Part shown: in pieces, positions 1 to 52,905 of the stretch
Numbering within the stretch: position 1 is the first letter of the stretch
How the letters are laid out: each line of letters opens with the position of its first letter
Assembly (NCBI GenBank): GCA_946530475.1
Contig: CAMNAC010000001.1
Location: forward strand, 1-52,905
Source: an uncultured Mycoplasmatota bacterium
GTDB taxonomy: Bacteria > Bacillota_I > Bacilli_A > RF39 > UBA660
Reading direction: 5' to 3'
DNA length: 52,905 nucleotides
Notes under the pieces: generated by a model
Seen by the model: the letters and a program-made list of their open reading frames with translations, nothing else
What the model was told of the DNA's origin: nothing
Databases searched by the model: none
Program-made: the position numbers and the translations under genes

Positions 1-661
1 CTGGAGTATTGTTCTCATGACTTAAATGGATTAAAACAACGCCTTCTGTTTGTTCCCCAATAAAACTCGATAAATAGTTGGAAGAGTCTAAATTAGATAA
101 ATGTCCTCTATCTCCTAATATTCTCTGTTTTAAATAATAAGGATATTTCCCATCCATAAGCATTTCGATATCATGATTACTTTCCATAATATAAAAGGAA
201 TGATTTTTTAACTTTTTATGATATTTTTTATTGATGTAACCAGTATCGGTTATATAAACTACACTTTTCTCATCGGAATAAAAAATATAACCATTGGAAT
301 CATCTGCATCATGAGAAGTTTTAAAAATTTCTACTTTTAAATCATTTAACAAAAATGTATCATCCTCTAAAATTACATAATCAGAAATAGAAATCATTTT
401 ACTTAATTCTTTATACATTTTTTCACTTAAAAATAATGGCATTTTATATTTTTTTAAGAATACTTTTAAACCACTTATATGGTCACTGTGGATATGCGTA
501 ATAAAGATACCTTGGATTGTTTTGGGATCAACATTTAATTGTTTTAATTCTTTCTCTACATAAAGAGAAGTGGTTCCTAAATCAACTAGGATTCTTGTAC
601 CTTTTGTTTCTATAAAGGTACAATTTCCTTTGGAACCACTTGCTAAAACTGAAAATCTCAT
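1..661 (-). CDS. MBL-fold metallo-hydrolase, YycJ/WalJ-like; N-terminal part only, the gene runs off the window start
   Basis: Manual minus-strand translation from the ATG at 659-661 gives MRFSVLASGSKGNCTFIETKGTRILVDLG...ITHIHSDHISGL, which contains the HxHxDH metallo-beta-lactamase motif. The start overlaps the upstream stop by 1 nt (TAATG). The ORF is absent from the track because it is truncated by the window edge. Confidence 0.75.
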   Translation of the reverse strand, partial: MRFSVLASGSKGNCTFIETKGTRILVDLGTTSLYVEKELKQLNVDPKTIQGIFITHIHSDHISGLKVFLKKYKMPLFLSEKMYKELSKMISISDYVILEDDTFLLNDLKVEIFKTSHDADDSNGYIFYSDEKSVVYITDTGYINKKYHKKLKNHSFYIMESNHDIEMLMDGKYPYYLKQRILGDRGHLSNLDSSNYLSSFIGEQTEGVVLIHLSHENNTP

Positions 662-2115
662 TAGTACATACTAAATGGAGATACGGTATATCCACCACGA
701 TATGGTTGACCTACCCATACTTCCAAGTGTAAGTGTGGACCTGTTGCGGCCCCTGTTGATCCAACATATCCAATTACTTGACCTTGCGCTACTACTTGTC
801 CAACAGAAACAATTGGCCATGAATTTTGATGAAGATATCTTGTCCAATATCCGTTATTATGGTCAATTGTGACATAATATCCGTTGACACTTCCATAGTT
901 TACATCTGTAACTACTCCATTTGTTACAGCATAAATTGGAGATCCATATCCGGTACCTGCAATATCAAGTCCAGCATGGAAACTACGTTCTCCAGAGAAT
1001 GGATCAATACGCCAACCATATGGAGAAGAAATCGTCCATCCACTATCAGTTGGCCAAGTCCAGTCACCAGTACGTCCAATACTAGGTACTTGTCTTGTTC
1101 CAAGCGCAATAATTTTATTAACTGCAGGTTTTAGAGTTTCATTACTGATTGGGTTAATAAATGTAATGGATCCATTAATTCTTTTCACTTCTTGGCTAAC
1201 TCTTTCTAATCCATTTTCCCCTGCTCTTCGAACAACTTCTGTTCCAACAACTAAACTGTCATCATAAACTTCTTCTACTTTATAATTACTTTCAATATCT
1301 TGTACCACATAAGATTCTTCTACAACATTTATTTTTGCATCTGTTACACCAATCGTTACTTCTTGACCTGGGAATAACAAATTCTTTTCACTTGTAAAAG
1401 TTGGGTTAGATATTAAAAATTCTTCAACTGATATTTCATTTTGAAATGCAACACTTTCAATAGTATCTCCTGCTTGTACAATATATTTTCTTTGCTCTTC
1501 TGTAGTACCAAACAATAGATATTTCGCTAACTGTTGAGATGTCGTATAGATTGTTTCACTAACTGGTATATATGTTTCTTTATAGGTAATATCATCTTCT
1601 AGATAGACATTGGTAATTTCTTTTCCGGTTGAAACAATTTTAAGTTGGGTCCCATCTAGATAAGCTTGGTAGCTATTTTTACCAACAAACGTATAAATCA
1701 TTTCCATAACCGCATCTTTAAAGATATCTGGGCTCGTAACATATACTTTAATCGTTTCGTTTTCTTTTTTGATGTTAAATACATATCCATGAATCGTAAA
1801 AGGACTTTTTTCTTCAATCTTAGAATAGATATCTTCTATTTTTGATAATTTATTATTAAACGTATTAATCTTTTTAATTTGTAATCCATTGGGAGCATAA
1901 ACATTTTCTACTTGATACTTTTGTTTAATAGAATCTCCCTTTTTATTGATGTAATCTTCTAATTCCTTTTTTGATGTAACAGTTCCTAATATTTCATTAT
2001 CTAAATATACTTGATAATAAGAATTCGGTTCTTTTGTCGTATTAAAATTAAATCCTAGTAAAAAAGTTGAAATTGCGATAATAATTCCAATCGAAATGAA
2101 TGAAAATTTTTTCAT
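661..2115 (-). CDS. Secreted or membrane-anchored M23 family metallopeptidase with LysM and G5-like segments
   Basis: Track ORF 661..2142. The likely true start is MKKFSFISIG at 2115, downstream of an AAGGAG RBS. A LysM-like segment (YIVQAGDTIESVAFQNEISVEEF) is present. The M23 catalytic motifs HAGLDIAG and GPHLHLEV lie at the C-terminus. Confidence 0.8.
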   Translation of the reverse strand: MKKFSFISIGIIIAISTFLLGFNFNTTKEPNSYYQVYLDNEILGTVTSKKELEDYINKKGDSIKQKYQVENVYAPNGLQIKKINTFNNKLSKIEDIYSKIEEKSPFTIHGYVFNIKKENETIKVYVTSPDIFKDAVMEMIYTFVGKNSYQAYLDGTQLKIVSTGKEITNVYLEDDITYKETYIPVSETIYTTSQQLAKYLLFGTTEEQRKYIVQAGDTIESVAFQNEISVEEFLISNPTFTSEKNLLFPGQEVTIGVTDAKINVVEESYVVQDIESNYKVEEVYDDSLVVGTEVVRRAGENGLERVSQEVKRINGSITFINPISNETLKPAVNKIIALGTRQVPSIGRTGDWTWPTDSGWTISSPYGWRIDPFSGERSFHAGLDIAGTGYGSPIYAVTNGVVTDVNYGSVNGYYVTIDHNNGYWTRYLHQNSWPIVSVGQVVAQGQVIGYVGSTGAATGPHLHLEVWVGQPYRGGYTVSPFSMY

Positions 2116-2128
2116 AGTTTCTCCTTTC

Positions 2129-3466
2129 CTAAGATCCATCATTTACAAAATTTACGAATGTACTTGTATTTTTCTTAAATAATAGATCAATTGTTTTTGT
2201 AGGTCCGTTACGATGTTTTGCGACAATAAATTCACTCTTACTTGTAAATTCATCAACAGATTCTTTCGTATAATAGTCGTCACGATATAAAAATGCGACG
2301 ATATCTGCATCTTGTTCAATAGAACCTGATTCACGTAAATCAGAAAGTAATGGTCTTTTGTCATCTCTACCCTCTACACTACGAGATAATTGTGCTAAAG
2401 CGATGACTGGAACATTTAATTCCATCGCTAATGTCTTTAACGATCTTGAAATTTCAGATACTTCTTGTTGTCTATTTCCTGCATATCTAGCAGATCCAGA
2501 AATCAACTGAAGATAGTCAATGATAATGATGCCAAGTCCACCTTGTTCACTATCTAACCTACGACATTTTGCCCTGATTTCTCCAATTGTCATACCAGGG
2601 GTATCATCAATGAATAATTTCGTATCAATTAAACGACTCATTGCTTCATTGACTCTTTTCCAATCTTTATGTTCTAATTTCCCGTTACGTAGTTTATAAC
2701 CTTCAATTTGTCCAAGGGAAGATATCATACGAGTTGCTAATTGTTCAGCACCCATTTCCATGTTAAATAAAGCAACTGGCTTCTTACTATTAATAGCGAT
2801 ATTCGTTGCGATATTTAAAGCAAAAGCTGTTTTTCCCATACCAGGACGAGCTGCTATAATGATTAATTCATTTTCATGAAATCCAGATGTTAATTTATCA
2901 ATATCATAAAATCCAGTCGCTATTCCTGTTACTTCTCCATCATTTTGAGAAAGTCTTTCCAAATCAGATTGTGTTTTAGAAAGAATATCTTTCATATTAC
3001 GAAATTGAGTTCCTTTTTTGGATTTTACAACATTCGTAACTTTTCTTTCTGCTGTTTCTAATAAATCTGTTAAATCTTCTGTTGAAGTATATACTTGATT
3101 TACAATTTCACTTGCTTCTTCAATTAATCTTCTTTTAATCGAACACTCTTCTACAATTCGAATGTATTCATCCACATTAGAGGCAGATGGAACAGCATTT
3201 ACAATTTCTGCTAAATATTCAACATTTCCTACTTGTTTTAATTCTTTTTTTTCATCTAATTCTGCTGTTACAGTTGTAATATCAATAGGTTTCCCTTTAT
3301 CTACAAGTGAACTTATCGCATCAAAAATAATCCCATTTGATTCATAATAGAATGTTGCTTTTTGCAGATTTTCCAAAGCTTTTTGAACAGCTGTTTTTGA
3401 TAAAAACATAGATCCTAAAACAGATTTTTCTGCGTCGATATTATGAGGCATTACTTTTTCTGCCAT
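2129..3466 (-). CDS. dnaB: Replicative DNA helicase (DnaB family; named DnaC in Bacillus)
   Basis: The N-terminus MPHNIDAEKSVLGSMF and the Walker A motif AARPGMGKTAFALN are present. The rplI-dnaB synteny is conserved. Confidence 0.95.
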   Translation of the reverse strand: MAEKVMPHNIDAEKSVLGSMFLSKTAVQKALENLQKATFYYESNGIIFDAISSLVDKGKPIDITTVTAELDEKKELKQVGNVEYLAEIVNAVPSASNVDEYIRIVEECSIKRRLIEEASEIVNQVYTSTEDLTDLLETAERKVTNVVKSKKGTQFRNMKDILSKTQSDLERLSQNDGEVTGIATGFYDIDKLTSGFHENELIIIAARPGMGKTAFALNIATNIAINSKKPVALFNMEMGAEQLATRMISSLGQIEGYKLRNGKLEHKDWKRVNEAMSRLIDTKLFIDDTPGMTIGEIRAKCRRLDSEQGGLGIIIIDYLQLISGSARYAGNRQQEVSEISRSLKTLAMELNVPVIALAQLSRSVEGRDDKRPLLSDLRESGSIEQDADIVAFLYRDDYYTKESVDEFTSKSEFIVAKHRNGPTKTIDLLFKKNTSTFVNFVNDGS

Positions 3467-3478
3467 AATTTCACTTCC

Positions 3479-3919
3479 TTACTTTTTTAATTCAACTTTT
3501 ATAGTTGCGATCACTTTTTTATGAAGTTCTACTTCTACATTATGAGTTCCTAAAGAAGCAATTTCTCCATCTATTTTAATTTTTTTCTTGTCTATATCAT
3601 AACCAAGTTTTTTTAATTCGGAACTAATTTGTTTCGTACTAATGGCTCCAAATACACGGTCTTGACTTCCTGTTTTTACATGAAAAACAATTGGTTTTAA
3701 TTCTAACTTCTTTTTTAAATCCTGCATATCTTTAATCAGCAAGTTTTCTTCTAAAGCTTTTTCTGAATTTTCTTTTTCTAAATGTTTTAGATTCCCTGAA
3801 GTTGCTGGAACAGCATACCCATTTTTCACTAAAAAGTTCATACCATATCCGTCTTTAACTTCTTTTACTTCCCCTTTTTTCCCTTGATTTTTTAAGTCTT
3901 TTATAAAAATCACTTTCAT
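3479..3919 (-). CDS. rplI: 50S ribosomal protein L9
   Basis: The protein starts [30 protein letters not shown], a typical L9 N-terminus. It sits immediately upstream of dnaB. Confidence 0.95.
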
Positions 3920-3923
3920 TTTA

Positions 3924-4892
3924 TCACCTAATTATATCCATTAATTTATGTTTTGCTTCTATTAAAGAAATTCCTTTTAATTGACAAGCTGCCTCATGAT
4001 AGTGTCCTCCACCACCTAGTGCTTCCATCATTTCTTCCACATTAATGTCTCCTAATGATCTTGCGCTAATTCCAACAATATCATCATCTAACCTTCCTAT
4101 CGTAAAAGCTGCATTAATTTTTTTAAACTGCAATAAGGATTCCGATATAATCGCAAGATCTTTTGCTTGTACAATTTGTTCATCCATCATACATAATGCA
4201 AAACCATCTTTTACAATATCACTTTTTTTAACAAAATCAAGTCTTTTCAAATAATCTTCTTTTGTTTCTCTCATAAACTCAAGTTTTTGAATATTATCTG
4301 CTCCCATCTTCATTAATAAAGAGGAAGCTTCAAATGTTGCATCTGTTGTTTTCATACGGTATTCATTGGTATCTACCGATATTCCAGCTAACATAATAGA
4401 GCTTATAATTGGTGGTAATTCTACATTTAAGTATTTTGCATAATGTACCATAAATTCTACTACACTTGACAAACTAGAATTCATATAAGACATAATGGTA
4501 TCTTTTATATATCCATTGCCTTTGATATGATGATCAATTACGATCACATCTTTTATTTGTTCCAATAATTTTGGATAAGCGACCCTTTCGTATTTATGAG
4601 TATCTACTACTATAATAAGTGGATTATTTCCAATTTTCTTTTTATAATTATGTCCAAACAATAATTGAATCGATAATGGTTTTAATTTTTCAAAGGCATT
4701 TTGGATACTTTGATCCATAGAAGTAATTGGGCGATCTAAAAATAAGTAACAATCTTTTTCAAATTTCGATACAATTTCATAAAGACATAATGCAGATCCT
4801 AATGCATCAAAGTCAATTTCTTGATGACCCATAATAAAAATTGTATCATGTTCTTTTATTTCTTTTGTAATTTGATTAAATACTTCAACCAT
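3924..4892 (-). CDS. DHH/DHHA1 family phosphoesterase, GdpP-like catalytic module only (322 aa)
   Basis: The DHH motif (VIDHH), the DHHA1 GGGGH motif and a [30 protein letters not shown] segment resemble the c-di-AMP phosphodiesterase GdpP. The gene occupies the gdpP(yybT)-rplI-dnaB syntenic position. It lacks the TM, PAS and degenerate GGDEF N-terminal half. Confidence 0.7.
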
Positions 4893-4929
4893 ACTATCGC
4901 CTCTATATCATTATACTATAATTTGAAAG

Positions 4930-4956
4930 AAAAAAAAAGAGAGGATATCCTCTCTC
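4930..4956 (-). terminator. Rho-independent terminator after the 4955..5464 gene
   Basis: The stem AGAGAGGA / TCCTCTCT (4938-4955) is followed on the minus strand by a long T-run. Confidence 0.6.
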
Positions 4957-5464
4957 AAGCTTGTTCAAATCCCATAGAAAGATTTAAAATTGGAATTCGA
5001 ATTTCTCCTCTTTCTTCTCCCTTATATTGAATCGTTAATCTCATCGTTTTGGTTGTTCCTTCATCCCAAACATCTCCAAGACTAACAGATATTCCATCTG
5101 CATAAGTTACATAGGCTTCATAATCTTCGCTTTCCTCATTTAAAATAGATAAAGAAACTAACATTGATTTTAATTTTCCTTCATTTTTTACATCAAATAA
5201 ATAATACACAGAACTTTCAGAATCACCTAAAACGATATCCCTGATAGTAAAATTATTTCCTTGGTGTAAGACAGCTCCAGCCTGTGCATTATGAACTAGA
5301 AAAGCACTGCTGATATTCTCGATTCTACTCTCTACAACACCTGTTACATAGGCATTAGAAGTAATTTCTGCCTTTAAAGTATTATCTAAAACGTAATCCA
5401 TCATTATAAAACCAACTAAAACAACAAACGCTATAAAAATTGAAATCTCTTGCCATTTTTTCAT
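4955..5464 (-). CDS. Hypothetical signal-anchored protein (169 aa)
   Basis: An N-terminal hydrophobic helix (ISIFIAFVVLVGFIMM) is present. I recognise no other motif. The gene has its own terminator. Confidence 0.5.
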   Translation of the reverse strand: MKKWQEISIFIAFVVLVGFIMMDYVLDNTLKAEITSNAYVTGVVESRIENISSAFLVHNAQAGAVLHQGNNFTIRDIVLGDSESSVYYLFDVKNEGKLKSMLVSLSILNEESEDYEAYVTYADGISVSLGDVWDEGTTKTMRLTIQYKGEERGEIRIPILNLSMGFEQA

Positions 5465-5543
5465 AGAATCACCTATCTTATCTAATTTTATTATAACCGA
5501 TTTTGAAAATTTTTCAAGTATTTTAAAAAAAGAAAAAAGATTT

Positions 5544-6467
5544 TTAATCTTTTTTTATACGATTCACAAATTCTTTTAATTTACGAAATCTATGGTGAAT
5601 TCCAGATTTTGTGATTTTTGTACCTGTTTCTACACTGATAATTTCACTTAGTTCATTTAAGGAAACTTCTGGATATTTTTTTCGATAGGTTGCGACAATC
5701 TTCACTTTTTCATCCAATAAATCAAATACCCCTTTTTCTTCAAGAAATTCAATTTCTTTTAACTGTTCCATCCCTGTTTGGATAATTTTATCTACATTTG
5801 CTTGTTCGCAATTGTTTAATCTATTTGTCATGTTTTTATGGTCTCTATAAATTCGGATATCTTCATAATACATAACCGCATCATAGGCTTTAATAATTCT
5901 TAAGAAATCTCCTATTTTTTCTGCTTCTTTCACATAAATCATGTATTTATTATCTCTTTTTAAAACTTTACTATTTAAATCATACCTGTTTAAACATTTT
6001 TGAATAAACTCTGCATACTTTTTAGAATCCACTAAAAACTCCAAATGATATCTTGATGTTTTTGGGTCATTGATACTTCCTACTGCCAAAAAAAGCCCTC
6101 TTAAATAAGCTCTTAACAAATCTTCATCATCCACCATATAAGACTTTGGAACATCTAAATAGATTCCATAATCTAGAATAGATAAATCTGTTAATATAAG
6201 TTCTTTTTTTTGATGAAATTCTAATACATATAAAAAGCCTTTTTTAAAATTATATCCTTTTCTTACAGAAACACTTGGATGTACATCATAAGTATCTTTT
6301 ACTAGTCCAAATACTCTACGCGCAACACTTGCGTTTTCCGTTACTATTCTTATTCCATCACGGTAAGTACCAATCGTTCTAATAATTGCGGATAGTTCTG
6401 AAATATTTTCTGAATCAATCGTACTTAATTTACTTACTTCATTTTTTACGGTACTCGTAAAAGACAT
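5544..6467 (-). CDS. whiA: DNA-binding protein WhiA
   Basis: The protein starts MSFTSTVKNEVS, has a LAGLIDADG-like middle region, and ends in a C-terminal HTH (SLNELSEIISVETGTKITKSGIHHRFRKLKE). It lies downstream of yvcK, as in other Firmicutes. Confidence 0.9.
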   Translation of the reverse strand: MSFTSTVKNEVSKLSTIDSENISELSAIIRTIGTYRDGIRIVTENASVARRVFGLVKDTYDVHPSVSVRKGYNFKKGFLYVLEFHQKKELILTDLSILDYGIYLDVPKSYMVDDEDLLRAYLRGLFLAVGSINDPKTSRYHLEFLVDSKKYAEFIQKCLNRYDLNSKVLKRDNKYMIYVKEAEKIGDFLRIIKAYDAVMYYEDIRIYRDHKNMTNRLNNCEQANVDKIIQTGMEQLKEIEFLEEKGVFDLLDEKVKIVATYRKKYPEVSLNELSEIISVETGTKITKSGIHHRFRKLKEFVNRIKKD

Positions 6468-6479
6468 ATGCTCTTCCTC

Positions 6480-7427
6480 CTATACAATGCTTGAAAAAAT
6501 ATGGAATGCAAGTTTCATGGTATTATGACGAATGGTTCCTGTTTCTACACTTACTAAATCATCTTCAATTACTTGTACTCCTAATTTTTTTAATTCAGAT
6601 GGATCGATTTTAACAGGATCCTTTTGCTCTAAAGATGCATATTTTTGAATTAATTTTGCATCGATCGTTCCATTATTCATTATGACAATATCCACTTTTC
6701 TCTTTTTCAAATAAGAATTTAATACTTTTATGTGATCTCCTACTGTAAAATTATCTGTTTCTCCTGGTTGTGTCATGACATTGCATGCATATAGGATTCT
6801 TGCCTTGCTTTTTTTAATAGAATCTACCATCTCATCTGAAATTAAATTTGGCAGAATTGATGTATATAAACTTCCCATACTGAAAACAATTAAATCGGCT
6901 TCTTCTATAGAATCTAGCACTTCAGGGCATACTTTTGGTTCTTCTTTATAAAAAATTCGTTTGATTCCTTTTAAAGAATCTGTTATATGATGTTCTCCTT
7001 CTATAATACTTCCGTCTTTCATTTCTGCCATCAATGTCACATTATCTTCTGTCAAAGGAAGAATTCTACCTTTTAAATTTAATATTTTACCTAACGCTTC
7101 AATCCCATCTGACATATTCCCAGTAATATTGTCCATAGCAGTTAATAGTAAATTTCCTACTGCATGACCATTTAAATCGGAAGTAGTTTCAAAACGATAA
7201 TTCAATAGTTTTTCCACTAACGGTTCTGTTTCAGACAACGCAACTAATACTTGTCTAATATCTCCTACTGCTGGAGTTTTAAATTCTTCTCTAAGTCTTC
7301 CCGTACTTCTTCCATCATCACTTACTGATACTACTGCGGTAATATCAATTGGAAACTGTTTTAATCCACGAAGTAATGTGGATAATCCAGTACCTCCACC
7401 CAATACAACTACTTTCTTTTTCATCAA
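6480..7427 (-). CDS. yvcK: Gluconeogenesis factor YvcK (CofD-like family)
   Basis: The N-terminus KVVVLGGGTGLSTLLRGLK is typical of the family. The yvcK-whiA pairing is conserved. Confidence 0.9.
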   Translation of the reverse strand: MMKKKVVVLGGGTGLSTLLRGLKQFPIDITAVVSVSDDGRSTGRLREEFKTPAVGDIRQVLVALSETEPLVEKLLNYRFETTSDLNGHAVGNLLLTAMDNITGNMSDGIEALGKILNLKGRILPLTEDNVTLMAEMKDGSIIEGEHHITDSLKGIKRIFYKEEPKVCPEVLDSIEEADLIVFSMGSLYTSILPNLISDEMVDSIKKSKARILYACNVMTQPGETDNFTVGDHIKVLNSYLKKRKVDIVIMNNGTIDAKLIQKYASLEQKDPVKIDPSELKKLGVQVIEDDLVSVETGTIRHNTMKLAFHIFSSIV

Positions 7428-7489
7428 ATCACCTAATAATATTATACTATATTTTTTTAAAATATGAAAAAAGAAGACATTTTTGTCTT

Positions 7490-8305
7490 CTAAAAACTAT
7501 CATCTTCCAGATTATGCTTATCATTGTACTGATTATCAAATACTGAGCCTCTATTACTCCAGAAAAATAATAAGAAGCCTATAATTGCTAGAACAATGGA
7601 AACTATTTGTGCCACTTTTAAATTGCCATACATTAAACTATCCGTTCTAAGTGCTTCAATAAAGAATCTTCCTACACTGTACCACATTAAATAAACAGCG
7701 GTTACTTGACCCATTTTATTATATTTTCTTTTTCTTACAAAGAGTAATACAACAAACCCGATTAAGCACCATATTGACTCATAAAGAAAAGTAGGATGAT
7801 AATAAGTTCCGTCAATATACATTCCATCTATAATGAATTGAGGCAAATGTAAATTTTTTAAAAAGGCTAGGGTAGTAGCTGGACCATGTGCTTCTCCATT
7901 AAAGAAATTACCCCATCTTCCAATTGCTTGCCCTAATATTAGACTTACTACAATAATATCTAATAATCTAAGGGTATGAACTTTATATTTTTTACTATAA
8001 ATTAGAATAAATAGAAAGCCAAAAAGAATTCCTCCATGAATTGCAAGTCCACCATTCCAAATCTGTGGAATTTCAATCAAATGTTGACTGTAATAATCCC
8101 AATGGAATAACACAAAATAAAGCCTTGCTCCTATAATTGATAGTGGAATTAAATAAAAAGCTAAGTTAATCATAAAGTTTTCAGAAATATGCCATTTTTC
8201 AGATTCCTTAAGTGCTAGAAAACCTCCAATAATTAACGCTAAAAAGATGAAAAAAGAATACCATCTTATCGTTACAATACCCAAATCAATCATAATTGGA
8301 TTCAT
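7490..8305 (-). CDS. lgt: Prolipoprotein diacylglyceryl transferase
   Basis: The protein is polytopic and contains GGLAIHGGILFG and GRWGNFFNGEAHG, the Lgt signature. A terminator hairpin at 7471-7490 follows the stop. Confidence 0.95.
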   Translation of the reverse strand: MNPIMIDLGIVTIRWYSFFIFLALIIGGFLALKESEKWHISENFMINLAFYLIPLSIIGARLYFVLFHWDYYSQHLIEIPQIWNGGLAIHGGILFGFLFILIYSKKYKVHTLRLLDIIVVSLILGQAIGRWGNFFNGEAHGPATTLAFLKNLHLPQFIIDGMYIDGTYYHPTFLYESIWCLIGFVVLLFVRKRKYNKMGQVTAVYLMWYSVGRFFIEALRTDSLMYGNLKVAQIVSIVLAIIGFLLFFWSNRGSVFDNQYNDKHNLEDDSF

Positions 8306-8709
8306 TTAGAAGACCCCTTTCTAATAATTGGTTCTATTACCAATGATTCCATCATCCCATTCATTAAAGAAATCAAACAAGCAACAATGAAAGAAATAAA
8401 GATTCCATGTATTTCAAAGTGATTTCCTAATAAAAAATCGGCAATATTTAAAATAAAAACATTAATAAATGGATAAAATAATCCTAAAGTAAGACCTGTA
8501 ATTGGTAATGTTAACCAAACCAAAACTGGTTTAATTGTCTTATTTAATACATAAATAATAATTGCGGTAACTAATCCCCATAATCCATAATACTCTGGAT
8601 CAATATAAATGTTCTTTTTAAAGATAAGGGAAACGGTAATCAATACAATTGCATATCCTACCATATATAACAACCAATCAAAAAAATAGTTGGTTTTCTG
8701 ATTTTTCAT
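8302..8709 (-). CDS. Small polytopic membrane protein, phage holin family 4 / DUF360 (YvlD-like)
   Basis: The track ORF extends to 8757 using a TTG start. The ATG at 8709 (MKNQKTNYFFDW) has a GGAGAG RBS 7 nt upstream and is preferred. Four hydrophobic helices are present. The stop overlaps the lgt start (ATGA). Confidence 0.6.
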   Translation of the reverse strand: MKNQKTNYFFDWLLYMVGYAIVLITVSLIFKKNIYIDPEYYGLWGLVTAIIIYVLNKTIKPVLVWLTLPITGLTLGLFYPFINVFILNIADFLLGNHFEIHGIFISFIVACLISLMNGMMESLVIEPIIRKGSSK

Positions 8710-8778
8710 ATTTACACTCTCCATATTCATTATACAAAAATTTTTCTGTTTTTTCAATCACTGAAAAGGAATGATTTC

Positions 8779-9615
8779 TCATTCCTCAAATCTTTTTCGA
8801 TAACTACAATGCCTACAAAGTTCTTCTTTTATACTATGATTTTGAAATTGTTTGATAATATCTAAAGTTCTTTCTTTTGAAAGGATGTCAGATAAAGATT
8901 CTTCCAAAAGATTTCCCAAAGCTACAATCCCATCAGCATCTAAACAACAAGGGACCACTGTACCATCCACTAAAATTCCAAAATGAGTACGCAGTCCATA
9001 ACAAGTTCCTTTTGTTTCATAGAAAGAAGATGATAGGGTAGGCCATTCAAAGGAATCTCCAGTCTCGATAAACAAATGATCGTTGATTGTTTTTTTTCCT
9101 GTTTTTTTCAATTCATTTATAATAGAAACTTGAAAATAAGATTCTATTTTTTTTAGTAACATCAAATTTTTGTTTGTTAACTGCTTGTTATTCAATGCCC
9201 AAAATCGGTAATTCATATATATTTTAGTATGAGATAATAAATAACTTGTTGTCTCTAAAATGTCTTCTATATAATTTGGTTCGGAAGAAAAAGAGTGAAG
9301 GGAGACATTAATCTGTCGGATAGAGGGGGATAATAAAATCTCTTTATTCTTTTTTAATAAAGTCCCATTTGTTGTAATATTTACTGCCATATCATGTTTT
9401 TCACATAATTTTATAATGCCCTCTAATTTTGAATGGAGTAGGGGTTCTCCTTTAACATGAAGATAAATATATTTCGTATAAGATTTTATTTCTTTTAAAA
9501 TATGTTCAAAATCTTTAAGTGACATTTCTTCTTTTTTCCTTAACATAGGAGAACAAAAAGAACAATTCTTGTTACACATATTGGTAATTTCGATATAGAC
9601 TTTTTTTAAATACAT
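8779..9615 (-). CDS. Radical SAM / SPASM-domain protein
   Basis: The CxxxCxxC motif (CNKNCSFC) lies near the N-terminus. A Cys-rich C-terminal region (VPCCLDADG ... CRHCSY) is SPASM/twitch-like. The ATG overlaps the uvrB stop by 1 nt. Confidence 0.8.
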   Translation of the reverse strand: MYLKKVYIEITNMCNKNCSFCSPMLRKKEEMSLKDFEHILKEIKSYTKYIYLHVKGEPLLHSKLEGIIKLCEKHDMAVNITTNGTLLKKNKEILLSPSIRQINVSLHSFSSEPNYIEDILETTSYLLSHTKIYMNYRFWALNNKQLTNKNLMLLKKIESYFQVSIINELKKTGKKTINDHLFIETGDSFEWPTLSSSFYETKGTCYGLRTHFGILVDGTVVPCCLDADGIVALGNLLEESLSDILSKERTLDIIKQFQNHSIKEELCRHCSYRKRFEE

Positions 9616-11573
9616 TATTTTTCTCCCTTTAATTCAAATAACACATCCCTAAGTTCCATAGCTCTTTCAAAATCCAAATTCTTAGCTGCTTCTCTCATTG
9701 CTTCTTCAATATTTAAAATTGTAAGTTCTCTTTCTTTCTTTGACATCTTAACAGGTTTTGATTCTTCTTTATCTGCTACATTACTAATTAATTCATGAAT
9801 TTCTTTTTGGATAGTTTTTGGAACAATTCCATGTTTTTGATTGTATGCTTCTTGAATTTTTCTTCTTCTTTCTGTTTCTTTTATCGCAACTGCCATAGAA
9901 TCACTAATGATATCTGCATACATTAATACTCTACCATTTTGATTTCTTGCAGCTCTTCCAATTGTTTGGATTAAACTTCTTTCACTTCTTAAGAATCCTT
10001 GTTTATCCGCATCCATAATTGCGATTAAACTAACTTCTGGAATATCAATTCCTTCCCTAAGTAAGTTAATTCCTACTACCACGTCATACTTACCAATTCT
10101 TAAGTCACGAATGATACGTAATCTTTCTAATGTTTTAATTTCATTATGTAAATAAGCAACTTTGATATCTAAATTCTTTAAATATGTCGTTAATTCTTCT
10201 GCCATACGTATTGTTAGTGTGGTAATCAGTGTTCTTTCATTTTTATCAATTTGCTTATGAATTTCTCCAATCAGATGATCAATTTGTCCTTTTGTTTCAT
10301 GAATTTCAATCGGTGGATCTAAAAGTCCAGTTGGACGAATAATCTGTTCAATTACTTGATGATTGGTTTTTTCTAATTCATAATCTCCAGGAGTAGCAGA
10401 TACATAAATGGCTTGTTTAATCTTTGCTTCAAATTCTGGAAATTTTAAAGGTCTATTATCCAAAGCACTTGGTAATCGAAACCCATATTCCACTAATACT
10501 TCTTTTCTAGCGCGGTCTCCATTATACATTCCTCTTACCTGTGGAATTGTAACATGAGATTCATCTACTACGAGTAAAAAATCATCTCCAAAAAAATCAA
10601 TTAACGTTGTAGGAGTAGCTCCAGGTTCTTTTAAAGCAAGTGGGCGAGAGTAGTTTTCAACTCCTCTACAAAAACCTGTTTCTTCAAGCATTTCCATATC
10701 ATAATTGGTTCTTTCCATTAATCTTTGGTATTCCAATAATTTGTTATTCTCTTTAAAATAAGCAAGTCTTTCTTCCAATTCTTTTCTGATATTCGCAACT
10801 GCTATTTTTAATTTATCTTCACTGGTAACAAAGTGAGAAGCAGGGAAGAGAGACACTGATTTTTTATTTGCTAAAATCGTACCTGTCAAAGTATCAAATT
10901 CACTGATACGATCAATTTCATCTCCAAAGAATTCTACTCTGATTCCTTTTCCATGCTGGTTAGCAGGAATGACTTCTAATACATCTCCTCTTACTCGAAA
11001 AGTTCCTCTTTTAAAGTCAATGTCATTTCTTTCATATAACATTTCTGTTAATTTCGTTAAAACTTCATTTCTTTCAATCACATCTCCCAAAGATAAAGTT
11101 AACATTTTGTTTTTATATTCTTCAATTTCTCCAATACCATAAATACAAGAAACAGAAGCCACTACGATAACATCTTTATATCTTAAAAGTGAAGAAGTAG
11201 CAGAATGTCTTAATTCATCTATTTCATCATTGATAGAGGCATCTTTTTCAATATAGGTATCTGTTTTAGCAACATAGGCTTCTGGTTGATAATAATCATA
11301 GTAAGAAACAAAATATTCTACATGATTATTAGGAAATAATTCTTTAAATTCCGCATAAAGTTGGCCTGCTAATGTCTTATTATGGGCTAAAACAAGAGTC
11401 GGTTTATTGACTCTTTGAATCACATTTGCGATAGTAAAAGTTTTTCCACTTCCAGTAACCCCTAATAATACTTGGGCATCTTTTCCTTCTTGAATTCCTT
11501 TCACTAGGCTATCAATTGCTTCTGGTTGATCTCCAGAAGGTTTATATTTTGATACTAATTCAAACTTTTCCAT
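9615..11573 (-). CDS. uvrB: Excinuclease ABC subunit B
   Basis: [17 protein letters not shown], the Walker A motif [10 protein letters not shown], the DESH box and the C-terminal UVR domain are all present. Confidence 0.97.
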
Positions 11574-11633
11574 AACTGCCTCCTAACTGGATTTTATTTT
11601 ATCATTTTTAGTAAGAAAATACAACGAAACTTC

Positions 11634-11662
11634 CTTGACAGTGCAATTGCCATATCGTATAA
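11634..11662 (+). promoter_or_regulatory. Consensus sigma-A type promoter (TTGACA-17 nt-TATAAT)
   Basis: TTGACA lies at 11634-11639 and TATAAT at 11657-11662, separated by an exact 17-nt spacer. The promoter sits 22 nt upstream of the 11685 ORF. Confidence 0.6.
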
Positions 11663-11684
11663 TTTAAATGAGAGTAGGGATTCT

Positions 11685-12629
11685 ATGAAACAATATGAAA
11701 AAGCAAAAAAAGAATACTTTAGTAAGATTGATTATATCAAAAAGCATGTTTCCGATAAAGAAGAACAAGCAAAACAATTAGAACTAGAAAAAAAGAAATA
11801 TCAGAATGTATTAAAAATGAATCTATCATCAGCTATTCAAGTAATTAATAAGGCCTTCAATTGTCAATATAAAACTACAAAAATTAAGGAAGAATTAAAT
11901 ATTAATTTTGAAAAAAAGAACATGCCTGTATCAAAAACAAAAGAAGAATTAGTTGCTGATATGAACTATTTTCAGTCACAACTAAACACAGTCAATCTTA
12001 TAAATAAAAAAGAAGTTGAACTAGCCATTGATATTATTTCTAATTATTATGGATTAGACTTAAATATGAAAACAAATATACAGGCAAATATCCAGATGGT
12101 TCAAGAAGAAAAACAAGAAACAGAAAAAGAACAAGTAGAAACTTCTAAGAAAGAAGAAAGAATAATTGTGATTGATCCTAAAAAACTGAAAAGGCAAGAA
12201 AGAAGACTAACTGCTTTTTATGTTTTGGCACCTCTTGTAATGCCTTTCATAACCATGCTTTTACGCTATACAGTAGGAAAATCTCTTATTTTTAAACACG
12301 ACAGTGAAATGACAACTGTAGTAAAAAATGGTACCTATCATACATTAATTACAATCTATATTATAATTCATATCCTTTATGCAATCATTCATTTCGCAAA
12401 TATGGATAAAATGAAAAAAAATCGTGATTATATTCACTGTTCCTTCATCTTTGTAATAACTTTTTTAATCTGCTACATTATGATTCTTCAAAATGATTTA
12501 ATCACATTGCTTTTACCTATTATAGTTATTTTTCCTTCCCTAATTTTAATGATTCTTTTTGCAAAAATAGGGAAGGAAGAAGAAAAAGAAATGCGAGAAA
12601 AGGAAGAAAAATTAAGTCAAAACTCGTAA
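11685..12629 (+). CDS. Hypothetical protein: N-terminal coiled-coil/charged half, C-terminal polytopic membrane half
   Basis: I recognise no family motif. Residues 1-170 are Lys/Glu-rich and several hydrophobic helices follow. The gene has a strong promoter and its own terminator (12627-12650). Confidence 0.5.
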   Translation: MKQYEKAKKEYFSKIDYIKKHVSDKEEQAKQLELEKKKYQNVLKMNLSSAIQVINKAFNCQYKTTKIKEELNINFEKKNMPVSKTKEELVADMNYFQSQLNTVNLINKKEVELAIDIISNYYGLDLNMKTNIQANIQMVQEEKQETEKEQVETSKKEERIIVIDPKKLKRQERRLTAFYVLAPLVMPFITMLLRYTVGKSLIFKHDSEMTTVVKNGTYHTLITIYIIIHILYAIIHFANMDKMKKNRDYIHCSFIFVITFLICYIMILQNDLITLLLPIIVIFPSLILMILFAKIGKEEEKEMREKEEKLSQNS

Positions 12630-12650
12630 AAATGCCAATGTGCATTTTTT
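12627..12650 (+). terminator. Rho-independent terminator
   Basis: The stem AAAATGC / GCATTTT with loop CAATGT is followed by a T-run. Confidence 0.6.
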
Positions 12651-12653
12651 ATT

Positions 12654-12680
12654 TTAGCACTTTCATCTTGACAGTGCTAA
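12654..12680. promoter_or_regulatory. CIRCE-like operator (HrcA binding site) overlapping the htpG promoter
   Basis: The sequence TTAGCACTT-N9-CAGTGCTAA compares with the CIRCE consensus TTAGCACTC-N9-GAGTGCTAA. The -35 TTGACA (12668-12673) lies inside the element and the -10 TACAAT is at 12691-12696. Confidence 0.7.
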
Positions 12681-12722
12681 AAATGTGAGGTACAATGTCT
12701 TTGTTAAGAAAGAAGGATACAA

Positions 12723-14588
12723 ATGAAAAAGAAACAATTTAAAGCAGAATCAAAAAAATTATTAGATTTAATGATTCATTCTATTTATACCAATAAAGAA
12801 ATCTCAATCAGAGAATTAATATCCAATGCAAGTGATGCACTAGATAAAGCTTATTTTAATAGTTTAACAAAGAAAGAGATGAAAATTAAAAAAGAGGATT
12901 TAAAAATTCAAATCTTCTTAGATAAAGATAAGAAAACCATTACCATTAAAGATAATGGTTGCGGTATGAATAAAGAAGAATTAGAAAACAATTTAGGTAC
13001 GATTGCTGAATCAGGTTCTTCCTTATTTAAAAGCCAAAACCAAGATGAAAATATCTCCATTATTGGTCAATTTGGAGTAGGATTCTATAGTGCTTTCATG
13101 ATCGCAAATAAAGTAACTGTTAAAAGTAAACCATATGGTTCAAAAGAAGCTTATCTTTGGGAATCAGAAGGAAATGACGGTTATATTATTGAAGAATGCA
13201 AGAAAAAAGATTATGGTACTGAAATCATTTTAACCATGAAAGAAGATGAAGAAGATGAAGTTTACAGTGATTACTTAGAAGAATACAAAATACGTTCTAT
13301 TATTAAAAAGTATTCCAACTATATTAAATATCCAATTGAAATGGAAGTAACCAAAAAAGAATTAAAAGAAGGTTCTAAAGAGGAATATGAAGAAAAAACA
13401 GAAATGGAAACCTTAAACTCTATGATTCCAATTTGGAAAAAGAAGAAAAGTGAAGTAACAGATGAAGAATATGATAACTTCTATACTTCTACTTTCTATG
13501 ATTATGAAAAACCTTTTCAAGTAATTGATTCTCATGTAGAAGGTCTTACAGAATATGATGCGCTTTTATTTATACCAAGCCATTCACCATTTGATTTATA
13601 CACCAAAGATTATAAAAAGGGATTACAGCTTTATTCCAATGGAGTATTAATTCAAGAACACTGTGAAGAATTACTTCCAGATCATTATTCCTTTGTAAAA
13701 GGAATTGTAGATTCAAAGGATCTCCCTTTAAATATTTCAAGAGAAACCTTACAACAAAATAAAATAATTGAAAGAATTGCTTCTAATGTTGAAAAGAAAA
13801 TTACTTCAGAATTAAAAAAATTACTTGAAAATGATAGAGAAAAATATGAAACTTTCTATCGTAACTTTGGACTTGCATTAAAACTTGGTATCTATCAAAG
13901 TTATGGGATGAAAAAAGACGCTTTACAAGATTTATTATTGTTCACTAGTTCAAAAACTATGAAGTTTAAAACGTTAAATGAATATGAATATTTAGATAAA
14001 CAAGATAAAATCTATTATGTAGTAGGGGAAACAAACGATAAAATTAATTTAATGCCTCAAGTAGAAGCAATGAAAGAAAAAGGATATGATATTCTATATC
14101 TAACAGATGATATTGATGAATTTGTTATGAATATGATGCATGAATATAATGGCAAACACTTTGAAAACATTTTAAGTTCTAAATTAGATATCGAAACGGA
14201 AGAAGAAAAGAAAGAACTTGAAAAAATAAACGAAGAGAAAAAGAACTTGATTTCTACTATGAAAGAAACCTTAAAAAATGTTGTAAAAGATGTAAAATTT
14301 ACTACTTCCTTAAGTAACCATCCAGTATGTTTAGCATCAGAAGGACAAATTAGTGCTGGAATGGAAAAAGTATTAAATACACTACCTAATGGAGAAAAAG
14401 TAAAAGCTGAAGAGGTACTTATGATTAATGCAAAACATCCTATTGTTAAAAAATTAGAGGGATTAAAGAAGGAAGAACTTGAAAAATATGCGAAAGTATT
14501 ATATAACCAAGCTCGTTTAATTGAAGGGTTATCTTTAGATAATCCAAGTGAAATTACTGATATTATCTGTGAATTATTAGCAAAATAA
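12723..14588 (+). CDS. htpG: Molecular chaperone HtpG (Hsp90)
   Basis: The N-terminal GHKL ATPase motifs are present: FKAESKKLLDLMIHSIYTNKEISIRELISNASDALDK and GQFGVGFYSAF. Confidence 0.95.
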   Translation: MKKKQFKAESKKLLDLMIHSIYTNKEISIRELISNASDALDKAYFNSLTKKEMKIKKEDLKIQIFLDKDKKTITIKDNGCGMNKEELENNLGTIAESGSSLFKSQNQDENISIIGQFGVGFYSAFMIANKVTVKSKPYGSKEAYLWESEGNDGYIIEECKKKDYGTEIILTMKEDEEDEVYSDYLEEYKIRSIIKKYSNYIKYPIEMEVTKKELKEGSKEEYEEKTEMETLNSMIPIWKKKKSEVTDEEYDNFYTSTFYDYEKPFQVIDSHVEGLTEYDALLFIPSHSPFDLYTKDYKKGLQLYSNGVLIQEHCEELLPDHYSFVKGIVDSKDLPLNISRETLQQNKIIERIASNVEKKITSELKKLLENDREKYETFYRNFGLALKLGIYQSYGMKKDALQDLLLFTSSKTMKFKTLNEYEYLDKQDKIYYVVGETNDKINLMPQVEAMKEKGYDILYLTDDIDEFVMNMMHEYNGKHFENILSSKLDIETEEEKKELEKINEEKKNLISTMKETLKNVVKDVKFTTSLSNHPVCLASEGQISAGMEKVLNTLPNGEKVKAEEVLMINAKHPIVKKLEGLKKEELEKYAKVLYNQARLIEGLSLDNPSEITDIICELLAK

Positions 14589-14607
14589 AAAAGCCATTTG
14601 GCTTTTT
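14588..14607. terminator. Bidirectional terminator between the convergent htpG and noc-like genes
   Basis: The stem AAAAGCC / GGCTTTT is flanked by an A-run and a T-run. Confidence 0.6.
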
Positions 14608-16198
14608 ATTTTTTTGTTACTTTGAAAATTACTTGATACATATTTTCTAAATCAAATTCATCTGTATCTACTTCATAACCTAACTGTTTTAAGTTTTCTG
14701 CACAAGCTCTAATTGCATCAAGTGCTTGTGTCATATTATTTGTTTGAGGAGCAGTATTAGGCACTGCTACAGTTGGTTCTGGAATCGAAGCTTCCATAGT
14801 TGGTTGTGAAACTGGTGCTGGTTCATTATCTAAATTTTCTAGAAAACTATAATCTGGTGTAGTTACAGGTCCAGTTGGCATTTGAGGTTGTGGTGCTTGT
14901 GGAAGTGATAAATCCAAATCCAATGGTTGCTCTGGTTCTTCTACAACTGCTTCTGTTGGCACTGTTGGTGCAGCAGGTGTTCCAACAACTGGTTCTGTAG
15001 GTACTGCTGGTGTCACAGGTTCTGATACAACTGGTGCAGCTGGAGTTACATCTGGCAATGAACTAATTGGCGCTGGTTCCAATACAGGAGCTTCTTGAAC
15101 TGGAGCTGGAGCAATTGGTTGCGCATTAAACCCATCTGCAACTGGAGAAGGCTCTAAATTTGGAATTTGTGGTTTTTCAGCTACATTTAATACATCAAAG
15201 AATTTTCCAGGAGTTACTTCAGGTGCTGCTGGTTGTGGTTGTGCTTCCACTGGAGCAGGTGCTGGAGCAATTCCGGATGGATTTAATAAATTGTTCACAT
15301 CTACAGAAGGTTTTGGCTCAAAAATATTGGTTGCATTTTGTTCAATTTGATTAATATCCATAAAACCAGGATTTACACTTGGTTCTTCATGTACCTCATC
15401 AATAATTGGAGATACTGGGATATTTACATTTTGATCATTCATTTTTGGTTCCTCCTTTTCATCTAAATCTAATACTTCTAATGGTTCTGAAACTTCTGGA
15501 ATAATAGGTGTTGCTTCTTTTACTTCAGGCATTACGGAAACTGGTTCAGGTACCTTATTTTCAACAGGTTTCTCTTCTATTGTCTCTTTATTTGTTCCAT
15601 TTAGTATTTTATTAATTTCTTCATCCGTTTTTCTTACTGTTAAACGTTTTTCTATAATCTTCTTCAATAATTCTCTTTGATCTTTTTGACTTAATTTTAA
15701 TAAAGAACGAGCATGTCTTTCTGATATTTTTTCATTTAACAAGGCTTCTTGTACATCATCATCTAGATTTAGCAAGCGAAGTTTATTTGCAACTGTAGAT
15801 TGATCTTTCCCTAATTTATCAGCCAATTGATTTTGGGTTAAATAGCCCATATCTAATATTTTCTTATAAGATACTGCTTCTTCAATTGGAGTTAAATCTT
15901 GTCTTTGTACGTTTTCAATCAATGCAATTTCTGCGCTATCTTTATCATCTAAGTTTGCAACTAATGCAGGTATTGTCTTCATACCAGCTAACACACTTGC
16001 TTTATAACGACGTTCTCCTGCTATAATTTCATATTTGTCTGCAATTGGTCTTACGACAATTGGTTGAATAACTCCATGTTCTTTAATAGATTCTGACAAC
16101 TCATTAATTGCATCTTCATCAAAACGAATTCTTGGTTGAAAACGGTTAGGTAAGATATCATCTAAATTTAATTCAATTACTTTTTTTTCTTCTTTCAT
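14606..16198 (-). CDS. noc: ParB/Noc family protein with a Noc-type HTH, a long Pro/Ala/Val-rich insertion and a Noc-like C-terminal domain (530 aa)
   Basis: The N-terminal domain contains LPNRFQPRIRF...HGVIQPIVVR...AGERRYKA (the GERR CTP-binding box). The HTH reads LTQNQLADKLGKDQSTVANKLRLLNL...ISERHARSL, close to B. subtilis Noc (GKGQSTIANKLRLLKLP...ITERHARAL) as I recall it. The C-terminus ALDAIRACAENLKQLGYEVDTDEFDLENMYQVIFKVTKK resembles the Noc C-terminal domain. The gene lies directly downstream of rsmG, the canonical noc position. Confidence 0.8.
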   Translation of the reverse strand: MKEEKKVIELNLDDILPNRFQPRIRFDEDAINELSESIKEHGVIQPIVVRPIADKYEIIAGERRYKASVLAGMKTIPALVANLDDKDSAEIALIENVQRQDLTPIEEAVSYKKILDMGYLTQNQLADKLGKDQSTVANKLRLLNLDDDVQEALLNEKISERHARSLLKLSQKDQRELLKKIIEKRLTVRKTDEEINKILNGTNKETIEEKPVENKVPEPVSVMPEVKEATPIIPEVSEPLEVLDLDEKEEPKMNDQNVNIPVSPIIDEVHEEPSVNPGFMDINQIEQNATNIFEPKPSVDVNNLLNPSGIAPAPAPVEAQPQPAAPEVTPGKFFDVLNVAEKPQIPNLEPSPVADGFNAQPIAPAPVQEAPVLEPAPISSLPDVTPAAPVVSEPVTPAVPTEPVVGTPAAPTVPTEAVVEEPEQPLDLDLSLPQAPQPQMPTGPVTTPDYSFLENLDNEPAPVSQPTMEASIPEPTVAVPNTAPQTNNMTQALDAIRACAENLKQLGYEVDTDEFDLENMYQVIFKVTKK

Positions 16199-16296
16199 TG
16201 TACTTCCCTTCCTATTCTTAAAATAATCATACTATATTTTGGGAAATAAAACAATGATTTTTTGGGAAATAATTATATTTTTTATTTTTTTATTTT

Positions 16297-16324
16297 AAAA
16301 AGCCTTTATTATAAAGGCTTTTTC
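16297..16324 (-). terminator. Terminator hairpin overlapping the rsmG stop codon
   Basis: The stem AAAGCCTTTAT / ATAAAGGCTTT is followed by a T-run on the minus strand. It separates rsmG from the noc-like gene. Confidence 0.55.
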
Positions 16325-17013
16325 TTAATTTCTGAATATTTTCTAGGATACTTTAAAGATGTTTTTTCTTGTTTTTTTATCACTAAAATGGTTCTGTTAG
16401 ATTGTTCTTTTGGTAGCAAAAAAGAAATTTCTTTTTCTAAATATCCATGAAGAATTTCCATCGCTTTTTTGCTTTCTTCTAATTCTTGGGAAATATTTCC
16501 TTTTAAAGGAATAAAATACTTATTAATCTTAACTAATGGCATACAGTATTCCATTAATATAGAGAGTGGGGCAACAGCCCTTGCGGTTACCACATCGAAA
16601 GATTCCCTATGCTCTTTCGCAAAGTCTTCAGCTCTAGCATGATAGGTTTTTATTTTTTTTAATTCTAGTTTTTGAATGACTTCATCTAAAAATGTAATTC
16701 TTTTTTGTAAAGAATCAACTAATGATATCTGCATATCTGGAAATAAAATCTTTAATACAATTCCAGGGAAACCAGCACCTGTTCCTACATCACATAGTGT
16801 TGTTACTTCATGAAAATCAATTGCTTTTAGAATTGTCGCACTATCATAAAAATGTTTTAAATAAACTTGACTTTCTTCTGTAATTCCAGTTAAATTCATT
16901 TTTTGGTTCCATTCCACTAATAATTCATAATACATATGAAATTGTTTTCTTTGAAGTTCTGACAATTCAATTCCAAGTATACTCAATTCTTTTATAAATT
17001 CATGTTCTGTCAT
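16309..17013 (-). CDS. rsmG: 16S rRNA (guanine527-N7)-methyltransferase RsmG (GidB)
   Basis: The SAM-binding motif [15 protein letters not shown] is present. The mnmG-rsmG synteny holds, with a 4-nt overlap with mnmG. Confidence 0.93.
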
Positions 17014-18872
17014 TTTGATACCTTCTTTAAATAAAACATCAAAATAGAAATGTCTGCAGGATTTACGCCTGATATTCTTATTGCTTGTCCAATAGAAGTA
17101 GGGTGTACTTCTTTTAATTTTTGTTTTGCCTCACTTGCTAAATTATGAATCTGATCAAAATCAATATTTTCTGGAATCTTCTTTTCTTCTAATTCTAACA
17201 TTTTAGCAGCTTCTTTATTTGCTTTTTTAATATATCCTTCATATTTATCTTGAATTTCTACTTGTTCTTTTACTTCATCTAAATAATCAAGTTTTATAAA
17301 GTGTTCAATATGTTCCATATGAATTTCTGGTCTTTTTAATAATTCATATAATGTCATTCCATCTTTAATTAATGAAGTTCCTATTTGTTCTAAATAATCT
17401 AGCGTAGATTTAATTGGGGTAATTTTATTATCTTTTAATACTTGTTTTAACTCTTCAATTTGTTTTTTCTTTTCCAATAATCTTTGATACCTTTTTTCAT
17501 CAATTAATCCTACTTTATAGCCATATTCTCTTAGTCTTAAGTCTGCATTATCATGTCTTAATAATAAACGGTATTCTGCTCTTGATGTAAGTAGACGGTA
17601 AGGATCTCTTACTCCTTTTGTGATAAGATCATCTATTAGGACTCCGATATATGATTCATTTCTTTTTAAAATCAAAGGTTCTTTCTTTTCAAGAGATAAA
17701 GCTGCATTGATTCCAGCAATTAACCCTTGTCCAGCTGCTTCCTCATAACCACTTGTTCCATTGATTTGACCTGCTAAAAATAAACCTTTTATTTTTTTTG
17801 TTTCCAAAGAGTTTTTTAATTCTGTTGGATAGACTGCGTCATATTCAATCGCATAGGCATATTTTAGTATTTTTGCATGCTCTAAACCTGGTAAACTATG
17901 AACCATTTGATCTTGTACATCATGTGGCATACTAGTGGAAAAACCTTGTAAATAAATATCATTATAATAAAGGCTCTCTGGTTCTAAAAATAATTGATGT
18001 CTTTCTTTATCTGCAAATCTTACAATTTTATCTTCGATGGAAGGACAATATCTTGGTCCTACACCAGTAACATCTGATAATCCACCATACATACTTGCTT
18101 TATTTAAATTATCTCTTATTATTTTATGAGTTTCTGGTGTTGTATAAATTAAATGACATGGAACTTGATCTTCTATTTTGTACCTTGGAGGATAATCAAA
18201 ACTAAAAGTTCTATAAACAGAATCACCTTTTTCAATTGAAGTTTTACTATAATCAATAGAATCTTTATCAATTCTTTGTGGGGTTCCCGTTTTTAAACGA
18301 ATAATCTGAAGACCTAATTCCTTTAGATGGTCACTTAAATGCATACTTGGTCTTTCTCCATGTGGTCCCTGTCTTTTTCTCTCACTTCCAACCATAATAT
18401 CTGCTTTTAAATAAGTTCCAGTTGTTAAAATCACACGTGAACCAAATATTTTTGTTCCATCTTCTAAAACGATTCCTTTTACTGTTTGATCTTCTACTAT
18501 TAAATTTTCTACCATACCTTCTTGAATAGTTAAATTTTTTTGATTCTTTAACGTTTTTAACATTTCTTTTGGATATGTTATTTTATCTGCTTGTGCACGA
18601 AGGGCTTGAACTGCTGGTCCTTTTTTATAATTTAACATTTTTATTTGGATGTGGGATTTATCCGCGTTATTTCCCATTTCTCCACCTAGTGCATCAATTT
18701 CTCTTACTACAATACCTTTCGCACTTCCTCCAATAGAAGGATTACAAGGCATGTCTGCTATATTCTTTATATTTCCCGTGATTAGTAGGGTAGAATGTCC
18801 TTTTCTAGCACATGCTAAAGATGCTTCACAACCTGCATGACCACCACCTACTACAATGATTTCATAATTCAT
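17010..18872 (-). CDS. mnmG: tRNA uridine 5-carboxymethylaminomethyl modification enzyme MnmG (GidA)
   Basis: The FAD-binding N-terminus is [15 protein letters not shown]. The track ORF starts at a GTG (18887); the ATG at 18872 ([11 protein letters not shown]) is preferred. Confidence 0.95.
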
Positions 18873-18987
18873 ATATCCACCACCCACTTAAACGAAATTA
18901 TTATACTATCTTTTTTTTTTAATGACAACAAAATTCGGGAAATAATTTCATAGAATGCGATATAATATAGTTATAAAGGAGAAGATT

Positions 18988-19461
18988 ATGGAAAGAATTA
19001 ATACATTTAGTGTTGAAATCATTCAAAATCGTGAAAATAAAGAATTATCTTATGGTGGATCTTATTACGGACCAATTGGCAAATTTGTAGGTTCTGTGAT
19101 GGATTCTAATCAGGATACGTTTTTAATATTTAAAAATTCAGATGATCAATATTTTATGATGCAAGCTGTAATTGATATGACTGTTATATTATCAAAAAAT
19201 GGTCCTTTTGTTTATGAAACAATCATAGTAAATGAACAGAAAGAAGAAGTGAAAAAAGAACTTTTATTCAGTCTATTGGAAAATGGTACAATTGATATTT
19301 CTTTAGGACTTAAGCAACATAACAATACAGTTTTTGTTGCAAAAGAAGAAGTTTTTTGTATGTTAAATGATCTTAAAAAACAATATCCAAATGATTCTTT
19401 AAACACTTGTTTAAAACTTCTAGATACAGAAAAAAAATTAGTCAAAAAACAAAAAGCCTAA
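18988..19461 (+). CDS. Hypothetical protein (157 aa from the preferred ATG)
   Basis: The track ORF starts at 18955. The ATG at 18988 follows an AAGGAG RBS. No motif is recognised. A terminator at 19451-19472 overlaps the stop. Confidence 0.5.
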   Translation: MERINTFSVEIIQNRENKELSYGGSYYGPIGKFVGSVMDSNQDTFLIFKNSDDQYFMMQAVIDMTVILSKNGPFVYETIIVNEQKEEVKKELLFSLLENGTIDISLGLKQHNNTVFVAKEEVFCMLNDLKKQYPNDSLNTCLKLLDTEKKLVKKQKA

Positions 19462-19472
19462 AAGGCTTTTTT
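19451..19472. terminator. Bidirectional terminator between convergent genes
   Basis: The stem AAAAAGCC / GGCTTTTTT has loop TAAAA. Confidence 0.6.
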
Positions 19473-19480
19473 ATTGTAAT

Positions 19481-19496
19481 TATTTCCCGGGAAATA
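19481..19496. promoter_or_regulatory. Perfect Noc-binding-site (NBS) palindrome TATTTCCCGGGAAATA
   Basis: The 16-bp perfect palindrome contains the published 14-bp NBS consensus ATTTCCCGGGAAAT. It lies between convergent genes. Confidence 0.6.
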
Positions 19497-19498
19497 AT

Positions 19499-20854
19499 TT
19501 ATTTTCCAAGACAGAATCTGCTAAATAATTGATCTAGAAGTTCTTCATCATAGGTTTCTCCAATAATTTCACCAAGTAAATTCCAGATATTTCTTAAATC
19601 TATTTCAACCATATCAATTGGAATATTTTTTTGAATTGCTTTCTTTACTTCTTTCAAAGATTCGTAACTTTTTTTCAATAAGGAAATACTTCTTGCATTC
19701 GATAAATAAGTAAAATCTTTCATTTCAATTTGTTCTAATTCAAATAATTTTCTTATTTTTTCTTTTAATTCTTCTAATCCTTTATGATTTTTTATACTCA
19801 TCCATACTATTTTATTGGAATCAAACTGATCAATTTGAAGATTCTGTTTTAAATCTGTTTTATTGATTAGTATTAAATAATTTTTATTCTTAATTTGATG
19901 AAGTAATTCTATCTCTTCTTTTGTAATTTTTTCATTGTTATTTAAAACAAATAAAATTAAATCTGATTTATCAATTAAATTTAAACTTTTTTGTACACCA
20001 ATTTTTTCTACTAAATCTTCTGTTTTACGGATACCTGCTGTATCAATAATATGAAGAGGAATTCCGTCTAATACAAAGTTTCCTTCTATAATATCTCGAG
20101 TTGTACCTGGTATATTCGTAACAATCGCTTTTTCTTCCTCTAATAATTCATTTAAAATACTACTTTTTCCTACATTTGGCTTTCCAATTATTAAAGTTTG
20201 AATCCCATTTTTAATCATTTTTCCAGTTTGACTTTCTTGAAGTATTTTCTTCATATCAAGTTCTAATTCTTCTATTTTGGGAAGAATTTTTTCATTGGTT
20301 AATACTTCAATATCATCATATTCTGGAAAATCAATATTTACTTCAATATTTGTTAATATTTCTACTACTTTTTCTCTTAAAGAATGAATTAAATCAGATG
20401 TTTTTCCACTTAATTCATTCATTGCAAGTTTTCTTCTTGTTTCCGTATCTGCTTCTATTACATCCATGATTCCTTCTACATTCATTAAATCAATTCGCCC
20501 GTTTAAGAATGCTCTTTGAGTAAACTCACCTTGTTTTGCCAGACGTGCTCCTTTTTGTAATACCAATTCTAATACTCTTTTTGTTGTTGCATATCCTCCA
20601 TGAGTATTGATTTCAACAATATCTTCCATAGTATATGTTTTAGGAGCTTTCATTACACTTACCAGTACTTCATCAATTACTTCGTTTTCCTCTACTATAT
20701 GACCATAATGAATGGTATGACTAGACACTTGTTCTAAATCTTTTCCTTTAAATATTTGATTAACTATTGAAATTGCTTCTTTTCCGCTTACTCGAACAAT
20801 GGATATTGCTCCTACTCCAGATGCCGTTGAGATAGCTGCAATTGTATCATTCAT
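19499..20854 (-). CDS. mnmE: tRNA modification GTPase MnmE (TrmE)
   Basis: The N-terminus TIAAISTASGVGAISIVRVSG, the G1 motif GKPNVGKSS and the C-terminal CLGK motif are present. Confidence 0.95.
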   Translation of the reverse strand: MNDTIAAISTASGVGAISIVRVSGKEAISIVNQIFKGKDLEQVSSHTIHYGHIVEENEVIDEVLVSVMKAPKTYTMEDIVEINTHGGYATTKRVLELVLQKGARLAKQGEFTQRAFLNGRIDLMNVEGIMDVIEADTETRRKLAMNELSGKTSDLIHSLREKVVEILTNIEVNIDFPEYDDIEVLTNEKILPKIEELELDMKKILQESQTGKMIKNGIQTLIIGKPNVGKSSILNELLEEEKAIVTNIPGTTRDIIEGNFVLDGIPLHIIDTAGIRKTEDLVEKIGVQKSLNLIDKSDLILFVLNNNEKITKEEIELLHQIKNKNYLILINKTDLKQNLQIDQFDSNKIVWMSIKNHKGLEELKEKIRKLFELEQIEMKDFTYLSNARSISLLKKSYESLKEVKKAIQKNIPIDMVEIDLRNIWNLLGEIIGETYDEELLDQLFSRFCLGK

Positions 20855-20858
20855 ATTA

Positions 20859-21404
20859 TCACTTCTTTTCTTTTTTCTTGATTCCTAAATACTTATACCA
20901 TCGAGATGGATACTTTAATATTTCCATAGATGCTGCTTTATCGGTTAATGTAATCATCCAACCTATTCCATAACGAGGTGGAATCAAGGTTAATGGAAAC
21001 ATATGTCTTACAATACTATTTTCTATTTTTTTATTCATTAAATTAGGAAAATACTTTTTAGAATTTTCTAATGCTTCTTTTGGATGTCTAAAACCATGAG
21101 ACTGAAAAAAAGGTCTTTTTTCTGTATCTAATTGCCAATCTTTATAATAAAAATCGTGTAATAATCCCGCAATTGCGGCAGATTTTTTATCTGCATGAAA
21201 GAACTTTGCCATCTTATATGTTTTGATACATACATTTAAGGAGTGTACGTAAACAGATCGATCTTCATGATGGTGATATTGTTTTCTTTTTAAAAATTCA
21301 GGATGATTTAAAATCTCTCCTACATAAGATTCTAATTCAGGATTCATTTTAGCTTTTAATTTTTTTAATTCTTTTTCTTCATTTAATTTCGGCAATTTTT
21401 TCAT
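20859..21404 (-). CDS. HD-domain phosphohydrolase
   Basis: An H...HD pattern is present (VYVHSLNV ... GLLHDFYY). Confidence 0.7.
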   Translation of the reverse strand: MKKLPKLNEEKELKKLKAKMNPELESYVGEILNHPEFLKRKQYHHHEDRSVYVHSLNVCIKTYKMAKFFHADKKSAAIAGLLHDFYYKDWQLDTEKRPFFQSHGFRHPKEALENSKKYFPNLMNKKIENSIVRHMFPLTLIPPRYGIGWMITLTDKAASMEILKYPSRWYKYLGIKKKEKK

Positions 21405-21457
21405 ACAACATCCCTCAATGTGTACATTTTACTACAGAAAACAAAAAAAAGAAAGAG

Positions 21458-22075
21458 TTAATCTTTCTTGTAACGAATTACAACATAACGGTTTGGAGCT
21501 TCTCCAAAACTTTCTGTTTCTAAGTTTTCAAATTTAGATACTACTTCATGTACCACTCTTCTGTCGTAGGAATTCATAGGATCTAATTTTGCTTCAACTT
21601 TTGTTTTCAATACTTCACGAGCAATTTTTCTAGCTTCAAATTCTAAATTCTTTTGTTTTTTTGCTTTATAATTTGCAACATCAACAACTACTTTAATTGT
21701 AAATCCTGTTTTTGCTTGAATACTAGAACGTAATAATGTTTGAAGTGCAGTTAATGTTCTACCATCTTTTCCAATCAAAATTGGATTATGTTCTTCTGAA
21801 ACTAATACAACGTTATAAATTCCATCTTTTTCCTTGATTTCAGAATGGATATCAATATTCATTCCTTTTGCATACTCATTGATAAACTCTTTTAAGTAAT
21901 TAGTAACATCTTCTTTTGTAACTACTTCTAAAGTTACTTTTTTTGATTTAAATAGTTTTGCTTCTGTTTCTTGATAGCGAGTATATAAATTTGTTTCTTC
22001 TATATTTAATTCCTCTATACAAGATTGCATTGCTTCTTCTTTTGTTTTTCCTTCATATTTTCTAACTTCTAGCAT
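21458..22075 (-). CDS. khpB: RNA-binding protein Jag/KhpB (KH + R3H domains)
   Basis: The R3H-like C-terminus LDPMNSYDRRVVHEVVS is present. The gene follows yidC as in the conserved operon. Confidence 0.85.
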   Translation of the reverse strand: MLEVRKYEGKTKEEAMQSCIEELNIEETNLYTRYQETEAKLFKSKKVTLEVVTKEDVTNYLKEFINEYAKGMNIDIHSEIKEKDGIYNVVLVSEEHNPILIGKDGRTLTALQTLLRSSIQAKTGFTIKVVVDVANYKAKKQKNLEFEARKIAREVLKTKVEAKLDPMNSYDRRVVHEVVSKFENLETESFGEAPNRYVVIRYKKD

Positions 22076-23087
22076 CTTTAATACTCCTTTTTACATATAA
22101 GTTTTGTAGAATTGTAAATGTACTATTTGTAATCCAATATAATGCAATTCCAGTAGAGGTTGCGAATGAGAATAAAGTAATCATTGCAATCGATACATTA
22201 CTCATAGTTTTCATTTGTTGTGCTTGATCTTCTCCCATAGATGCAGTGGAATTTAATTTAAATGAGAAGTAACTTGCTATACCAACCAATACTACAACAA
22301 TTAAGTAATACCATTTTCCATTTTGAAGTGCCATTATAGGAGTAGTTCCTAATTGGAATACTTTTAAGAAGGTTCTTTCAAAAATAACTGGTAATAAATT
22401 AAGTGCGTCATAGAATGCAAAGAAAAGTGGAATTTGAATAAATGCAAATAGACATCCACTCATTGGATTGATATTATATTTTTTATAAATCAGCATCATT
22501 TCTTGACTCTTTTGAATTTGACTTTGTTGATCTGTTTTATTTGCATATTTCTTTTCTAAGCTATCTAGTTCTGGTTTAGCTTTCTTCATATTTTCAGATT
22601 GTAAAGCTGTTTTTTTCGTAAATGGCATTGTAATTAAACGAATAAGTAGAGTAGTAAGAATTACAGAAATACCATAGTTTCCAAACAACTCTCCAATTTT
22701 AATTAATACCCAAGCAAGTGGTTTTACAAAAATCGTTGACCATACTCCTTGGTATCCTCCAGATGTTATAGAAAACTCACTACATTTTGGTAATTTTGTA
22801 ATATCTGTTATTTTTGAAACTAAAGAATCATATTTTGATTGGGTAATTTCTTTATTTTCAAGTTGTTTTTGGTATTTTTCAATCAATTCTTCTTTTGTTT
22901 TTTCATATGCTTCGATTGTTGTACCATCTTCTGGCTGACATAAAATGTGAGCAGTTAAATTTTGACCAGTATGTTCATTTTTTACTGTTTTATTATCGGC
23001 TCCTTTGATGTAAGAAGTACATCCAGATAATAGAAAAACGGAAAGACAAATAACACTAATTTTTAATAATTTACTTTTCTTCTTCAT
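22062..23087 (-). CDS. yidC: Membrane protein insertase YidC/SpoIIIJ-type lipoprotein
   Basis: A lipobox (LLSGC), polytopic Oxa1-family features and rnpA-yidC synteny support the call. Confidence 0.9.
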   Translation of the reverse strand: MKKKSKLLKISVICLSVFLLSGCTSYIKGADNKTVKNEHTGQNLTAHILCQPEDGTTIEAYEKTKEELIEKYQKQLENKEITQSKYDSLVSKITDITKLPKCSEFSITSGGYQGVWSTIFVKPLAWVLIKIGELFGNYGISVILTTLLIRLITMPFTKKTALQSENMKKAKPELDSLEKKYANKTDQQSQIQKSQEMMLIYKKYNINPMSGCLFAFIQIPLFFAFYDALNLLPVIFERTFLKVFQLGTTPIMALQNGKWYYLIVVVLVGIASYFSFKLNSTASMGEDQAQQMKTMSNVSIAMITLFSFATSTGIALYWITNSTFTILQNLYVKRSIKDARS

Positions 23088-23422
23088 ATATTCTCCTTTA
23101 TTAATTCTAACTTGCTAATTTCTTCTAACAAATCTTCTTTCATTTGTTGATAAGTAGAAGAAAGCACGCTCTTTCTAACTATTATAATACAATTAAAACC
23201 ATTTTGGTAGTTTTTTTCTGAAAGAATCTGTTTTATTTGCCTTTTTATATGATTTCTTGTAACTGCATTCCCGATTTTTTTTCCAACAGAGAAACCAAAA
23301 TGATAAATTTCATTTGTATTTTCTTCTAAGTATATGAAAAAATATTTGGTTTTATATGATTTACATGTTTGAATAATTCGATTAAAATCTTCATTTTTTT
23401 TCACAATATTAATTTTTTTCAT
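23084..23422 (-). CDS. rnpA: Ribonuclease P protein component
   Basis: The protein is small and basic. The RNR-like motif VGKKIGNAVTRNHIKRQIK is present. It lies downstream of rpmH. Confidence 0.9.
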   Translation of the reverse strand: MKKINIVKKNEDFNRIIQTCKSYKTKYFFIYLEENTNEIYHFGFSVGKKIGNAVTRNHIKRQIKQILSEKNYQNGFNCIIIVRKSVLSSTYQQMKEDLLEEISKLELIKENI

Positions 23423-23437
23423 GACTCACATCCTATC

Positions 23438-23465
23438 TAAAAAACCACTGAAGATCAGTGGTTTC
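23438..23465 (-). terminator. Intrinsic terminator/attenuator between rpmH and rnpA
   Basis: The stem AAACCACTG / CAGTGGTTT (23442-23464) has loop AAGAT and is followed on the minus strand by TTTTTT. It starts 2 nt after the rpmH stop. Confidence 0.6.
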
Positions 23466-23466
23466 A

Positions 23467-23589
23467 TTAATGTGCTAAATTTTTGCGTCCTTTTCTTCTT
23501 CTATTCGCAATAATTTTTGATTCTGAACGAGCTAAAAATCCTTGTTTTTTACTTTTTTTTCTATTATTAGGTTGAAAAGTTCTTTTCAT
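23467..23589 (-). CDS. rpmH: 50S ribosomal protein L34
   Basis: Manual translation gives [40 protein letters not shown] (40 aa), with the canonical MKRTFQP start. The ORF is too short for the ORF track. Confidence 0.9.
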
Positions 23590-23668
23590 ATGACACCTCC
23601 CTAAATTTCCCTTTGCTGTAGTTAATTATATAGATAAAAGTCTTTTTTGTCAAACATTATTTAATCTT

Positions 23669-23936
23669 TTTTTCCACTTTTTTGTGGAAAATTTTGTGTA
23701 TATTTTTTTTCTCCACATTTTTACTTGTTAATAAATTTATAGTTTTATTTTATTCCACATACTTTTCTACATATTTATTTCTTATTTTTTCTATTTATTC
23801 GACAATTTTCAACAAATTTGTGGAAAATGAAATCACAGCCTTTTTCCTATGTTTATAATTTTCTCCACAAAAATATGGAAAACTTATTTTTTTTATGACT
23901 TTCTTGTCTTTTTTCTGTGGGAAATATTGTGGATAA
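23669..23936. other. oriC part 1: DnaA-box cluster upstream of dnaA
   Basis: The plus-strand boxes are TTTTCCAC at 23669, TGTGGAAAA at 23683-23691 and TTCTCCACA at 23709-23717. Further boxes are TATTCCACA at 23751-23759, TGTGGAAAA at 23819-23827 and TTCTCCACA at 23861-23869. The last two are TGTGGGAAA at 23916-23924 and a perfect consensus TGTGGATAA at 23928-23936. An AT-rich tract follows, up to the dnaA RBS. Confidence 0.8.
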
Positions 23937-24026
23937 TTTTTTTTGTTCTTTTTTAATATTTTTTCTTTGCTTTTTCATAAAAATATTGTACAATAATGGT
24001 AAATTTTACAAAGTGAGGTGTTTAGG

Positions 24027-25376
24027 ATGAGCAATGATGAATTGTGGACTAGTTTTTTAGCAAAAATGAAAGACTCATTAAATGCAATGGCCTATGACAC
24101 CTGGTTTTCTGAAACAAAACTTTTAGAGATAAAAGGAAATGTCGCGAAAATCATTGTTCCAATGAATGTTCATAAAAAACATTTAAAAGAAAATTATAGT
24201 TCTTTCATGGAAGAAACCTATACCAATTTAACTGGTGAAAACGTTCACTTTGAATACTATACAGAAGATGAAATTGAAGATACAATTCAAATCCCTGTGG
24301 AAAAAGAATACCAATCAAAACCTAATATGGAAACCAATTTAAATCCACAATATACTTTTGATAATTTTATAGTAGGAGTCAGTAATAAATTTGCGAAAGC
24401 TACTTCTTTAGCAGTCGCTGAAAAGCCTGGATTCATGTACAATCCTTTATTTATCTATGGAAATAGTGGACTTGGTAAAACTCATTTGATGCATGCAATA
24501 GGAAATTACATTGTAACACATAGTGAAAAAAGAGTTTTATATGTTACCTGTGAAAAATTTGTTTCTGATTTTATAGGAATTAGTAAAAAAAATAAAGATG
24601 GAAATAATTATGATAGTGTGGAAATCTTTAAAAAGAAATACCGTGACATTGATGTATTAATGATTGATGATATTCAGTACTTAGGAAATGCTTATCAAAC
24701 ACAACAAGAGTTTTTTAATACTTTTAATGATTTATATGGGAACAATAAACAAATTATTATTTCCTCAGACCGATCTCCAGATGATTTAAAACTATTAGAA
24801 GATCGTTTAAGAACGAGATTTAATTGGGGACTTACAATCGATATTTTACCTCCTGACTTTCAACTTCGCATGGATATTATTGATAAAAAAATAGAAAGTC
24901 AAGTGATGGGAAGTTCTTTCCCAAAAGAAGTAAAAGAATATATCGCAAGTAATTGTACGACTGATATTAGAAAACTGGAAGGTGCAATTACAAGGGTATT
25001 TGCTTATGCTACCATGATGAGTGGATCTGATATTACGTTGGATTTGGCTGTAGAAGCATTAAAAGATTACTTTGTAAAAAGCATTGTTTCAAAGAATAAG
25101 ATTGAACAAGTTCAACAATTAGTCGCTAATCATTATAATATTACAGTTGAAGATTTAAAGAGTAAAAAAAGAATGGCAAAAATAGGGGTTCCACGACAAA
25201 TAGCAATGTATATTTGTAGAACTGTTTTAGAAGAATCTTTACCAAAGATAGGAATTGAATTTGGTGGAAAAGATCATACAACTGTAATGCATTCTGTTGA
25301 TAAAATAAAAAGGGAAATTAAAACAAATCAAATATTAGAAATGGAAATTCAAAAAATAATAAATCAGATTAAATAG
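24027..25376 (+). CDS. dnaA: Chromosomal replication initiator protein DnaA
   Basis: The track ORF starts at GTG 24018. The ATG at 24027 (MSNDELW) lies 6 nt after a GAGGTG RBS. The Walker A motif GNSGLGKTHL and the C-terminal DnaA signature GGKDHTTVMH are present. Confidence 0.97.
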   Translation: MSNDELWTSFLAKMKDSLNAMAYDTWFSETKLLEIKGNVAKIIVPMNVHKKHLKENYSSFMEETYTNLTGENVHFEYYTEDEIEDTIQIPVEKEYQSKPNMETNLNPQYTFDNFIVGVSNKFAKATSLAVAEKPGFMYNPLFIYGNSGLGKTHLMHAIGNYIVTHSEKRVLYVTCEKFVSDFIGISKKNKDGNNYDSVEIFKKKYRDIDVLMIDDIQYLGNAYQTQQEFFNTFNDLYGNNKQIIISSDRSPDDLKLLEDRLRTRFNWGLTIDILPPDFQLRMDIIDKKIESQVMGSSFPKEVKEYIASNCTTDIRKLEGAITRVFAYATMMSGSDITLDLAVEALKDYFVKSIVSKNKIEQVQQLVANHYNITVEDLKSKKRMAKIGVPRQIAMYICRTVLEESLPKIGIEFGGKDHTTVMHSVDKIKREIKTNQILEMEIQKIINQIK

Positions 25377-25401
25377 TGGAAAGAAATTGATTATTCACTT
25401 T

Positions 25402-25473
25402 TTTTCCACAGAATTAAGAATCATTTTTTTCATTAGTTTTCAATTATTTATCATTTTTTCCACTTTTTCCACT
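25402..25473. other. oriC part 2: DnaA boxes in the dnaA-dnaN spacer
   Basis: TTTTCCACA lies at 25402-25410. Two abutting TTTTCCACT copies lie at 25456-25464 and 25465-25473. An AT-rich tract (TCAATAATATAAATAATTTTTT) follows. Confidence 0.6.
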
Positions 25474-25511
25474 TCAATAATATAAATAATTTTTTAAAAA
25501 GGAGAGATATT

Positions 25512-26630
25512 ATGAAATTAACAATTAAACAAAACAAACTTATGGAACATTTAAATTATGTTATTAAAGGAATCTCAAGTAAGAATTTAATTCCTATATT
25601 AAATTGTATTAAATTTGAATTAACGGATGAAGGATTATACTTAATGAGTACCGATAATGAAATTGCAATCAAAACATTCTTAGATAAGAAAGATATAGAA
25701 ACTATTGATCAAGTAGGAGAAGTAGTTGTATCAGGACGTTATATCTATGATATTATAAGAAAACTTCCAAACGAAATTATAAATATTGAAGAAGTTGTGG
25801 ATTCAAAACTATTAATTTATACAAGCTCATCTTCTTTCCATTTGAATTGTAATAACGCAAGTGAATTTCCTAATTTAGATTTAGAAGATAATAAAAATCC
25901 AATTTATATAAGTAAAAAAGGTTTTAAAAACATTATTTCCCAAACTTCATTTGCTACATCTAGTCAAGAAACAAGACCTGTTTTAACGGGTATCAATTTT
26001 AAAATATCAGGTAATAAATTAGAATGTACTGCGACTGATTCTTATCGTTTAGCAAAAAAGACAATTACTTTAGATGAAACATTAAAAGAAGACATTAATA
26101 TCATTATTCCAACTAAAAATTTATTAGAGCTAACTAGATTACTAGGGGAAGATGATAATTTAGAAATTCATATCTTTAGTAATAAAGTAATCTTTAAATT
26201 TGATACGATTGTTATGATGTCTCGTTTAATTAATGGTACATATCCAGATACCTCAAAATTAATCCCAACAGAATTTGCTTTAGAAATGAAAACAAATTTA
26301 TCTCATTTTTATGATTCTATTGACCGTGCATCACTTCTTACAAATGAAGCAGATAAAAATACTATTAAATTAGAAAGCAAAGGAACAGAAGTAATTGTTT
26401 CTTCCAATATTCCTGAAATAGGAAATGTAGAAGAAAAATTAGAAATGGAAAAAAATAATGATTCTGACATTAAAATAGCATTTAGTAGTAAATATATGAT
26501 GGAAGCATTAAAATCCTTTGATTCAGAAGAGATTAGTTTACTATTTAATGGAGAAATTAAACCAATTATTGTAAAAAATACCAATAGTGATGATTTAATT
26601 CAACTTATCTTACCAATTAGAACTTACTAA
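25512..26630 (+). CDS. dnaN: DNA polymerase III beta sliding clamp
   Basis: The N-terminus MKLTIKQNKLMEHLNYVIKGIS, the RPVLTGINF motif and the length (372 aa) fit DnaN. The position after dnaA is conserved. Confidence 0.95.
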   Translation: MKLTIKQNKLMEHLNYVIKGISSKNLIPILNCIKFELTDEGLYLMSTDNEIAIKTFLDKKDIETIDQVGEVVVSGRYIYDIIRKLPNEIINIEEVVDSKLLIYTSSSSFHLNCNNASEFPNLDLEDNKNPIYISKKGFKNIISQTSFATSSQETRPVLTGINFKISGNKLECTATDSYRLAKKTITLDETLKEDINIIIPTKNLLELTRLLGEDDNLEIHIFSNKVIFKFDTIVMMSRLINGTYPDTSKLIPTEFALEMKTNLSHFYDSIDRASLLTNEADKNTIKLESKGTEVIVSSNIPEIGNVEEKLEMEKNNDSDIKIAFSSKYMMEALKSFDSEEISLLFNGEIKPIIVKNTNSDDLIQLILPIRTY

Positions 26631-26645
26631 AAGTTCTTTTTTTTT
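26619..26645 (+). terminator. Rho-independent terminator after dnaN
   Basis: The stem AGAACTT / AAGTTCT encloses the stop codon and is followed by a T-run. Confidence 0.6.
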
Positions 26646-26716
26646 GACAAATTATGACATTTTTTGACATTTCCTGGTGGTATAAGAAGTGTGTCTAACG
26701 AAAACGGGGGGATAAT

Positions 26717-27163
26717 ATGTTAGAATCATATGAAGTAAATTCTTCTACACTTGCTTTATTAGCGCTTAATGAGCATACTACTAAAGTTGTGGAAAAAGAA
26801 AAGGAGTATTATATTTCTAAACCATCCATTAAAATTATGGATGATAGTTGTAAATACTTCGGAAGCTCTTATTTAGGTAGAGAAGAGGGATCTAGAAATT
26901 TAATAGGAAGTACTTATAAAGTACCAATTATTGTAGAGGAAACAAAGAGAATGATTTTTATTCCAACTTCTTCACCAAAATTTAGTACTTGTGATTGGAT
27001 TGCTTTTCATCATATTTATAAGTATGAAGAAAAAGAAAATGGACTTTATATCTTATTTGATAATGGAAAACAAATCAGTATTAATATGTCTTATTATTCG
27101 TTTGAAAACCAAATATTGAGAGCTTCTAAATTAGAAAACACGATTCGAAATAGAATTTCATAA
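26717..27163 (+). CDS. comK: ComK family competence transcription factor homolog (148 aa)
   Basis: LESYEVNSSTLALL, DDSCKYFGSSYLGREEGS, IFIPTSSPKFSTCDWI and SYYSFENQ match conserved blocks of B. subtilis ComK as recalled (LESYEVNGATIAVL, DRSCRFFGSSYAGRKAGT, LFPTLSS..QCGWI, SYNSFENQ). Confidence 0.8.
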   Translation: MLESYEVNSSTLALLALNEHTTKVVEKEKEYYISKPSIKIMDDSCKYFGSSYLGREEGSRNLIGSTYKVPIIVEETKRMIFIPTSSPKFSTCDWIAFHHIYKYEEKENGLYILFDNGKQISINMSYYSFENQILRASKLENTIRNRIS

Positions 27164-27190
27164 AAAAATAAGCAAAAAATGCTTATTTTT
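27164..27190 (+). terminator. Rho-independent terminator after comK
   Basis: The stem AAAAATAAGCA / TGCTTATTTTT has an AAAAA loop and is followed by a T-rich tail. Confidence 0.6.
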
Positions 27191-27295
27191 CGTTTTTTAG
27201 CCTATTTTTATGTTATAATAGTAATTGTGTATAGGAGTATTTAAAAAAGTAAAAATTTCTAAAAAGCACATTTTTTTGCCAAAGAAGGTGATATC

Positions 27296-28417
27296 GTGTA
27301 TTTAAAAGAACTTCATATCATGAATTTTCGCAATTATGAGAAATTAGATTTGAAGCTGCATTCTGGTATTAACCTTATTTATGGAAAAAATGCACAAGGT
27401 AAAACTAACTTATTAGAATCTATTTATGTTTTAGGATTAACCAAATCTCATCGTTCTTTTATTGATCATAGTTTAATAAAAGAAGGAGAAGATTCTTCTT
27501 ATTTAATGGGAATATTGTCTTATGGAATACTTGATACAAAACTAGAGATAGGATTTGATTTTAAAAAGAAAAAATTAAAATGTGATTCAGAAGAAGTGAA
27601 AAAAATTAGTGATTATATTTCAAAAATGAACATTATTATTTTTTATCCAGATGATTTAGAATTAGTAAAAGGATCTCCTAGTATTAGAAGACGATTTTTA
27701 AATACGGAATTAAGTCAACTATATAGTACTTATTTTATTCTTTTAAACGATTTTAATCGTTTATTAAAAATGAGAAATGAATTTTTAAAAAAGATGAATA
27801 AAAAGGAATCTGTTGATGAAAATTATTTTCAAATTTTAACCAATTATTATATTGAAAAATCGGTTTCTATTTTCAAAATGAGAAAAAAATTATTGGATAA
27901 AATAAATGAGTATGCACCAAATATTTATGAAAATATAACTGGTCATAGTGGATTTCATATTCAATATGTACCAAGTGTATCTTTCTCTTCCTATCAAATT
28001 GAAATAATGAAACAAGAAATGAATGATAAGATAACAAAGATGAAAGAAGTAGAAATAAAACTAGGAACTTCAATGGTAGGTCCTCATCGTGATGATTTTG
28101 AATTTTATTTATCTGATAAAAATCTAAAAAATTATGGATCACAAGGTCAGCAAAGAGTGAGTGTATTAGCAATCAAATTAGCTGAAATAAAGATTTTTAA
28201 AAGTCAAAAAGGAACATCTCCTATATTACTTTTAGATGATGTTTTTAGTGAATTAGATGGTAAAAAAAGAAGCAATTTACTAGATTATATTGATTCTGAT
28301 ATTCAAACGATTATTACAACTACGGATTTATCTAACATTGATTCTGAAATATTAAAATCAGCGAAAAAGATTGAAATTGAAAATGCAAATATTAAATCGA
28401 TAGAAGAGGTGGAATAA
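27296..28417 (+). CDS. recF: DNA replication and repair protein RecF
   Basis: A GTG start follows a [26 protein letters not shown], the Walker A motif [12 protein letters not shown], the signature GSQGQQR and the Walker B motif [11 protein letters not shown] are present. Confidence 0.93.
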
Positions 28418-28418
28418 A

Positions 28419-30347
28419 ATGGAAGAAAAAATAGAACATTATGATGCGTCGGACATCCAAGTATTAGAAGGATTAGAGGCCGTAAGAAAAAGACCAGGTA
28501 TGTATATAGGTACAACAGATGTAAAAGGATTGCATCATTTGGTTTGGGAAATAGTGGATAATTCAATTGATGAAGCTTTAGCTGGATTCTGTAATCATAT
28601 TGAAGTAATTATTAACAAAGATAATTCTATTACAGTAAAAGATAATGGACGTGGAATCCCAGTAGATATCCATCCAAAAACCAAATTATCTACAGTAGAA
28701 ACTGTATATACTGTTCTTCATGCAGGTGGAAAATTTGGTGGAGGAGGGTACAAAGTATCCGGAGGACTACATGGAGTAGGTGCTTCTGTTGTAAATGCCT
28801 TATCCAAATGGGTAGAAGTTACTGTTTATAAAGATGGAAAAGTATATTTTATTCGATTTGAAAATGGTGGACATACAGTAGAGCCTTTAAAAGTAATAGG
28901 AGAATGTGAACCTTCTAGAACTGGAACTTATGTAACATTTAAACCAGATCCAGATATTTTTGATACGGATATCTTTGACTATAATACATTAAGAGTTCGT
29001 ATTCGTGAATTAGCCTTTTTAAATAAAGGCTTAGCACTTACGATTCGTGATGACAGAGATGAAGAAGATACGCAAGGAGAAAAGTTTTTATACGAAGGTG
29101 GTATTAGTGAATATGTAAGATTCATTAACCAAGAAAAAACTCCAATTCATGAAGAAATCATTCATTTAGAAGGAGAAGAAGAAGGCGTATTTTTTGAAGT
29201 CGCAATGCAATATAATACAAGCTATAATGAAAACATTTATTCCTTTGTTAATAATATTAACACACATGATGGAGGAACTCATGAAGAAGGAGTAAAAAGA
29301 GCACTCACTCGTGTCATTAACAGTTATGCAAGAAAGTCTGGGCTTTTAAAGGAAAAAGATGAAGCTTTAAGTGGGGATGATGTTAAAGAAGGTCTTACAA
29401 TGATTATTTCTTGTAAGCATCCTAATCCACAATTTGAGGGTCAAACAAAAGGAAGACTTGGTAATTCAGAAGTTAGAAAACTTGCTGATAATGTATTTTC
29501 AGAAGGATTTGAACGTTTCTTAATGGAACATCCGGAAGCTGCAAAAACAATTGTAAATAAAGCAATGTTAGCTTCTCGTGCAAGAAACGCTGCTAAAAGA
29601 GCGAGAGAAATTACAAGAAAAAGTGAAATGGCAACGACAAATTTCTTTGGAAAATTATCGGATTGTAAGAGTAAAGATCCAAAAGTATCTGAAATCTTTA
29701 TTGTCGAGGGGGATTCTGCAGGAGGTTCTGCAAAAGAAGGTAGAGACTCTATGACGCAAGCAATCTTACCTTTAAGAGGAAAGATTTTAAATGTGGAAAA
29801 AGCAAGATTAGATAGAGCTTTAGGAAATGAAGAAATCAGAACGATTATTACCGCATTTGGTACAGGAATTGGAGATGAATTTGATCTATCGAAATTAAGA
29901 TATGACAAAATCATTATCATGACCGATGCCGATGTGGATGGTTCTCATATACGTGTCCTTCTTTTAACCCTATTTTATCGCTTTTTTAGGCCAATTGTGG
30001 AGGCAGGACATGTCTATGCTGCACAACCACCTTTATTCCGCATTACGCACGGTAAAACGCGAAAATACGTGCTAACAGACGAAGACAAAGTAACTTATTT
30101 AAATAATTTACCAGAAAATGTTAGAAATCGTGCTGAAATTGCTCGTATGAAAGGTCTTGGAGAAATGGATGCAGAAGAGTTAAATGAAACGACTATGGAT
30201 ATTGAAAAAAGAACTCTTCGTAAAATAACCGTCGATGATTGTGTTGCTGCTGATGCTATTTTTGAAAAACTAATGGGGGATGAAGTAGAACCTAGAAGAC
30301 AATTTATTGAAGAAAATGCATTGGATGTACAAAATCTAGATATATAG
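28419..30347 (+). CDS. gyrB: DNA gyrase subunit B
   Basis: [24 protein letters not shown], the Toprim motif [15 protein letters not shown] and the [12 protein letters not shown] motif are present. Confidence 0.97.
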
Positions 30348-30357
30348 GAGGTAACTT

Positions 30358-32844
30358 ATGGAAGAAGAAAATAAAACAAATGAATTTGGTGGCACCTTTC
30401 ATGAAAGAGATAGTCACTTAGAAAATAACATTGTAGATGAAGTTAAAAAATCTTTCTTGGATTATTCCATGAGTGTTATTACAGCCCGTGCGATTCCTGA
30501 TTTAAGAGATGGATTAAAACCGGTTCATAGAAGAATATTATGGACGATGTTTGAAGAAGGAAATACTCCTGATAAGCCTCATAAAAAATCAGCAACTACA
30601 GTTGGTGCTGTAATGGGTAGATACCATCCACATGGAGATAGTTCCATTTATGATGCCATGGTTCGTTTAGCGCAAAGCTTTAACCAAAGACATACTTTAG
30701 TAGATGGACATGGTAACTTTGGTAACATTGATGGTGATGGAGCTGCTGCATATCGTTATACAGAAGCAAGATTATCTAAGATTTCCTTAGAATTACTGAG
30801 AGATATTCGTAAGGAAACCGTTGATATGGATGATAACTTTGATGAATCATGCAAAGAACCACATGTTTTACCATCAAGATTTCCTAATATTTTGGTAAAT
30901 GGTTCTATGGGAATTGCAGTTGGTATGGCAACTAATATTCCACCTCATAATTTAGGAGAAGTAATCGATGGATGTGTTGCATACATAGATAATCCTGACA
31001 TTGATACATTAGGGTTAATGCAATATATTAAAGGGCCTGATTTTCCAACAGGAGCAGTTATTTTAGGTAACTCTGGTATTAAAAAGGCTTATGAAACAGG
31101 TAGAGGAAGTATTACAATTCGTTCTCGTGCTGTGATTGAAGAAGTTGGAAATCACAATCAAATTATATTTACTGAAGTTCCATATGGAGTAAATACTTCA
31201 GAATTAAAAAACAAAGTTGCAGAATTAGTTAGAGATAAAGTAATTGATGGAATTACTGATTACCATACGGATTTAAAAAATGGAGTTAAAATTACAATTA
31301 CTTTAAAGAAAGATTCTAATCCACAGGTTGTTTTAAATAACTTATATAAGCATACAAATTTTCAAATGAATTATGGAATTATATTCTTAATGCTAGATAA
31401 TGGTACTCCAAGAACACTTGGATTAAAAGATATTATTTCAAAATACATCGATTATCAAAAAGAAGTTATTATTAGAAGAACTCGCTTTGATTTAAAAAAA
31501 GATGAAGAAAGAGTTCATATTTTAGAAGGTTATAAAATAGCCTTAGATAATATCGATGAAGTTGTAAAAATTATTCGTAATGCGAATGATGATGAAGAAG
31601 CTAGAACAAATTTAATGAATCGATTTAATCTTACAGAAATTCAAGCAAATGCGATTCTAGAACTTAGATTACGTCGTTTAACTGGATTAGAAAGAGATAA
31701 AATTGAATCGGAATTAGCAGCATTATTAAAAGAAATTGAAGAATTAAAAGCTATTTTGGCGTCTGAACAAAAAGTATTGGATATCATTAAGAAAGAAATG
31801 CTTGAAATCAAAGAAAAATATGCAGACGAAAGACGTACAGAAATTGATATGACCGCAATTGATTATATTGAAGATGAAGCTTTAATTCCAAATGAAAAAG
31901 TAATTATCGCAATGACTGAAAAAGGTTATATTAAGAGAATGACTGTAGATACTTATAAAACTCAAAATAGAGGTGGTGTAGGTATCAAAGGTATGACTAC
32001 AAATGAAGAAGATTTTGTCGAACATATGATTGATATGAAGACTCACGATTACATCTTATTCTTTAGCAACAAAGGTAAAGTATATCGTATGAAAGGGTAT
32101 GAAGTTCCTCAATTTAGTAGGCAATCAAAAGGACTTCCTATCATTAATTTATTGCCATTAGAAAAAGAAGAAGTGATTCGTACAATTCTTAAGGTTGAAA
32201 CAGAAGATCCTAATAAATATTTGGTATTCTGTACAACAAATGGATTAGTTAAGAGAACTCAAGTTTCTGAATTTGAGAACATTCGTACGAGCGGTAAGAT
32301 TGCAATTTCATTAAAAGATAATGACGAACTATTAGCAGTTAGAAAGACTACAGGAAGCAATGAAATCTTAATTGCATCTTCGAATGGTAGAATGATCCAT
32401 TTCGATGAAAATGAAATAAGAGTTATGGGTAGAACAGCATCTGGAGTTCGCGGTATAGAAGTTGGTGATGGAAAAGCTGTTGGATGTGAAATAGCTGAAC
32501 CAAGTCAAAAAATTGTAATTGTTACTGAAAAAGGTTATGGAAAACAAACAAATTTGGATGAATATCGAATGACTCATAGGGGTAGTAAAGGTGTTAAAGC
32601 ACTTAATATTACAGAAAAGAATGGTAATATTGTTTCATTTAAAACAACAAAAGGTAATGAAGACTTAATGATTATTACAAATAGTGGTGTAATTATTCGT
32701 TTACCTTTAGCACAAGTTTCTACTACTGGAAGAGTTGCTCAAGGAGTTCGATTAATTCATTTAAAAGATGATCAGAGTGTTAGTAGTGTGGCATTACTCG
32801 AAAAAGAAGAACTTCAAGATGAACAAAATGAAGAAAAAGACTAA
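30358..32844 (+). CDS. gyrA: DNA gyrase subunit A
   Basis: FLDYSMSVITARAIPDLRDGLKPVHRRILW, the QRDR region GRYHPHGDSSIYDAMVRLAQ and the C-terminal beta-pinwheel repeats are present. Confidence 0.97.
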   Translation: MEEENKTNEFGGTFHERDSHLENNIVDEVKKSFLDYSMSVITARAIPDLRDGLKPVHRRILWTMFEEGNTPDKPHKKSATTVGAVMGRYHPHGDSSIYDAMVRLAQSFNQRHTLVDGHGNFGNIDGDGAAAYRYTEARLSKISLELLRDIRKETVDMDDNFDESCKEPHVLPSRFPNILVNGSMGIAVGMATNIPPHNLGEVIDGCVAYIDNPDIDTLGLMQYIKGPDFPTGAVILGNSGIKKAYETGRGSITIRSRAVIEEVGNHNQIIFTEVPYGVNTSELKNKVAELVRDKVIDGITDYHTDLKNGVKITITLKKDSNPQVVLNNLYKHTNFQMNYGIIFLMLDNGTPRTLGLKDIISKYIDYQKEVIIRRTRFDLKKDEERVHILEGYKIALDNIDEVVKIIRNANDDEEARTNLMNRFNLTEIQANAILELRLRRLTGLERDKIESELAALLKEIEELKAILASEQKVLDIIKKEMLEIKEKYADERRTEIDMTAIDYIEDEALIPNEKVIIAMTEKGYIKRMTVDTYKTQNRGGVGIKGMTTNEEDFVEHMIDMKTHDYILFFSNKGKVYRMKGYEVPQFSRQSKGLPIINLLPLEKEEVIRTILKVETEDPNKYLVFCTTNGLVKRTQVSEFENIRTSGKIAISLKDNDELLAVRKTTGSNEILIASSNGRMIHFDENEIRVMGRTASGVRGIEVGDGKAVGCEIAEPSQKIVIVTEKGYGKQTNLDEYRMTHRGSKGVKALNITEKNGNIVSFKTTKGNEDLMIITNSGVIIRLPLAQVSTTGRVAQGVRLIHLKDDQSVSSVALLEKEELQDEQNEEKD

Positions 32845-32859
32845 TTATTAGTCTTTTTT
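32834..32859 (+). terminator. Rho-independent terminator after gyrA
   Basis: The palindrome AAAAAGACTAAT / ATTAGTCTTTTT encloses the stop codon and is followed by a T-run. Confidence 0.65.
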
Positions 32860-32946
32860 ATTGTCTGGGAAATAAACAAAATGCTAACGAATTAATTTTG
32901 GGAAATATTTTATATATAACATTGTATTTAGTTATTAAATTAGCGT

Positions 32947-33064
32947 ATGTTTCACGTGGAACTATGAAATTTTGTTGTTATGTTCCACGTGAAACTATAA
33001 AAGTATATCACTATGTTCCACGTGAAACTATAAAAGTATATCACTATGTTCCACGTGAAACTAT
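32947..33064. repeat. parS-like site cluster A: 4 copies at exact 33-bp spacing
   Basis: The 19-mers ATGTTYCACGTGRAACTAT lie at 32947-32965 (T/G variant), 32980-32998, 33013-33031 and 33046-33064. The inner 16-mer TGTTCCACGTGAAACT matches the parS consensus TGTTNCACGTGAAACA at 15/16 positions. Copies 2-4 sit in a perfect 33-bp tandem repeat, TATGTTCCACGTGAAACTATAAAAGTATATCAC. Confidence 0.8.
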
Positions 33065-33258
33065 GATTTAACGAATTTAATGTCTATATAAAATTGTAAT
33101 TATATTTGATATTATAATTATTGAGCAAAGCGCATAAATCCTTATTTTATAATGCTTTTATGTACTTACTTATATAATAGCACAACATAATTTAAGATAT
33201 TTTTATCTTAAATAATAAATCAAATTAAATATGCAATCTAATTAGAAATTAATATTTA

Positions 33259-33407
33259 ATGTTCCACGTGAAACTATAATAAACTGAACAATGTTCCACG
33301 TGAAACTATGAAATAATAAGACTATGTTCCACGTGAAACTATATCGCACTGAACAATGTTTCACGTGAAACTATGAAATAATAAGACTATGTTTCACGTG
33401 AAACTAT
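33259..33407. repeat. parS-like site cluster B: 5 copies at alternating 32/33-bp spacing
   Basis: The same 19-mer lies at 33259-33277, 33291-33309, 33324-33342, 33356-33374 and 33389-33407. The last two copies are the perfectly palindromic GTTTCACGTGAAAC variant. Copies 6-9 lie in a 65-bp tandem duplication. Confidence 0.8.
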
Positions 33408-33500
33408 ATTAATAATTAAATTTTGAAACAAATCTGTGTTTGTAAATAATGAAAAAAATATAAAATAATGAATTTAATAAAATAATTACAAAACATAACC

Positions 33501-33520
33501 AATATTTCCCGGGAAATATT
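33501..33520. promoter_or_regulatory. Perfect 20-bp palindrome containing an NBS (AATATTTCCCGGGAAATATT)
   Basis: The core TATTTCCCGGGAAATA lies at 33503-33518 and is identical to the copies at 19481 and 41100. Confidence 0.65.
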
Positions 33521-33565
33521 TGAAAACTATTGATTTTGTTTAAAAAATAGTGTATTTTATTAATT

Positions 33566-33640
33566 GACACAACATTTATGTATGAACCAGGTCAGAGTTG
33601 GAAGACAGCAGCCTTAAATACCTCTAAGTGTGTGTGTCAT
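33566..33640 (+). ncRNA. ffs: Small (4.5S-type) signal recognition particle RNA
   Basis: AACCAGGTCAGAGTTGGAAGACAGCAGCC matches the conserved domain IV of E. coli 4.5S RNA (ACCAGGUCAGGUCCGGAAGGAAGCAGCC), including the GGAA tetraloop. The 5' arm GACACAACATTTA pairs with the 3' arm TAAGTGTGTGTGTC to form one long hairpin, which is followed by a T-run. A possible promoter is TTGATT (33530) -17 nt- TATTTT (33553). The ends are approximate. Confidence 0.65.
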
Positions 33641-33657
33641 TTTTTTATGGTGATGTT

Positions 33658-34101
33658 ATGAATAAGTATATGGAAGAAGCTTTGAATGAGGCATATAAAT
33701 CCTTTAAAAAAGGTGATGTTCCAGTTGGAGCAGTGATTGTTAAAAATGGAAAGATAATTGCAAGAGCATATAATAAAAAAGAAAAAAAACAAGTCGCTAC
33801 GAAACATGCCGAAATAATTGCAATTGAAAAGGCCTGTAAGAAATTACACAATTGGCATTTGGATGGATGCGAATTATATGTAACTTTAGAACCTTGCTTG
33901 ATGTGTGCTGGAGCAATTATACAGAGTCGAATTTCAAAATTAGTATATGCGACTTCAAATGAAAAATTTGGCTTTGTTGAAAGCATAGATCATGTATTAG
34001 ATAATAAAAAAAATAATCATCATGTGGAAATCATTAAAGGAATTTGCGAAAAAGAAAGCCAAAAATTGTTAAAGAATTTTTTTAAAAATAAGAGAAGTTA
34101 A
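33658..34101 (+). CDS. tadA: tRNA-specific adenosine deaminase TadA
   Basis: The track ORF starts at GTG 33628, inside the SRP RNA. The ATG at 33658 (MNKYMEEALNEA) follows a GGTGA RBS. The CDA zinc motifs HAEIIAI and PCLMCAGA are present. Confidence 0.9.
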   Translation: MNKYMEEALNEAYKSFKKGDVPVGAVIVKNGKIIARAYNKKEKKQVATKHAEIIAIEKACKKLHNWHLDGCELYVTLEPCLMCAGAIIQSRISKLVYATSNEKFGFVESIDHVLDNKKNNHHVEIIKGICEKESQKLLKNFFKNKRS

Positions 34102-34163
34102 TGTGATTAACTTCTTTTAATATATAAGGAAAAATGGTATAATTATTACATGAGGTGATGCTG

Positions 34164-35825
34164 ATGTATCAAGCACTTTATCGTAAATATCGTCCCTCTA
34201 CTTTTGAAGATGTAATAGGACAAGATGTGATTGTAAAGACATTAAAAAATGAAATTTCAAATAATCATATTAGTCATGCTTATTTATTTACAGGCCCAAG
34301 GGGAACAGGAAAAACAAGTATTGCCAAGATTCTAGCAAAGACAGTAAACTGTGAACACTTAAATGGATCCCAACCATGCGAAGTTTGTGTAAGTTGTACA
34401 CAAATTAACAATAGACAGACAACAGATATAATTGAAATTGATGCAGCAAGTAATAATGGGGTAGATGAAATAAGAGAATTAAAAAGTAAAGTTAATTTAG
34501 TACCTTCTACAAGTAAATACAAAGTATATATTATTGATGAAGTTCATATGCTAACAACTGGTGCATTTAATGCATTATTAAAAACATTAGAAGAACCGCC
34601 ATCACATATTATTTTTATACTTGCTACAACGGATCCTCATAAAATACCTTCTACGATTCTATCAAGATGTCAACGCTTTGATTTTAAAAAAATAAGTGAT
34701 AAAAAGATTGTAGAAAGATTAAAATATATTGTAAAAAAAGAAAAGATAAACATTGAAGAAGATGCACTTTATGAGATTGCAAGATTATCAGATGGTGGAA
34801 TGAGAGATTCCATAAGTATGTTAGACCAAGTTTTAGCTTTTTCTGAAAGCACGATTACAGTAAAAGAAGTGCACGAGGTAAATGGAACTTTATCTCAATA
34901 TGAAATGCAAAATTTTATGGAAGATTTATCTCAAAATAACATTCAAAATATATTGAACAAGATAGATGAATGGGATGAGAGTGGAAAGAACTTTGTAAAA
35001 ATAACGGAAGAGATTATTTTGTTTTTAAAAAATATGATTCTCTTTCAAACAGTTCCTGATTATTTAAAAGAAAGTAGAGGAACTTTAGAACCTTATAGTT
35101 CTATGAAAAACACACCGTCAACCGAAGTATTATTAAAAAATGTTGATCTATTTTATCAATCACTTGATAAATTAAAACGTTCAAGTAATTCCAAACTTAT
35201 GTTAGAATTAACCATTTTATCTTTAACAAATTATGAAAAAAAAGAACTACCAAAGACTATTGAAAAAGCAACGAAAGAAGAAAAAGTAGAAGAACAAATA
35301 GAACCAAAAAAACAAGTAGAAAAACAAGTGATTCATAAAAAACAAATTAAGGTAGGTCAAGAAAAAGAATTTCAAAACTTAATTGTAATGAGAATAAATA
35401 ATGCACTTGCAGGTTTTAGCAGGAAAGAAGTTATGGAATTTAAGAAAAAAGAAGATTTACTTCATAACTATTTATTAGATTCAGATAAAAGTAAATATGT
35501 TTCCTTAATATTTGATGGAACATTGAAAGCAGTTGGAAATCATACATTAATCTATGTGTTTTCCAATGAATCCATTTCTAATTTATTTAATGAATCTATA
35601 CCAAAAATTGATGAAATAATTAGTTTAGCTTTTGAAGAACCATTCCATGCTGTATCTACTTATGCAGAAAAATGGGATGAAATAAAAAATGATTTTAACA
35701 ATAAGAAAAAGAGTTATCAATACATAGAAGAACAGATTGACCTAAATAGTATATTTGAGTCATCAGAAAAAAAAGAGTCTGATGAAATGCAAAATCTATT
35801 TGGTGAAATAGTAGAATATCAATAA
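34164..35825 (+). CDS. dnaX: DNA polymerase III subunit gamma/tau
   Basis: The preferred start is MYQALYRKYRP, 8 nt after a GAGG RBS. The Walker A motif GPRGTGKTS, a Zn module (CEHLNGSQPCEVCVSC) and SRCQRFDF are present. Confidence 0.93.
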   Translation: MYQALYRKYRPSTFEDVIGQDVIVKTLKNEISNNHISHAYLFTGPRGTGKTSIAKILAKTVNCEHLNGSQPCEVCVSCTQINNRQTTDIIEIDAASNNGVDEIRELKSKVNLVPSTSKYKVYIIDEVHMLTTGAFNALLKTLEEPPSHIIFILATTDPHKIPSTILSRCQRFDFKKISDKKIVERLKYIVKKEKINIEEDALYEIARLSDGGMRDSISMLDQVLAFSESTITVKEVHEVNGTLSQYEMQNFMEDLSQNNIQNILNKIDEWDESGKNFVKITEEIILFLKNMILFQTVPDYLKESRGTLEPYSSMKNTPSTEVLLKNVDLFYQSLDKLKRSSNSKLMLELTILSLTNYEKKELPKTIEKATKEEKVEEQIEPKKQVEKQVIHKKQIKVGQEKEFQNLIVMRINNALAGFSRKEVMEFKKKEDLLHNYLLDSDKSKYVSLIFDGTLKAVGNHTLIYVFSNESISNLFNESIPKIDEIISLAFEEPFHAVSTYAEKWDEIKNDFNNKKKSYQYIEEQIDLNSIFESSEKKESDEMQNLFGEIVEYQ

Positions 35826-35844
35826 AAAGAAAGAAGGAATAATT

Positions 35845-36141
35845 ATGAATATGCAAGCTATGCTTAAACAAGCACAAAAATTACAAAAAGATATGATGAA
35901 TGAGAAGGCAAAAATTGATGAAACAATTTTTACTGGGAAATCTTCATTTGTTACAATCGAAATGAACGGAAAAAAAGAAGTGGTAAGTGTTAAAATTGAT
36001 GCAGAATCAATTGAAAAAGATGATATTGAAATGCTCCAAGATATGATTTTAGTTGCTACAAATGATGCAGTAAAACAAATTGATACTGAAACTGAGAAAA
36101 AAATGGGTAGATTTACGCAAGGAATGCCAGGATTATTTTAA
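35845..36141 (+). CDS. ybaB: Nucleoid-associated protein YbaB/EbfC
   Basis: The protein is 98 aa and contains MLKQAQKLQKDM and a C-terminal GMPGLF. The dnaX-ybaB-recR synteny is conserved. Confidence 0.9.
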   Translation: MNMQAMLKQAQKLQKDMMNEKAKIDETIFTGKSSFVTIEMNGKKEVVSVKIDAESIEKDDIEMLQDMILVATNDAVKQIDTETEKKMGRFTQGMPGLF

Positions 36142-36143
36142 TT

Positions 36144-36752
36144 ATGAAAAATTATCCAAAAACAATTAGTAATTTAATTGAATGTTTTCGAAAACTACCT
36201 GGTATAGGAGAAAAGACAGCAGAAAGACTTGCTCTTTCCGTTTTAGAGTTAGATGATAATGTTACAGAATTGTTTTCTGATTCCATAAAAGATATTAAAA
36301 AGAAAATTAGAAGATGTAAGATTTGTAATAATTTGTCAGAAGAAGAAACATGTGATTTATGTAAGGATTCCTCTAGAAACCATGAAATTATTTGTGTAGT
36401 GGAAGAACCGAAAAACGTTGTATCCATTGAAAAAGTAGGAACTTATCATGGAGATTATCACGTATTAGATGGACTTATTTCACCATTAGATGGAGTAAAT
36501 CCAGAAGATATTAATATTGATTCTTTAATAAAAAGAATCGAAAGTCACCCAGTAAAAGAAGTAATTATAGCGGTAAAACCAAGTATCGAAGGGGAAACAA
36601 CTGCTTTATATATTAAGAAAAAACTAGAAGGATTTCCTGTAATTGTATCAAAAATCGCACATGGAGTTCCTGTTGGAATTGATATGGATTATATAGATGC
36701 ACTTACATTGGAAACAGCATTAGAAGATCGTAAAAAAATTTCAGAATCATAA
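36144..36752 (+). CDS. recR: Recombination protein RecR
   Basis: LIECFRKLPGIGEKTAERLA (HhH), the C4 zinc finger CKICNNLSEEETCDLC and a Toprim domain are present. Confidence 0.95.
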   Translation: MKNYPKTISNLIECFRKLPGIGEKTAERLALSVLELDDNVTELFSDSIKDIKKKIRRCKICNNLSEEETCDLCKDSSRNHEIICVVEEPKNVVSIEKVGTYHGDYHVLDGLISPLDGVNPEDINIDSLIKRIESHPVKEVIIAVKPSIEGETTALYIKKKLEGFPVIVSKIAHGVPVGIDMDYIDALTLETALEDRKKISES

Positions 36753-36791
36753 GTATAAGAGTCTCTCATAAAATATATTGAGGGGACTTTT

Positions 36792-36980
36792 ATGTTGAAA
36801 AATATAATTACATTATTAAAAAAAACAGTATTTAGTTTTTTACTTTTATATGGATTTAATCTTGTGATGATGCCATTAAATTTAACAATACCGATTAATA
36901 TCATTACAGTAACGTCAATTGTAATTTTAGGATTTCCATCATTACTTGGTTTTATTGTAATTTTACTTGTTCTATATTGA
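36792..36980 (+). CDS. Small two-helix membrane protein, BofA-like (pro-sigmaK processing inhibitor family)
   Basis: The protein is 62 aa with two hydrophobic helices and a GFPSLLG motif. Its position after recR matches bofA in Bacillus. The assignment is tentative. Confidence 0.45.
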   Translation: MLKNIITLLKKTVFSFLLLYGFNLVMMPLNLTIPINIITVTSIVILGFPSLLGFIVILLVLY

Positions 36981-36991
36981 GGAAGTGATTT

Positions 36992-37966
36992 ATGTTAGAT
37001 GATTATAAAGAAACGCAACCAGTTGTATATCAAATATTGAAAAATTCTGTTATAAAAAATAAGAATTCACATGCTTATTTATTTGAAACCAATGGATATT
37101 CCAAACAAATGGATTTAGCGCTTGCATTCGCAAAATACTTATTGTGTCCATTTCACCATAGTAACATAGATGATGCAAAAGATTGTAGTATTTGTAACCG
37201 TATTCAAGATGGAAACTTTACAGAATTAAAAATTATTGAACCAGATGGGCTTTGGATAAAAAAGGAACAATTGTCAGAATTACAAAAAGAATTTAGTACA
37301 AAATCCATTGAATCTAATCAAAAAGTATATATTATTAATCACGCTGAAAAGTTAAATGATTCTTCTGCTAATTCTATTTTAAAATTCTTAGAAGAACCTG
37401 AAGAAAATATTGTCGCAATTCTATTAACTGATAATAGTTATCAATTATTAGATACCATTGTTTCAAGATGCCAAGTTGTCTCATTTCGTAAAGATAAGAA
37501 AATAGAGTGTATTAATAATGAATCAAAGACATTATTTTTAATTGCTAATCAATTAGTAGATCAAGAAGACCAATTATATGATTTTATAAATGATGAAAAG
37601 AAGAAAGAAAAAATTGATCAAATAATTCAATTTATTGTTTCTTTGGAAAAATACGGAAAAGAAACTTTATTATTTAGTAAAAAACTATGGTTTGACGTAG
37701 TGAAAGAAAAAGAAGAATATTTTTCTGCATTTCGAATTATGCAGTTATTTTATCAGGATGTACTAAATGTACTTTATGATAGAAATATTGAAATTATGGA
37801 AGATTATCAGCAAGAAATTCTTTCTGTTTTATCAAAAAATGATATAATAACAATTACAAGCAAATTAAAAATCTTAATGGAAGAACAAGAAAAAATAAAG
37901 TATAATGTAAATAGCAATTTATTAATGGACAAGCTTATAATTAGAATGTCGGAGGTATCAAAATGA
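36992..37966 (+). CDS. holB: DNA polymerase III subunit delta prime
   Basis: The sequence contains a degenerate clamp-loader AAA+ region (SHAYLFETNGYSKQ), a Zn module (CPFHHSNIDDAKDCSIC) and SRCQVVSF. Confidence 0.85.
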   Translation: MLDDYKETQPVVYQILKNSVIKNKNSHAYLFETNGYSKQMDLALAFAKYLLCPFHHSNIDDAKDCSICNRIQDGNFTELKIIEPDGLWIKKEQLSELQKEFSTKSIESNQKVYIINHAEKLNDSSANSILKFLEEPEENIVAILLTDNSYQLLDTIVSRCQVVSFRKDKKIECINNESKTLFLIANQLVDQEDQLYDFINDEKKKEKIDQIIQFIVSLEKYGKETLLFSKKLWFDVVKEKEEYFSAFRIMQLFYQDVLNVLYDRNIEIMEDYQQEILSVLSKNDIITITSKLKILMEEQEKIKYNVNSNLLMDKLIIRMSEVSK

Positions 37967-38757
37967 CAAAAGTGGTAGGAATATCGTTTAAAAATAAAGG
38001 AAGACAATACTATTTTAATGCAGGAGAACTAGAATTAAAAAAAGGAAATAAAGTAATTGTAGAAACAGAAAGAGGTCTACAATATGGGACAGTTGAAACA
38101 GCATTATTAAATTTGGAAGATACCCAAATTACATCTCCTTTAAAAGATGTAATCAGAATCGCAACTAATAAAGATCAAAAAGCATATGAAAGAAATCTAA
38201 CAGACGCCAAAAAGGCGCTTAGTAAAGCACGAGATTTAGCGAAAAAGTATAATTTAAACATCTATTTAATAGATGCATCATTTACATTTGAAAGAGAGCA
38301 GTTATTATTTCACTTCTTATCAGACGGAAGAGTTGATTTTAGAGCGCTTGCAAAAGATTTGGCTTCTATCTATCATACCAGAATTGAATTAAGACAAATA
38401 GGAGCACGTGATAAAGCAAAAGAAGTAGGAGGGTTAGGATTATGTGGAAGAACCCTTTGTTGTGCACAGTTCTTAAATGATTTTGATTCTGTATCAATTA
38501 ATATGGCAAAAAATCAGAATATTGCTTTAAATCCTTCTAAAATCAATGGAGCATGTGGAAGATTATTATGTTGTTTAAAATATGAAGATGATACTTATAA
38601 AGAAGCAAGAAAGAATTGTCCAAAAATTGGTTCCAAATATAAAACAGAAAAAGGAGAAGGAACTGTAACAAGCGTTGACTTATTAAATCAAACTTGTGAA
38701 GTAGAATTGTCAAAATATGGAACAATAGAGGTCTCAATTAAAAATGAAAAAGCTTAA
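37963..38757 (+). CDS. ricT: PSP1-domain protein YaaT/RicT
   Basis: The PSP1 domain is marked by FRALAKDLASIYHTRIELRQIGARDKAK and Cys-rich LCCAQFL / CGRLLCCLKYE. It lies downstream of holB as in Bacillus. Confidence 0.85.
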   Translation: MTKVVGISFKNKGRQYYFNAGELELKKGNKVIVETERGLQYGTVETALLNLEDTQITSPLKDVIRIATNKDQKAYERNLTDAKKALSKARDLAKKYNLNIYLIDASFTFEREQLLFHFLSDGRVDFRALAKDLASIYHTRIELRQIGARDKAKEVGGLGLCGRTLCCAQFLNDFDSVSINMAKNQNIALNPSKINGACGRLLCCLKYEDDTYKEARKNCPKIGSKYKTEKGEGTVTSVDLLNQTCEVELSKYGTIEVSIKNEKA

Positions 38758-39472
38758 TTATTTACTCGGATATGAAGATTTAAAAATCTATCAAGATGAT
38801 AAGATGTTTCGGTTTTCCTTGGATTCTGTTTTATTACCTAATTTTATTTCATTAAATAAAACCACAAAAAAAATACTTGATATTGGAACTGGAAATGCAC
38901 CCATTCCTCTTATTTTATCAAAGAAAACGGATGCAAAAATAATAGGTGTTGAACTCCAAAAGGAAGCCTTTGAATTGGGCTTAGAATCTGTTTCTTATAA
39001 TCATTTAGAAAATCAAATCACTTTAATTCATCAAGACATTAAAGAATACAGTAAAAATACAGAGACAGATACGTTTGATTATATTACTTGTAATCCACCT
39101 TATTTTCCATTAAAGGAAGATTCTCATATTAACGATAGTACTTATAAAACACTAGCTCGTCATGAAAGTGCTTTAACATTAGAAGATATTATGAAAGTAA
39201 GCAAAAAACTGTTAAAAAACAATGGAATGCTAGGAATTGTAAATCGACCAGAAAGATTAGTATCGATCATTGAACTCATGAAAAAATACAATATTGAACC
39301 AAAAAGAATGCAGTTAGTTTATCCTCATAATAATAAGGAAGCTAATATACTATTAATTGAAGGAAGAAAAAACGGAAAACCTGGTTTAAAAATAATGCCT
39401 CCGTTATACTCACATGAAGATAATGGAGAATACACGAAGGAATTGAAACAATATTTAAATAATATAATTTGA
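38744..39472 (+). CDS. SAM-dependent methyltransferase, YabB / TrmN6-like
   Basis: The SAM motif ILDIGTGNAPIPL and the catalytic NPPYF motif are present. The position after yaaT is syntenic. Confidence 0.8.
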   Translation: MKKLNYLLGYEDLKIYQDDKMFRFSLDSVLLPNFISLNKTTKKILDIGTGNAPIPLILSKKTDAKIIGVELQKEAFELGLESVSYNHLENQITLIHQDIKEYSKNTETDTFDYITCNPPYFPLKEDSHINDSTYKTLARHESALTLEDIMKVSKKLLKNNGMLGIVNRPERLVSIIELMKKYNIEPKRMQLVYPHNNKEANILLIEGRKNGKPGLKIMPPLYSHEDNGEYTKELKQYLNNII

Positions 39473-39522
39473 CTTTTTTTAAAAAAATGATATAGTAAAC
39501 CCCAAGAAAAGGGGTTTTTCTC

Positions 39523-40470
39523 ATGGGAATACAAGAAGAAATTATAAAAAGAAAGCGAAAAATATTAGAAGATAGTGCATTTTATGGATGTAGTGAAAGA
39601 GACTTTTCATTTGTGAATACGAAAGAATATGAAGATTTAGCAATCGAGATGATTAAAAATAAAGCACCATATGATAGCCAAATTGAGCTTCCATATCAAT
39701 CAAATGAAGAAATTCAAGAAAATGCAAATAAAGTCTTTTTACAACAAATAGGTGATATTGATCAACAAGTTCTTTATTTAGAAAACTATAAGCAAAAAGA
39801 ATTACATTATAATAATCCTGCTGAATTGTTAGAATATTATAATTATGTCATGCAAGATGTAAAAAAAATAAATGTGACAGATCTTCCTGTTGTCTGGAAA
39901 AAAGATGGTCAAATGGGTGGAGGAGCTCGTACTTTATTAATTGGGGATGTCAATCATTTAAATATTTTAAATATAAGTCCTATTCTATCACTAGGAATTA
40001 TATTACAGAACACAAATGATGCATTTGGATCTACAGTTTTGGTTCATGAGATGACACATGTTTTAGTCAATCGAAATAAAGGAATTATAAAAAACTATTA
40101 TAATAGAGAAGTATTAAGTATTTATATGGAATTAGTAACGGCACTTGAATTGGATCAAACAGGGGAACTATTAAATCATGAATTGTTATTGAGATTGAAG
40201 AATTTAAAAAAAGATATGTTAGATATTAGTTGTGATATTTATTATGGAGTAATATTAAAGCAGCTTCATGTTCATTCATCCTTTTATGCATTTAGTTTAT
40301 TTGATAAATATCAAAAAGGATCAAATGAAGTTCGTGAAAAAATGCGAAAAGAAATCAATGAGACTTTTTTAGGGAATCGTACTCTAGAAGAAACCTTATA
40401 TGTATTAGGCGCTACCAAAGAACAAGGTTCTAGAGTTATTCAAGATTATGTAAAAAAAATAATGAAATAA
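39523..40470 (+). CDS. Hypothetical protein with an HExxH zinc-metallopeptidase-like motif
   Basis: VLVHEMTHVL is the only recognisable motif. No signal peptide is evident. Confidence 0.45.
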   Translation: MGIQEEIIKRKRKILEDSAFYGCSERDFSFVNTKEYEDLAIEMIKNKAPYDSQIELPYQSNEEIQENANKVFLQQIGDIDQQVLYLENYKQKELHYNNPAELLEYYNYVMQDVKKINVTDLPVVWKKDGQMGGGARTLLIGDVNHLNILNISPILSLGIILQNTNDAFGSTVLVHEMTHVLVNRNKGIIKNYYNREVLSIYMELVTALELDQTGELLNHELLLRLKNLKKDMLDISCDIYYGVILKQLHVHSSFYAFSLFDKYQKGSNEVREKMRKEINETFLGNRTLEETLYVLGATKEQGSRVIQDYVKKIMK

Positions 40471-40530
40471 GACAACAAAACGTTGTCTTTTCTATTCAAA
40501 AAAAAGTATAATAAGAATGGGAGTGATCGT

Positions 40531-41373
40531 ATGTCACAAAAAAGTTATGACAATAGTCCTACTGTATATCTAATACCAACTCCAATTGGAAATATGGATG
40601 ATATGACTTTTAGAGCTGTAAAAATATTACAAGAAGTGGAAGTTATTTTTTCTGAGGATACAAGAGTTACAAATTTGTTATTAAAACACTTTGATATCCA
40701 TAAAAAATGTATTTCGAGCCATAAATTCAACGAAGAAAAAAATCATGAAAAACTTCTTTCTTATTTAGAAAAAGGCTTTCATGTTGGAGTTGTAAGTGAT
40801 AGGGGAACCCCTGTTATCAGCGATCCAGGTTATGAACTAGCAAAATATGCGATTGATAAAGGATATAATGTAGTAGGGTTACCAGGCGCAACAGCTTTAA
40901 TTCCCGCACTTATTATGTCTGGGATTTCTCCACAACCTTTCTTATTTTATGGATTCTTAAATAATAAGGATGGAAAAAGAAAGAAAGAATTAGAAAGTTT
41001 AAAAGAAGAAAAAGCAACTCTTATTTTTTATGAAGCACCTCATCGTTTAGAAAAAACATTGCTTTTGATGAAAGAAGTATTGGGAAATCGTAAGATAAGT
41101 ATTTCCCGGGAAATAAGTAAAAAGTTTGAAGAAGTTTATAGAGGAACTTTTGAAGAAGTTTTAAAAGAAGTAAAAGATGCAAAAGGAGAATTTGTAATTG
41201 TGGTAAGTGGAAATACAGATGAATCTTCTTTTGAACATTTATCTATTATTGAACATGTAAATTCATATTTAAAAGAAGGATATACAAAAAAAGAAGCATA
41301 TAAAAAGGTTGCTTCTGATAGGGGTATCAGTAAAAATGAAGTTTATCAAACATATGAAAGGGGGATTTTATGA
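40531..41373 (+). CDS. rsmI: 16S rRNA (cytidine1402-2'-O)-methyltransferase RsmI
   Basis: The track ORF starts at 40483. The ATG at 40531 follows a GGGAG RBS. LYLIPTPIGNMDDMTFRA, SDRGTPVISDPG and FYEAPHR are present. Confidence 0.9.
   Translation: MSQKSYDNSPTVYLIPTPIGNMDDMTFRAVKILQEVEVIFSEDTRVTNLLLKHFDIHKKCISSHKFNEEKNHEKLLSYLEKGFHVGVVSDRGTPVISDPGYELAKYAIDKGYNVVGLPGATALIPALIMSGISPQPFLFYGFLNNKDGKRKKELESLKEEKATLIFYEAPHRLEKTLLLMKEVLGNRKISISREISKKFEEVYRGTFEEVLKEVKDAKGEFVIVVSGNTDESSFEHLSIIEHVNSYLKEGYTKKEAYKKVASDRGISKNEVYQTYERGIL
41100..41115. promoter_or_regulatory. Perfect NBS palindrome TATTTCCCGGGAAATA inside the rsmI coding sequence
   Basis: The 16-mer is identical to the copies at 19481 and 33503 and encodes ...SISREIS... 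Confidence 0.55.
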
Positions 41374-41936
41374 AATTAATTGTGGGTTTAGGAAATCCAG
41401 GAAAATCATATGAAAAAACGAGACATAATATGGGATTTATGATTCTTGATGAATTTGCACGAAAACATCAAGCAGAATTTCATAAAACAAAAATGAATGG
41501 TTTGCTTGCAGAATGTATGATACAAGGAGAAAAAGTATATTTATTAAAACCATTAAGTTTTATGAATTTATCAGGAACTGTTGTAAAACCTATTTTAAAC
41601 TATTATAAAATTCCAATTTCAGATTTACTTGTAATTTCAGATGATTTAGATCAACCAGTTGGAAATGTAAGATTAAGACCTCATGGTTCTTCTGGTGGAC
41701 ATAACGGATTAAAAAATATTGAACAAGAATTAGGAACAAATGAATTTAAAAGAATGAGAGTAGGAATTTCGAAAGATGAACAAATTCTTACAGTTGACTA
41801 TGTACTAGGAAAATTAAGTAAAGAGGATCTTCAACATATCCAAAATCAATTTCCTAAGTATTGTCAGATATTAGAAGATTTTATAGAAAAACCATTTGAT
41901 CAGTTAATGAGTTTATATAATGGAAATAAGGAGTGA
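41370..41936 (+). CDS. pth: Peptidyl-tRNA hydrolase
   Basis: MKLIVGLGNPGKSYEKTRHNMGF and GGHNGLKNI are present. Confidence 0.95.
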   Translation: MKLIVGLGNPGKSYEKTRHNMGFMILDEFARKHQAEFHKTKMNGLLAECMIQGEKVYLLKPLSFMNLSGTVVKPILNYYKIPISDLLVISDDLDQPVGNVRLRPHGSSGGHNGLKNIEQELGTNEFKRMRVGISKDEQILTVDYVLGKLSKEDLQHIQNQFPKYCQILEDFIEKPFDQLMSLYNGNKE

Positions 41937-41970
41937 TACGAAAGTATCTTTTTTGCCTTAGGAGGAATAT

Positions 41971-44900
41971 ATGTTTGAAAAATTATTTCAATTAAAAGAA
42001 ACATCAGATATATCAGGTCTTACTTCCGAATTACGAGCACTTTATTTAGTTCAGTATTTGAAAGAAAATAAAGAATCTATTTTATATGTAACAAGTTCTT
42101 TATATGAAGCGAATGAGACCTATGAAGCAATCAAAAACTACACAGATTCTGTAGTTCTTTTTCCGATGGATGATTTTCTAACATCTGAAGCACTCGCAAT
42201 TAGTCCAGAGTTTAAAGTGACAAGATTGGAAACACTAAATATATTATGTGAAAGAAAGAAACCCATGATCGTAGTTACCAATCTTATGGGTTATTTACGA
42301 TATCTTCCTTCCAGAAAGACTTATGAAAATTATTTTTTAAAATTAGAAATAGGACATGACTATCCAATGAAGGAATTGATTGATACTTTATTTCATATGG
42401 GATATCAAAGAGAAACCATTGTAAATAAAACTGGAGAAATGGGTGTTCGTGGATTTGTAATTGATATTTTTCCAATTAGTTTTGATACTCCAATTCGTTT
42501 AGAATTTTGGGGAGATACTATAGATTCAATAAGAGAATTTGACGTGGATAGTCAGCTAACTTTAAAGCAAGTTGAATCAGTCATTATAAAACCTAATACG
42601 GAATTTTTAACAACGGAAAAAATAGATACTTTTGGTAAAAAACAAAGAGAGTTAAAAGAATATGAAAAAGTAGAAAACATAACTTCTTATTTGAATCATC
42701 CACTTCTAGTATTTCAAGATAAAGAACAGATAAAAAATACGCTTTCTTTATTAATAGAAGAAATAGAAAACTATAATAAGAGTTTAGAATTACCAACTAA
42801 TACCTCTTATATGTTTGATTTTAATGAATTAATAATAGAAAAAGAACTTTCTTTTTATCCGTTTGATCACAAGGGAGGAATTTCTTTTCAATCCTATGAA
42901 GTAGAACCTTTTACAGGGAATGTAGAAGAAATGAAAAAAAGACTTCAAGAATATCTTTCTCTTAAGAAGACAGTTGTTATTTGCGTAAGTAATCGCTATA
43001 TAGTAAACAAACTATTGGATACATTAGATGACCAAAGAATTATATTTACCAATGAAAATAAAATTGAACCAAATATGATTAATCTCATTGTAAAAACAAT
43101 TCATAATGGATTTCAATTTGAAAATTATGTGGTAATTGGAGAAAAAGAACTATTCCATAAAAAAACTTCTTCAAGTTATAAAACCAATTTTAAATTTGGT
43201 AAAAAAATAAGAGATATTACAAAATTAAATATTGGGGATTATGTTGTCCATTCAACACATGGGATTGGAAGATATGTTGGAATTAAAACACTGGTAAAAC
43301 AGGGGTTAAAAAAAGATTATTTACAAATAGAGTATCAAGGTCAAGATAAACTTTATATTCCGGTAGAAAAAATAGAGTTAATTAGTAAATATTCTACCAA
43401 CGATGGAATTACTCCAAAATTAAATAAGTTAGGCAGTATCGAATGGCAGAAAACGAAATTAAGAGTTCGTAAAAAAATAGAAGATATTGCAGGTGATTTA
43501 TTAAGACTTTATGCAGAGCGAAAATCCAAAAAAGGATTTGCGTTTGAAAAAGATAATGAAGAACAAATAGAATTTGAAAAAGAATTTCCTTTTCAAGAAA
43601 CATCCGATCAATTAAGAGTGACAGAAGAAATCAAGGAAGAAATGGAACAAGATACTCCAATGGACAGGTTACTATGCGGAGATGTAGGATTTGGAAAAAC
43701 AGAAGTTGCTTTTCGGGCTGCTATGAAAGCTATTTTATCCGGAAAACAAGTGGCATTTTTATGTCCTACTACCATTCTTTCTTCTCAGCACTATCAAAAT
43801 GCACTAGAAAGATTTCGCTCTTTTGCGGTAAATATAAAACTTTTAAATCGATTCGTATCAACAAAAGAAACGAATCAAATTTTAAAAGATTTAAAAAATG
43901 GGAAAGTAGATTTATTAATAGGTACTCATAGAATATTAGGAAATGATGTTGAATTTAAAGATTTAGGTCTTCTTATTATTGATGAAGAACAAAGATTTGG
44001 AGTAAAACATAAAGAAAAAATAAAACAATATAAGAATAATATTGATGTATTAACATTATCAGCAACACCAATTCCTAGAACATTACAAATGTCTATGACA
44101 GGAATTAGGAGTCTCTCTTTAATTGAGACACCCCCTAAAAACAGATATCCAATTCAAACTTATGTATTACAAGAAAACAATGAAATTATAAAAGATGCCA
44201 TCTATAAAGAATTATCTAGAAAAGGGCAAGTATTCTTACTTTATAATCATATTGATCATATGGAATCAAAGGTTCGTGAGATTGAAAGACTAGTTCCTGA
44301 AGCAAGAATCTTATCAGCCCATGGAAGGATGGATAAAAATGCATTGGAAGATGTGATGATTCAATTTCAAAATCATGAAGCGGATGTCTTAATTTGTACA
44401 ACCATTATTGAAACAGGAATTGATTTACCAAATGTAAATACGTTAATTATAGTGGATGCAGATCGCTTTGGATTATCTCAACTATATCAAATTAGAGGAA
44501 GAGTAGGAAGAAGTGATCGAATTGCCTATTGTTATTTGATGTATGATAAGAAAAAAATATTATCTGAAATCGCTCAAAAAAGATTATCTGTAATAAGAGA
44601 ATTTACAGAACTAGGAAGTGGTTTTGCGATTGCCGTAAGAGATCTTTCTATTAGAGGAGCAGGAGATATTTTAGGAAGCGAACAGGCAGGATTTATGGAT
44701 GCTGTTGGAGTTGAATTATTTCTTTCTATGTTAAATGAAGAAATTGCAAAATTAAAAGGAGAACCAATAAAAGAAGAAAAACAAGATACTCCTCCATTAT
44801 TAGAAGTAGAAACAAGTATTGATAATCACTATGTAGAAGAGGAAGAATTAAAAATTGAAATTCATAAGAAAATCAATGAAATTGATTCAAAAGAAAAACT

Positions 44901-45249
44901 ATTAGAAGTAAAACAAGAATTAGAAGATCGCTTTGGTAAAATCAGTGATAGTATGCTTATCTATATGTATGAAGAATGGTTTGAAAAGTTAGCAACGAAA
45001 TTCCATATTAAAAAAGTAAATCAAATGAAAAACTTTGTAGAGGTTGTATTAGATAAAGAAACGACACAAAAGATTGATGGAGAAGTTTTATTTATGGAAT
45101 TGAATCAAATATCTAGAATGTTTCGTTTTTCTATGAAGTTTGGATGTTTAAGTATTATTCTTGATACAATAAAACTAGAAAAGCATTTTATCTATTATTT
45201 AATTGATCTTATGAGTGTTTTAGAAAAATCATTGAAGGAGACAAACTAG
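41971..45249 (+). CDS. mfd: Transcription-repair coupling factor Mfd
   Basis: The protein is 1092 aa. It has a CarD-like segment (GDYVVHSTHGIGRY), SF2 helicase motifs (GDVGFGKTEVA, DEEQRFG) and a TRG motif region. Confidence 0.95.
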   Translation: MFEKLFQLKETSDISGLTSELRALYLVQYLKENKESILYVTSSLYEANETYEAIKNYTDSVVLFPMDDFLTSEALAISPEFKVTRLETLNILCERKKPMIVVTNLMGYLRYLPSRKTYENYFLKLEIGHDYPMKELIDTLFHMGYQRETIVNKTGEMGVRGFVIDIFPISFDTPIRLEFWGDTIDSIREFDVDSQLTLKQVESVIIKPNTEFLTTEKIDTFGKKQRELKEYEKVENITSYLNHPLLVFQDKEQIKNTLSLLIEEIENYNKSLELPTNTSYMFDFNELIIEKELSFYPFDHKGGISFQSYEVEPFTGNVEEMKKRLQEYLSLKKTVVICVSNRYIVNKLLDTLDDQRIIFTNENKIEPNMINLIVKTIHNGFQFENYVVIGEKELFHKKTSSSYKTNFKFGKKIRDITKLNIGDYVVHSTHGIGRYVGIKTLVKQGLKKDYLQIEYQGQDKLYIPVEKIELISKYSTNDGITPKLNKLGSIEWQKTKLRVRKKIEDIAGDLLRLYAERKSKKGFAFEKDNEEQIEFEKEFPFQETSDQLRVTEEIKEEMEQDTPMDRLLCGDVGFGKTEVAFRAAMKAILSGKQVAFLCPTTILSSQHYQNALERFRSFAVNIKLLNRFVSTKETNQILKDLKNGKVDLLIGTHRILGNDVEFKDLGLLIIDEEQRFGVKHKEKIKQYKNNIDVLTLSATPIPRTLQMSMTGIRSLSLIETPPKNRYPIQTYVLQENNEIIKDAIYKELSRKGQVFLLYNHIDHMESKVREIERLVPEARILSAHGRMDKNALEDVMIQFQNHEADVLICTTIIETGIDLPNVNTLIIVDADRFGLSQLYQIRGRVGRSDRIAYCYLMYDKKKILSEIAQKRLSVIREFTELGSGFAIAVRDLSIRGAGDILGSEQAGFMDAVGVELFLSMLNEEIAKLKGEPIKEEKQDTPPLLEVETSIDNHYVEEEELKIEIHKKINEIDSKEKLLEVKQELEDRFGKISDSMLIYMYEEWFEKLATKFHIKKVNQMKNFVEVVLDKETTQKIDGEVLFMELNQISRMFRFSMKFGCLSIILDTIKLEKHFIYYLIDLMSVLEKSLKETN

Positions 45250-45309
45250 TCTTCTTTTTGATTTTACTTTTTTAAAGAAATGTAATACAATGTAAGTAGA
45301 GGTGAAAAG

Positions 45310-45873
45310 ATGAAAAAAGGAACGATTATTTTAATTGGTGTAGTCGCAGTGATTGCGGTAATTGCTATGATGTTAGGAGGCACTTATAACGGTTTAGTTA
45401 GTAAAAGTGAAGAAGTAGATAGTAAGTATTCTGATATCTCTGTTCAATTAGAAAGAAGGGCAGATTTAATTCCTAACTTAGTGAATACAGTAAAAGGTTA
45501 TATGGCACATGAAGAAAAGATTATCAATAGCATTACAGAAGCTCGTACAAAATTAGTTAATGCATCTACTGTTGAAGAAAAAGCAACAGCAAATGAAGAA
45601 TTAACAAGTGCGTTAAATAATTTATTTGTTGTAGTAGAAAACTATCCAGATTTAAAATCAAGTGCTAATTTTATTAATCTACAAGATGAATTAGCTGGAA
45701 CAGAAAATCGAATTGCTACTGCAAGAAAAGATTACAATGATGCAGTAAAATCTTATAATCAATCTGTAAAAAGATTTCCAAAAAATATTTTAGCGGCAAT
45801 GTTTGGATTTAAAGAAAAAGCATATTTTGAAGCAAAGGAGTCTTCTAAAGATGTTCCTGAAGTTTCTTTCTAG
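45310..45873 (+). CDS. lemA: LemA family protein
   Basis: An N-terminal TM helix plus YNGLVSKSEEVDSKYSDISVQLERRADLIPNLV and ENRIATARKDYNDAV are present. Confidence 0.85.
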   Translation: MKKGTIILIGVVAVIAVIAMMLGGTYNGLVSKSEEVDSKYSDISVQLERRADLIPNLVNTVKGYMAHEEKIINSITEARTKLVNASTVEEKATANEELTSALNNLFVVVENYPDLKSSANFINLQDELAGTENRIATARKDYNDAVKSYNQSVKRFPKNILAAMFGFKEKAYFEAKESSKDVPEVSF

Positions 45874-46711
45874 GATTAAATATTTAATCCTTGCTTTTTT
45901 ATGTTTTGGTTTTCTTACCAATGCGAAAGCACTTGTTAAACCCACAACAGAATTCTATGTGAATGATTATGCGAATATTCTTTCTTCCGAAACAGAAGAA
46001 CACATTATAGAAAAAAGTAAATTATTATATCAAGCAGATGGAACTCAAATCGTTGTTGTAACAGTTAAAAATTTGGAAGGAATGTCTCTTGAAGATTATG
46101 CAACCAAATTATTTCGAGAATTTGGAATAGGGGACAAAGAAAAGAACAATGGATTACTTTTGTTACTTGCTTTAGAAGAAAGGCAATTCCGTGTAGAAGT
46201 AGGATATGGGTTAGAAGGAATTTTACCAGATGGAAAAACGGGAAGATTCCAAGATGAATATATCATTCCTTATTTAAGAGAAAATAAGTGGGATGAAGGA
46301 ATTGTAAATGGATATGATGCATTTTTTTCTGAAATTGTCATTCAAAATAATTTGGATTTAGAATATAATAGCCCTGAGAACATTAATGAAAAATATCAAA
46401 CAACCATGTGGGCTGCGGTTATCATTGGTTTCATTGCAGGAATTATTATTCAAGCTTTAGAAGATCATTTAGGAATACTAACTGGTGGTTATAGTCTCAT
46501 TTGGTTTTTAGGATTGTGCTATGTATTTAATTTTGCATCATTGTATGTTTATCACTTTATAGTGAATATGTTTGTGTTTATTTTTACCAGAGCATCTCAT
46601 TCTCATGGAAGTTACTACGGAGGTAGTTCTTTTGGCAGTTTTTCTGGAAGTTCTGGATCTTTTGGAGGAGGAGGTTCTTCTGGTGGAGGTGGAAGTTCTA
46701 GAGGTTTCTAG
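45851..46711 (+). CDS. TPM-domain protein (YgcG-like) with a Gly/Ser-rich tail
   Basis: The preferred ATG at 45851 lies after an AAGGAG RBS; the track start at 45803 overlaps lemA. A signal peptide, the TPM motif VNDYANILS...IVVVTV, C-terminal TM helices and a GGGSSGGGGSS tail are present. LemA-TPM pairing is common. Confidence 0.8.
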   Translation: MFLKFLSRIKYLILAFLCFGFLTNAKALVKPTTEFYVNDYANILSSETEEHIIEKSKLLYQADGTQIVVVTVKNLEGMSLEDYATKLFREFGIGDKEKNNGLLLLLALEERQFRVEVGYGLEGILPDGKTGRFQDEYIIPYLRENKWDEGIVNGYDAFFSEIVIQNNLDLEYNSPENINEKYQTTMWAAVIIGFIAGIIIQALEDHLGILTGGYSLIWFLGLCYVFNFASLYVYHFIVNMFVFIFTRASHSHGSYYGGSSFGSFSGSSGSFGGGGSSGGGGSSRGF

Positions 46712-46741
46712 GACTTTTTTTATGCCAAAAAAAGAAAGAAA

Positions 46742-48358
46742 TTACTTTCTTTCCATAATTCTCATAATAGCAGGTATTACCTGTTTTTTTCTTGATACTA
46801 TTCCGTCTAAATAAGAACCTTGTTCTAAAGAACCAAAGCAGTTTTCTAATGTGTCATCTGCTCCTTCATTATAAAAAATATAAGATCCATTCTTTATAAC
46901 ATCTGTTACAAATAATGCCCAAATATAGTATCCTTGTGTTTTTGATATTTGATTAATTAAATGAACATATTCTTCTTTTTCATGAAAGAATTCATCCACG
47001 TCTAAAGTAAATACTTGTGCGATTCCAACTTTTTTATTGTCGATTTCAAAGTTTTTAAAGTCAGTATATAATATTTCTTCTTTTGTTTTTCCTTGTATAG
47101 AAGAACCGGCTTTAAACATTTGAATTCCATATTCTTCGTAACTGATATTTACTTTTCTAGATAAGAAGTACACGGCACTTCTATCTAACTCTGTTGTGGT
47201 AGGGCTTTTTAAAATAAGCGTATCGGATAAGATTCCACTCATCATTAGACCTGCAATATCTTTTGGAATATCAATTCCATTTTCTTGATACATTAAATAT
47301 AAAATTGTATTAGTAGATCCTACCGGCATATTTCGAAAATTAATTGGTACTGTAGTACCTAAATTCCCAATTTTGTGGTGATCTACCACCTCTAAAACAT
47401 CTGCTTCTTCAATTCCATCTACACTTTGTACATATTCATTATGATCTACTAAAATGACTTGTTTTTTTGTGCGGTCATTGATATCTGCAAGTTTTAAAAG
47501 CCCAAGACAATTATTTTTTTTATCGGTAATAGGGTAATAACTAAATCTTGTTTTATTGGATGCTTCAATCAAATCATTGACATCTCTTTCTTCATCAAAA
47601 CACATAAAATCTTTCGTGAATTTCATTGTTTTAATGTAGTTACTTAACCAGATATGGTTGGCAGTATCGAAACTGCTTTTTTTGGTCTTAATAATATTGA
47701 CTTTTTTCTCTTTTGCAAGTTCAATCATAGAATCTTTGATATTATTTCCACCAGTAATAATTAATAGTTCTGCGCCATTTTGAATTGCATATTCAATTAT
47801 ATTGTATCGATCTCCTACAATTAAAATGGTGTTTTTTTGAATTGGAAAAGAGTCAATAAATGTACTACTTCTGAAGGATACCACATCAATTTCTCCATTG
47901 ATTTCATCATTAAATCTTAGTACTTCTTCTCCTTCTAATACTTCTAAAATATGTTCATAGGAAGTATAGAGTTTTGTATGGTTTCCATCCACTTGATTTC
48001 TTGCGATATCTTTCATTGCGAGAGCTCCTGTGAATTTTCCATTTTCATCTGTAATTGGAATTGTACTTACATTTTTTTTCGTCATTTCTTCAAAAGCATG
48101 ATAGACAGATTCCTTTTCATTGATAAAATATCCTCTTCTGTAGTTTAAATCCTTAATTTGAAGTTTGACATCGTTTAAATACTTTGGAACGTCAACATGA
48201 AAATAGTCCAATACAAATTTTGTTTCGTTGTTGATATCTCCTAGTACTCTAGGTTCTGTATTCATCCCTAATTGATTTTTTAAATACGATAATGCAATGG
48301 CAGATGTAACACTATCTGTATCAGGTTTTTTATGGCCAAAAACATAGATTTTTTTCAT
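46742..48358 (-). CDS. ppaC: CBS-domain-containing family II (DHH) inorganic pyrophosphatase
   Basis: The N-terminus is VFGHKKPDTDS, a CBS/DRTGG insertion is present, and VDHHK and the DHHA2 C-terminus are found. The length of 538 aa is typical of the CBS-PPase subgroup. Confidence 0.8.
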   Translation of the reverse strand: MKKIYVFGHKKPDTDSVTSAIALSYLKNQLGMNTEPRVLGDINNETKFVLDYFHVDVPKYLNDVKLQIKDLNYRRGYFINEKESVYHAFEEMTKKNVSTIPITDENGKFTGALAMKDIARNQVDGNHTKLYTSYEHILEVLEGEEVLRFNDEINGEIDVVSFRSSTFIDSFPIQKNTILIVGDRYNIIEYAIQNGAELLIITGGNNIKDSMIELAKEKKVNIIKTKKSSFDTANHIWLSNYIKTMKFTKDFMCFDEERDVNDLIEASNKTRFSYYPITDKKNNCLGLLKLADINDRTKKQVILVDHNEYVQSVDGIEEADVLEVVDHHKIGNLGTTVPINFRNMPVGSTNTILYLMYQENGIDIPKDIAGLMMSGILSDTLILKSPTTTELDRSAVYFLSRKVNISYEEYGIQMFKAGSSIQGKTKEEILYTDFKNFEIDNKKVGIAQVFTLDVDEFFHEKEEYVHLINQISKTQGYYIWALFVTDVIKNGSYIFYNEGADDTLENCFGSLEQGSYLDGIVSRKKQVIPAIMRIMERK

Positions 48359-48443
48359 AAGTTCCTCCTCTTTTCCAATTATATCATTTTTTTCGAATAA
48401 ATCTCTAAAAATAGCTAAAAATATTCGTAGAAAGGAAGTTTAT

Positions 48444-48977
48444 ATGAAAAGGACAGGAGTTGTTAGAAGAATAGATGAATTAGGAAGAATTGTAATTCCA
48501 AAAGAAATTCGAAAAACATTAAGAATGAAAGAAGGAGAATCCTTAGAAATTTTTTTAGATCATGAAGAAGACATCGTATTAAAAAAATATTCTTCTATGC
48601 ATAGTTTATCCGATTTTGCACAAAAATTTGCAGATTCTATGGGACGTTATATCAAACATACCATAGTAATTACCGATACGGATAAAGTTTTAGCAAGCTC
48701 TGGAGAAAGAAAAAAGAAATATTTGAATAAAAATATCAGTGAAGCCCTTTTAAAATCAATTCAAAGAAGAGAAGAAATATTAGAAACTTATGAAAAAGAA
48801 TTTGAAATAGTAGAAGAAAACAAAGAAGAAGGTACTTATGCGATGAGTACGATTATTGTAAATGGAGATGTTATAGGTTCTATTTTATTAATATCAGATG
48901 GAGAAGATTTAAAAGAATCCGATTTTCAATTTATTAAAATAGCTTCCTCCTTTTTTGAAAAATATCTTGAAGAGTAA
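48444..48977 (+). CDS. AbrB/SpoVT family transcriptional regulator (SpoVT-like, 177 aa)
   Basis: The swapped-hairpin N-terminus is GVVRRIDELGRIVIPKEIRKTLRMKEGESLEIF, followed by a C-terminal domain of about 120 aa, as in SpoVT. Confidence 0.8.
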   Translation: MKRTGVVRRIDELGRIVIPKEIRKTLRMKEGESLEIFLDHEEDIVLKKYSSMHSLSDFAQKFADSMGRYIKHTIVITDTDKVLASSGERKKKYLNKNISEALLKSIQRREEILETYEKEFEIVEENKEEGTYAMSTIIVNGDVIGSILLISDGEDLKESDFQFIKIASSFFEKYLEE

Positions 48978-49001
48978 AAAATTGTGTGTTATACTAATTG
49001 C

Positions 49002-49223
49002 AGTTTAAAAGTTTTGATGGAGAGGGAAAGAAGAATTTCTTTTAAAAGAGAATCTATGGTTGGTGAAAATAGATAAGAAAGCTTTTTTCAAATGGCTCTT
49101 GAACTGATTTACCGATAGGTAGGTAGATACGTAATTCTGCGTTAAAGATTTAAGGTGTATCTGGGATACATAAATTAAGGTGGTACCACGTAAACTACGT
49201 CCTTATCGGATGTGGTTTTTTTA
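49002..49223 (+). promoter_or_regulatory. T-box leader (Met-specific candidate) with terminator, upstream of metG
   Basis: An extended -10 (TGTTATACT) lies at 48987-48995. An AGAGA box and a GGTGAAA distal-loop motif are present. The candidate AUG specifier is at 49092-49094 (CAAAUGG), just 5' of the Stem I closing strand. The T-box sequence AATTAAGGTGGTACCACG lies at 49174-49190. The terminator stem ACGTCC/GGATGT (49197-49213) is followed by a T-run. Confidence 0.8.
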
Positions 49224-49238
49224 TTTAGGAGGGATAAT

Positions 49239-50804
49239 ATGAAAGAAAAATACTATATTTCCACTGCGATTGCTTATACATCAGGGAAACCACATATTGG
49301 AAATACTTATGAAATTGTTCTTGCAGATGCGATTGCTCGATACAAACGTTTTTTAGGGTATGATGTTTATTTCCAAACAGGAACTGATGAACATGGGGAA
49401 AAAATTGAATTAAAGGCAAAAGCACAAGGAAAAGAGCCACAAGAATTTGTTGATGAAATCGCATTAGAAGTAAGAAGAATTTGGGATACGATGAATACAA
49501 GCTATGATAAGTTTGTAAGAACAACTGCACCATCTCATATGGAAGAAGTTGCGAAAATCTTTAAGCGATTATATGATCAAGGGGATATTTATAAAGGAAA
49601 ATACGAAGGTTTATATTGTACTCCATGTGAATCTTTCTTTACCGAAAGTCAATTAGTAGATGGAAAATGTCCAGATTGCGGAAGAGAAGTTCATGTCGCA
49701 TCAGAAGAAGCATATTTCTTTAAACTTGAAAAATATGCGAAAAGATTAGAAGAATATATCGAAACACACCCAGATTTTATTCAACCTGAATCAAGAAAAA
49801 ATGAAATTATTAATAACTTTATTAAGCCTGGTTTACAAGATTTATGTGTATCTCGTACTTCTTTTGACTGGGGTATACCAGTATCATTTGATGAAAAACA
49901 TGTTGTCTATGTTTGGATCGATGCATTAAGTAACTATATTACCTTCTTAGGTTACCATACTGAAGAGGAATCTGAAGAAGATTTTAAAAAGTATTGGCCT
50001 GCAGATTTGCATCTAATTGGAAAAGATATTTTAAGATTTCATACAATTTACTGGCCAATTATGTTAATGGCATTGGATTTACCTTTACCAAAACAAATCT
50101 TTGGACATCCTTGGGTATTGATTGGAACAGATAAGATGAGTAAATCCAAAGGAAACATCATCTATGCAGATGATTTAGTAAATCTATTTGGGGTAGATGC
50201 GGTAAGATATTATTTATTACATGAAATTCCATTTGCATCGGATGGAACGATTACATATGAATTACTAATTGAACGAATCAATTCTGATTTAGCGAATATC
50301 TTAGGAAATTTAGTCAATCGTACTATCAGCATGAGTCATAAATACTTTGATGGAGTTGTATTAGAACCAAAAGAAGAAGAGAAAATTGATCAAGAATTAA
50401 AATCTTTAGTTTTAGATACAACAGAAAAAGTAAATCAAAAAATGGATCGTCTTCGTATAGCAGACGCTATCGACGATATTTTTGAAATCTTTAGAAGATG
50501 TAATAAATACATTGATGAAACAACTCCTTGGGCACTTGCAAAAGAGGAATCAAAAAAAGAAAGATTACAAACTGTCTTATATAACTTATTAGAATCTATT
50601 CGTCATGGAGCTGTTTTGTTACAATCTTTTTTACCAGAGACTGCAGATTCTATTTTTCATCAATTAAATACGGAAAATAGATATTATGAATCTTTATCTA
50701 ACTTTAATGGATTGGATTATGGAATTCATTTAAATAAGCCAGAACCATTATTTATACGTATTGATAAAGAAAAAAAATTAAAAGAAATTGAAGAAAGTGA
50801 ATAA
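49239..50804 (+). CDS. metG: Methionine--tRNA ligase (short form, no C-terminal tRNA-binding appendix)
   Basis: The preferred start MKEKYYISTAIAYTSGKPHIGN (HIGH motif) follows an AGGAGG RBS. A zinc knuckle (CTPCESF...CPDCG) and the KMSKS motif are present. Confidence 0.95.
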   Translation: MKEKYYISTAIAYTSGKPHIGNTYEIVLADAIARYKRFLGYDVYFQTGTDEHGEKIELKAKAQGKEPQEFVDEIALEVRRIWDTMNTSYDKFVRTTAPSHMEEVAKIFKRLYDQGDIYKGKYEGLYCTPCESFFTESQLVDGKCPDCGREVHVASEEAYFFKLEKYAKRLEEYIETHPDFIQPESRKNEIINNFIKPGLQDLCVSRTSFDWGIPVSFDEKHVVYVWIDALSNYITFLGYHTEEESEEDFKKYWPADLHLIGKDILRFHTIYWPIMLMALDLPLPKQIFGHPWVLIGTDKMSKSKGNIIYADDLVNLFGVDAVRYYLLHEIPFASDGTITYELLIERINSDLANILGNLVNRTISMSHKYFDGVVLEPKEEEKIDQELKSLVLDTTEKVNQKMDRLRIADAIDDIFEIFRRCNKYIDETTPWALAKEESKKERLQTVLYNLLESIRHGAVLLQSFLPETADSIFHQLNTENRYYESLSNFNGLDYGIHLNKPEPLFIRIDKEKKLKEIEESE

Positions 50805-50918
50805 CTTTCTTTTTTTGTCAAACGATGTAAAATGTCGAAAGAAAACGATAAGAAATCTTTTAAAACCTTTTAGTTTTATGATATAGTGATATTGTTGTGA
50901 TAAAGATAGGAGAAACAT

Positions 50919-51086
50919 ATGAAACAGAGTAAATTGGATATTTGTTATGTGATATATGGTTTACTAGCAGTATCATTTATCTTGTTGTTTCTAGCAATGA
51001 AAAGTAATTTACAAATTGAATTCATTTATTTAGGTGCATTAGACTACTGTTTTATTCGTTATTTATGGAAGAAAAAGAATACTTGA
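50919..51086 (+). CDS. Possible small membrane protein (55 aa)
   Basis: An AGGAG RBS lies at 50908-50912. Manual translation gives MKQSKLDICYVIYGLLAVSFILLFLAMKSNLQIEFIYLGALDYCFIRYLWKKKNT. The ORF is below the track's size cutoff and no homology is recognised. Confidence 0.3.
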   Translation: MKQSKLDICYVIYGLLAVSFILLFLAMKSNLQIEFIYLGALDYCFIRYLWKKKNT

Positions 51087-51126
51087 TTATACGCTTTATG
51101 GTATAATTTTTTTTGAGGTGAAATTT

Positions 51127-51888
51127 ATGATGATTGATACACATTGTCATTTAAGTAAAGATGACTATTCAAATCTAGAAGAAATAATTCATCATATGGA
51201 TGGAAATATCATGATCGTAAGTGGCGCGGATATGAAAATGAACTATGAAGTAGTGGAATTATGTCAAAAATATTCGAACATTTATGGAACATTAGGGATT
51301 CATCCTGAAAACCCAGAAGAATATACTTTAGAGAATAAAAATTGGATCAAGGAACAAGCAAAGAATCCTAAAATTATAGGAATTGGTGAAATTGGGTTAG
51401 ATTATCATTATGGAAAAGAAAATAGAGAAAAACAAATTGAAATATTTTTAGATCAAATAGAGTTAGCGAAATCTTTAAATCTACCAATTATTATTCATAG
51501 TAGGGATGCAGACCAAGAGACGTTTGATTTATTAAAAGAACATGCAAAGGGAATGAAGTTTCATCTACATTGTTATAGTGGTAGTGCAGAACTTGCGAAA
51601 GAATATTTAAAATTAGGAGCCAAATTTGGCATAGGGGGAGTTGTAACATTTAAAAATGGAAGAAGATTACAAGAAGTAGTCAAGGAAGTTCCTTTAACAT
51701 CGTTGCTATTAGAAACAGATTCTCCTTATCTTTCTCCAGAACCTTTTAGGGGACATCAAAATGAACCTTATAATATTCTTTATGTCGCAAAAAAAATAGC
51801 GGAAATTAAAGAAATTCCATTCGAAAAAGTGATTGAGCAAACAAACCAAAATAGCATTTCACAATTTGACTTACCTATTCATTTATGA
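51127..51888 (+). CDS. tatD: TatD family metal-dependent hydrolase (YabD)
   Basis: The ATG at 51127 lies 6 nt after GAGGTG. IDTHCHL, GEIGLDYHY, IIHSRDA and ETDSPYL are present. An extended -10 (TGGTATAAT) lies at 51099-51107. Confidence 0.9.
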   Translation: MMIDTHCHLSKDDYSNLEEIIHHMDGNIMIVSGADMKMNYEVVELCQKYSNIYGTLGIHPENPEEYTLENKNWIKEQAKNPKIIGIGEIGLDYHYGKENREKQIEIFLDQIELAKSLNLPIIIHSRDADQETFDLLKEHAKGMKFHLHCYSGSAELAKEYLKLGAKFGIGGVVTFKNGRRLQEVVKEVPLTSLLLETDSPYLSPEPFRGHQNEPYNILYVAKKIAEIKEIPFEKVIEQTNQNSISQFDLPIHL

Positions 51889-51926
51889 TAAGATTTTTAT
51901 AGGAAAAAATATGAGGTGAAAAAGAA

Positions 51927-52634
51927 ATGAATTTATATTTATTTCAGTTTGCTTTTAAATGGTTTAGTTTATTTATCGTTTCTCTTTCTTCCATATTTGG
52001 AGGAGTAGATGTATTAAAAAGTACTTCTGCTATATTAAATGGAAATAAGAATCGAAATAAAACAGTGATTAATAATGTAATTGAGTTTGATACAGAAATT
52101 AAATATAACAATAAACTTCCATCTGATGTAACGAATGTTATTACAGAAGGAGAAATTGGAGTTAGTTATACCGATGAAGAAACAAATGAAGTAAAAATCA
52201 TCCAGGAACCTGTTACAAAAGTAGTGGAACAGGGAAATGGAGACGCTTCTGAATATGTTGGAAGAAGTACTGGATACGGTCCAGACTGCTATGGATGTAG
52301 TGCGGTAGGGAATGTTGCTTGTTTTACAAGAGAACACACGAATCATAGTTTGATTTATGATGGAGTAACCTATACAGATACAGAATATGGAGAAGTTCGT
52401 ATTTTGGCTGCAGATCATCAAAAATTTCCATGTGGAACAATCGTATATGTAGAAACCGGTAAAGGAGATCCATTTATGGGAATTGTCCTAGATACTGGTA
52501 GTTCTATGAGAGAAGCTTGGAGAGAATATGGTCAAGTATGGATGGACATTGCCTATGAATCTGAAGATGCTGCTTCAAAAGGTGGTATCACAAGTATGGA
52601 TACAAAATATACAGTAAAAAGATGGGGTTGGTAA
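51927..52634 (+). CDS. 3D-domain (MltA/RlpA-like barrel) cell-wall protein, YabE/YuiC-like
   Basis: An N-terminal signal anchor is present. The C-terminus FPCGTIVYVETGKGDPFMGIVLDTGSSM...MDIAYESEDAA resembles 3D domains. It follows tatD as yabE does in Bacillus. Confidence 0.55.
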   Translation: MNLYLFQFAFKWFSLFIVSLSSIFGGVDVLKSTSAILNGNKNRNKTVINNVIEFDTEIKYNNKLPSDVTNVITEGEIGVSYTDEETNEVKIIQEPVTKVVEQGNGDASEYVGRSTGYGPDCYGCSAVGNVACFTREHTNHSLIYDGVTYTDTEYGEVRILAADHQKFPCGTIVYVETGKGDPFMGIVLDTGSSMREAWREYGQVWMDIAYESEDAASKGGITSMDTKYTVKRWGW

Positions 52635-52727
52635 AACCTCATTTTTACTTGTTATTTTATCTGTTATCAAGCATTATTGACTAAAAAATAAATAATTGAT
52701 ATCCTTAAAATAGGAAGGAGGGATAGA

Positions 52728-52905
52728 ATGAAGAAAAAAGGATTTACCTTAATTGAACTTTTAGCGGTGATTGTAATTTTAGCAGTGATCGCACTTATTG
52801 CAACCCCACTCATTATGAATGTGATCAATGATGCGAAAAAGAATAGCTTTAAAGATTCTGCTTATGGAATTATCAAAGCAGTGGAACTAAGAGCAATGCA
52901 AGAAA
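52728..52905 (+). CDS. Type IV pilin / ComGC-like prepilin (N-terminal part, runs off the window end)
   Basis: Manual translation gives MKKKGFTLIELLAVIVILAVIALIATPLI, i.e. the class III signal KGFTLIELL with the invariant Glu at +5. An AGGAAGGAGGG RBS is present. Confidence 0.75.
   Translation, partial: MKKKGFTLIELLAVIVILAVIALIATPLIMNVINDAKKNSFKDSAYGIIKAVELRAMQE

Follow-up and report, generated by a model that had tools for sequence, protein, structure and literature searches.

A probable lineage-wide Noc variant of RF39-type gut Bacilli without the N-terminal membrane helix and with a long disordered linker

The Noc proteins of Bacillus subtilis and Geobacillus thermoleovorans, known from the structures 7NFU, 7NG0, 7OL9 and 6Y93, unite a ParB_N domain, an HTH domain and a Noc-type C-terminal domain (CTD), with a linker of about 30 aa. 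Their genes follow rsmG and stand next to soj-spo0J. The first 26 residues of canonical Noc form the membrane helix alpha1, helix alpha2 and a loop (PMC8429893), and canonical N-termini begin MKHPFSRFFGLGEKE. Four positions of the HTH (173, 179, 184 and 201 in Caulobacter numbering) carry R-T-A-G in ParB and Q-K-K-R in Noc; the residues named in the original prediction agree with the published work (PMC7383237). According to that study, Q173 reads the NBS-specific A1 and R201 reads C6, while one lysine, at 179 or 184, is enough for NBS specificity; variants specific to parS have an invariant R173, and the published library also held 82 dual-specificity variants, mostly with T or S at position 201 (PMC7383237). 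No account of a Noc in RF39, or of a Noc with a long linker, was found in the literature.

The window analysed here is a stretch of 52,905 nucleotides, one 53-kb contig of a genome that probably exceeds 1 Mb. It contains a maximal ORF (14606..16198, minus strand) for a 530-aa protein with the Pfam domains ParB_N and HTH_ParB, which NCBI and JGI currently name 'ParB/RepB/Spo0J family partition protein'. We consider it likely that this gene encodes the orthologue of Noc in a low-GC lineage of uncultured gut Bacilli, that its product is an NBS-reading clamp and that a canonical Spo0J is kept elsewhere. Related MAGs bear the label 'Bacilli' or 'Tenericutes' bacterium, and GTDB places one of them in the order RF39. 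Upstream of noc lies rsmG (16309..17013, minus strand); htpG (12723..14588, plus strand) is convergent with noc across a 17-bp gap, with a hairpin common to both. The rsmG-noc-soj-spo0J block is indeed broken off after noc, as had been predicted, and tblastn searches with the B. subtilis proteins Soj, Spo0J and Noc as queries confirmed that the window holds a single ParB-family gene, with no soj or spo0J partner and no ParA.

The proposal that the protein resembles Noc more than Spo0J is borne out by PDB and Foldseek matches, the CTD profile, the tree, synteny with rsmG and the presence of NBS sites. Searches of PDB sequences with phmmer gave Noc as the best matches, at 209 bits for 7NG0/7NFU and 184.7 for B. 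subtilis Noc 7OL9, against 167.3 for B. subtilis Spo0J 6SDK; a 293-aa protein co-resident in relatives showed the opposite order (212.8 bits for 6SDK, 159-165 bits for Noc). The top Foldseek matches were to Noc 7NFU, and for the HTH domain the Noc DBD-NBS complex 6Y93 was matched with a TM of 0.87-0.89. Identity to the Bacillus and Geobacillus proteins is 49-52% across the first 200 residues, with the blocks PNRFQPR, HGxIQPIVVR and ANKLRLL..ITERHAR in common. With the family model TIGR04285 (nucleoid_noc) the protein scored 289.9 bits, in an alignment that spans model positions 1-215 of 255 and does not reach the CTD across the long linker, and its relatives scored 274-298; the score of the protein lies 25 bits under the cut-off of 315, too low for the name Noc in NCBI annotation. 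The TIGR04285 score minus that of parB_part was about +100 bits in the long forms, compared with +22 to +36 in the Spo0J of the clade.

The CTD (aa 489-530; 14609..14734, minus strand), modelled by AF2 as a helix and two strands with a pLDDT of about 92, had also been called Noc-like. Plain BLASTP of this domain against B. subtilis Noc gave no match and a profile comparison was needed: hhalign matched it to the canonical Noc CTD at 97.3% (E = 2e-11, 45 columns), whereas the probability for the Spo0J CTD of the clade was 0.2%. Staphylococcus aureus is likewise a Bacilli organism with a Noc, and its protein, whose sequence was used only in the tree, keeps an N-terminal MKKPFSKLFGL helix and a normal length. 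Phylogeny had been proposed as a check, and an NJ tree unites the long forms in one clade (100%) that falls beside canonical Noc, not within Spo0J; this sister position has moderate support (75% of 300 bootstraps) in a tree with few reference sequences, the S. aureus one among them, and with no canonical Noc from the top 150 of the representative library.

The folded core of the protein is that of the superfamily. The ParB N-terminal (CTP-binding) domain occupies aa 6-98 (15905..16183, minus strand; Pfam ParB_N, alignment to 7NFU, 7NG0 and 7OL9, AF2 pLDDT 85-91) and the HTH DNA-binding domain aa 100-199 (15602..15901, minus strand; Pfam HTH_ParB, Foldseek, AF2 pLDDT about 90). From the conserved motifs PNRFQPR, GERRYKA and ENVQRQDL we infer that the N-domain could bind CTP; in the GERRxRA box a lysine takes the place of the third arginine here, GERRYKA standing against GERRWRA in Bacillus and Geobacillus Noc. 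The fold and the CTP-binding motifs are shared with Spo0J/ParB (6SDK, 1VZ0, 4UMK, 6T1F), as presumably are the clamp mechanics. Unlike these proteins, the long form lacks R173 and G201 as well as the LG(R/K)GL peptide, has no parA in the window and ends in a CTD that is unrelated at the profile level.

The 530-aa protein begins MKEEKKVIELNLDDILPN, and the approximately 26 canonical residues that make up the membrane helix alpha1, alpha2 and the loop are absent. An N-terminal extension is impossible, since the ATG is preceded by a ribosome-binding site, AAGGGAAG, and, 12 codons upstream, by an in-frame TAG. The predicted lack of an N-terminal amphipathic helix thus holds, the ORF opening directly at the ParB N-domain. 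The view of this protein as an oddity finds no support within its own lineage: alpha1 and alpha2 are absent from all of the approximately 330 relatives examined (291-885 aa, with complete GTDB ORFs of 405-732 aa), and Q-K-N-R was found in nearly all the HTHs that were read. Among the best 150 representatives at 50% identity, every alignment starts within residues 1-21 of the query, and with two exceptions these proteins are long forms. A Noc without an N-terminal membrane anchor and with a disordered linker of about 290 residues is common to the whole lineage.

This linker (aa 200-488; 14735..15601, minus strand) is rich in P, A, V and E. The AF2 model is folded over residues 1-200 and 489-528, with a pLDDT below 50 across most of the region between them, where column conservation is low and length variable. 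A 42-bp tandem repeat found by TRF lies within it (14934-15035). Composition varies widely across relatives and only short motifs are kept. Island A, VNIPVSPIID (aa 258-267; 15398..15427, minus strand), emerged from the conservation profile, and its NIPxxPI-type motif is present in 139 of 268 full-length relatives. Island B, VNPGFMDINQIEQNATNIF...LLNP (aa 275-306; 15281..15376, minus strand), is conserved and includes a short helix predicted at 282-288 (AF2 pLDDT about 75); its F279 is at least 90% conserved, and 175 of the 268 relatives have its PGF.D motif. New, then, is a lineage-wide variant of Noc without alpha1-alpha2 and with a disordered linker of 200-600 aa that bears conserved islands.

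Conservation and logo mark island C, TPGKFFDVLN (aa 329-338; 15185..15214, minus strand), as a candidate membrane-targeting or partner-binding peptide. F334 is invariant and F333 at least 90% conserved in 80 relatives, the [KR]-F-F motif is found in 233 of 268 full-length relatives, and the most conserved motif of the linker is L-K-P-G-[KR]-F-F-N-[LMF] with acidic residues after it. In the AF2 model the KFF motif has no structure (pLDDT below 50). The logo resembles the core of the canonical N-terminal membrane helix, ..S-R-F-F-G-L-G-E-K-E, and the hydrophobic moment is similar, in a resemblance of six residues that may be due to chance or convergence. We tentatively suggest that the KFF motif may supply the membrane or partner contact given in Bacillus by the missing N-terminus. 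The fuller proposal, by which the RF39-type Noc would have lost the CTP-gated helix and would carry a membrane-targeting or anchoring [KR]-F-F together with at least two partner-binding motifs inside its long linker, is conceivable but doubtful.

An alternative that we regard as unlikely is a Noc-derived clamp that has lost membrane tethering altogether, its linker motifs recruiting divisome, replisome or SMC components or driving condensates, so that NBS-bearing DNA would be organised with no classic membrane occlusion. It would fit the absence of alpha1 and alpha2 in every relative and the persistence of short motifs alone in a linker of changing composition, as well as the existence of several islands, of which NIPxxPIIE and the acidic helix PGFMDI..IE..A.DI are unlike membrane-binding peptides. 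It would also fit a KFF motif that is not universal, being missing from about 13% of full-length relatives, with NKFL, LFSFGE or other motifs in one subclade. However, the best-conserved residues of the linker are two phenylalanines whose basic-then-acidic surroundings closely resemble those in the canonical membrane helix, no partner was found, and the alternative differs from the main explanation only in the role of one motif.

The recognition segment GKDQSTVANKLRLLNL...ISERHAR (15707..15811, minus strand) carries the specificity residues Q133, K139, N144 and R161, which correspond to Caulobacter 173, 179, 184 and 201. Aligned with the G. thermoleovorans and B. subtilis proteins, the HTH thus reads Q-K-N-R against Q-K-K-R in Noc, with N144 where canonical Noc has the nearly invariant K184. 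Across 80 relatives Q133 and R161 never vary, and conservation of K139 and N144 is at least 90%. As Q173 and R201 come with one permissive lysine, the published rules (PMC7383237) predict NBS specificity for Q-K-N-R, and the dual parS/NBS specificity raised earlier finds no support. The Q-K-N-R variant and the effect of asparagine at 184 on affinity did not appear in the part of the deep-mutational-scanning supplements of PMC7383237 that was consulted, and the general rules alone were applied.

The DNA of the window offers targets of the matching kind. Pattern matching found three NBS, all perfect, compared with a shuffle mean of 0.27 at up to 2 mismatches: a core ATTTCCCGGGAAAT with mnmE on one side and a 168-aa ORF on the other (19482..19495), the 16-mer TATTTCCCGGGAAATA 100 bp past the parS array (33504..33517) and a core inside the ORF 40483..41373 (41101..41114). 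Across 1.47 Mb of related loci the NBS palindrome occurs in 15 copies, compared with none for each of 139 composition-matched palindromes. In loci of the clade an NBS often precedes the start of noc by 100-300 bp; here, two NBS half-sites (TATTTCCC), 23 bp apart and recognised by sequence reading and as a period-23 repeat in TRF, lie in the rsmG-noc intergenic or promoter region (16241..16271, minus strand).

The nine parS sites were confirmed at 32948..33405 between gyrA and the SRP RNA, in two arrays of 4 and 5 with a period of about 33 bp. The same gyrA-[parS array]-tadA/dnaX layout is conserved in 7 low-GC metagenome contigs with a similar GyrA. Close pairs of parS were common in many phyla in a metagenome scan, usually beside soj-spo0J, and an array by itself is therefore nothing special. 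Around soj-spo0J in L084-L086, neither parS nor NBS is nearby. We predict that the parS array of the window is the target of a Spo0J encoded outside it, not of the long Noc.

Relatives show where such a Spo0J might be. In seven related MAGs the long Noc is accompanied within 10 kb by a canonical soj and by a 293-aa Spo0J (R173/G201); the distance from this pair to the long Noc is 4-8 kb in L020, L021, L028, L036, L055 and L083, and in L032 the edge of the locus truncates the pair. This Spo0J contains GKSRSH...MGHAR and an N-terminal LGMGLEQLF peptide, belongs to an abundant family, with more than 120 clusters found at identities of 75-100%, and is usually found as soj-spo0J-...-ychF-rpsF-ssb-rpsR. 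The longest contig of the Spo0J cluster P0323 has the same length, 650,198 bp, as the contig with the long Noc of L073, which suggests that the two may be co-resident, more than 10 kb apart. None of the contigs on which the identical protein was found exceeds 53.6 kb. With an ordinary soj-spo0J pair also present in relatives, the long Noc is very probably no ParB acting alone or in a double role; the suggestions that the organism may lack Spo0J, that the protein may read parS and that the system is atypical find no support, given a clade that pairs the two proteins and a gyrA parS array conserved in seven low-GC contigs.

A sole ParB of dual specificity, reading parS and NBS in an organism devoid of Spo0J and so joining segregation with nucleoid occlusion, is very improbable. 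It could draw on an origin region of 53 kb with no second ParB and no ParA, on a parS and an NBS only 100 bp apart (33405/33504), on NBS-like sites interleaved with parS in locus L134, on an asparagine at 184 unlike canonical Noc and on the 82 dual-specificity variants of the published library. Set against it are Q and R at the positions where parS-specific variants have the invariant R173 and most dual ones T or S201 (PMC7383237), the coexistence of the Q-K-N-R form with an R..G Spo0J and Soj in seven relatives, the size of the Spo0J family of the clade, and the absence from this protein of the N-terminal peptide (LG-R/K-GL) with which the Spo0J of the clade would stimulate ParA. The usual companions of soj-spo0J, rpsF-ssb-rpsR, are also missing from the window, which argues for relocation of a whole block rather than loss. 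That a Spo0J/ParB of the lineage converged on Noc-like residues is scarcely credible, the names given by NCBI and JGI, the score below the Noc model cut-off and an identity to Spo0J just 4-8 points under that to Noc being outweighed by reciprocal best hits, CTD homology, tree, synteny and specificity residues, and by a separate true Spo0J in the clade.

On the reading of the gene as a Noc orthologue, homology and motifs outline a plausible mechanism. The protein would nucleate on the 16-bp NBS palindrome through Q133 and R161, with K139 as the single permissive lysine; with CTP bound by the ParB N-domain motifs, it would close into a sliding clamp, dimerised by the Noc-type CTD. The canonical Spo0J kept by the lineage would read the parS array of the window, and in this genome soj-spo0J would have been split from noc by a rearrangement and now lie outside the 53-kb contig.

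The generic label 'ParB/RepB/Spo0J family partition protein' mislabels this family, so that a census of ParB proteins in these genomes would overcount partition proteins and undercount Noc. The lineage is very large and abundant in the gut (hundreds of sequence clusters), and its Noc has most other hallmarks, NBS sites included, with no membrane helix. As these organisms are uncultured, tests are limited to biochemical or heterologous ones. The family provides a natural test of whether Noc can work without membrane tethering, whether a peptide inside the protein can bring such tethering about and what else Noc can recruit. If the role suggested for the linker motifs is correct, the membrane or partner contact would be free of autoinhibition by packing on the CTP-binding domain, and nucleoid occlusion would be wired unlike the Bacillus model, around a long-tether Noc that might serve as a hub for division or replication factors.

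The ParB-family gene at 14606-16198 on the minus strand is the longest possible reading frame, encoding 530 aa. Inspection of the sequence revealed an in-frame TAG 12 codons 5' of the ATG and a ribosome-binding site (AAGGGAAG) before it, so the protein start at MKEEKKVIELNLDDILPNRFQPR is genuine. A Pfam search recovered ParB_N (aa 6-98), HTH_ParB (aa 100-199) and no other domain. The gene lies in an origin region, with the dnaA start at 24018 and a sign change of the GC skew near 24 kb. It is preceded on the same strand by mnmE-mnmG-rsmG and, in line with the original prediction, followed immediately by a convergent htpG, 17 bp away, with a hairpin terminator common to both genes. It is also the only ParB gene present, as had been claimed: with the B. 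subtilis proteins Soj, Spo0J and Noc as tblastn queries, neither a ParA nor a second ParB was detected in the 52.9 kb. Each factual element of the original prediction, the nine parS sites included, was borne out. Elsewhere, a T-box leader (49005-49207, 117.9 bits) stands 5' of another 530-aa ORF (49212..50804).

The identity of the protein was assessed by six independent comparisons (structures, NCBIfam, C-terminal domain, tree, specificity residues and binding sites), which favour Noc over Spo0J, as first proposed. Among solved structures, the N-terminal 211 residues matched Geobacillus thermoleovorans Noc best (7NG0/7NFU, 209 bits), and scored 184.7 bits with B. subtilis Noc (7OL9) against 167.3 with B. 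subtilis Spo0J (6SDK). Foldseek with the AlphaFold model also ranked Noc 7NFU first. Of the NCBIfam models, TIGR04285 (Noc) gave 289.9 bits versus 187.3 for the generic parB_part. A profile built from the 60 C-terminal residues of relatives aligned with one of canonical Noc C-termini over 45 columns (hhalign 97.3%, E = 2e-11) and did not match those of Spo0J (0.2%), bearing out the Noc-like C-terminal domain. In a neighbour-joining tree on the first ~210 aligned columns, the long forms form a monophyletic group (100%) whose sister is canonical Noc in 75% of 300 bootstraps, a moderate support from a small reference set, while short paralogues from the same clade group with B. subtilis Spo0J. 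The assignment to Noc is thus supported, with two formal exceptions: the N-terminal helix is missing, and the TIGR04285 score lies under the cut-off of 315 bits. The alignment to that model breaks off at position 215 of 255, since 290 residues separate it from the C-terminal domain.

Canonical Noc opens with helix alpha1, which targets the membrane, then has a conserved alpha2 and a loop of 8 residues; this segment stays autoinhibited against the CTP-binding domain as long as CTP has not closed the clamp (PMC8429893). All 26 of these residues are absent from the RF39 form, in keeping with the earlier observation that the membrane helix is lacking, and the canonical start MKHPFSRFFGLGEKE occurs in none of the long-form relatives. 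Within its lineage the 530-aa protein is typical. The best 150 representatives at 50% identity measure 291-885 aa, all but two exceeding 380 aa, and nearly all are matched from within their first ten residues; complete ORFs of GTDB relatives span 405-732 aa.

In the AlphaFold model, confident folds at residues 1-200 (pLDDT 85-94) and 489-528 (about 92) flank a linker, residues 200-488, that is disordered bar a short helix at 282-288. Its length and composition vary freely among relatives; here it is rich in P, A and V and includes a 42-bp repeat. Conserved islands persist nevertheless: NIPxxPIIE, NPGFMDI-KIE--A-DI...LL-P, and L-K-P-G-[KR]-F-F-N-[LMF] followed by acidic residues. Within the third, F334 does not vary across 80 sequences and F333 is conserved in at least 90%; of 268 full-length relatives, 233 have the [KR]-F-F motif. 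This island resembles the S-R-F-F-G-L-G-E-K-E of canonical Noc in core and charge pattern, and its hydrophobic moment (0.38-0.46) is similar to that of the canonical helix (0.41-0.45). From this likeness we propose that the island would replace the lost anchor. Against this, the likeness spans only about six residues, the model gives the motif no structure, and one subclade (loci L053, L063 and L072) has other motifs instead, namely the conserved island IIITDYSKQYDPVLP before the C-terminal domain plus NKFL or NLFSFGE variants. The long Noc of locus L060 carries many PEPFNPF repeats in place of the motif.

Aligned to Noc residue by residue, the protein has Q133, K139, N144 and R161 at the specificity positions (173, 179, 184 and 201 in Caulobacter ParB), as originally read. 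All of 80 relatives keep Q133 and R161, and conservation of K139 and N144 among them is at least 90%. In the work of PMC7383237, Q173 reads adenine 1 and R201 cytosine 6 of the NBS, one lysine at 179 or 184 suffices to license binding, parS-specific variants invariably have R173, and dual-specificity variants mostly have T or S at 201. By these rules Q-K-N-R is of a class for which NBS specificity is predicted; the accessible supplements of that study did not contain this exact variant.

The window contains three perfect ATTTCCCGGGAAAT cores. In 1.47 Mb of origin-proximal DNA of related genomes the NBS palindrome occurs 15 times, against 0 for each of 139 control palindromes of the same half-site composition, and the flanking bases mostly complete the NBS to the canonical 16-mer TATTTCCCGGGAAATA. 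Eleven relatives (L004, L005, L021, L028, L036, L043, L055, L059, L065, L069, L083) have a perfect palindrome 70-310 bp 5' of the long noc start, a position that would correspond to the rsmG 3' end or the rsmG-noc gap. The window differs in having only two half-sites there (TATTTCCC, 16241-16271, minus strand, 23 bp apart in direct orientation), directly 5' of a TATAGT -10-like hexamer and the noc start; they may form a candidate autoregulatory or weak nucleation site. One of the perfect NBS cores of the window lies just past the stop of a 168-aa ORF (18955-19461, plus strand) with no Pfam match on record, located between mnmG and mnmE on the opposite strand.

The nine predicted parS sites were found at 32948-33405, between gyrA and a small SRP RNA (33556-33651, 59.2 bits), as two tandem arrays of four and five near-identical sites with a 32-33-bp period around a 195-bp AT-rich spacer. 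A perfect 16-bp NBS (33504-33517) lies 100 bp downstream, directly before the SRP RNA. The array is characteristic of the lineage: in seven low-GC contigs from metagenomes, whose GyrA C-termini are 56-71% identical to that of the window, the corresponding gap from gyrA to tadA/dnaX holds 2-7 parS sites, with differing periods (27 or 36-39 bp). Locus L134 has two NBS-like sites between parS sub-arrays. More generally, perfect parS pairs 10-30 bp apart are widespread in metagenomes of all GC contents (L087-L206), adjoining soj-spo0J in about half of the 120 loci retrieved, and some contigs have 7-12 sites (e.g. L114, L126).

The exact 530-aa protein is confined to metagenome contigs no longer than 53.6 kb, and the Spo0J question was put to the lineage instead. 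A scan with one genome per species yielded 80 loci, all from uncultured gut 'Bacilli' or 'Tenericutes' MAGs, among them Candidatus Fimihabitans (GTDB order RF39, family CAG-822; PMC8035907). Six loci have, at a distance of 4-8 kb from the long Noc, both soj and a gene for a 293-aa ParB; in a seventh the short ParB is cut at the locus edge. These short proteins start with the ParA-stimulating peptide MENKKRALGMGLEQLF, carry GKSRSH...MGHAR (R173 and G201), and match B. subtilis Spo0J best among structures (212.8 bits). Their family is abundant, counting more than 120 clusters at 75-100% identity, and its genes have the usual soj-spo0J-...-ychF-rpsF-ssb-rpsR neighbourhood. A lone ParB with relaxed or dual specificity, as the original prediction had entertained, is unsupported, given this R173/G201 Spo0J paired with the long Noc in relatives and the Q-K-N-R set itself.

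In the window, the soj-spo0J...rpsF-ssb-rpsR block is absent between noc and the DHH-rplI-dnaB genes. Since the essential rpsF-ssb-rpsR are missing along with soj-spo0J, this argues for relocation rather than loss, and the simplest reading is that a canonical Spo0J with its gene beyond the contig would read the parS array. Members of the clade differ in how the ancestral rsmG-noc-soj-spo0J block is disrupted: L021 has an insertion of uvrB-lgt genes between noc and soj, soj-spo0J-ychF-rpsF-ssb lies upstream of mnmG in L020, and soj-spo0J follows tilS-ftsH in L084-L086, with no noc within 10 kb. Such varied breakage shows repeated rearrangement around the origin. A search of the accessible literature found no description of a lineage-wide long-linker Noc variant. 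The interest of the system lies in precisely this, a Noc variant common to a lineage in which the anchor has been relocated or lost and the disordered linker bears conserved motifs.

Follow-up and report, generated by a model that had tools for sequence, protein, structure and literature searches.

A probable Noc-NBS system confined, like parS, to the replication origin and served by an atypical Noc in an uncultured Mycoplasmatota bacterium

Noc is the textbook case of a ParB duplicate that has come to recognise another DNA sequence and to do a new job across the whole chromosome. The window analysed here, a stretch of 52,905 nucleotides from an uncultured Mycoplasmatota bacterium that makes up contig C1 of its assembly (903,860 bp in 64 contigs, 78% complete, 29.9% GC), carries three exact copies of the 16-bp perfect palindrome TATTTCCCGGGAAATA and a gene for a Noc-like ParB paralogue. 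The locus raises the question of what so small a set of sites could be for: are they Noc-binding sites (NBS) of the familiar dispersed kind, a centromere in another form, or sites that have nothing to do with Noc? We consider it probable that the palindromes are genuine NBS serving as loading sites for the noc-like CTP clamp, that they are confined to the origin, and that the role of the system is most likely specific to the origin domain.

The palindrome is, letter for letter, the NBS core of the published 22-bp oligonucleotide GGATATTTCCCGGGAAATATCC, the duplex with which Noc was crystallised and CTP assays were run, which bears out its initial identification as the published NBS. All three 16-mers are present where they were first annotated (Table 1), and not one of 100 dinucleotide-preserving shuffles of the window contains a match to the exact 16-mer. 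A search of the window with the 14-mer core that allowed up to two mismatches returned the same three sites and no more, against an expectation of 0.27. A larger repeat element behind the three palindromes, which had been raised as the alternative to a functional system, is ruled out, the three flanks being unrelated to one another beyond the 16 bp.

Table 1. Positions of the binding sites, their putative reader and neighbouring landmarks in the window.
Feature	Positions	Strand	Remarks
noc-like gene, 530 aa	14606..16198	-	ParB_N (4e-34) and HTH_ParB; Pro-rich linker; C-terminal domain possibly Noc-like
Three half-sites, GGGAAATA	16241..16495	.	at 16241, 16264 and 16488; noc promoter region and 3' end of rsmG
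Three half-sites	18668..18944	.	at 18668, 18770 and 18937; 5' end of mnmG and upstream region
NBS copy 1	19481..19496	.	non-coding; flanked by the terminator (19451-19471) and the mnmE stop codon
Half-site	23919..23926	+	abuts DnaA-box-like TTGTGGATAA, just upstream of dnaA
dnaA ORF	24018..25376	+	origin marker; GC skew changes sign at ~24 kb
Two half-sites	32867..32907	+	at 32867 and 32900; past the gyrA stop codon, ahead of the parS array
parS-like tandem array, 9 sites	32948..33405	.	TGTT[C/T]CACGTG[A/G]AACT; ~33-bp period; blocks of 4 and 5
NBS copy 2	33503..33518	.	intergenic; 98 bp past the last parS repeat, 38 bp before the SRP RNA gene
rsmI	40483..41373	+	TP_methylase family; host gene of NBS copy 3
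NBS copy 3	41100..41115	.	within rsmI; I-S-R-E-I, with rare codons TCC and CGG

The three copies sit in quite different surroundings. Copy 1 is free of coding constraint, as was originally supposed: the neighbouring hairpin scores as a terminator on both strands, and the mnmE ORF (19499-20854) ends with its stop codon at 19499. Copy 2 occupies the gyrA-tadA spacer, the most conserved position class among relatives, and copy 3 fills a position in rsmI that is also filled in 11 other genomes, the protein here reading S-I-S-R-E-I-S around the site. A TTGAAA hexamer that abuts copy 2 (33519-33556) is a candidate -35 element for the promoter of the SRP RNA gene, and Noc loading at this copy might affect transcription of that gene or of tadA. 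The SRP RNA gene itself (33556-33651), an Rfam match of 59 bits, runs into the 5' end of tadA when that ORF is taken to start at its GTG (33628-34101), and the real tadA start is probably downstream of that GTG. Further along the window, a T-box leader (49005-49207, 118 bits) lies upstream of another 530-aa ORF (49212-50804).

The copy inside rsmI speaks to the level at which selection operates. In this genome CGG is the rarest Arg codon, at 0.4%, and TCC accounts for 8.4% of Ser codons; the peptide I-S-R-E would be written ATT TCC CGG GAA with a probability of 2e-4. When rsmI was aligned from 30 genomes, every gene that contains the NBS (9/9) was found to use ATT TCC CGG GAA ATA, and two relatives that have no internal site, G025 and G017, encode the identical ISREIS peptide by way of ATA TCT AGA GAA ATx. 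Since the same peptide is written in common codons where the NBS is missing, selection acts on the DNA. The sites found in dnaX, mfd and rsmG are likewise nearly always read as I-S-R-E-I, with one dnaX gene holding two copies, and the coding sequence appears to accommodate the site. Chance or a by-product of coding is ruled out by the shuffles, the codon usage and the same-peptide comparison in rsmI, and the suggestion that these sites are under selection, first made from the window by itself, gains from the rare codons and from conservation in relatives. In G017, an NBS (C27:87336-87349) lies 11 bp upstream of the start of rsmI (87360-88187) and the internal site has been lost, which suggests compensatory turnover of NBS within the region.

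The protein encoded at the locus has the residues expected of a cognate reader. Its gene lies directly downstream of rsmG (16309-17013) in the origin region, 3 kb from an NBS and apart from the canonical parB, and among solved structures the protein matches the Noc of Geobacillus (207 bits) and of B. subtilis (183 bits) better than the Spo0J of B. subtilis (165 bits). The recognition region, GKDQSTVANKLRLLNL...SERHAR, places Q, K, N and R at specificity positions 173, 179, 184 and 201, where Noc has Q, K, K and R and ParB has R at the first and G at the last. Specificity for NBS has been assigned to Q173, K179, K184 and R201 (Jalal 2020), and the asparagine at position 184 is the one departure, Noc proteins almost always having lysine there. 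In published mutagenesis, Q173 and R201 switched specificity and one lysine, at either 179 or 184, was enough, so the deviation at 184 is compatible with NBS specificity. The same Q-K-N-R pattern recurs in 8 homologue sequences and in the consensus of all 80. Both CTP-binding boxes are intact, GERR within IIAGERRYKAS and ENxQR within ALIENVQRQDL. The Noc-type protein that the initial annotation placed at this gene is therefore well described as a ParB paralogue with NBS-type specificity residues.

In other respects the protein is an unusual Noc. Against the NCBIfam model TIGR04285 (nucleoid_noc) it scores 289.9 bits, short of the 315-bit cut-off but more than the genome's own ParB (246.6 bits), the match covering positions 1-215 of the 255 in the profile. 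The amphipathic membrane helix that forms residues 1-10 of B. subtilis Noc, and that is needed there for nucleoid occlusion, is absent from its N-terminus, where NRFQPR follows from residue 18 and only ~10 open codons lie upstream; it is likewise absent across the lineage homologues. Membrane tethering would thus need another element. The middle of the protein is a disordered, Pro-rich linker of ~290 aa in which NPGFMDI and PGKFF stand out as conserved islands. In class-level relatives, Noc proteins of canonical length carry N-terminal FNIF/FNIL-type motifs, presumed to be a membrane-targeting sequence, and these motifs resemble the linker island GKFFNMF. That the GKFF-type motif may be a relocated membrane motif is a lead that we draw from this resemblance rather than a result. 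A 42-bp tandem repeat (2.4 copies, 14934-15035) lies inside the part of the gene that encodes the linker, so the linker may grow by repeat expansion; the long-Noc homologues range from ~400 to 730 aa in length. At the other end of the protein, the last 60 aa found no match by BLAST among the C-termini of canonical Noc proteins, and a profile of the C-terminal domain built from the lineage gave, in a tiny database, weak matches to canonical Noc C-termini at the correct position and none to those of ParB, which hints at a Noc-like C-terminal domain.

The distribution of the sites is where the system parts company with the Noc-NBS systems studied so far. The initial annotation had pictured an NBS complement as dense as that of B. 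subtilis or denser, and had proposed a genome-wide search. That search, at up to two mismatches in the whole 903,860-bp assembly, found no NBS beyond the three window copies, although one or two extra sites could exist in this genome because the assembly is 78% complete. All three lie less than 17 kb from dnaA, at distances of 4.5, 8.1 and 15.7 kb. By comparison, B. subtilis has ~70 NBS per 4.2 Mb, spread over most of the chromosome (PMC4331003), and S. aureus has 41 in the origin-proximal half (PMC4331003, PMC5540599). The claim of a density above that of B. subtilis is thus correct for the window but not for the genome, in which three sites in 0.9 Mb amount to ~1 per 300 kb, fewer than in B. 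subtilis. Three sites in 904 kb, all of them origin-proximal, do not make a dispersed set, and simple arithmetic puts the probability that three independent sites would all fall in contig C1 (5.9% of the assembly) at ~2e-4. The CCCGGG hexamer occurs four times in the assembly, and three of the four occurrences are inside NBS.

Half-sites (GGGAAATA/TATTTCCC) follow the same geography. Outside the full sites, 12 of the 29 in the assembly are in C1, all at 16.2-33 kb, an enrichment around oriC of ~7-fold (binomial p=3e-8, with C1 as 5.9% of the assembly), and eight control words of the same composition as the half-site occur only 0-1 times each in C1. Table 1 lists those in the noc promoter region, at mnmG, next to dnaA and beside the parS array.

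Relatives reproduce this arrangement. The long-Noc homologues belong to a lineage that we take to be RF39-type, made up of uncultured gut or rumen Bacilli or 'Tenericutes' MAGs such as Ca. Fimihabitans and Ca. Pelethosoma, and a literature search found no publications linking RF39 with Noc or ParB in such an arrangement. The exact 14-mer is present in 1-5 copies in 21 of 24 same-family genomes of ~1 Mb each, and in 1 of 16 genomes outside the family. Wherever an NBS shares a contig with noc it lies 0.3-25 kb from that gene, with no counter-example. A circular relative of 1.256 Mb has a single NBS at up to one mismatch, in dnaX near gyrA; five further long-contig relatives have 1-3 NBS each, all on the noc contig; and exact sites, 1-3 per genome, are confined to the origin in the complete relative and in those that are 94-98% complete (5-10 contigs). 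A B. subtilis-like dispersal with a gap at the terminus, as was anticipated at the outset, therefore gives way to a layout like that of parS, in the complete and near-complete relatives as in this genome.

To place the sites among genes, 40 relative regions were fetched and their genes named by BLAST against the window ORFs. The exact NBS number 58 in 27 genomes, with 57 of them inside the oriC gene block (noc, rsmG through mnmG, mnmE, jag, dnaA, gyrA, tadA, dnaX, rsmI and mfd): 26 in the gyrA-tadA(-dnaX) spacer, 11 inside rsmI, 8 inside dnaX, 4 in the jag/mnmE spacer and 8 elsewhere in the block, with a single site, in G045, outside it. The outer T...A of the 16-mer is kept in 55 of the 58. 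Two genomes without a long Noc-type paralogue, G023 and G025, also lack an exact NBS, G023 having only a canonical-type ParB; in G009, noc is present and NBS are found only with one mismatch. Among relatives with a canonical-length Noc, the same search found 23 NBS-like sites on ~20 contigs in G028, compared with 2 for a control pattern, and sites around the 2.4-Mb chromosome of G038 that become fewer near the presumed terminus. Hidden dispersed sites, sought at up to three mismatches in this genome and up to two in relatives, can be set aside: none turned up away from the origin in the family, and the canonical-Noc relatives do have dispersed matches.

Two further observations concern rsmI. 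G037, a class-level relative from a different family that has only canonical-length ParB paralogues, carries one NBS (C21:38565-38578) at the same rsmI codon position, so the rsmI site may predate the long-linker Noc lineage. Within the family, rsmI went undetected in 11 of 24 genomes. These 11 include five of the eight genomes that have an NBS inside dnaX, a pattern suggestive of two sub-clades that differ in their coding-embedded sites.

The genome also has a canonical centromere system. Contig C13 encodes an adjoining ParA (261 aa) and ParB (296 aa), a canonical pair, and this ParB has an LGRGLESL N-terminus containing the LGRGL ParA-interaction motif, R173 and G201, and a typical C-terminal domain. 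The parS-like array of the window lies between gyrA and the SRP RNA gene, is the only such cluster in the assembly, and would provide the loading sites for the C13 ParB. With a parA-parB pair on C13 and a parS array in the window, the possibility that the noc-like protein is a lone dual-purpose ParB is ruled out. The two kinds of site are distinct as well, NBS differing from parS at two diagnostic positions per half-site. On the protein side, the noc-like product has Q173 and R201 and is without an LGRGL-type ParA-interaction peptide, and it is only the layout of its sites that is centromere-like. In relatives, that layout brings the two kinds of site very close together. For the NBS of the spacer, the median distance to the closest parS is 46 bp (35 exact and one-mismatch sites with a parS in the fetched region). 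In G004 (L101, G004:C24 3930-4107) a 66-bp tandem unit holds one NBS and one parS, 27 bp apart, and in G010 (L108, G010:C3 3780-4700) NBS and parS alternate in units of ~115 bp.

Such closeness raises the possibility, which we entertain but rather doubt, that the noc-like clamp is a second centromere protein that co-loads with ParB on composite parS/NBS arrays and aids the segregation or organisation of the origin, for example by forming condensates through its long disordered linker or by recruiting partners, and that it has no role in nucleoid occlusion. Tentatively, then, the RF39-type Noc could be a second origin/centromere clamp, its NBS interleaved with parS and two paralogous CTP clamps sharing one centromere domain. 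The 46-bp median over 35 spacer sites and the composite units of G004 and G010 would be natural under such an arrangement, as would the missing N-terminal membrane helix and a complement of 1-5 sites per genome, which is typical of a centromere. The arrangement fits less well with a protein that has no LGRGL-type ParA-interaction peptide, with the many sites (in rsmI, in dnaX and near mnmE) that lie kilobases from parS, and with a linker that keeps a motif resembling the N-terminal FNIF/FNIL segment of canonical-length Noc; FtsZ, moreover, is found in all 26 genomes, so that a role linked to division can still be envisaged. Were the noc-like protein nevertheless such a second clamp, the lineage may have preserved or re-created an intermediate between a centromere ParB and a chromosome-wide occlusion factor, and NBS would have arisen from duplicated parS by two substitutions per half-site.

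Other readings fare considerably worse. It is very unlikely, in our estimation, that this is ordinary chromosome-wide occlusion of the B. subtilis type whose other NBS fell in the unassembled 22% or are too degenerate to be recognized. The assembly is indeed only 78% complete, and literature cited in PMC4331003 counts imperfect matches among the B. subtilis sites. Yet the other 851 kb contain no site at up to two mismatches, where chance alone predicts a few, the complete and 94-98% complete relatives have 1-3 exact sites that are all at the origin, and the same search does recover dispersed sites in relatives with a canonical Noc. We give scarcely any credence to the idea that the palindrome is the target of some other HTH regulator or of a SmaI/XmaI-type restriction-modification system, or that it is a by-product of coding, even though the CCCGGG core is a classical restriction site and copy 3 and many orthologous sites fall in coding sequence. 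Conservation extends over all 16 bp, beyond the 6-bp core, with the outer T...A kept in 55 of 58 sites; avoidance of restriction would deplete such sites, whereas these are kept at orthologous positions around the origin; where the NBS is absent, common codons spell the same peptide; and the presence of NBS tracks that of the Noc-type paralogue, G023 and G025 being without both.

For the origin-domain reading that we favour, the sequences themselves show NBS, unique to this contig of the assembly, together with a matching Noc-type reader and selection on the DNA that holds the sites at the origin; we infer that Noc binds its sites, spreads from them and has its cellular role there. The noc-like ParB paralogue would nucleate and load at the three NBS as a CTP-dependent clamp, and its loading would be confined, with the full sites and the dozen half-sites, to within ~20 kb of oriC on each side. 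NBS in this lineage often adjoin or interleave with the parS centromere sites, and Noc would be expected to coat only the origin/centromere domain, together with ParB. S. aureus Noc covers 8-10 kb per site, and spreading to that extent would coat ~14-46 kb of the window, taking in oriC, dnaA, the parS array and noc. What such a coat might do could take several forms. It may keep the division machinery away from origins that have yet to segregate, a division-linked role being possible given that all 26 genomes tested for FtsZ have it. It may tether the origin, possibly through the conserved GKFF-type linker motif, or it may restrain initiation, as reported for S. aureus Noc. The NBS-free zone of S. 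aureus is larger than that of B. subtilis, and its Noc also restrains initiation; by analogy, an origin-only layout in a ~1-Mb genome could represent the extreme of that trend.

The lineage thus combines a new specificity with an old, centromere-like layout, and the canonical membrane anchor is absent. This combination makes it possible to test the order in which site dispersal, membrane binding and the specificity switch followed the duplication, to ask whether a Noc can work purely on the origin domain, be it in division timing, origin tethering or initiation control, and to examine how a pair of paralogous sliding clamps can share a stretch of only a few hundred base pairs. The lineage also offers a clean case of a DNA-binding site retained within essential genes through the rarest synonymous codons.

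Among known systems, the closest are the Noc-NBS systems of B. subtilis and S. aureus, which share with the present one an identical 16-bp site, a reader that is a ParB paralogue encoded downstream of rsmG and next to oriC, and, in that reader, Q173, R201, a permissive K179, the CTP-binding boxes and, it would seem, a Noc-like C-terminal domain. Unlike them, the lineage described here has only 1-5 sites, ~25 kb or less from noc and oriC, and its protein lacks the N-terminal helix, has a linker of ~290 aa inserted, carries N184 rather than K and scores below the TIGR04285 cut-off; the membrane helix, the dispersed sites and the curated score are the three Noc features that it does not show. With ParABS it has in common a few origin-clustered sites, sometimes in tandem arrays, at which a ParB-family sliding clamp that depends on CTP is predicted to load, and in relatives NBS and parS occur within one repeat unit. 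It differs from ParABS in that the sequence is NBS and not parS, that the reader has Q/R rather than R/G at positions 173/201 and no ParA-stimulating N-terminal peptide, and that a separate canonical ParA/ParB/parS set coexists with it. The SlmA-SBS system of E. coli, in which a TetR-family protein with dispersed sites acts directly on FtsZ, offers a more distant parallel: there too, a DNA-binding protein connected with division is placed with respect to the origin and terminus by specific sites in the DNA, but the protein family is unrelated, the sites are dispersed, and nothing in the present system points to direct action on FtsZ. The system resembles Noc-NBS in its site, its reader and its predicted clamp chemistry, and parS in the number and placement of its sites.

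Follow-up and report, generated by a model that had tools for sequence, protein, structure and literature searches.

A composite parS–NBS region near the replication origin of an RF39 bacterium and its relatives

The DNA analysed here, a window of 52,905 nucleotides, carries parS-like sites and NBS together in one origin-proximal, non-coding zone between gyrA and dnaX. This composite, centromere-like region is real and is a variant of known systems. Comparison with related species indicates that the co-localisation of the two site types is conserved, while the bracketing of one by the other is not. As the best explanation we propose, with a probability of about 0.6, a loading platform near oriC that is shared by two ParB-family clamps and in which a Noc-type protein serves as adaptor. 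Literature searches on RF39 and ParB, or on parS/NBS co-arrays, returned nothing relevant.

Sites between gyrA and the SRP RNA gene

Nine parS-like sites (TGTTYCACGTGRAACT), the only ones in the window, lie between an upstream and a downstream NBS-type sequence (Table 1). All nine have a perfect 14-bp core and depart from the 16-bp consensus TGTTNCACGTGAAACA by one mismatch at the outermost base, and perfect 16-mers occur in relatives. The sites are origin-proximal: dnaA and the GC-skew minimum are both some 9 kb away. Contigs encoding an identical TadA protein were treated as the same species, and the copy number of cluster B differs among them.

Table 1. Features of the window referred to in the text
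Feature	Position	Strand	Remarks
Noc-type ParB-family gene, 530 aa	14606-16198	-	Directly downstream of rsmG
Second perfect NBS	19481-19496		Just past a terminator, between convergent genes
gyrA	30358-32844	+	Upstream boundary of the interval
Degenerate NBS TATTGTCTGGGAAATA	32859-32874		13/16 to TATTTCCCGGGAAATA; directly 3' of the gyrA hairpin and T-run
Isolated NBS half-site GGGAAATA	32900-32907	+	Located in the sequence
parS cluster A	32948-33062		4 sites, 33-bp spacing, inside a 33-bp tandem repeat
parS cluster B	33260-33405		5 sites, 32-33 bp spacing, inside a 65-bp tandem unit
Perfect 20-bp palindrome AATATTTCCCGGGAAATATT	33501-33520		Contains a perfect 16-bp NBS at 33503-33518
Small SRP RNA gene (ffs)	33556-33651	+	In the clade sits inside or beside the site array
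Third perfect NBS	41100-41115		Within the rsmI coding sequence

An earlier, sequence-only reading of this DNA had singled out TATTGTCTGGGAAATA, GGGAAATA and AATATTTCCCGGGAAATATT as NBS-type sequences, and all three were located as listed in Table 1. Only the downstream palindrome is a strong site, and it is far above chance. The perfect NBS 16-mer is present in three copies per 52.9 kb (19481, 33503 and 41100), and the shuffled window gave a mean of 0.40 matches with up to three mismatches allowed. The palindrome is positioned 97 bp beyond the last parS and about 35 bp ahead of the SRP RNA gene, and it is kept at -155 from tadA in the identical-TadA contigs (L092-L097). The copy within rsmI is spelled with the codons TCC and CGG, which are probably uncommon in a genome this AT-rich. 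In six relatives, a perfect NBS lies at much the same distance, about 7 kb downstream of gyrA.

Taken alone, the upstream 13/16 site and the half-site are not above chance. The 13/16 site is insignificant by itself, and matches with three mismatches are near background density in relatives (0.011 per kb within the interval and 0.0055 per kb outside it). The half-site 8-mer was observed 18 times across the whole window against 3.06 expected, 12 of the 18 lying outside the three full NBS, and one half-site by itself is weak evidence. The 32859-32874 site is probably a decayed NBS; its right half, GGGAAATA, is perfect, while its left half, TATTGTCT, has three mismatches with A1 and C6 retained. 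The upstream sites look like a decayed copy because 25 relatives have an NBS, perfect or with one mismatch, at the equivalent position after the gyrA terminator (≤110 bp from the gyrA stop, mostly straight 3' of the terminator T-run). Two relatives (L021 and L035) show an NBS followed by a GGGAAATA half-site, the same layout as in the window, and the upstream and downstream sites are both kept in three identical-TadA contigs (L093, L094 and L096).

The gyrA terminator of the window is an AT-rich hairpin with a T-run (about 32834-32859) that overlaps the stop codon of the gene. With too few G-C pairs, it was left uncalled in our promoter/terminator scan of the interval, which gave zero terminator calls and fewer promoter-like matches than shuffles. 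A relic of the SRP RNA promoter in the spacer between clusters A and B was considered and dropped, since its alignment score (21) was no better than that of shuffles (mean 21.9). A GTG start of tadA at 33628 was also rejected; its look-up gave nothing, and the true start codon is an ATG at position 33658.

The setting of the downstream palindrome would also suit an operator, unrelated to Noc, for a transcription factor acting on the promoter of the SRP RNA gene or of tadA, given that a promoter-like match (TTGAAA-17-AAAAAT, 33520-33548) and then the SRP RNA gene follow immediately downstream. We regard this as extremely improbable. The core of the palindrome equals the NBS established by experiment, the window encodes a Noc-type protein, and the identical 16-mer also occurs between convergent genes (19481), in rsmI (41100) and at many positions in relatives.

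NBS and parS in related genomes and metagenomes

The comparison set comprised 64 related species (65 loci for the density count). NBS were found in the parS-bearing gyrA-dnaX interval at 38 of the 65 loci, with 68 perfect cores per 94 kb of interval and 26 per 1.32 Mb of flanks (about 1 per 50 kb), a 37-fold enrichment calculated without regard to shared ancestry. Density in the interval was also 10-fold above that of other non-coding DNA of the same loci, on the same basis. The sequence-only reading had named the absence of NBS from relatives with the parS array as the sign of a chance juxtaposition. Such relatives very often have NBS in the same interval, so its idea is not refuted on this count; the enrichment, together with repeat units that join parS and NBS, supports a juxtaposition that is not due to chance. 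Of 82 NBS-like sites in the intervals of relatives, 66 match the NBS exactly, 14 depart from it at one position and 2 at two or three, a pattern that points to purifying selection on interval NBS.

Several lineages have tandem repeats whose unit combines one parS with one NBS (L078, about 73 bp; L032, 104 bp; L049, 113 bp); in L070 and L073, parS-NBS-parS triplets lie on both sides of the SRP RNA gene. Some of the co-amplified NBS are imperfect (CCCAGG and CCTGGG, in L032 and L049). An NBS that merely happened to lie beside a parS could have been multiplied by tandem duplication. We found at least 120 metagenome contigs with an NBS 8-38 bp from a parS, 115 of them in gyrA/tadA/dnaX context, and after de-duplication adjacent sites tended to be spaced near 10, 20, 31 or 44 bp, a periodicity with a p value of about 0.001 (again ignoring shared ancestry). 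The strong NBS of the window, at 97 bp from its nearest parS, is outside the tight 6-36 bp class. Since the same NBS-parS pairing is shared by about 180 related sequences, chance is an unlikely source of it.

One alternative is hitch-hiking, in which origin-proximal NBS, at some 1 per 50 kb, were tolerated in an AT-rich spacer and copied along with the parS arrays, the two systems being uncoupled. The arrays clearly expand by tandem duplication, parS copy number varies among identical-TadA contigs, imperfect NBS occur among the co-amplified sites, and parS stands by itself in 21 of the 64 relatives, including most of those closest to the window. We nevertheless consider this explanation unlikely in view of the enrichment over both flanks and other non-coding DNA, the 66 perfect sites out of 82, the periodic site spacing and the many unrelated unit architectures and spacings. 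It is also at odds with a single, unrepeated NBS directly 3' of the gyrA terminator in 25 species, and with tight metagenome pairs that are nearly confined to the gyrA/tadA/dnaX locus. The closest sampled relatives (L004-L007, L009, L010, L012 and L055; GyrA 76-81% identical) have parS in an interval without NBS, and L008 (GyrA 78%) has neither. Because these closest relatives are without interval NBS, the pairing must be gained and lost, and it may be of little importance in the sub-lineage of the window.

The arrangement of the sites varied among the 64 relatives: NBS were interleaved with parS in 23, on the gyrA side only in 13 and on the dnaX side only in 3, with parS only in 21. None of the 64 had NBS solely on both flanks of the array. 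The claim that NBS-type sites bracket the parS array is partly upheld in the window, where the downstream site is strong and the upstream one only a 13/16 probable relic, and it does not extend to the relatives. The suggestion of a boundary formed by the flanking sites is not supported, given the lack of two-sided arrangements and the interleaved ones. A roadblock or insulator would have the NBS-held Noc-type protein limit ParB sliding, which would either set the size of the partition complex or shield the promoters of ffs and tadA as well as the terminator of gyrA. ParB sliding is reportedly blocked by DNA-bound proteins (an eLife study of 2020), and the sole NBS lies at the gyrA edge in 13 relatives and at the dnaX edge in 3 relatives and the window, where it separates the array from the SRP RNA gene. 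However, NBS inside the arrays of 23 relatives would fragment ParB spreading rather than bound it, the upstream barrier of the window would be a relic, and loaded Noc-type clamps leave their site and slide, making them poor static barriers (PMC8429893). We therefore hold a roadblock to be quite unlikely.

A Noc-type protein and two probable binding specificities

The product of the Noc-type gene is the presumed NBS binder. It consists of N-terminal and DNA-binding domains (residues 1-200), a disordered linker of ~280 residues and a C-terminal dimerisation domain (489-528), and both Pfam domains, ParB_N and HTH_ParB, were found in it. Its best profile match was TIGR04285 (Noc) with 289.9 bits, compared with 187 bits for generic ParB; the score is under the curated cutoff of 315 because the match covers only positions 1-215 of 255. 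Among solved structures, the best matches were Noc 7NG0 and 7NFU at 207 bits, above ParB (165-181 bits), and KorB (PDB 8QA8) was also matched. At the specificity positions 173, 179, 184 and 201 (Caulobacter ParB numbering) the protein has Q-K-N-R, as do 112 of its 120 closest homologues. It therefore combines both switching residues (Q173 and R201) with one of the two permissive lysines (K179; N at 184), as expected for NBS specificity. Q173 and R201 read the NBS bases A1 and C6, and one of the two permissive lysines is enough (PMC7383237). The CTP motifs GERR (G61, E62, R63, R64) and ENxQR (E95, N96, Q98, R99) are invariant across 46 aligned homologues, and the protein would be expected to clamp DNA in a CTP-dependent manner.

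The N-terminal amphipathic membrane-targeting helix of Noc is missing from this protein. Its PNRFQPR motif is preceded by 16 residues, where B. subtilis Noc has 39; the structure-match alignment pairs its residue 3 with residue 24 of Geobacillus Noc, and the ~23-residue N-terminal extension was found in none of the 120 homologues. This helix is essential for nucleoid occlusion by Noc, whose membrane binding is lost once the 10-residue N-terminal peptide is removed (PMC8429893). The linker is disordered save for one short helix and bears the conserved short motifs hLDF, NIPxxPI, NPGFMDxxKIExxAxDI, KFFxh and PDYSF. In the KFF motif, F333 and F334 vary little or not at all; the motif has the form [KR]FFxh, with acidic residues after it, and is similar to SRFFGLGEKE, the peptide by which Noc binds the membrane.

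The sites themselves fall into two classes. Defining a hybrid as one parS half joined with one NBS half, we counted 283 pure parS, 103 pure NBS and no hybrids in genome relatives, and 364 pure parS, 292 pure NBS and a single hybrid at metagenome loci; about 1,070 sites fit the shared framework. Because sites are pure and hybrids nearly absent, these counts argue for two separate proteins that read parS and NBS.

We searched for the second protein by tblastn, with Spo0J, Soj and the N-terminus of the Noc-type protein as queries and with the window, 80 loci from genomes and 120 from metagenomes as targets, and by reading gene tables around the noc-type gene on the large contigs of relatives and past both ends of the window. 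No canonical parB (R173/G201 type) was found in the window, in the 10 kb past its left end or at any related locus read. A second ParB-family gene was likewise missing from the roughly 63 kb of origin DNA that the window and L087 together cover for this species, from the surroundings (up to 10 kb) of the noc-type gene on contigs of 130-830 kb from four relatives (L084, L086, L219 and L220) and from the neighbourhood of gyrA in about 200 loci, and Soj gave zero ParA matches in the window or about 200 related loci. The only exception was metagenome contig L203, which comes from an unrelated organism (GC 49%). With no canonical parB among the loci read, the parS binder, presumably a canonical ParB encoded outside the window, is inferred.

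These negative searches, and the absence of the usual soj-spo0J partners downstream of noc, would also fit the suggestion of the sequence-only reading that one protein reads both motifs. ParB would then have been lost in the clade, and parS would be served by the long-linker Noc-type protein as well or by a non-ParB factor. We judge this very unlikely. Q-K-N-R is essentially invariant in the family, whereas R173 is invariant among parS-specific variants and Q173 variants favour A at position 1 (Jalal et al., 2020, PMC7383237). Moreover, a homodimer of dual specificity should accept hybrids, of which there is only about 1 per 1,070 sites, and the parS sites, with their perfect cores in the window, fit the universal ParB consensus.

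A proposed shared loading platform and its relation to known systems

Under the shared-platform explanation, the centromere-like region of the organism would be the non-coding gyrA-ffs-tadA-dnaX zone, some 9 kb from oriC, which across the clade would serve two ParB-family CTP clamps as a common loading platform. Canonical ParB, from a gene elsewhere, would load at the nine parS, and the Noc-type protein at the perfect NBS of 33503 and, in the past, at the 32859 site before its decay. Once loaded, both proteins would be on the same origin-proximal DNA, and in this lineage without a detected ParA the Noc-type protein could act as an adaptor linking the complex of ParB and parS with the membrane, or with a partner in division or replication. 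We propose an adaptor because the N-terminal membrane helix has been lost and replaced by a long, disordered, motif-bearing linker; the part played by the linker motifs is conjecture. It is also possible, although we put this forward only tentatively, that the centromere of the clade, a large uncultured group of low-GC Bacilli from gut and rumen, is a helically phased two-clamp element of a few hundred bp, made up of ParB and a repurposed Noc paralogue, which serves origin anchoring, segregation or replication control in place of the missing ParA. In a more extreme version, the clade would be without any canonical ParB, and parS would be read by something new.

ParB and Noc are a textbook case of gene duplication dividing one DNA-binding specificity into two, and the usual picture is of few centromeric parS and dozens of dispersed NBS at separate places. 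Here, both site types are systematically packed near the origin in hundreds of genomes and are even amplified as one repeat unit. This raises the questions of whether one track can be used by two different CTP-gated sliding clamps, whether the two block, trap or co-condense with each other, and what the role of a Noc without its membrane helix might be. The clade offers a natural system for studying origin-region positioning in bacteria without a detected ParA. It also carries a warning for annotation: proteins that gut metagenome-assembled genomes list as 'ParB family' next to rsmG actually belong to the Noc type.

One of the closest known systems is Noc-NBS nucleoid occlusion in Bacillus subtilis and Staphylococcus aureus. 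Both share the 16-bp palindrome TATTTCCCGGGAAATA, origin-proximal scattered NBS (here about 1 per 50 kb in flanks), similarity in profiles and solved structures, Q173/K179/R201, the CTP motifs and a gene right after rsmG. However, the window protein is without the 10-residue N-terminal membrane helix, has N rather than K at 184 and carries conserved short motifs in a disordered linker of ~280 residues, and the NBS are concentrated among parS at one locus, not just dispersed, with soj/spo0J not adjacent.

With chromosomal ParB-parS systems and tandem-repeat plasmid centromeres, the array shares canonical parS palindromes that are origin-proximal, clustered and repeated at about three helical turns, with all parS of the 53 kb confined to it, and multi-site parS clusters are known in Corynebacterium and Streptomyces. 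It differs from them in its place between gyrA and dnaX and around the SRP RNA gene, in having no parAB operon nearby and in containing or adjoining loading sites for a further ParB-family protein that is not cognate to parS.

RacA-ram of sporulating B. subtilis likewise concentrates the sites of a second DNA-binding system in the origin/centromere region, where RacA acts beside Spo0J/ParB and attaches the region to a cellular landmark. RacA, however, is not a ParB-family CTP clamp, and the sporulation-specific ram sites span about 600 kb, without interleaving with parS on a base-pair scale. In KorB-KorA of plasmid RK2, the operators OB and OA are adjacent and a ParB-family CTP clamp is shaped by the protein at the neighbouring site, a precedent for functional coupling of adjacent sites, although KorA is a small repressor, not a ParB-family clamp, and the purpose in RK2 is silencing of plasmid genes.

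Lastly, metagenome contig L203 has the order noc, three parS and an NBS, soj and spo0J. There, both cognate genes flank the sites, one of Noc type (Q/K/Q/R) and the other of ParB type (R/S/N/G), and the NBS is single, without tandem composite units and at another locus. What it has in common with the region described here is a tight NBS-parS pair, with 33 bp between the 14-bp cores, in one intergenic region.

Sites in the gyrA–dnaX spacer of the window

The spacer between gyrA and dnaX is best read as the centromere-like region of this clade and as a shared loading platform for ParB and a Noc-type protein. The window covers an origin region of 29% GC, in which the genes run uvrB, htpG, a ParB-family gene, rsmG, mnmG, mnmE, jag, yidC, rnpA and rpmH, then oriC, dnaA, dnaN, comK, recF, gyrB and gyrA, and, beyond the site-rich spacer, a small SRP RNA gene, tadA, dnaX, ybaB and recR. 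Cumulative GC skew turns at 22–24 kb, which puts the parS array at a distance of about 9 kb from the origin. The contig has matches among ENA metagenome scaffolds, and its best relatives are gut and rumen MAGs labelled Bacilli, Tenericutes, Erysipelotrichaceae, Clostridium sp. CAG:302, CAG:594 and CAG:884, which we take to be RF39-like lineages. The comK homologue occupies the same place in loci L084, L086, L219 and L220 (L-numbers denote loci from related genomes or metagenome contigs); a spoVT homologue is also present and a spoIIR homologue lies just beyond the window edge.

Coordinates of features in the window
Feature	Position	Details
Noc-type (ParB-family) gene	14606-16198	minus strand
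Paired NBS half-sites TATTTCCC	16241-16271	direct repeat, 23 bp apart, rsmG-noc intergenic region
Perfect 16-bp NBS	19481	
dnaA	24018	
comK homologue	26717-27163	plus strand, between dnaN and recF
gyrA, end	32844	
Degenerate NBS TATTGTCTGGGAAATA	32859-32874	13/16 bases of NBS
NBS half-site GGGAAATA	32900-32907	
parS group of four	32948-33062	spaced 33 bp
parS group of five	33260-33405	spaced 32-33 bp
Perfect palindrome AATATTTCCCGGGAAATATT	33501-33520	
Perfect 16-bp NBS	33503	
Small SRP RNA gene	33556-33651	
tadA, longest ORF	33628	GTG start, overlaps SRP RNA gene
tadA, recorded product	33658	ATG start, 147 aa
Perfect 16-bp NBS	41100-41115	within rsmI coding sequence
T-box leader	49005-49207	upstream of methionyl-tRNA synthetase gene
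Methionyl-tRNA synthetase gene	49212-50804	

A sequence-only reading had proposed that NBS-type sites bracket the parS array, and the three elements that it named, a degenerate NBS, a half-site and a perfect palindrome, are all present at the positions that it gave. The array between them is genuine but difficult to assemble, and its exact count of nine parS-like sites should not be over-read: among contigs whose TadA protein is identical, treated here as one species, parS copy number differs (3+4, 3+2, 4+5), several contigs terminate within the array, and runs of N fall exactly across it in two ENA scaffolds (L092, 2376-2475; L094, 2640-2757). Each site has a perfect 14-bp core and a single mismatch at the outermost base, and no parS-like site was found elsewhere in the 52.9-kb window.

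Three copies of the perfect NBS are present in the window; shuffles gave a mean of 0.40 NBS matches even with up to three mismatches allowed. Taken alone, the 13/16 site is not significant, because in related genomes three-mismatch matches are similarly frequent inside and outside the region. The half-site 8-mer has 18 matches in the whole window against 3.06 expected, 12 of them outside the three full NBS, and one copy proves little. Every identical-TadA contig extending that far carries a perfect NBS 155 bp before tadA; the degenerate upstream site is also kept, L096 having a variant with an equal number of mismatches. The NBS within rsmI is spelled using the codons TCC and CGG, which are presumably rare in an AT-rich genome; six relatives (L005, L006, L007, L012, L016 and L055) have a perfect NBS at a similar distance from gyrA, about 7 kb downstream.

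NBS and parS in the same interval of relatives

We compared 80 loci from relatives (one genome per species, GyrA 62–81% identical). In nearly all of them parS arrays lie directly downstream of gyrA, and in many a perfect NBS is found in the same spacer. In the 65 loci with a complete gyrA–dnaX interval, window included, the intervals (94 kb) hold 68 perfect NBS cores and 254 perfect parS cores, compared with 26 and 4, respectively, in the flanks (1.32 Mb), a 37-fold higher NBS density; compared with the remaining non-coding DNA of these loci, NBS are 10 times denser (0.725 versus 0.073 per kb). NBS occur in 38 of these intervals and both site types in 35. Of the NBS within intervals, 66 match perfectly, 14 differ at one base and just 2 at two or three, a pattern which indicates that they are under selection. 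That the adjacency of NBS and parS arose by accident and spread through tandem duplication ranks below the platform reading. Several lineages have tandem units that each combine one parS with one NBS, of ~73 bp in L078 (parS, 19 bp, NBS), ~104 bp in L032 and ~113 bp in L049.

The arrangement varies from species to species. The two site types are interleaved in 23 of the 65 loci, 21 have parS only, 13 have NBS on the gyrA side only, four, the window among them, have NBS on the dnaX side only, and four have neither. Bracketing did not hold up as a conserved layout, NBS on both flanks only being found in 0 of 65 loci, and the boundary role suggested with it, in which NBS act as roadblocks, is also ranked below a shared platform. 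The same applies to the palindrome being an operator of the SRP RNA promoter with no relation to Noc. The palindrome precedes the SRP RNA gene in the window; in L070 and L073 that gene is flanked on both sides by parS-NBS-parS triplets. Among the relatives, 25 have a perfect or one-mismatch NBS no more than 110 bp from the gyrA stop, mostly right after the terminator T-run. In L021 and L035 an NBS is followed by a GGGAAATA half-site in exactly the layout of the window's two upstream elements, which we therefore read as a probable decayed copy of a once-perfect NBS.

Arrays of a variant palindrome, TGTTCCACGAGCAACA, replace canonical parS in L018 (12514-13206) and L076 (12555-13265), and may mark a lineage with shifted ParB specificity. 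DnaA-box-like motifs (CTGTGGAAAAC, TGTGGATAA) occur within the first 110 bp after gyrA in L060, L061, L064, L065, L068, L074, L075 and L077, a sub-group with parS and few NBS.

A metagenome scan for an NBS core 8–38 bp from a parS core returned at least 120 contigs, 115 of them with gyrA, tadA or dnaX homologues (GC 19–38%, nearly all ≤31%). Among the matches listed, the tight pair is thus common and nearly limited to the gyrA–dnaX locus of the clade.

Two specificities and a Noc-type protein

The suggestion that a single protein reads both motifs was weighed by counting sites that conform to the framework common to both, T-x-TT-N-C-x-C|G-x-G-N-AA-x-A. Genome relatives gave 283 pure parS, 103 pure NBS and no site joining a parS half to an NBS half; metagenome loci gave 364, 292 and one. 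A dual-specificity homodimer should tolerate hybrids, and the lack of them speaks for two distinct readers, each a homodimer; a single reader is ranked lower. After de-duplication, edge-to-edge gaps between adjacent parS and NBS 16-mers peak near 9–12, 19–21, 31 and 44 bp with troughs in between (Rayleigh statistic 0.27–0.33, period ~12 bp, p ~0.001 versus a smoothed null, uncorrected for shared ancestry). This hints at a face-of-helix constraint on two bound dimers, although the period somewhat exceeds 10.5 bp.

The 530-aa ParB-family product scores 289.9 bits to the Noc model TIGR04285 and 187 bits to the generic ParB model; it does not reach the curated Noc cutoff of 315, since the match covers only the first 215 model positions. 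Its top solved-structure matches are Geobacillus Noc (207 bits) and Bacillus Noc (183 bits), with ParB at 165–181 bits. At the four specificity-setting positions established by Jalal et al. 2020 (PMC7383237) it carries Q, K, N and R. In that work, Q173 reads A1 and R201 reads C6 of NBS, a single permissive lysine at 179 or 184 suffices, and R173 is always kept in parS-specific variants. The 120 closest database homologues are all long (411–661 aa); Q-K-N-R is exact in 112 and the rest are Q...K...[N/K/E]...R except one Q-T-N-R, while the CTP motifs, GERR and ENxQR, show no variation in the family alignment.

Only 16 residues precede PNRFQPR, compared with 39 in B. subtilis Noc, and residue 3 aligns to residue 24 of Geobacillus Noc, so that the N-terminal extension is absent. 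In Noc this extension contains the membrane-targeting helix of 10 residues, which the protein needs both for binding liposomes and for occluding division (PMC8429893). A further difference from Noc is a disordered linker of ~280 residues between the DNA-binding and C-terminal dimerisation domains in the AlphaFold model. Its conserved islands are hLDF, NIPxxPI, NPGFMDxxKIExxAxDI (a short predicted helix) and [KR]FFxh followed by acidic residues, with PDYSF as a fifth conserved short linker motif of the subfamily. F333 and F334 of [KR]FFxh are invariant or nearly so, and this motif with its acidic residues bears a resemblance, in sequence only, to the Noc membrane peptide SRFFGLGEKE. The protein belongs to a large, apparently undescribed subfamily in which the membrane helix is missing and the linker is long, labelled by NCBI only as 'ParB/RepB/Spo0J family'. 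The paired half-sites lie over the likely promoter of its gene, which suggests possible autoregulation.

Canonical parB and parA were found neither in the window and the 10 kb past its left edge, nor up to 10 kb from the noc-type gene in four relatives (contigs of 130–830 kb), nor in any of ~200 gyrA loci. The noc-type gene follows rsmG in every case, and the usual soj-spo0J pair is absent. As canonical parS is perfectly conserved, we infer that the ParB gene most likely lies elsewhere in the genome.

The platform compared with known systems

On the platform reading, the parS sites of the spacer would load ParB and its NBS would load the Noc-type protein; in the window the platform would consist of nine parS, a strong NBS that follows 97 bp downstream and, on the upstream side, a decayed one. 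Counting against it in the window, the NBS falls outside the tight-spacing class and the closest sampled relatives (GyrA 76–81% identical) have no NBS in the interval, parS being kept there in all but L008. From the loss of the helix that defines nucleoid occlusion and the gain of a motif-rich linker, we think that the Noc-type protein is an adaptor, which would link the ParB complex near the origin either to the membrane or to a partner in division or replication; no ParA was found in the lineage.

Both site types and both protein families are already known. For NBS packed systematically among parS at a single locus near the origin, for co-amplified composite parS-NBS repeat units and for a Noc paralogue without the membrane helix and with a long linker, no description was found in the searchable literature, and to our knowledge none exists. 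For the ParB/Noc field the parS-NBS finding holds real interest, and it lends itself to direct testing in vitro.

The one clear exception among the metagenome matches listed is L203, a contig of 49% GC unrelated to the window clade. Between 741 and 4110 its Noc-type gene is followed by a spacer that holds three parS and one NBS, and next come soj and a ParB-type gene with R/S/N/G; 33 bp separate the 14-bp cores of its tight pair. The proximity of parS and NBS may thus predate this clade and extend beyond it. For the adaptor reading, a partial precedent is found in S. aureus, which has Noc and ParB without ParA, and in which Noc also controls replication initiation (PMC5540599).

What the first reader, a model, noticed from the sequence alone, without database searches (positions are those of the whole stretch)
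32947..33407. Nine phased parS-like sites packed into about 460 bp just downstream of gyrA: a plasmid-style centromere array on a chromosome
The 19-mer ATGTTYCACGTGRAACTAT occurs 9 times, at 32947, 32980, 33013, 33046, 33259, 33291, 33324, 33356 and 33389. Its inner 16-mer, TGTTCCACGTGAAACT, matches the Firmicute parS consensus TGTTNCACGTGAAACA at 15/16 positions, and two copies carry the perfectly palindromic core GTTTCACGTGAAAC. Spacing is 33/33/33 bp in cluster A and 32/33/32/33 bp in cluster B. That is close to three helical turns, so all sites would face the same side of the helix. In B. subtilis the roughly 8-10 parS sites are dispersed over hundreds of kb, one of them inside spo0J. A dense, phased tandem array resembles plasmid centromeres much more than known Firmicute chromosomal parS layouts. 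No canonical ParB and no ParA gene lies in this 53-kb origin window.
Basis: partly seen in the sequence, partly recalled or inferred. Interest (0 to 1): 0.8.

Follow-up and report, generated by a model that had tools for sequence, protein, structure and literature searches.

The report
Tandem parS centromere array near origin
The nine repeats are real, near-consensus ParB-binding (parS) sites packed between gyrA and the SRP-RNA/tadA genes about 9 kb from the replication origin of an uncultured rumen Bacilli bacterium; they are most likely this lineage's ordinary chromosomal centromere, enlarged by tandem duplication, rather than a plasmid-style novelty.

Summary
Nine exact copies of ATGTTYCACGTGRAACTAT lie at the stated coordinates, spaced 33/33/33 and 32/33/32/33 bp, with none elsewhere in the window (0.01 expected by chance).

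- The sites are canonical parS (15/16 to consensus) and lie about 9 kb from oriC.
- Seven other species of the same uncultured low-GC Bacilli lineage carry 3-10 parS in the gyrA-ffs-tadA(-dnaX) spacers. About 1.15 Mb of lineage DNA around noc and parAB holds none.
- Spacing differs between species (35 to 153 bp), and copy number differs between strains (5, 7 or 9) by whole-unit indels. The 33-bp "phase" is therefore a by-product of tandem duplication, not a conserved design.
- Tight parS triplets occur in at least 120 genomes of many phyla, so dense chromosomal clusters are not plasmid-specific.
- The window does encode a ParB-family protein (14606-16198). Its specificity residues are Q-K-N-R, the Noc type, and three perfect Noc-binding sites are present. 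It is predicted not to read parS.
- Canonical Soj-ParB (R-x-R-G) is widespread in the lineage. In two syntenic relatives it lies about 8 kb beyond the gene order at the window's right end. It was not shown for this species.

Verdict: a new member of a known kind, of modest interest.

The parts
32947..33064 (.). parS cluster A: four sites. The 16-mers lie at 32948-32963, 32981-32996, 33014-33029 and 33047-33062, with a 33-bp period.
   Evidence: Units 2 and 3 are identical, spacer included. Strains L128 and L132 lack exactly one 33-bp unit.
33065..33258 (.). AT-rich 194-bp spacer between the two clusters
   Evidence: It is present with the same length (within 1 bp) and largely the same sequence in all strains of the species. 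No Rfam family matches it. Promoter-like matches in the region are fewer than in shuffles (5 against 9.1 expected). Its function is unknown.
33259..33407 (.). parS cluster B: five sites. The 16-mers lie at 33260-33275, 33292-33307, 33325-33340, 33357-33372 and 33390-33405. The unit is a 65-bp double unit (32+33).
   Evidence: Other strains have 4, 3 or 2 sites here, differing by whole units.
33504..33517 (.). Perfect Noc-binding site ATTTCCCGGGAAAT, starting 97 bp after the last 19-mer repeat
   Evidence: It is invariant in all strains. An NBS also lies in the gyrA-tadA spacer in L015, L218 and L064.
33556..33651 (+). Small SRP RNA gene (ffs), immediately downstream of the array
   Evidence: Rfam RF00169, 59.2 bits against a gathering score of 40.
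30358..32844 (+). gyrA, the upstream flank of the array
   Evidence: ORF of 828 aa. Pfam DNA_topoisoIV/DNA_gyraseA_C hits on the same gene in L127.
33658..34101 (+). tadA (tRNA adenosine deaminase), the downstream flank
   Evidence: Pfam. The exact 147-aa product was found on 8 contigs.
14606..16198 (-). The only ParB-family gene in the window. It is Noc-like, carries specificity residues Q-K-N-R, and is the predicted reader of the NBS sites rather than of the array.
   Evidence: Pfam ParB_N + HTH_ParB. TIGR04285 Noc scores 289.9 bits, and 303 bits with the linker removed, against a cutoff of 315. Best PDB matches are Noc structures 7NG0/7NFU. Specificity rules come from PMC7383237.
19482..19495 (.). 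Perfect NBS
41101..41114 (.). Perfect NBS
23423..24017 (.). Probable oriC (the rnpA/rpmH-dnaA spacer), used as the reference point for 'origin-proximal'
   Evidence: Six DnaA-box matches at 23683-23936. The GC skew changes sign at about 24 kb.

Best explanation
The array is the chromosomal centromere (parS cluster) of this lineage. It is a set of canonical ParB nucleation sites about 9 kb from oriC that has grown by tandem duplication of a unit of roughly 33 bp containing one parS. By analogy with characterised ParABS systems (inference), a canonical ParB encoded outside the window would bind each 16-bp palindrome as a dimer. It would close as a CTP clamp and slide off, so that many adjacent sites multiply the loading rate at one locus. 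The resulting ParB complex would be partitioned by Soj/ParA and would recruit SMC.

Shown here:
- the sequence identity to parS;
- the origin proximity;
- the conservation of a multi-site cluster at this locus across species;
- turnover by whole units;
- the existence of canonical Soj-ParB in the lineage.

Inferred:
- that this species has that ParB;
- that ParB binds the AAACT variant of the site;
- that copy number matters.
For: 1. All nine sites match TGTTNCACGTGNAACA at 15/16, and chance expects 0.01.
2. The array is about 9 kb from the DnaA-box cluster and GC-skew switch.
3. Seven other species of the lineage (GyrA 69-73% or TadA 70-80% identical) carry 3-10 perfect parS in the gyrA-ffs-tadA(-dnaX) spacers. 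These are L015, L025, L031 and L064 and L218, L219 and L221. The last three were chosen by TadA homology, not by the motif.
4. The 14-bp core is invariant except at the two N positions, while spacers differ between species and even between strains.
5. No parS core occurs in about 1.15 Mb (redundant) of lineage DNA around noc and parAB, nor in the other 52.4 kb of the window. The repeat is therefore not dispersed, and this locus is the specific home of parS.
6. Canonical ParB with Soj exists in the lineage. In L191 it lies on the same contig as a Noc-like orthologue. On the 355-kb contig Ga0334893_1000020, Soj-ParB lies about 41 kb from noc. 115 of 117 scorable ParB homologues carry R-x-R-G.
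7. The gene order MetRS-small ORF-TatD-G5 protein at the window's right end continues in two relatives to KsgA-...-TilS-FtsH-x-Soj-ParB.
8. Strains differ by whole 33- or 65-bp units.
Against: No parS-type ParB or ParA was found for this species itself. Every assembly of it ends near window position 52.9 kb, where a pilin-like ORF replaces the ksgA seen in relatives. Three ParB candidates that were looked up came from other samples.

All nine sites carry T instead of A at position 16. Binding of ParB to this variant is assumed, not tested.

A single parS suffices in several model species (PMC7333895), so the extra copies need not be functional.

The copy number rests on short-read assemblies.
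Confidence: 0.8

Rival explanations
1. The multi-copy state has no selected function. One parS is the working centromere, and the other copies are neutral products of replication slippage or unequal recombination (a minisatellite seeded by a parS).
For: Copy number varies among strains (9, 7 and 5) by whole units, and some units are identical including their spacers. Reviews state that a single parS is often sufficient (PMC7333895; title of PMC4368675).
Against: Every species examined keeps at least 3 sites at this locus, with unrelated unit lengths and spacer sequences. Multiplicity is therefore either maintained or repeatedly regained. Cores stay perfect while spacers drift. Tight triplets recur in at least 120 genomes of many phyla.
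Confidence: 0.12
2. The in-window Noc-like ParB paralogue reads the array, either with dual specificity or as the lineage's only ParB. On this view the array is a Noc-type or hybrid landing pad rather than a ParB centromere.
For: It is the only ParB-family gene in the 53-kb origin window. A perfect NBS lies within 25-97 bp of the parS cluster in the window, in L015 and in L218. The protein is atypical for Noc: it has no N-terminal membrane helix and carries a linker of about 300 aa.
Against: Its specificity residues are Q173-K179-N184-R201, and 100 of 113 orthologues have QKNR. In the deep mutational scan, parS binders have an invariable R173, and dual-specificity variants mostly carry T/S at position 201 (PMC7383237). 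Perfect NBS sites are present as its natural targets (3 in the window; 13 in 1.15 Mb of lineage DNA). A canonical R-x-R-G ParB coexists with it on the same contigs in relatives.
Confidence: 0.04
3. The array is an operator for a transcription factor that recognises CACGTG and regulates ffs/tadA or gyrA.
For: The array is intergenic and lies directly upstream of the SRP RNA gene and tadA.
Against: Conservation extends over the full 16-bp parS consensus, not just CACGTG. In L025 and L064 arrays also lie between tadA and dnaX and after dnaX. Promoter-like matches in the region are below the shuffle expectation. No candidate regulator was identified.
Confidence: 0.02
4. The array is an assembly artefact, or a mobile or plasmid-derived insertion.
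For: Several assemblies have N-gaps or contig ends inside the array. IMG/VR elements with tandem parS arrays exist.
Against: Independent assemblies from different studies (ENA and Logan) recover the same bipartite layout between the same core genes. The locus is conserved across species. There is no similarity to any plasmid, and only short, weak phage matches.
Confidence: 0.02

Closest known systems
Chromosomal origin-proximal parS clusters of ParABS systems (e.g. B. subtilis, Caulobacter, P. aeruginosa parS1-4, Streptomyces coelicolor with 20-23 sites)
   Same: It has the same 16-bp palindrome consensus and the same origin-proximal placement. Multiple sites per chromosome are normal, and a ParB with R173/G201 is the expected reader. 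Reviews already note 1 to about 23 sites per genome and their clustering (PMC7333895).
   Different: The sites are packed head to tail at 32-33 bp, as tandem duplicates in about 460 bp, rather than spread over kilobases to hundreds of kilobases. The cluster sits at gyrA-ffs-tadA, not beside parAB/rsmG. In the sampled lineage DNA no parS occurs anywhere else. Copy number varies between strains.
Plasmid centromere arrays (F sopC, twelve 43-bp repeats each with a 16-bp inverted repeat; other iterated parC/parS arrays; from my own knowledge)
   Same: It is a direct-repeat array in which each unit holds one palindromic ParB site, and the spacing is regular because of tandem duplication.
   Different: It lies on a chromosome between core genes. 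It uses the universal chromosomal parS sequence rather than a plasmid-specific one. It is not adjacent to a parAB operon. It has no sequence similarity to any plasmid in PLSDB.
Noc-binding sites (NBS, ATTTCCCGGGAAAT) and the Noc/ParB paralogue pair of Bacilli
   Same: The window holds three perfect NBS and a Noc-type paralogue. parS and NBS differ at only two positions per half-site (PMC7383237).
   Different: The array sites have G at position 1 and A at position 6, which is the parS state, so they are not NBS.
ParA-less ParB-parS-SMC systems of Streptococcus pneumoniae and Staphylococcus aureus
   Same: They are Bacilli in which the origin region lacks soj. This is what the window looks like on its own (PMC7333895).
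   Different: Relatives of this organism do have soj directly upstream of parB. ParA absence is therefore not supported for the lineage.

Membership tests
Chromosomal parS (ParABS centromere) | 16-bp palindrome matching TGTTNCACGTGNAACA | tested here: met
   All nine sites match at 15/16, and the 14-bp core is perfect.
Chromosomal parS (ParABS centromere) | Located near the replication origin | tested here: met
   The array is about 9 kb from the DnaA-box cluster and GC-skew switch.
Chromosomal parS (ParABS centromere) | Sites conserved in related genomes while flanking and spacer sequence diverges | tested here: met
   Seven other species have 3-10 perfect sites at the same locus with unrelated spacers. 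Strain alignment A1 shows the same pattern.
Chromosomal parS (ParABS centromere) | Cognate ParB with a parS-type helix-turn-helix (R173, G201) encoded in the same genome | tested here: inconclusive
   It is not in the window. It is present with Soj in lineage relatives, on the same contigs as Noc-like orthologues. The contig of this species ends before the expected position.
Chromosomal parS (ParABS centromere) | Specific, CTP-dependent ParB binding and loading; SMC recruitment | not testable with these tools
   This needs EMSA/BLI, ChIP-seq and Hi-C.
Plasmid-type centromere array (sopC/parC-like) | Carried on a plasmid or other extrachromosomal replicon next to its own parAB operon | tested here: not met
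   The array lies between gyrA and ffs/tadA within a syntenic dnaA-dnaN-recF-gyrBA-tadA-dnaX-recR block. No parAB operon is adjacent.
Plasmid-type centromere array (sopC/parC-like) | Replicon-specific repeat sequence distinct from chromosomal parS; similarity to known plasmid centromeres | tested here: not met
   The sequence is the universal chromosomal consensus. blastn against PLSDB gives no match.
Helically phased binding-site array | Spacing conserved at an integral number of helical turns | tested here: not met
   A 33-bp step gives about 51 degrees of rotation per site. Relatives use 35-153 bp. Across 219 spacings from genomes, the vector strength for a 10.5-bp period is 0.14.
Noc-binding sites (NBS) | ATTTCCCGGGAAAT core (A at position 1, C at position 6 of the half-site) | tested here: not met
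   The array sites have the parS bases G and A. Separate perfect NBS lie at 19482, 33504 and 41101.
Dispersed repeat (REP/MITE-like) | Copies scattered at many loci | tested here: not met
   No copy occurs elsewhere in the window or in 1.15 Mb of lineage DNA. The whole genome of this species was not available.
Noc (for the 530-aa protein at 14606-16198) | Specificity residues Q173, K179 and/or K184, R201; NBS sites in the genome | tested here: met
   The residues are Q-K-N-R. Rules come from PMC7383237. Three perfect NBS are present.
Noc (for the 530-aa protein at 14606-16198) | Reaches the curated TIGR04285 cutoff; has the N-terminal membrane-targeting helix | tested here: not met
   It scores 289.9 bits, or 303 bits with the linker deleted and end-to-end alignment, against a cutoff of 315. 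Its N-terminus is about 22 residues shorter than Noc in 7NFU/7OL9, and the ORF cannot be extended upstream.

The most novel reading that the evidence does not exclude
The gyrA-ffs spacer may be a composite landing pad. In this reading the whole parS complement of the chromosome is concentrated in one copy-number-variable tandem array and is paired with an adjacent NBS. An unusual Noc paralogue (no membrane helix, a long disordered linker of variable length, Q-K-N-R) would then load right beside ParB and act with it at the centromere, instead of doing classical membrane-tethered nucleoid occlusion. Array copy number would tune 'centromere strength' between strains.
Probability: 0.1. Interest if true: 0.6.

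Novelty: new member of a known kind. Interest (0 to 1): 0.3.

Why it matters
It gives a clean natural example bearing on a question that reviews pose explicitly: why parS sites cluster and what drives their number (PMC7333895). In this lineage the cluster visibly grows and shrinks by tandem unit duplication, even between strains. It appears to hold all parS sites sampled so far, and it sits apart from parAB. That makes it a convenient system for testing whether site number changes ParB loading or SMC recruitment. It does not change the current picture of bacterial chromosome segregation.

Tried and rejected
1. A plasmid or phage origin. blastn of the array against PLSDB gave no match, and against phages only short weak hits.
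2. Helical phasing as a design rule. It was rejected from the spacings in relatives and from a periodicity test on 219 spacings.
3. It was rejected on its specificity residues.
4. Finding the ParB of this very species. All contigs that carry the window's last complete gene end about 260 bp after it. ParB candidates P0186, P0238 and P0235 came from other samples, and P0170 from another species.
5. Linking the array and parAB on one contig. The TadA orthologue of the 355-kb contig Ga0334893_1000020 was not among the 120 TadA hits listed, so its gyrA-tadA spacer could not be fetched.
6. An RNA gene or promoter in the 194-bp spacer. Rfam finds nothing there, and promoter-like hits are below the shuffle expectation.
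7. Livny et al. 2007 (PMC2168934) could not be read.
The true frequency of tandem parS clusters across species is therefore unknown.

Full report
**Observation.**
All copies are in one orientation, and no further hit appears in the 52,905-bp window even with two mismatches allowed. Shuffles expect 0.01. Tandem Repeats Finder sees a 33-bp array at 32946-33064 and a 65-bp double unit (32+33) at 33259-33412. The repeat finder shows that units 2 and 3 of cluster A are identical, spacers included. The inner 16-mer matches TGTTNCACGTGNAACA at 15/16. Position 16 is T in all nine copies, and two copies have the perfect core GTTTCACGTGAAAC.

**Setting.**
The window (29.1% G+C) is the origin region of a low-GC Bacilli-type genome from sheep-rumen metagenomes (ENA SHIW14 scaffolds, NCBI AUXO01).
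- The gene order is dnaB-rplI ... whiA-yvcK-lgt ... uvrB, htpG, a ParB-family gene, rsmG-mnmG-mnmE-jag-yidC-rnpA-rpmH | dnaA-dnaN-comK-recF-gyrB-gyrA-[array]-ffs-tadA-dnaX-ybaB-recR-holB ... mfd ... MetRS-TatD.
- Six DnaA-box matches cluster at 23683-23936, and the GC skew changes sign at about 24 kb. The array is therefore about 9 kb from oriC.
- Rfam places the small SRP RNA gene at 33556-33651, between the array and tadA.

**The ParB-family gene in the window is a Noc, not the parS reader.**
ORF 14606-16198 (530 aa) has ParB_N and HTH_ParB domains.
- It scores best against the Noc model TIGR04285: 289.9 bits against a cutoff of 315. With the linker removed in silico it scores 303 bits and aligns end to end.
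- Its best PDB matches are Noc structures 7NG0/7NFU (E = 5e-60), ahead of Spo0J 1VZ0 (5e-52).
- Jalal et al. 2020 (PMC7383237) showed that four residues set specificity. ParB has R173/T179/A184/G201 and Noc has Q/K/K/R. R173 is invariable in parS binders, and one lysine at 179 or 184 suffices for NBS binding.
- The window protein reads gkdQST..anKlrllN..sERhar, that is Q-K-N-R. 100 of 113 close orthologues share QKNR.
- In agreement, three perfect Noc-binding sites ATTTCCCGGGAAAT lie at 19482, 33504 and 41101.

No ParA is present in the window.

**Comparative evidence for the array.**
- The hits come from Actinomycetota (Collinsella, Streptomyces), Acidobacteriota, Planctomycetota, Bacteroidota, Proteobacteria and Bacillota.
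- Clusters hold 3-7 sites with regular spacing, and most lie beside rsmG/mnmG. Tight tandem parS clusters are thus a widespread chromosomal feature.
- Four 'uncultured Bacilli' MAGs (GyrA 69-73% identical to the window's) carry theirs in the same place as the window. L015 and L031 have it between gyrA and tadA. L025 has 5+2+3 sites in three successive spacers from gyrA to beyond dnaX. L064 has it between tadA and dnaX.
- Three more species were chosen only by TadA homology. L218 has 6 sites in a 208-bp double unit, L219/L220 have 3 sites, and L221 has 3 sites. All are in the gyrA-ffs-tadA spacer.
- By contrast, about 1.15 Mb (redundant) of DNA from this lineage around noc and parAB contains no parS core and 13 NBS.
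- The cores are invariant apart from the two N positions. Unit length (33, 35, 37, 38/41, 42, 44, 46/113, 53/153 bp) and spacer sequence are not conserved.

**Turnover.**
Contigs that encode an identical TadA (the same species, from different samples) show 4+5 sites (the window), 3+4 (L128), 3+2 (L132) and ?+3 (L127, L130). The differences are clean whole-unit indels. The A-spacer-B-NBS-ffs layout and the 194-bp spacer are kept. Several assemblies break or carry N-gaps in the array, so absolute copy numbers have some uncertainty. The regular spacing is most simply the footprint of tandem duplication. A 33-bp step rotates 51 degrees per site. Across 219 spacings from the genome scan there is no 10.5-bp periodicity (vector strength 0.14).

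A metagenome scan with the Noc-like N-terminal domain gave 80 lineage loci. Three of them (L191, L200, L205) carry soj and a second ParB 5-6 kb downstream of noc.
- The L191 ParB (296 aa) reads GKSRSHITNILGLLRLP...SMGHAR, that is R-I-R-G, the canonical parS type.
- Its 120 best homologues (68-100% identical, labelled Bacilli or Mollicutes bacterium MAGs) are R-x-R-G in 115 of the 117 that could be scored.
- One of them, P0202, lies on the 355-kb contig Ga0334893_1000020. That contig also carries the Noc-like orthologue of L138, which is 80% identical to the window's over the N-terminal 205 residues. Soj-ParB lies about 41 kb from noc, in the order MetRS-small ORF-TatD-G5 protein-KsgA-...-TilS-FtsH-x-Soj-ParB-MscS-DUF951-AbgT-YchF-rpsF-ssb-rpsR.
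- A second species shows the same order from MetRS, and two more from FtsH or its upstream neighbours onward.
- The window ends with MetRS-small ORF-TatD-G5 protein (49212-52634). By synteny, soj-parB is expected roughly 8-10 kb further on.
- However, the window's next ORF is pilin-like rather than ksgA. The shared proteins are only 48-78% identical to these relatives. All assemblies of this species stop there.

The presence of ParAB in this species is therefore a strong inference, not a demonstration.

**Mechanism (inferred).**
In characterised systems, ParB dimers nucleate on parS, bind CTP, close into clamps and slide away. This frees the site for the next dimer. The resulting complex is moved by ParA and loads SMC (reviews PMC7333895 and PMC7022226). 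Nine adjacent sites would act as a high-capacity loading platform at a single origin-proximal locus. Whether multiplicity is selected, or merely tolerated slippage, is open. Retention of at least 3 sites in every species argues for some selection. Strain-level variation argues that the exact number is not critical.

**Comparison and novelty.**
This is a chromosomal parS cluster of the known kind.
- It differs from textbook Firmicute layouts by being tandem, very dense, copy-number variable, located at gyrA-ffs rather than beside parAB, and apparently the only parS locus in the sampled DNA.
- It is not plasmid-like in sequence or context.
- Tandem arrays of chromosomal-type parS do also occur on small IMG/VR elements that lack their own ParAB.
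- Reviews already record 1 to about 23 sites per genome and ask why they cluster.

I rate it a new member of a known kind, with interest 0.3.

Noticed in passing
window 14606-16198 (-): The Noc-type paralogue is atypical. Its N-terminus is about 22 aa shorter than Noc, so it has no membrane-targeting helix. It carries a P/A/V/E-rich linker of about 300 aa, and its C-terminal domain still aligns with the Noc model. Orthologues are 270-530 aa long. They share the linker motifs NPGFMDIxxIE and GKFF and a C-terminal DFxxxYQxIxKV. What a Noc without its membrane helix does is unclear.
   Followed up: partly
window 14934-15035: A 42-bp tandem repeat (2.4 copies) lies inside the linker-coding part of the Noc-like gene. 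This fits the large length variation of the linker among orthologues.
   Followed up: no
window 19482-19495, 33504-33517, 41101-41114; L015:547, L218:5321, L064:3693: Perfect Noc-binding sites are frequent: 3 in 53 kb. One also lies inside the gyrA-tadA spacer, 25-97 bp from the parS cluster, in the window, L015 and L218. L064 also has one in that spacer. Half-site-like TGGGAAAT motifs also flank the array (window 32866 and 32899) and recur in the L218 units.
   Followed up: partly
L222-L297 (IMG/VR), e.g. IMGVR_UViG_3300045988_* contigs of about 12 kb: 76 viral-catalogue contigs carry 3-9 canonical parS cores at 26-45 bp spacing, often at both contig ends, which suggests circular elements. 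None has a Soj-like gene and only one has a ParB-like gene. They are candidates for mobile elements that borrow the host ParB.
   Followed up: partly
L004-L123 (genome contigs): Tandem parS triplets or longer arrays lie next to rsmG/mnmG in many phyla. Collinsella species share a fixed 39/39-bp triplet. Some Streptomyces have arrays at 24, 29 or 33 bp, and L045 has five sites at 23 bp. The scan was truncated, so the prevalence is unknown.
   Followed up: partly
window 26717-27163 (+): A comK homologue sits between dnaN and recF in the origin block. It is conserved there in relatives L015, L025, L219 and L221.
   Followed up: no
window 52728-52905 (+): A pilin-like ORF (MKKKGFTLIELLAVIV...) runs off the window end, at the point where relatives have ksgA. 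All assemblies of this species end within about 260 bp of here. This may be a variable or repeated region.
   Followed up: no
window 33628-34101 and 33556-33651: The longest tadA ORF (GTG at 33628) overlaps the SRP RNA gene. The product found in public assemblies starts at ATG 33658.
   Followed up: yes
window 49005-49207: A T-box leader lies upstream of the MetRS-like gene at 49212-50804.
   Followed up: no
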